Source of the DNA: Paramoeba atlantica
Lineage: Eukaryota; Protista; Discosea
NCBI GenBank assembly: GCA_977017575.1
Contig: CDRNVI010000216.1
Location: 1-11,468, forward strand
DNA: 11,468 bases
Reading direction: 5' to 3'
Below are positions 1 through 11,468 of this stretch, one piece after another. Position 1 is the stretch's first letter; the number at the start of each line of letters is the position of its first letter. The notes beneath the pieces were generated by a model. That model was not told the origin of the DNA, searched no databases, and worked only from the letters and a program-made list of their open reading frames with translations. The translations under genes and the position numbers were made by a program.

Positions 1-54
1 TCTCTTTTCTCTTCCTCCTCTCTTTTTCTCCTTTTCTTTTTCCAACACACACAG

Positions 55-138
55 CCTTGATAGCAATAAAATTGGAGATGAAGGAGCGAGAGAGATTGGT
101 AAGTCCCTCTCAACAAATGCAACACTTCAAACACTTGA
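55..138 (+). CDS. 84-nt exon encoding one RI-type (NLRC3-like) leucine-rich repeat
   Basis: Acceptor ...ccaacacacacAG at 53-54 follows a polypyrimidine tract; donor GT at 139. Phase 2/2. Translation: LDSNKIGDEGAREIGKSLSTNATLQTL, a 28-aa LRR period. Confidence 0.9.
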
Positions 139-393
139 GTTTTGCTTTCATTTTGTTTTCTCTCTTTATTTCTGAATATTGTGTTTTTGTCTCTTTTTTC
201 TTTTTTTCTCTTTTCTCATTCTTTTTTCTCTCTTCTTTTCTTCTCTTCTTCTCTTTTCTCTTTTCTTCTCTTTTCTTCTTCTCTTTCTTCTTCTCTTTCT
301 CTTCTCTCTCTCTCTTCTCTCTTCTTTCTTTCCCTCTCTCCTCTTTTCTCTTCCTCCTCTCTTTTTCTCCTTTTCTTTTTCCAACACACACAG

Positions 394-477
394 CCTTTTT
401 AACAATAAAATTGGAGATGAAGGAGCGAGAGAGATTGGTAAGTCCCTCTCAACAAATGCAACACTTCAAACACTTCA
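394..477 (+). CDS. 84-nt exon encoding one RI-type leucine-rich repeat
   Basis: Acceptor AG at 392-393, donor GT at 478, phase 2/2. Translation: LFNNKIGDEGAREIGKSLSTNATLQTL. Confidence 0.9.
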
Positions 478-708
478 GTTTTGCTTTCATTTTGTTTTCT
501 CTCTTTATTTCTGAATATTGTGGTTTTTGTCTCTTTTTTCTTTTTTTCTCTTTTCTCATTCTTTTTTCTCTCTTCTTTTCTTCTTTCTCTTTTCTTCTTC
601 TTCTCTCTCTTCTTCTCTCTTCTTCTCTCTCTCTCTCTCTTTCTTTTTTCTTTTTTCTTTTTTCTTTCCTTTTTTTTCTTTTCTCTTTATTAATTTCTTT
701 ATTGACAG

Positions 709-781
709 TGTTGATGACAATCCTTTTTGCCGTTCTCACCCACAATTGATGAAGGATATTCAAAGTCTACTCACTCCAGAG
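709..781 (+). CDS. Linker exon capping the LRR array (HVDDNPFCRSHPQLMKDIQSLLTPE)
   Basis: Acceptor attgacAG at 707-708 and donor GT at 782. It starts in phase 2, matching the LRR exons, and ends in phase 0, matching the exon at 949. xDDNP resembles a terminal LRR turn. Confidence 0.7.
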
Positions 782-948
782 GTTTTCAATTTGAAAAATT
801 TTTATCAAAGAAAAACACATCCCATCCAACAACACACAAATTCAAAAACAAAAGACAATGAAAATATAAGAAAACAAAAGAAAACAAAAGAAGAAAATCA
901 AAAAGAAATAATTTTTTTTTTTTTGTTTTCTCAAATATCTTTTTGTAG

Positions 949-1360
949 AGAATATTTCAGAAACAAGTTGAAGCTGCTGAGCAGGGGAATGGAAATGCAC
1001 AGTATAATGTAGGGCGGCGGTATGAGAATGGCGGTAAGGGTGTAGATAAAGATGAGGAGAAGGCATTTGAATGGTATTGTAAGGCTGCTGAGCAGGGGAA
1101 TGGAAATGCACAGTATAATGTAGGGCGGCGGTATGAGAATGGCGGTAAGGGTGTAGCTAAAGATGAGAAGAAGGCTTTTGAATGGTATCGTAAGGCTGCT
1201 GAGCAGGGAAATGCAAGGGCGCAATATGACTTAAGCTTGATGTATCAGAATGGTGGCAAAGGTGCAGCCAAGCAGCAAGATTGGAGTGCTGCACTTAAAT
1301 GGTGTCAGTTGAGTGCAAAAGCAGACTATGGGTTAGCAAAGGGTCAATTACGTCAATGGC
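949..1360 (+). CDS. SEL1-like repeats (3 plus a capping helix), missed by the ORF track
   Basis: The frame is open from the acceptor TAG at 946-948. It reads RIFQKQVE AAEQGNGNAQYNVGRRYENGGKGVDKDEEKAFEWYCK AAEQGNGNAQYNVGRRYENGGKGVAKDEKKAFEWYRK AAEQGNARAQYDLSLMYQNGGKG, matching the SEL1 consensus AAEQG..AQ..LG..Y..G.GV..D..KA..WY.K. Units start at 973, 1084 and 1195 (111-nt period). An alternative acceptor at 960 keeps the same phase. Confidence 0.92.
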
Positions 1361-2212
1361 AAAAACAGATAATCAAATTAGTGAGTGTTTCACCACAAGA
1401 TAGTCCCTGGCAGCAGCAGAGGTTGAAAGCACTTCCTCCTCCTGCTGGATGGGTGAAGAAAAAAGAGAGTATTATTGCTGAGGAGGAAGGGAGATCTGGT
1501 GGTGGTGGGGTTAGTTTTGATGTGTCTGACAGCAGTAGTAGTAGTGGAGGATACTACAGCAGTGGAGGTGATGTTGAAACAGCAGTAATTGAAGCAGAAA
1601 ATTTGGGATTGGGTTCTTCTTCTAATGCATCTGGCCAGTTGCAAGCTTCATTAAGCGCACATCAATTAATCTGTTTATTGGGGTCACAGTATGGTGAACT
1701 TATTGAGTGTGTCAAAGCATTAGGGGGGGTGAGGGGGGGTGAGGGGGGGCAAAGTGTTGATGGTGATGGTGGTGCTGCCAATCTCCCCCCCCCCATTGTT
1801 GCAAGTGGATACTCACAGTGCAGCCTTGGCAGAGCTCTATGGCTTAGTGAAGCAGTCTATCAATTTAGATGTTCATGTTTACAGTGCATTGATAAAGGTC
1901 TTAGAATATTGTGTGCCAGTGTATCAATTGCAGCAGCAGCAGCAGCAGCGAGCAGCAACAACAACAACAACAACAGGGTGTGATGATAAGGTTGAGAATG
2001 AGGCTCTTTTTTTGCCATCATCACGTTTAAAGCATGCAGCCTTGTTAGTGCAACAAGCTATTGATGTAGTAGGACATGCCCATTGGTTGCTGCGTCATCA
2101 AGTGTTGGGGAAGTTGCATATATTGGAAGATGAATATGCCACAGCCATCAGCAGCAGCAGCAGCAGCAGTGATTGTGCCAGTGTTGCTGTGTTGGGTGAA
2201 GGGTATTACAGC

Positions 2213-3620
2213 TTACCAGTTACTGTTGCACGTCAGTTATTGTGTGTGAATGAAACTGGAAAGGAAGTCAAAACGAATCAAGCAGGGTCTCATGCTGTGG
2301 CAGCTTTAAATGGGGTGCATTATAAGCCTAACAGCAAAGCAGAGTCTCCCATTAATCCTGGGAAAGAAGCTGCTGTTAGCAGTTTAATGCAGTTAATTGC
2401 GGGTCAATTCTTAGCAGCAGCTCCCAGTACATTATTGAGTGTGAGTGGAGTGTCTATTCAAAAAAAAGGTGAAGAAGAGGAGAAATGTATTGTGACAACA
2501 ATGGCTGGTAACTTGGTACAAGGTGGGTTAACAATTACTGGGATGTGCTTTAAAGACTTCATTGAGTGCCGTGAAGCGCTTAGGGTGTGGGAATCACGGT
2601 TATCAATGGATGCCATGGTTGCTTTGTTGCAGAATGTTCAAGAAGATTTTGTTCATGCCTTGACGGTGGCAAAACAACAGTACCCAGATGTATTTGATGT
2701 ATTTGATTTAAGTGTTGAGGCAAACCGAACAGCTTTGAGTGAGGGGTTACGCCATGCTTTTGAGCAGGTATGTGCAGGTAAAGCAGTTGAGGTGCAATTG
2801 TGATATTGCCAATTCTTCTGACAGGCCCGAGGCCAATCGCCGCAATGCCTTTCGTGGATTGTTTGAAAGTTTCTTGCGTGATGGCGGTGGCATGGTGGAT
2901 GGTTTATGTGCACTGTTAGGGGTGATCTGTCAATACCCCATATTGATGGCAAGGCAAGAGATTGCTGGGTTGTTACAACAATTCAAACATTCCAAACGAT
3001 TATTTAAGTTGTTCCCTAACACACCATTAGAAACAGCATTAACAATCATGCCACAGTTATTAACAAAGCATTACTTGGACACTGAAGCAATGAGTTTCCT
3101 GTGGTTAGGGTTATTGCTCACTCTACCTTGTGACAGCAAGTTTGATAATTTCATGTTGCAGTTAGACTATGATACAAATAAGCAATTGAAACACTGTCGA
3201 ATTGTGGCGATTGACAATGATTTGAGTTTGAAGATGCTGTTTAGTCTTAATGAGCATGGAAAGTTATCACTTGAGCTAAAAAACTTGCTGCTGGTGTTGC
3301 CTGAGTTGATGGATTTGCCAATATGCCCGATTGTACGGAAGCACTGTTTATCACTGTCATCTGAGGGATGGTATTTGACGTGGCTTAGTTTGCTTGCTAA
3401 GCATGATAGTGATTATCAGCAGTGGTTGCAACAAGGTACAGTTAGTGTAAAAGCACTGCAAGCCATTGATATTCCAGTTCAGTTACCACAACAAGTTTGG
3501 TTATTTATCAAAGCACAGTAGTGTTTGTTACACAATATCTTGCAAACCAATGCTGATATCACCTTAGGGCAGTGTTTTGCACATCTTTATCCATTGGTTG
3601 ACAGTGCTTATCAAGGATTA
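2213..3620 (+). CDS. Atypical protein-kinase-like domain 1 (long insert; broken by a frameshift and a TAG)
   Basis: Motifs: HYK (Lys 2324), NPGKE (Glu 2366), catalytic-loop-like DSKFDN (3132-3149) and IDND (3210-3221). It aligns by eye to domain 2. Confidence 0.75.
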
Positions 3621-3944
3621 AGCCAACTGGATAGCCTGTTGCTGCCTGGTCCATTAGCAACGGAATTTAATCTGTACCAATTCTTTAAAATGGGTGGCAG
3701 TTGCCCAATAGAAAGGTTATTGAAAGAATGGCCAGTTGAATTAGAACAAGGGCAGTGTGCAGATGATACAAGCCCAATGGTCAGTGCCACTTCTCAGGTG
3801 ATGAGCGAGGTGAGGCAATTGAATTGGGCATTGATACCACAACATCAGCAATGGCCAGTGGTTGAAGCATTGTCATTGTTACCAGGGTTAACCGATTGGC
3901 AAGGTGTTACTGAAGAGGATATCAAGCCACATTTTCAAGGGCGG

Positions 3945-5180
3945 TTTCGTGAGGCTGTCACACAGGGTCGTCCCTTTGTGGCACAACGGTTATTGGACTT
4001 AGGTGCACAAGTCAGCCTCCCAGATGAAAGTCAAAACACAGCCTTGCATCAATTGTGTGCAAGTTATTTGAATTGCCCAGAAGACGGCAAGACAGGTCTC
4101 AATATCTCTTTTCTTATTTTTTTTCTTATTAATTTTTTATATTATCTAAATGAGAGTCACAAATCATGGAGAATAATGAATATTTCTGATATTTTGAGGT
4201 TGTTAAAAACTTGAGAGTGGTGTAGTGAGAGTTGTGTGTTTGTGTGAATTCTTTTTTTTTTTCTTTTTTTTTTTTATTTGTTTTATGTTCTTCAAGATTT
4301 TATGGAATGGAGTTTAATATGATGAGGTATTTTGAAGGATGCAATTACTGATTGTTTATTTTTATTTTTTTTTCTTTTTTTTTTTTTTCCTTTTTTTTTT
4401 TTCCTTTTTTTTTTTCTTTTTTATTATTATTTGTTTATGTTCTTCAAGATTTTATGGAATGGAGTTTTATATAATGAGGTATTTTGAAGGGTCTAATTAC
4501 TGAATGTTTATTTTTATTCTTTTTTTTTTTCTTTTCTTTTTTCTTTTTCTTTTTCTTTTTTTTTTTTTTAAAAAATTTGTTGTGTTTCTTCAAAAGATTT
4601 TGAAAGGGGATATGAGATGTTAATAATAATAAAAAAGTATTTGTTCAAAGGTTTTTTTTGATTGATTGGGTTTTTTTTGTTTTGTTTTATTATTATTTAT
4701 TATTATTATTTTCTTTTTCTGTTCTTCTTTCAATATTTTTAAACTATTGATTTTTTCGAAAGTGTGTGTGGTGTTCCACTTTGTGACATTGTTTCTTATG
4801 AATTCTTTTTTAATTTTTCTTTTTTTTTCCCCTCTTATTACTCTTTTTTAATTTTTCTTTTTTCTTTTTCTGATCAGCTATGTTTATGGGTTATGTGTTA
4901 TTGGGTCATCATACATGCCAACCCAACCAATACAATGCATCTGGCTATACACCATTATTGCAGTGGGTGAATGTAACACCGGAGCCAGAACAACTAACAC
5001 CAGCACAATTGGACAGTGCATTGAAATTACTAGAAGCTTTGATAATGTATGGAGCAAACCTTGAAGCCAAAGATGCATTTAAGCATGAGACAGCATTAGA
5101 TAAGACAATGAAACAGGGTCGAGAGAAGTGGCACTGGTTTGGAGTGTTAATCAAGAAAGGGGCTGGGGTGCATGCTAATG
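3945..5180 (+). CDS. Ankyrin repeats, split by intron 4096-4877
   Basis: AVTQGRPFVAQRLLDLGAQVSLPDESQNTALHQLC; NASGYTPLL; LLEALIMYGANLEAKDAFKHETALD; VLIKKGAGVHA. These show the typical TPLH/TALH and LL..GA.v motifs. Confidence 0.8.
4096..4877 (+). other. 782-nt AT-rich GT-AG intron
   Basis: gacaG|GTctc ... polypyrimidine tract tgatcAG|ctatg. The phase-1 join gives DGKT-A-MFMGYV and restores the frame into ORF 4880-5521. Composition changes sharply at both ends. Confidence 0.75.
4275..4517. repeat. Imperfect ~90-nt direct repeat (period ~152 nt) inside the intron
   Basis: ttcaagattttatggaatggagttt...atgaggtattttgaagg...aattactga occurs at ~4275-4365 and ~4429-4517, with a decayed third trace at ~4575-4610. 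Confidence 0.85.
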
Positions 5181-5428
5181 GTGAAATGATTGTTAAGCAT
5201 GCCTACAATGAGTTGAGGAGGAGGAGGGCATTAGCCCAGCAGCAGCAGCAACAGCAGCCAACATTGCAAGTGATATTATCACAGTTAGCTGAGCGTAACT
5301 TGAGTGTGGCCTGGGGATTGAGTCAACAGGTATGGCAGCAGCAGCAGGAAGCCAGCAGTGGCAAGCAGCAGCAGAGCAAAAAATTTACTGTGGTTGTGGT
5401 GCATGGTAGTCACTGTGGCAATGTGGTG

Positions 5429-6423
5429 TTACCAGAAATGATAGCCAAGCAATTGTTAACAGGGAAAAGAGTGTTTATACACAAGGTGAGACCACAGAAG
5501 TATATGGTCAGCGGGTGGTGAAAGCAATTCAACACAATCAAGCCAACTGGCATGTCAAAGAGAACCCAGAGATGCCAGGGGTTGAAATGGCGGTGGGGGC
5601 ATTGAGTAAGTTGTTATTTGGTGAACACACTGCACCCAATGAAGTGTTTTCATTTTTTGATGCCAAAGGTGCTTCCTATCCAGTACTGATTTCACAGACA
5701 GTGGCAGGGGAGAACTTACAAACAGTATTAAATGGTGATAAGAAGAAAAGACAGGTTGGTGCTACCTTACGCCAGTTGCACCCACAATACACTTGTGAGC
5801 AAATCCTGTTAGCAATGTTAGTACACCCAGAAGATGGTAAACCAGATAACTATCAATTATTGCCAGTGACAACCACAAACTGCTCCCCCTGCCCCCCCTC
5901 CAAATTTGGCAAATCATCATCATCAGCAGCAGTCATACAGCAGTATCGGATTGTGGGGGTTGACAATGATCATGCATTTGTGAAACCAGTGATTATGGAA
6001 AAAGGCCATCGCAAATTGCAAGTCAAATGTGTGTTATTTTGTTTGGACAACATGCGGCAGCCAGTCCATCCAGCAGTAAGACAACGCTTGCTTCACCTTG
6101 ATCCAGTTGCATTCTTAGAAAGTTGGTTAGACCAGTTAATAGCCTATCATGAATGCTCAATGAGCTTATTTGATAAGAAAGCACGTCAACAGTTGTTTAA
6201 AGTGAAAGTGGATTTGAAACAGTTAGCCCACAAAGTGGCCCTCCGTGAAGCGCGTGAGCGCTTGCCAGTGGTGGTGACAGTGCCATTTCGTGATGGGGCA
6301 ATAACTGAGCTATGGGATTGGTTGGTGCGGTTGCAACAGGTGCTACGTGATAATCCAATGATAACCCACTTGCAGTTATTAAAAAAAATCACTTCAGCAT
6401 TGGGGATTGTGTATGATGAAGTG
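5429..6423 (+). CDS. Atypical protein-kinase-like domain 2
   Basis: Motifs: HVK (Lys 5557), MPGVE (Glu 5584), LAMLVHPEDGKPDNY (Asp 5833, Asn 5848; compare DLKPEN of Ser/Thr kinases) and IVGVDNDHAF (Asp 5962, the DFG position). Confidence 0.82.
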
Positions 6424-6849
6424 TTTGAGGTGTATGAAGAGCCAGAAGAAGTGGCTGCGCGGTTTCATGAGGTGGCTAACACCCATTACTCCACAGCAAT
6501 AGCTGGGCGTTATGCAACACTCACCACCAGTCGCCAAGCCTTGCAAGCAGCTGGGTTCTCAGACAAAGACCAAAAGGTGTTGTTAGAAGACAGTGATAAG
6601 GGAGCAGCAAGTTTTACTCCACAGTGCGCATTGATGCAATTACGTCAAGGGGTAGAGCAGAAAGCAAACTTGTTAGCATGTGTGGCAGCGTTAGCCGATG
6701 GCAATGGATCAGCATTTCAGAAAATATTATCTGAGCAGGCCAAAGAAGATGTGGTTAATCGTTTGGACTTTGGCAAGATGTTATTAGTGGGCGGCAGCAA
6801 GCAACCAGATGAGGCAAAACAAAAGGCAATATTAAAACTGGTTATCACT

Positions 6850-7400
6850 GAACAAATTGCATTTCACACATTGACAATTCATCATTGTGCAGTATTGACA
6901 GATGAGACTCTCACAGCATTACTGAAAAATGCTCCAGAGCTCAGTCGTTTGACATTGGTAGATTGTCCACAACTCACCAGTAAGTTGAGTGGAGTGCTTG
7001 AAAAGCACACACCATATCTGACAACATTGACACTGCGACAGTTACCCAAGTTAGAAGGATTAGGTAATCAAACCAAAGGAAAAGCAAATCAACCTACTGT
7101 CCATTATAACCCAATTAATCTGTCACACTTACGATGGGTGAATGTCAGTGATAATCTTCAATTAAGTAGCATTACTATTCAATCACAAGTATTGATGTTG
7201 GCAACCTGCAAGCACAACCCAATCCTCACGAAATTGACATTGTTTTGTGAAGAGCTAAAGGCATTAGATGTGAGTGGTTGTTTGCAATTGAGTGATAATG
7301 ACTTACACCAAACATTTGAGTTCTATCAAATGCTGCCAAAACTGAACATAGATAAATGTCAAGCAATTAATGCTGAGTTGTGGCAGTGTATGGGTTATAT
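6850..7400 (+). CDS. Cysteine-containing (AMN1/FBXL-type) leucine-rich repeats
   Basis: LTIHHCAVLTDETL, LSRLTLVDCPQLT, LTTLTLRQLPKL, LKALDVSGCLQLSDNDL, LPKLNIDKCQAIN. Confidence 0.8.
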
Positions 7401-7458
7401 CACTCAACGAACAGGATCACATTTTCCAAATTGGAATCTGAAAATGTGAAAACAATCT

Positions 7459-7800
7459 GTGTTACCATTGTTGCCATATGCATCAGATACATTTGTGCAA
7501 CTGGATATGGAGGCAATTGAATCAAATCAAGTGGGAATAATGATGAAATTGGTAGCATCTAATCCGAATGTACACACCATATTCATGACTTTGTCACCAA
7601 AGAATATTGCTGCTGCACTGACACAACTGCTAATCTTATTGCAAACCAATCACAACATTGCGGCATTGTGTATTACTGGAGTGTTGTTGGACACTGTGAT
7701 GGTTGAACAAGTGATAACAGTCCTTGCACAATGTGAAAACATACACACAGTGGCATTGATAGTTGATAACATCCAATTAGCAATTGAACAGTTTCAACAA
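7459..7800 (+). CDS. Degenerate RI-like LRRs in frame after the TGA at 7447
   Basis: LVASNPNVHTI, LLQTNHNIAALCI and VLAQCENIHTVAL recur at ~28-aa spacing. Confidence 0.45.
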
Positions 7801-8266
7801 GTAACACTCCAAAAACAGCAGCAGTTAACACAACAGGTGATGGTAAATGGGGTAAATATTACACCATTATTATTGCAAGAAAAAGGTCACACTCCAAAAT
7901 TTATATTACCAATCATTCCTGTTGATATCTCCAAGGAGGAACAAGCAATGAAGGTGGATGTGCTTGCTTTAGCCATTATGCAACATGATGATGTGTTATC
8001 CCCTCTACACCAATCAGCAGTGAATATGTTAGAATTATTCAGTGCGAGTGGGGAATTGTCAAAACACAAACAACAAGTTGCTCGTCTATTATCTGGTAAA
8101 AATCCAACCCTGTTAACTGTGCAACAAGCGCAAAGCAGCCTCTGAATTAATAATACCACACACACATCCTCTTCAAACACTATAAAAATCAAAGTTTTCA
8201 TGAGTGGGCAAAGTAATATTCCTTTTGGTTTCTTCTCACTCTCAAAGAGGAGGACATATGTCTGAG

Positions 8267-8395
8267 GTAGTTTCTCTTTCTCTTTTCTCTTTCTTAAAAT
8301 TAATTTTATCTGAAATTGATAAATTCTCTTTCTTTCCTTTCTATTCTTATTTTCTCTTTTCTCTTTTCTCTTTTCTATCTCTTGTCTTCTTTTAG
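8267..8395 (+). other. Candidate GT-AG intron downstream of the apparent stop
   Basis: gag|GTAGTT ... T/C-rich ... cttttAG|atctc. Confidence 0.4.
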
Positions 8396-8750
8396 ATCTC
8401 AAGCCAGAAACAAGAAGCACAGAGAGAGAGAGAGTAAGAGGAAAAAAGGGAGAAAGAGAGAGTGAGGTGAATTTCCAAGTGTCATTCGGAGAATGATGCT
8501 TTCCTCATATCTGATCATATGTTTTCTGGCAAGTGTTTGTATTTTATTTTATTTAATATTAAATAATATAATGAATTTTTTATATTTCTATTCTAATAAA
8601 TTTTAATTTATTCTTTTTTCGATTTGATTCTATTCTTTTTTCATTATAAATAATATGAGAATGAATTTTTTTGTTGAAAGATTATCAGTAGAGTTTGGGT
8701 TGTCTCTCTTTTGAAGCAAAGAAGCTGTTTATGATATTATCTATTTAACG

Positions 8751-9753
8751 ATGGGACAAAGAATTATTCCTCAAGCTCAATTAGCAACTTTGGTTCTCTT
8801 TTTCTTTTTCTTTTTCTTTTCATTTTTCATTCTCTCTTTCTTTTCTCTCTTCTTCCCAAAAATATGTTAACAATTCCCAATTCCATATACATAGTGTCGA
8901 AGAACTGTGTGTGGAGGAGAGATTTCTTCAGATCTTGTGGAAATTATCAGAAATCAATTATTGATTATAGTTGGGCAATATGTTGAGAGAGTGAAACTCA
9001 TTTCACTGGAATGGCAGGCAACAAAAAGGTGGCTCAACTTTCCTTCCAACACACACACACACTGTTTGATTCGAAAAAAATCTGATATCTCATTTACACT
9101 TCAATATTCACAAACTCTCCAAACACTCTTTTACTTTCACTATTCTTCTTTCTTTGTCTGAAAGAGGTAAAAAAGAAAAATTGTCCATCAATGTGTGGTA
9201 TGAATCAACTTCAGTCTCTTTTTCCTTCTCTCTCTACCACTCCTCCAACCCCCCCTTCTCATCCTCTCTAACTCTTCAAGATTGAATTTTCTTTTGATGT
9301 TGTTATCTTTTCCATTCTTGTCTTGGGTTTTTTTTTCTTTTTCTTTTTTTTTATATTTTTTTTTCTTTTTTTTTTCTTTTTTCTTTCTTTTTATATTTCT
9401 CTTTTCTTTTTTCTCTTTTCTCTGTTTTCTTCTCTTTTTTCTTTTCTCTTCTTTTTCTTCTTATTGATTGATTTTTTTTTTTTTTTGTTTTGTTTTTTTG
9501 GAATTCTCTTTTCTGTAAAGTCCCTTTTCCCTTTTATTTATATTTTTATTTCTCTTTTTTTCTCTTTTCCTTTCTCACCTTTTCCTCTCCTCTTTAGGAA
9601 ATTCCTCTTGTTTTGATTTTCTAACTCTAAGGACTTTATTTTCTGGAGATGCAATGGGTTTGGACAACAAAAGAGGTGTTGTTTCTTTAACAAAAAAAAA
9701 TTGGGAAGAGTGTGTTCCTTCTCTTTTTCTTTTACACAACATCCCATTACTTG
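8751..9753 (+). CDS. Putative second spliced gene of unknown function (exons 8751-8792, 8895-9028, 9165-9213, 9281-9326, 9598-9753; 3' part unresolved)
   Basis: Five non-T-rich islands join through GT-AG introns in consistent phases (0, 2, 0, 1) with no stop. Translation: MGQRIIPQAQLATLCRRTVCGGEISSDLVEIIRNQLLIIVGQYVERVKLISLEWQATKRGKKEKLSINVWYESTSIEFSFDVVIFSILVLGNSSCFDFLTLRTLFSGDAMGLDNKRGVVSLTKKNWEECVPSLFLLHNIPLL. There is no firm homology call. Confidence 0.35.
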
Positions 9754-10524
9754 GTTTTTTTATTTTTTTATTTTTTATTTATTTATTTATTTATTAAGAT
9801 TTTAATCACAACTTGAAATTTGATTTAAATTTTTGATTTTATTTATTATTTAAAAATTTTACTCTGTAATTTTTGGTATTGTTTTTTGTTTAGCACTTCT
9901 CTCTCTTTCTTATTCTAAATAAGTAATAGTAGAATTCCACAAAATGACTTCACACACCTTTGCATTGCAATGAAAGAATTTTTTTAAGAGAAAGAAATTG
10001 TTTTGGATCATAGTTTATTTGTTTATTTGTGATTAATGCCAAGAGGATTGATGTTTGCAAGTGTTTGGAAAAGGGAAAGAAGAGAGAAAGAGAAGACAAC
10101 ATCAATTTTTACTTGGTTTTTTATTTTTTATTTTCTTTCTTTCTCTTTTTCAGATGAGTTGAGCGTCTCTTTTTACTAAAACTATTAATGCCAAGTTTTC
10201 GAAAGGAGCGTCTTGGTGGGAAAAGCAGCTCTCTTTTTTTTTTTTGTTGGAATTTTGATATTGTTGATGTGCTTCAACACACAAAGGATTGTGATGACTT
10301 CTCTCTATCTTGTGGGGTGATGTTGAATTTTACATATTGCTTTTGTTGGATATCTTGTGGGGTGGGGTATTAGAGTGTTGGTGGTTTCCCACACATTTTG
10401 TTTTCATGTTTGTTTTCCTTTGTTCTCTTCCCCTTTTCCCTTCCTCTCCTTCCTTCCTTTTTAACACTAATCTTTTCTCTTTTCTCTCCAGAGTTTTTCT
10501 CTCTCTTTGTGTGTTTGTTGGGGT

Positions 10525-11468
10525 TTTAGGGTTTAGGGTTTAGGGTTTAGGGTTTAGGGTTTAGGGTTTAGGGTTTAGGGTTTAGGGTTTAGGGTTTAGG
10601 GTTTAGGGTTTAGGGTTTAGGGTTTAGGGTTTAGGGTTTAGGGTTTAGGGTTTAGGGTTTAGGGTTTAGGGTTTAGGGTTTAGGGTTTAGGGTTTAGGGT
10701 TTAGGGTTTAGGGTTTAGGGTTTAGGGTTTAGGGTTTAGGGTTTAGGGTTTAGGGTTTAGGGTTTAGGGTTTAGGGTTTAGGGTTTAGGGTTTAGGGTTT
10801 AGGGTTTAGGGTTTAGGGTTTAGGGTTTAGGGTTTAGGGTTTAGGGTTTAGGGTTTAGGGTTTAGGGTTTAGGGTTTAGGGTTTAGGGTTTAGGGTTTAG
10901 GGTTTAGGGTTTAGGGTTTAGGGTTTAGGGTTTAGGGTTTAGGGTTTAGGGTTTAGGGTTTAGGGTTTAGGGTTTAGGGTTTAGGGTTTAGGGTTTAGGG
11001 TTTAGGGTTTAGGGTTTAGGGTTTAGGGTTTAGGGTTTAGGGTTTAGGGTTTAGGGTTTAGGGTTTAGGGTTTAGGGTTTAGGGTTTAGGGTTTAGGGTT
11101 TAGGGTTTAGGGTTTAGGGTTTAGGGTTTAGGGTTTAGGGTTTAGGGTTTAGGGTTTAGGGTTTAGGGTTTAGGGTTTAGGGTTTAGGGTTTAGGGTTTA
11201 GGGTTTAGGGTTTAGGGTTTAGGGTTTAGGGTTTAGGGTTTAGGGTTTAGGGTTTAGGGTTTAGGGTTTAGGGTTTAGGGTTTAGGGTTTAGGGTTTAGG
11301 GTTTAGGGTTTAGGGTTTAGGGTTTAGGGTTTAGGGTTTAGGGTTTAGGGTTTAGGGTTTAGGGTTTAGGGTTTAGGGTTTAGGGTTTAGGGTTTAGGGT
11401 TTAGGGTTTAGGGTTTAGGGTTTAGGGTTTAGGGTTTAGGGTTTAGGGTTTAGGGTTTAGGGTTTAGG
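10525..11468 (+). repeat. Telomeric array (TTTAGGG)n, 134 full units plus TTTAGG
   Basis: Perfect 7-nt periodicity runs to the end of the window. The G-rich strand points toward the end, as expected for a right chromosome end. Confidence 0.98.

Follow-up and report, generated by a model that had tools for sequence, protein, structure and literature searches.

The window, an 11,468-nucleotide stretch of DNA from Paramoeba atlantica, displayed an ORF chain spanning 949-8145 on the + strand, preceded by short LRR exons and followed by a telomere (Table 1). Along this strand the domains succeed one another in the order LRR, Sel1, kinase-like A, ankyrin, kinase-like B and LRR; this order, put forward in the original prediction, was confirmed here by Pfam, AF2 and comparison with homologues. 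Blocks 949-4095 and 4878-8145, also predicted to belong together, form one unit, since all bacterial homologues have them side by side. The telomere array began 2,380 nt past the stop codon, in agreement with the anticipated 2.4 kb. Junction types and protein length had to be revised: of the breaks across which segments had been spliced or joined, only 4096-4877 counts internally as a predicted intron and the five others are lesions, while the window contains ~2,220 codons where a protein of more than 2300 aa had been claimed. The LRR array extends further upstream of position 1.

Table 1. Features of the window and their positions
Feature	Position	Strand	Characteristics
LRR exon 1	55-138	+	84 nt, 28 codons, RNI-type: LDSNKIGDEGAREIGKSLSTNATLQTL; preceded by acacacacag, followed by gttttg
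Intron between LRR exons	139-393	+	CT-rich, GT-AG
LRR exon 2	394-477	+	84 nt, near copy of exon 1; LRR_6 E 0.0036
Intron	478-708	+	CT-rich, GT-AG
Last host-type exon	709-781	+	VDDNPFCRSHPQLMKDIQSLLTPE; ends with a whole codon, then gttttc
Putative intron	782-948	+	GT..AG; between host LRR exons and the bacterium-derived body
Three Sel1 repeats	949-1300	+	Pfam Sel1 2.2e-27
Linker	1301-1795	+	(AGGGGGGGTG) repeat; 10-C run at 1785-1794
Lesion 1	1785-1794	+	+1 in C-run, frame 1 to 2
Kinase-like domain A	1796-3518	+	Lys 2324-2326 (HYK), D-S-K-F-D-N 3132-3149, IDND Asp 3213-3215
Lesion 2	near 2798-2801	+	In kinase A; 2-nt loss, frame 2 to 3 (tblastn)
Lesion 3	3519-3521	+	In-frame TAG; Trp in bacterial homologue
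End of domain A and first ankyrin-like repeats	3522-4095	+	Ank_4 E 0.0035
Predicted intron in ankyrin region	4096-4877	+	782 nt, T-rich, GT-AG; 152-nt internal duplication 4251-4567
Ankyrin-like repeats and linker	4878-5514	+	
Lesion 4	near 5476	+	1-nt loss, frame 2 to 1
Kinase-like domain B	5515-6504	+	Lys 5557-5559, catalytic Asp 5833-5835, Asn 5848-5850, IDND Asp 5962-5964
Cysteine-containing (FBXL-like) LRR solenoid	6802-7446	+	AF2 pLDDT 88.5
Lesion 5	7447-7449	+	In-frame TGA; Trp in bacterial homologue
C-terminal domain, probably RNI-like LRR	7450-8145	+	Stop TGA 8143-8145; homologous to P0152-P0154 and P0001
Non-coding subtelomeric flank	8146-10524	.	No long ORFs
Telomere array	10525-11468	+	(TTTAGGG) x 134.9, 100 % matches, G-strand to window end

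Repeat modules and kinase-like domains

The two LRR exon translations (27 aa each) scored 17.4-17.7 bits against the PF13516 cut-off of 23.4 (E ~0.004); exon 1 matched LRR_6 at E 0.0046, under the gathering score. Their 28-codon period and NxIGDEGA consensus were read directly from the sequence, and the exon-plus-intron unit formed a tandem duplication with a period of ~339 nt. Exon 709-781 had no Pfam match. Splicing out 782-948 on paper left one open frame, and bacterial homology began at 952-955, just past the acceptor of this putative intron. We infer in-frame splicing of an upstream host array, with one LRR per exon, to the Sel1 exon; this would produce a chimeric LRR and tandem-kinase gene where host-style LRR exons apparently stand in place of a bacterial WD40 head. 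The same LRR-to-core link was found in L077, a paralogous host contig. The LRR exons could also be part of a separate upstream gene, because frame 2 is open from 709 to 1012.

Sel1 repeats were well supported (PF08238, 94.9 bits against a gathering cut-off of 30.7) and included a 111-nt tandem array at 973-1268 whose copies were 96 % identical (TRF). They aligned with the Sel1 region of P0153 and P0154, located directly 3' of the WD40 propeller of these bacterial homologues. The ankyrin signal between the kinases was weak in the window (Table 1), and a homologue likewise gave a weak Ank_4 match at this position; homologues displayed Ank_2 between their two kinase domains, with Ank matches at P0153:1230-1480. 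Foldseek matched the LRR solenoid model to FBXL2, KDM2B, SKP2 and RNH1. The region 7459-8142 is probably an RNI-like LRR, and bacterial homologues extend ~56-140 aa beyond the window stop. As a lead, the Atlas feature neighbours of 7459-8142 were LRR_6 families. Neither NACHT/NB-ARC or another signalling hub nor a Pkinase domain was matched by Pfam in any window ORF.

The prediction of two atypical kinase domains was upheld, since both are kinase-like and have retained the catalytic Lys/Asp/Asn/Asp. Domains A and B were homologous to each other (BLASTP 5e-06; hhalign 99.8 %, E 1.5e-28). In alignment A1 (32 sequences) of kinase B, K15, D107 and D150 were invariant and N112 nearly so; in that of kinase A, D286, K288, D290 and N291 were invariant and D313 nearly so. 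The AF2 model of kinase B displayed a bilobal kinase fold (pLDDT 89.9) nearest to type II PI4-kinase: VIA-align gave Z scores of 15.7 (4pla, 229 residues) and 15.6 (4hnd) with PI4KIIalpha, against at most 11.5 for other classes (actin-fragmin kinase 11.5, CtkA 10.9, MavQ 9.7), and the Foldseek probability for PI4KII was 1.0. Some proteins with related folds, actin-fragmin kinase and CtkA among them, are protein kinases. Structures of ePK domains aligned to kinase B at a TM of only ~0.25. Although PI4KIIalpha (4pla/4hnd; plant PI4Kgamma) was the best structural match, identity was ~12 %; its catalytic-loop and IDNG-type motifs presumably resemble NPEDGKPDN and IDNDHAF. Neither Pfam, whose model of this superfamily is PI3_PI4_kinase (PF00454), nor NCBIfam gave a match at E up to 1, and the kinase profile had no match among PDB sequences.

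Legionella MavQ (7m7a), the N-terminal kinase of LepB and Helicobacter pylori CtkA, kinase effectors from intracellular bacteria whose folds are PI-kinase-like, likewise carry an atypical kinase fold on a host-targeted bacterial protein, but their structural matches were weaker than that of PI4KII and they possess neither the tandem kinase pair nor the ANK/LRR architecture. Plant tandem kinase proteins and NLR receptors share repeat sensor modules adjoining two kinase-like domains; the window differs from these in its non-ePK kinases, the absence of NACHT/NB-ARC and its bacterial origin. LepB_N clusters occurred among the Atlas feature neighbours.

Relationship to a bacterial family

Positions 949-8190 of the window were colinear with uninterrupted ORFs of 2,390-2,548 aa from gammaproteobacterial MAG OZ220716.1, recovered from the same sample. 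Identity with the uninterrupted ORFs L006 and L007 was 75-77 % (blastn), ~77 % being the best DNA identity of any bacterial copy. Amino-acid identity was at most 82 %, reached with L007 over kinase B-plus (tree alignment) and with L006 over kinase B alone. Colinearity with bacterial homologues ran through frames 1, 2, 3, 2 and 1 in tblastn. The nearest relatives were P0152, P0153, P0154 and P0001 of this MAG, and a six-member clade uniting the window with the MAG paralogues was well supported (SH-aLRT 99; 94/97 in the careful tree). This paralogue radiation was itself nested among gammaproteobacterial MAGs from unrelated samples.

The bacterial family was large (975 cluster representatives) and covered at least four phyla, being encountered in Chlamydiota, Dependentiae, Paracaedibacteraceae, Holosporales, Amoebophilus and gamma MAGs. 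Seventy loci were found in bacterial species genomes, including those of Chlamydiae, Dependentiae, Candidatus Paracaedibacter symbiosus, Amoebophilus and Holosporales. Among the 150 phmmer matches listed, E values ranged from 1e-219 to 1e-28, and most displayed a second kinase-like stretch ~500 residues upstream. Gene neighbourhoods were of prophage/IS type for P0001 and murG-ftsW-pilMNOQ for P0004. Pfam contains no model of this family and neither does NCBIfam, in line with the earlier remark that the architecture was not recognised as a named family; sources label these proteins as hypothetical, WD40 or ankyrin repeat proteins. MAG OZ220716.1 presumably has an intracellular lifestyle, and the bacterial protein may be a secreted effector, its repeats directing it to targets and its kinases phosphorylating host phosphoinositides or proteins.

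The window copy shares with these giant tandem-kinase proteins the colinear core Sel1, kinase A, ANK, kinase B and LRR and the invariant Lys/Asp/Asn/Asp. It differs in being nuclear and subtelomeric, in having a predicted spliceosomal intron, LRR exons instead of the WD40 propeller and extra Sel1 repeats, and in lacking the last 56-140 residues. Instead of a single uninterrupted ORF, a copy interrupted by five lesions and by one predicted internal intron was found in eukaryotic DNA; it is a derivative rather than a member of the bacterial family. The original prediction was right about one multidomain unit with atypical kinases and about a subtelomeric family with several copies, but not about a protist receptor family: the Sel1-kinase-ANK-kinase-LRR core is captured from the bacterial family, nested as it is among the paralogues of the co-sampled gammaproteobacterium. 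A receptor role in innate immunity or symbiont recognition is speculation.

Segment 4096-4877 was absent from every bacterial ORF and from the host copy L003, and in the bacterial gene just 19 nt separated the counterparts of window positions 4081 and 4886 (blastn). Its excision restored the frame and exact colinearity with zero codons gained or lost, and terminal inverted repeats were not found in it. These properties identify it as a predicted spliceosomal intron, the only one among the internal junctions. A contig from read run X3 ended at 4094, with 77 unplaced letters. Comparison with read contigs concerned the window outside 1-1650 and 4245-4876 (the latter skipped as repeats).

Other host copies were found in L077, L003 and read contigs, some of them without the lesions of the window. 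L077 was a truncated copy which shares gene and non-coding 3' flank with the window (86 % match to 6592-9374, including flank 8146-9374). Related read contigs were 90-99 % identical to the window, and one joined 2050 to 8714.

Decay and origin of the window copy

The five lesions comprise three frameshifts and two Trp-to-stop changes, because of which the window copy is, on its sequence, a pseudogene; they rule out that it encodes the proposed protein. Four lesions (1785, 2798, 3520 and 5476) were compared in read contigs. At lesion 1 every read contig differed from the window, contigs of runs X1 and X2 being one C shorter, so that this 10-C-run lesion could be a homopolymer assembly error. 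Contigs with TG added after 2798, with A3520G (TGG) and with A added after 5476 were encountered at the next three, as were window-like states from independent runs at all three (three of the four lesions compared), among them the window-like A at 3520 in X1 and the X2 majority at 5476. The dN/dS ratio was 0.14 against L007 and ~0.13 on the window branch (three-point decomposition); such low values could have accrued wholly in bacteria before transfer and are no proof of host function.

In the most probable explanation, favoured with good though not full confidence, a giant bacterial gene was captured into the host nucleus, gained an intron, was apparently joined to LRR exons, spread and decayed. 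The nesting of the window among the MAG paralogues argues for this direction, and transfer from bacterium to host is clear but not unprecedented. In this account the source gene encoded WD40, Sel1, two PI4KII-like kinases (A and B) with ankyrin between them, and a final LRR. In the host nucleus it lost the WD40 head exactly at a domain boundary, enlarged its Sel1 repeats through the 111-nt tandem duplication, acquired intron 4096-4877 and spread to other loci (L077, read contigs); the window copy has since accumulated its three frameshifts and two stops. A dS of ~1.0 between the window and the nearest sampled bacterial paralogue implied that the actual donor copy is unsampled or the transfer old.

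The window could alternatively hold a promoterless fragment, dead on arrival beside an unrelated host LRR gene, with the 782-nt block inserted neutrally and the LRR-Sel1 splice in frame by coincidence. This appeared unlikely, though it deserves some weight: five lesions are present, several copies are truncated (L077 and the contig joining 2050 to 8714), frame 2 can be read beyond the last LRR exon as far as 1012, and frame agreement over 782-948 has a one-in-three chance. An insertion that ends exactly at GT and AG, and whose excision leaves an open frame with every codon kept, is nevertheless hard to reconcile with it, as is homology that starts within a few bases of a polypyrimidine-AG acceptor, where WD40 meets Sel1 in the bacterial protein. 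The donor at 782 moreover shares the gtttt motif with both LRR introns, the LRR-to-core link recurs in L077, and just two stops occur in ~2,100 codons.

Improbable, too, was an intact and functional gene whose apparent lesions arose during assembly or came from another strain. It would account for the frame-restoring state seen in some read contigs at each compared lesion and for the homopolymer at 1785, where zero contigs supported the window, but not for the window-like states from independent runs. It is also unlikely that a long-read assembly would err independently at five places and in three ways, and the contigs with restoring states carried numerous further differences (95-99 % identity), as expected of paralogues. 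Reverse transfer from a protist family to a bacterium, with later spread among symbionts, was very improbable even though WD40, Sel1, ANK, LRR and PI4KII-like kinase modules are all typically eukaryotic and bacterial copies sit in prophage/IS regions: host copies fall inside the radiation of one MAG, itself among gammaproteobacterial MAGs from unrelated samples, the family occurs in at least four bacterial phyla, the intron is confined to the window copy and host copies are decaying. Bacterial reads mis-joined to a eukaryotic chromosome end, conceivable as a donor-like bacterium is present in the sample, were scarcely credible given the ~77 % ceiling in DNA identity, the eukaryote-style intron, the joint occurrence of gene and flank in L077 and the share of the stretch's words (31-50 %) recovered in four runs of the organism.

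Known captures of bacterial genes by eukaryotic nuclei include the foreign genes of bdelloid rotifers, the domesticated amidase effectors of ticks and cdtB of insects. Capture of the window gene would have in common with such cases transfer from bacterium to eukaryote, intron acquisition, subtelomeric residence and a mixture of intact and decayed copies; it would differ in the co-sampled genome of the donor lineage, in the nature of the gene (6.5 kb, multidomain, effector-like) and in the apparent fusion to host LRR exons. It would represent a well-resolved symbiont-to-host transfer whose 'eukaryotisation' can be followed at single-base level in the exact gain of an intron, the swap of a domain for host exons, the expansion of repeats, the spread through subtelomeres and the decay. 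A family of great size and with no Pfam model is brought to light as well: tandem PI4KII-like kinase proteins of protist endosymbionts, which are candidates for manipulating phosphoinositide or protein signalling in the host. Expression may persist in host copies that are less decayed, and if intact ones are expressed, the host would have turned a symbiont effector into an LRR-linked protein of its own. That the effector was domesticated, intact paralogues encoding a host RNI-type LRR array fused to the captured body of Sel1, tandem PI4KII-like kinases and LRR, a decoy or counter-effector to sense or control the bacterium, in a family renewed by repeated transfers (as L003 may illustrate) and turned over in subtelomeres, is doubtful and proposed tentatively. 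L003 is derived from a different bacterial paralogue lineage.

A bacterial gene core at a host chromosome end

The window ended in 135 perfect TTTAGGG repeats (10525-11468) whose G-rich strand ran towards the end, and the array is oriented as at a true chromosome end. Long ORFs were chained across 949-8145 of the forward strand in changing frames; GC content was about 44-46 % in the coding-like parts and 25-30 % in the flanks and in an internal block at 4096-4877. An Rfam search of the window gave no match.

The best matches to the second kinase-like domain (kinase B, 5515-6504) were four paralogues on OZ220716.1, with 78-82 % amino-acid identity. This accession, 'MAG: Gammaproteobacteria bacterium', corresponds to contig ctg4025c of ENA assembly ERZ24900291 and presumably represents an intracellular symbiont. 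The uninterrupted ORF of its locus L006 matched window DNA at 2024-4081 (77 %) and 4886-7276 (75 %), two pieces lying just 19 nt apart in the bacterium. Full-length proteins of the same MAG (P0152-P0154; 2,390-2,548 aa) displayed WD40 and Sel1 followed by the core, and were colinear with the window from ~952 to 8133-8190 in frames 1, 2, 3, 2 and 1. In a 54-row tree, the window fell in a six-row clade with MAG loci L006, L007, L008 and L009 and the host-style contig L003 (SH-aLRT 99), while further paralogues of this MAG and other gammaproteobacterial MAGs remained outside; a careful 12-row tree concurred (support 94/97). Since the eukaryotic sequence is nested within the paralogue radiation of one bacterium, sequence comparison points to a bacterium-to-host transfer. 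Pairwise dS between the window and the nearest sampled paralogue was ~1.0; therefore, either the donor copy is unsampled or the transfer was not very recent. A protein homologue search with ORF 5515-7449 returned nothing but P0005, a fragment from a bacterium; the records contain no intact C-terminal ORF of the host.

The 782-nt block at 4096-4877 was encountered in no bacterial copy, nor in L003. Its ends are GT and AG, and its excision joins ...PEDGKT-G/CT-ATG... in frame, with the codon count of the bacterial ...PDSKTVTLMSY...; it is a predicted gained intron of spliceosomal type. An introner or transposon origin was rejected, as a search of the block for terminal inverted repeats found none and the CAG shared by its ends was too short. 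Between long T-runs within the block, TRF detected a 152-nt tandem duplication (4251-4567, 89 % matches).

Bacterial homology set in only a few bases from a polypyrimidine-AG acceptor (947-948), at the point where WD40 gives way to Sel1 in the bacterial protein. Upstream of 949 were two 84-nt RNI-type LRR exons and one 73-nt exon; the CT-rich GT-AG introns between them have gtttt in common at their donors. Joining 55-138, 394-477, 709-781 and 949 onwards (predicted splices) gave a single open frame, an agreement that chance alone would produce one time in three at the putative LRR-Sel1 joint. This layout is consistent with a putative chimeric gene composed of host LRR and captured core.

Eukaryotes are known to have captured bacterial genes, and both intron gain by captured genes and a position of foreign genes near telomeres have precedents; examples of capture come from bdelloid rotifers, domesticated amidase effectors and insect cdtB. 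Compared with these, the window locus is unusually legible, and it would constitute a new example of bacterium-to-eukaryote capture with the donor lineage in the same sample.

Domain order and kinase fold

Two of the three Sel1 repeats that open the core (Table) arose by tandem duplication of a 111-nt unit (96 % identity). The duplication covered 973-1268, with 2.2 copies at 96 % and 2.7 at 87 %, whereas the nearest bacterial protein, P0153, displayed one Pfam Sel1 hit.

Kinase-like regions A (1796-3518) and B matched no Pfam or NCBIfam model, and a PDB sequence search with the family profile returned only noise. The two regions were homologous to each other (BLASTP 5e-06; profile-profile 99.8 %, E 1.5e-28). 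When B was aligned with 31 homologues, Lys15, Asp107 and Asp150 were invariant and Glu19, Asn112, Asn151 and Asp152 nearly so. Its motifs were hhK-x-x-PE, NPEDGKPDN and IDNDHAF; D-x-K-x-D-N and IDND were also retained in A. The AlphaFold model of B was confident (pLDDT 89.9) and its top structural match was type II PI4-kinase alpha (Z 15.7), followed by actin-fragmin kinase, ATM/PI3K-like kinases, CtkA, CotH, PI4KIIIbeta and Legionella MavQ. Foldseek and Atlas features concurred with a PI4KII-like reading.

Downstream, 6802-7446 was predicted to fold as an FBXL-type LRR solenoid, and RNI-like LRR feature neighbours at 7459-8142 provide a lead only. The Pfam ankyrin signal between the kinases was weak in the window; P0153 displayed a weak Ank_4 match at this position, and more distant homologues carried Ank_2 between both kinase domains. 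As the evidence from Sel1, the kinase pair with its fold and motifs, ankyrin and LRR agrees, the domain order in the original prediction was correct.

Decay of the window copy and related host copies

The five remaining breaks (Table) are, from alignment with the bacterial proteins and other copies, best read as lesions, not introns; both premature stops aligned with tryptophans of the bacterial proteins. Among read contigs, compared over window 1650-7600, the frame-restoring state was found at 1785, 2798, 3520 and 5476. The window-like state also occurred at 2798, 3520 and 5476, which are therefore true differences between copies; the lesion in the 10-C run may instead come from misassembly. 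Short GT..AG stretches at 2768-2824, 3518-3567, 5486-5511 and 7446-7486 were considered as tiny introns and rejected: frame arithmetic fails for three, and bacterial colinearity and read variants identify all four as point lesions. Stop-codon reassignment was dismissed, since TAG and TGA both stand at Trp, TGA terminates the gene and other copies display TGG at 3520.

Table. Coordinates of repeats, lesions and related loci
Feature	Location	Strand	Basis or change
Three Sel1 repeats	window 949-1300	+	Pfam 2.2e-27
Lesion 1	window 1785-1794	+	one extra C in 10-C run
Lesion 2	window near 2798	+	2-nt loss
Lesion 3	window 3519-3521	+	TAG; G-to-A of Trp codon, TGG to TAG
Lesion 4	window near 5476	+	1-nt loss
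Lesion 5	window 7447-7449	+	TGA; G-to-A of Trp codon, TGG to TGA
Truncated paralogous locus	L077:128-3533		LRR exon/intron, 5474-5873, 6592-9374 incl. non-coding 3' flank
MAG paralogues L001, L006, L008, L009, L010	OZ220716.1, ~1.25-1.36 Mb		
MAG paralogue L007	OZ220716.1, 2.06 Mb		
MAG paralogue L013	OZ220716.1, 1.79 Mb		

The coding linker at 1722-1794 consisted of (AGGGGGGGTG) x 2.8 plus the 10-C run; other copies differed from the window here by a 15-nt deletion and one C, which makes this a hypervariable, frameshift-prone spot.

The window copy is a pseudogene. Its dN/dS against the bacterial paralogues was 0.14, and ~0.13 (derived) on its own branch; most of its history was therefore spent under constraint, in bacterium or host, and decay is recent. 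It does nothing as a protein in the host, where less decayed paralogues might. That the locus belongs to a sensor-plus-tandem-kinase receptor family (innate immunity or symbiont recognition), as originally proposed, seems improbable.

In the truncated locus of the same assembly (L077), the LRR exon and intron (85-89 % identity) were joined directly to the first matching core segment (95 %), followed by the second (86 %), which included 1.2 kb of non-coding flank. Its left junction lay at the same place as the 5476 frameshift. Read contigs from four runs of the organism matched at 90-99 % with many differences, as would be expected of a multi-copy family. In a contig from run X5 (a probable 2015 RNA library), window 2050 continued into sequence matching 8714-8745; as splice signals were lacking at this 2050/~8714 joint, the contig is another deletion copy, possibly a transcribed one.

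Contig L003 displayed flanks of host exon-intron style, where ANK exons on the minus strand alternate with CT-rich GT-AG introns. Across 7084-15827 it carried an uninterrupted, intron-less ORF of 2,476 aa with three kinase-like domains, then a frameshift near 14520 and an ORF of 387 aa. L003 grouped with L008/L009 and not with the window, and an AU test, for which the group was chosen with the tree already in view, rejected a window+L003 clade (p 0.005). The result is a hint of multiple transfers, that of L003 being possibly independent. Just upstream of its captured gene, a 147-aa ORF on the minus strand (L003:6337-6780) gave a weak ATG8 Pfam match.

The bacterial tandem-kinase family

An exhaustive HMMER search with ORF 5515-7449 gathered 975 cluster representatives, most of them 1,000-5,000 aa long with a second kinase-like stretch ~500 residues upstream. 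Protein ends varied and included WD40, Sel1, OTU, Ras/Roc, TPR, U-box and ANK. The genomic contexts checked were bacterial: the gene for P0001 lay on a 2.45-Mb chromosome, in a stretch rich in prophage/IS sequence, and that for P0004 adjoined murG-ftsW and pilMNOQ. Scanning of bacterial species genomes yielded 70 loci, carried by gammaproteobacterial MAGs, Chlamydiae, Dependentiae, Paracaedibacteraceae (including Paracaedibacter symbiosus), Holosporales, Caedibacter and Amoebophilus. These lineages are known protist symbionts. Literature searches on the family accessions and on PI4KII-like symbiont effectors returned no description of this tandem-kinase family, and the window locus points to a large uncharacterised bacterial group.

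Given the conserved catalytic residues and the PI4KII-like fold, the bacterial proteins would be active kinases, whose substrate may be a phosphoinositide or a protein. Their confinement to intracellular lineages, their ankyrin and LRR modules and a variable set of OTU, U-box, Ras and WD40 modules make them candidate secreted effectors that target the host.

In the gammaproteobacterial MAG, the giant gene was present as seven or more paralogues (Table), several of them lying within ~110 kb amid genes for phage tail, lysozyme, terminase, HicB and IS66 and Y1 transposases; this clustering suggests phage- or IS-linked amplification. A bacterial-style gene with WD40, Sel1 and core (L076, ENA ERZ26167977; GC ~50 %) displayed 70-73 % nucleotide identity to the window and came from a different sample, so related symbionts occur elsewhere.

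Follow-up and report, generated by a model that had tools for sequence, protein, structure and literature searches.

Relic of a giant bacterial-type gene with two kinase-like domains beside a telomere of a protist host

Two stretches of an 11,468-nucleotide contig from the Paramoeba atlantica assembly GCA_977017575.1 (CDRNVI010000216.1, hereafter the window, meaning the whole contig) resemble atypical kinases. Are they two kinases, as a sequence-only reading of the window had proposed, and how did they come to lie near a chromosome end? Herein, we describe them as two domains, D1 and D2, within the relic of a single gene. In our explanation, which we consider probable as a whole, the relic is the defunct copy of a gene that the host acquired horizontally from a gammaproteobacterial lineage of intracellular symbionts.

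Two homologous domains in one interrupted gene

All nine motif pairs listed in the sequence-only reading were found in the window where it had placed them, and codons 3132 and 5833 encode the catalytic-loop Asp of PCDSKFDNF and PEDGKPDNY, respectively. The point it missed is that these motifs span different frames and one in-frame stop. D1 (window 2213-3620) is read in frame 2 up to 2800 and in frame 3 after it, with a TAG at 3519; D2 (5423-6423) starts in frame 2 (LPEMIAKQLL) and is read in frame 1 from 5479. Each search and each fold was run on one uninterrupted piece of the gene, and dN/dS was likewise calculated piecewise.

D1 and D2 are homologous. By BLASTP, the C-lobe of D1 (window 2739-3518) matched D2 with an E-value of 5e-6, and the N-lobe with 2e-3. 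A hidden Markov model (HMM) built solely from 101 D2-type domains matched three pieces of D1 in colinear order, with profile positions 6-70 (E 2e-5), 86-221 (E 5e-18) and 254-285 (a weak match). The similarity suggested earlier is thus real, being above chance by both methods. With an intact D1 as the seed, jackhmmer recovered D2 domains as an N-lobe and a C-lobe, the interlobe stretch of D1 being about 130 residues longer than that of D2. The low identity had been taken as the mark of an old internal duplication, and an old date is upheld since relatives from Gammaproteobacteria, Chlamydiae, Dependentiae and Paracaedibacteraceae also have the tandem of D1-type and D2-type domains.

The two domains belong to one region of homology (Table 1). 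Searches by tblastn with two bacterial proteins, L018 and L019, showed that window 955-8190 matches, in the same order, residues 340-2406 encoded by an intact gene of 2,548 aa on OZ220716.1, the 2.4-Mb genome of a gammaproteobacterium from the same sample. Over 2024-4081 and 4886-7276/8129, the DNA identity to genes of OZ220716.1 was 75-77% (blastn). In the L018 protein, WD40 repeats occupy residues 30-313 and Sel1 repeats begin at 353, while the window aligned only from residue 340. The WD40 part that precedes Sel1 in the bacterial genes is therefore missing from the relic.

Table 1. Features of the window, all on the + strand; positions are those of the 11,468-nucleotide contig
Feature	Position	Basis
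Relic of a giant bacterial-type gene, Sel1 - D1 - Ank - D2 - LRR-like tail	955-8190	tblastn of L018, L019 and P0001; blastn
Sel1-repeat region, frame 1	955-1722	L018 domain layout and alignment start
Frame change 1 to 2, among long G and C runs	1722-1796	Comparison with relatives
D1 kinase-like domain, with interlobe insert of about 130 aa	2213-3620	D2-type HMM matches
D1 N-lobe, frame 2	2213-2460	
D1 Lys (HYK), codon 2324-2326; D1 Glu (PGKE), codon 2366-2368	2324-2368	Family conservation
Frame change 2 to 3, through a 2-nt gap seen in the window but not in C197, L018 or L007	2798-2802	
D1 C-lobe, frame 3	3021-3620	
D1 catalytic loop D-S-K-F-D-N	3132-3149	Family conservation
D1 D-N-D, equivalent of DFG	3213-3221	Family conservation
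In-frame TAG within D1; sense codon in intact relatives, same TAG in C197 paralogue	3519-3521	
T-rich 790-nt insert splitting an ankyrin repeat; about 20 nt there in bacterial genes	4082-4885	
D2 kinase-like domain; first strand in frame 2 (5423-5476), rest in frame 1 (5479-6423)	5423-6423	AF2, Foldseek, VIA-align
Frame change 2 to 1, start of D2	5476-5479	
D2 Lys (HVK), codon 5557-5559; D2 Glu (PGVE), codon 5584-5586	5557-5586	Conservation and model
D2 catalytic loop D-G-K-P-D-N, model D119 to N124	5833-5850	Conservation, hhalign
D2 D-N-D, model 162-164	5962-5970	Conservation, hhalign
In-frame TGA in LRR-like tail; sense codon in L019 and L007	7447-7449	
Host chromosome end: telomere-adjacent element (10408-10520), then about 135 TTTAGGG copies	10408-11468	

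Predicted fold and active sites

The AF2 model of D2 (window 5479-6423; pLDDT 92.3, pTM 0.90) has a bilobal protein-kinase-like (PKL) fold. A single-sequence AlphaFold model of the same domain was discarded (pLDDT 35). The best Foldseek matches of the D2 model were PI4KII-alpha and PI4KII-beta (E 5e-6 to 1e-4), and 266 PDB chains were matched at E<=1e-3, those listed being all kinases. Against 48,161 chains in VIA-align, the nearest solved structure was human PI4KII-alpha (Z 16.4 over 242 aa, 4.0 Å). Lower scores were obtained by CotH (12.6), actin-fragmin kinase (12.3), ATM/Tel1 (11.6), CtkA (11.5), MavQ (10.2) and HipA (9.1), and all 35 matches at Z>=8 were kinases or kinase-like enzymes. 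Foldseek TM scores were 0.43-0.51 for PI4KII, compared with 0.23-0.32 for canonical kinases. The likeness to type II PI4K, actin-fragmin kinase, CtkA and HipA that had been drawn from the motif layout therefore reappears in the structure, with PI4KII first. D2 was the only domain folded; by homology to it, D1 is likely to have a kinase-like fold as well.

In the D2 model, strand 22-28 has the Lys (K27) at its end, and the Glu (E36) lies in helix 33-47. The catalytic loop D119-N124 sits after helix 102-115, and the DND at 162-164 directly follows strand 152-160. The ATP-site set (Lys, Glu, Asp, Asn and metal-binding Asp) thus lies in the expected secondary-structure elements of D2, judged by the order of the elements. 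Among 101 D2-type domains, D119 is invariant, N124 is at least 90% conserved, and so is every residue of the DND; K27 and E36 are likewise conserved there, at 90% or above. In the D1-type family, K50 is present in 51/52 and E64 in 52/52 members; the catalytic loop is conserved at D313 (52/52), K315 (51/52), D317 (49/52) and N318 (52/52), and the DND at D340 (52/52), N341 (48/52) and D342 (51/52). The window itself keeps 22/22 conserved residues of the D1 family and 31/33 of those of D2. Hence the Lys, Glu, DxKxDN and DND that both domains were said to retain are indeed present. As part of the explanation that we hold probable, each domain would carry a full predicted site for ATP phosphotransfer, with a beta3 Lys paired to an alphaC Glu, D-x-K-x-D-N, and D-N-D in place of DFG.

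PI4KII-alpha and -beta (PDB 4PLA, 4HND, 4WTV; PF00454) align with D2 including the C-terminal helix. When the D2-type alignment was compared with a 35-member PI4KII alignment by hhalign, RNTDRGxDNW paired with NPEDGKPDNY and IDNGLAF with IDNDHAF, in colinear order. This sequence similarity is marginal, with an E-value of 0.0028, a probability of 11% and 12-14% identity. The catalytic loop of D2 has G-K where PI4KII has R-G, and D2 has DND where PI4KII has DNG. The invariant PI4KII blocks GSSGSYF and FKPxxEEPYG have no counterpart in the D2-type alignment, and from the blocks NTDRGxDN and IDNGLxFP only the cores D..DN and IDN are in common. Unlike PI4KII, the domains studied here form a tandem pair inside bacterial repeat proteins of 2,000-3,000 aa.

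Pfam gave no match to any piece of the window, PF00454 included. Among the 101 relatives, PF00454 (PI3_PI4_kinase) was matched by three (best E 0.0042) and was the sole weak match to recur; CotH and LepB_N were each matched weakly in a single relative. The eukaryotic protein kinase family (Pkinase; HRD, DFG, APE) was matched neither by the window nor by the relatives, and the spacing D-x-K-x-x-N is the only feature it has in common with both domains. CotH (5JDA), actin-fragmin kinase (1CJA), CtkA (3AKJ), HipA (5K98) and Fam20 have a bilobal fold as in D2; the first four score 4-7 Z units under PI4KII and have no sequence match. Neither the single pieces nor the family profile had a sequence match in the PDB, no family for the domain was found in Pfam (2025) or NCBIfam (2026), and our literature search for a described family of the tandem D1 and D2 kind found none.

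Bacterial relatives, decay and host setting

The domain family comprises 835 clusters at 50% identity, and the 48 loci found in named genomes are all bacterial. The carriers found are a gammaproteobacterial MAG (OZ220716.1), Chlamydiae, Dependentiae, Paracaedibacteraceae including Ca. Paracaedibacter symbiosus, and Holosporales. Several of these lineages are known as inhabitants of protists. No member was detected in named Legionella genomes within the search pattern of the scan. Throughout the family, the tandem is preserved together with all catalytic residues. OZ220716.1 has eight intact family genes and a DotI/IcmL gene, and a Dependentiae genome of 1.1 Mb has at least ten family genes. 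Those intact genes of OZ220716.1 that are comparable to the relic have 2,350-2,560 codons and the layout WD40-Sel1-kinase-Ank-kinase-LRR. The intact bacterial proteins of the family reach from 2,350 to 3,360 aa, with Ank repeats between D1 and D2 and with WD40/Sel1 and LRR-like modules on the flanks.

The D2 protein of the window is most similar to L018 of OZ220716.1 (85% identity). In a tree of 22 D2 domains, it falls with four OZ220716.1 paralogues in a starred clade (98/96), nested within other bacterial sequences. Since dS between the window and each sampled bacterial paralogue is about 1, as far as those are from one another, the donor copy would lie outside the sample, and it is the nesting that points to transfer from a bacterium to the host.

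The relic is truncated at its 5' end, with no evident start, and its homology runs past the TGA at 7447 to about 8190. The insert at 4082-4885 is built of repeats that recur at more than 100 scattered sites of the host genome. A host paralogue of the relic lies on contig C197; it is 86-90% identical, upstream LRR units included, and has six further stops. Between these two host copies dN/dS is 0.37-0.99, compared with 0.08-0.23 against the bacterial genes. Two of the frame changes, of the 1-nt type, may be artefacts because the assembly has indel errors, so frame changes taken by themselves say little about decay. Judged from the stops, the insert, the truncation, the 2-nt gap and the relaxed selection, all read from the sequence, 955-8190 is a pseudogene. 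Introns of the GT-AG type, 19-27 nt long, at the frame changes and stops were considered and rejected, since the frames run straight across in intact relatives; the same comparison led us to reject a ciliate-type code for the stops.

At assembly level, physical embedding in host DNA is supported by the telomere, common subtelomeric elements, the repeat insert and the C197 paralogue. The TTTAGGG telomere is 2.3 kb from the relic, the element at 10408-10520 is common to more than 10 contigs, and the 3' flank of the relic is 90% identical to contig C235. The housekeeping genes of the host protist are prokinetoplastid-like. Contig C109 had been considered as a second host copy, and with it several independent transfers; this was dropped, as C109 is bacterial DNA, 99.7% identical to OZ220716.1, and the differences between the two are only 17 single-base indels in 6 kb.

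If the locus were a live host gene, then the frame changes would be assembly errors, 4082-4885 would be an intron, and the protist would make an LRR-Sel1-kinase-Ank-kinase-LRR protein. The indel errors documented in the assembly, the retained family-conserved residues of D1 and D2, the low dN/dS against bacterial genes and P0001, an intact relative of 2,476 aa whose contig, from the same sample, is protist-like, would all fit such a gene. Yet both in-frame stops arose by substitution, whereas no substitution separates C109 from its reference over 6 kb, and one of the stops is in common with the C197 paralogue. The gap at 2800 comprises 2 nt, the 790-nt stretch, with its poor donor site, consists of repeats scattered through the host genome, the 5' WD40 part and an evident start are missing, and the two host copies have a dN/dS of 0.4-1.0, with six more stops in C197. 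We therefore regard a live gene as very unlikely. That bacterial DNA was misjoined to a host telomere, as a chimera or contaminant, is hardly credible. The assembly does hold bacterial DNA, namely C109, and C197:1-2021, which directly adjoins a telomere array, is 100% identical to OZ220716.1. However, a misjoin would give near-identity, while the identity of the gene in the window to the genes of that bacterium does not exceed 75-77%; moreover, host repeats interrupt it, host sequence lies on both sides, and a diverged host paralogue exists.

The explanation that we prefer, a transferred and decaying symbiont gene, would run as follows. The source would be a giant gene of a gammaproteobacterial symbiont, with two diverged kinase-like domains in one chain. 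After transfer to the host, the 5' end would have been lost and a stop codon gained, whereupon a duplicate would have arisen in another subtelomere (C197) and both copies would have drifted almost neutrally. That the active sites can still be read may be due solely to the recent onset of decay. Insertion of symbiont DNA into the nucleus is known from arthropods and nematodes, whose genomes contain Wolbachia fragments; there, a symbiont gene likewise decays in the host nucleus without selection. The case in the window differs in its protist host, its subtelomeric site and its duplication between chromosome ends after a stop was acquired. The locus would thus record that DNA of a bacterial symbiont entered a protist nucleus at a telomere and then spread from one chromosome end to another.

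Possible activity of the intact family

In the intact family, D1 and D2 are probably active kinases, which the bacterium would deliver into the host cell. As for substrates, we lean slightly towards phosphoinositides or other lipids; protein Ser/Thr kinase activity is a serious contender that we rate somewhat lower. The spacing D-x-K-x-x-N is as in D-L-K-P-E-N, the established loop of eukaryotic Ser/Thr kinases, while PI4KII has D-R-G-x-D-N. CotH, actin-fragmin kinase, CtkA, HipA and PIKKs, with Z-scores of 9-12.6, are all protein kinases, and the modules on the flanks (WD40, Ank, LRR, TPR and HEAT) bind proteins. On the other hand, a lipid kinase leads the structural matches by 4 Z units, PI3_PI4_kinase is the one Pfam family with recurring weak matches, and one member touches LepB_N. 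It is also conceivable, albeit quite improbable, that one or both domains are not phosphotransferases but scaffolding pseudokinases or enzymes with other ATP chemistry (AMPylation or glutamylation, as in SelO and SidJ). Atypical kinase folds in effectors have repeatedly proved to do other chemistry. Pseudokinases, however, usually lack some of the catalytic residues, and in both domain types the Lys, Glu, Asp, Asn and metal-binding Asp are present in canonical order and in the secondary-structure positions of a kinase.

The locus itself is a fossil, yet it points to a large family with two apparently active kinase-like domains, multiplied in the reduced genomes of intracellular bacteria. Reduced genomes seldom retain 7-kb genes absent strong need; since they keep these, family members are promising candidates for enzymes that manipulate the host, with phosphoinositides as possible substrates, and D1 and D2 could possibly form a two-step pair. 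We consider it rather doubtful, taken jointly, that tandem PI4KII-like domains are an undescribed class of double-kinase effectors with many copies in the intracellular bacteria of protists, that the chromosome ends of this host lineage repeatedly take up symbiont DNA, as the junction of C197:1-2021 with a telomere array would illustrate, and that P0001 may be used by the host.

MavQ and LepB, phosphoinositide-kinase effectors of Legionella, are likewise atypical kinases of bacteria that dwell in host cells; neither they nor Lmor_1975, a predicted Legionella kinase, is described as a tandem pair. [quoted passage not shown]

Homology and fold of the two kinase-like domains

The gene relic in the window (955-8190) encodes two kinase-like domains, D1 and D2, which the sequence-only reading had described as homologous atypical kinases. 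All motif pairs listed in that reading were present in the window, and the two Asp codons that it singled out, 3132 and 5833, were found to encode the catalytic-loop Asp of the two domains. The homology was beyond chance both in BLASTP (C-lobes, E 5e-6; N-lobes, E 2e-3) and in profile searches: a profile made exclusively of 101 D2-type domains matched the D1 pieces colinearly (E 2e-5 and E 5e-18), while a profile seeded with an intact D1 recovered D2 domains as an N-lobe and a C-lobe. Between the lobes, D1 has about 130 residues more than D2. D1 may be related to Lmor_1975, a predicted Legionella kinase with a large insert between its lobes (PMC9758233).

Among the 101 D2-type domains, D119 (D2 model numbering) was invariant, and K27, E36, N124, D162, N163 and D164 were at least 90% conserved. 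In D1-type domains, K50, E64, D313, K315, D317, N318, D340, N341 and D342 (D1-family numbering) were conserved in 48-52 of 52. The window kept 31 of 33 strongly conserved family positions in D2 and 22 of 22 in D1, in agreement with the earlier claim that both domains retain their catalytic residues. Judged from these positions, D1-type and D2-type domains look catalytically competent across the family.

Neither domain had a sequence match in Pfam, NCBIfam or PDB. AlphaFold2, given the alignment of 101 D2-type domains, produced a confident model of D2 (window:5479-6423; pLDDT 92.3, pTM 0.90). Foldseek placed human PI4KII-alpha and PI4KII-beta on top (E 5e-6 to 1e-4, TM 0.43-0.51), with canonical protein kinases ranking below them (TM 0.23-0.32). 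In an independent all-against-all structural search, PI4KII-alpha was again the best match (Z 16.4, 242 residues, 4.0 A), followed by CotH (Z 12.6), actin-fragmin kinase (12.3), ATM/Tel1 (11.6), CtkA (11.5), PI4KIII-beta (11.1), Vps34 (10.6), Fam20 (10.2), MavQ (10.2) and HipA (9.1). The structural neighbourhood guessed from sequence (type II PI4K, actin-fragmin kinase, CtkA, HipA) was therefore right. In the model, the conserved K27 (codon 5557) lies at the end of a strand and E36 in the next helix; the loop from D119 to N124 comes after a long helix, and D162-N163-D164 after a strand. This modelled order of residues along the secondary-structure elements is the canonical kinase layout.

The host genome has its own type II PI4K (contig C7, 425 aa), from which a 35-member PI4KII alignment was built. 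By hhalign, the D2-type alignment matched the host protein at E 0.01 and the 35-member alignment at E 0.0028, both marginal. The alignment with PI4KII was colinear, placing NPEDGKPDNY of the D2 family on RNTDRGxDNW and IDNDHAF on IDNGLAF. The family is a distant structural relative of PI4KII and does not belong to it.

A two-domain family in bacteria

When 1.84 billion representative proteins were searched exhaustively, 835 relatives were recovered at E<=1e-3, including 439 at E<=1e-10; the majority are 1,500-3,000 aa long with two matching stretches each. In at least 51 of 152 fetched proteins, a full D1-type domain preceded the D2-type domain, the spacer between them having a median length of 335 aa; in most of the others the upstream match was partial or split. 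The flanking modules differ among members (Ank, TPR, HEAT, WD40, TIR, Sel1). No description of the family was found in protein-family libraries or in the literature searched.

Scanning one genome for each prokaryotic species revealed 48 family loci, in Gammaproteobacteria (the MAG OZ220716.1, a 2.45-Mb chromosome, and others), Chlamydiae, Dependentiae, Paracaedibacteraceae (including Ca. Paracaedibacter symbiosus strain PRA9), Holosporales and other Alphaproteobacteria. An intracellular life in protists is known for several of these groups. Since the tandem of D1 and D2 is seen in gammaproteobacterial, chlamydial, Dependentiae and Paracaedibacteraceae members, the internal duplication that the sequence-only reading had taken to be old is an old and constant feature of the family. 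OZ220716.1 carries eight family genes (open frames of 2,346-3,357 aa) and a gene for the type IVB secretion component DotI/IcmL (E 3e-52); a Dependentiae genome of 1.1 Mb carries at least 10.

An intact family protein would have two active phosphotransferase domains in a single chain, would be targeted by its repeat modules and would be delivered into the host cell. Its substrate could be a phosphoinositide: the nearest fold is PI4KII, the only recurring weak Pfam match is PI3_PI4_kinase (3 of 101 members; LepB_N in one), and intracellular bacteria are known to use PI kinases. The substrate could instead be a protein, as suggested by the Lys two residues past the catalytic Asp, which resembles that of Ser/Thr kinases, and by the protein-binding repeats that flank the domains.

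A bacterial-type gene in host subtelomeric DNA

In the stretches 2024-4081 and 4886-8129, the window DNA was 75-77% identical to two intact genes of OZ220716.1; at 4082-4885 it has 804 nt where those genes run on with about 20 nt. At the protein level it ran colinearly with the 2,548-aa protein of the OZ220716.1 gene L018 (WD40-Sel1-D1-Ank-D2-LRR-like) over residues 340-2406 of the latter, and the WD40 part is therefore missing from the window copy. The D2 domain was 85% identical to that of L018. In the D2-domain tree, the window grouped with four OZ220716.1 paralogues with good support (98/96), in a clade nested inside other bacterial sequences. Synonymous divergence from every sampled paralogue was about 1, with dN/dS of 0.08-0.23, and these values equal those among the bacterial paralogues themselves. 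The true donor copy is thus absent from the sampled genes, and the greater part of the divergence arose under selection. The dN/dS counts, like the searches and the D2 model, were each based on single unbroken pieces of the gene.

OZ220716.1 shares ENA sample ERZ24900291 with P0001 and P0004, the close relatives whose contigs were checked. P0001 (locus L007, ctg3066l, 5001-12431) is intact, with 2,476 aa and a D1-D1-D2 order; it is uninterrupted and lacks a WD40 part. Compared with the bacterial genes, its dN/dS was 0.12-0.15. Its contig is linear (17.9 kb); the flanks are AT-richer, contain the same repeats of host type and include an ATG8-like ORF. P0001 may be a live host-encoded copy.

The window is an entire 11,468-bp contig (C216) of the 45.7-Mb assembly and terminates in about 135 copies of TTTAGGG. 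Across the assembly, (TTTAGGG)5 matched 4,652 times, overlaps counted, and no array of six TTAGGG units occurred, TTTAGGG being the sole telomere type found there. Open pieces in alternating frames cover the + strand from about 950 to 8145. G+C was 41-45% in coding-like DNA versus 26-35% in the flanks and 4082-4885, which are T/C-rich and of low complexity. The 3' flank (9275-10520) was 90% identical to contig C235, the insert consists of T-rich repeats that recur at over 100 sites of the assembly, and contig C197 holds a paralogue of window 1-3615 (86-90% identity, upstream LRR units included). Together with the telomere-adjacent element (Table), these are evidence that the gene copy sits in host DNA.

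Table. Domains, chromosome-end element and lesions of the window's gene copy
Feature	Position	Strand	Remark
D1	2213-3620		kinase-like domain
D2	5423-6423		kinase-like domain
Telomere-adjacent element	10408-10520 (~110 nt)		just inside TTTAGGG array; 81-86% conserved on >10 assembly contigs
Missing 5' part			vs intact relatives
Frame changes	1722-1796; about 2800; about 5477	+	vs intact relatives
In-frame TAG	3519-3521	+	vs intact relatives
Insert	4082-4885 (790 nt)	+	vs intact relatives
In-frame TGA	7447-7449	+	vs intact relatives

Window 1-750 comprises two near-identical units, each with a short piece that codes for LRR (57-140; 396-478; NKIGDEGAREIGKSLSTNATLQTLE) and, after it, some 250 nt of low-complexity DNA rich in C and T; these units also lie upstream of the C197 paralogue, at 86% identity. 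A Sel1-repeat unit of about 108 nt is tandemly duplicated at 1013-1200, where the bacterial-type segment begins.

Decay of the gene copy

C109 (loci L080 and L002) is a 48-kb bacterial contig of the assembly. Its first 6 kb were 99.7% identical to OZ220716.1, and 17 of 17 differences were indels of one base, most of them within homopolymers. Symbiont contigs and indel errors are therefore present in the assembly and bear on any frameshift call in this genome, and single-base frame changes are by themselves weak proof of decay. The window stops are substitutions, a kind of difference that was absent between C109 and OZ220716.1. The TAG is common to the window and the C197 paralogue, and therefore arose before the gene was duplicated between chromosome ends. 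Only the window has the gap near 2800, which spans 2 nt; six more stops occur in the C197 copy, and dN/dS between the two host copies was 0.37-0.99. These findings lead to the conclusion that the window copy is a pseudogene in which decay began recently enough to leave both active sites legible.

The host's housekeeping genes were closest to those of prokinetoplastids, and its PI4KII was 53-57% identical to PhF-6 and PhM-4 sequences. Most single-copy genes of the eukaryotic assembly were found on two contigs; the assembly appears to hold both haplotypes. On contigs C12, C48, C88 and C90, identical HSP90 genes (737-aa open frames) form long tandem arrays with a 2.6-kb period. In C197:1-2889 (loci L081 and L092), the first 2,021 bp were 100% identical to OZ220716.1 (G001:1217136-1219156), where the counterpart is a repeated element with a DUF2924 ORF. 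About 124 CCCTAAA copies (2022-2889) directly adjoin this bacterial stretch, followed by host subtelomere with the degraded kinase gene. Either this contig is chimeric or a chromosome end has captured symbiont DNA very recently.
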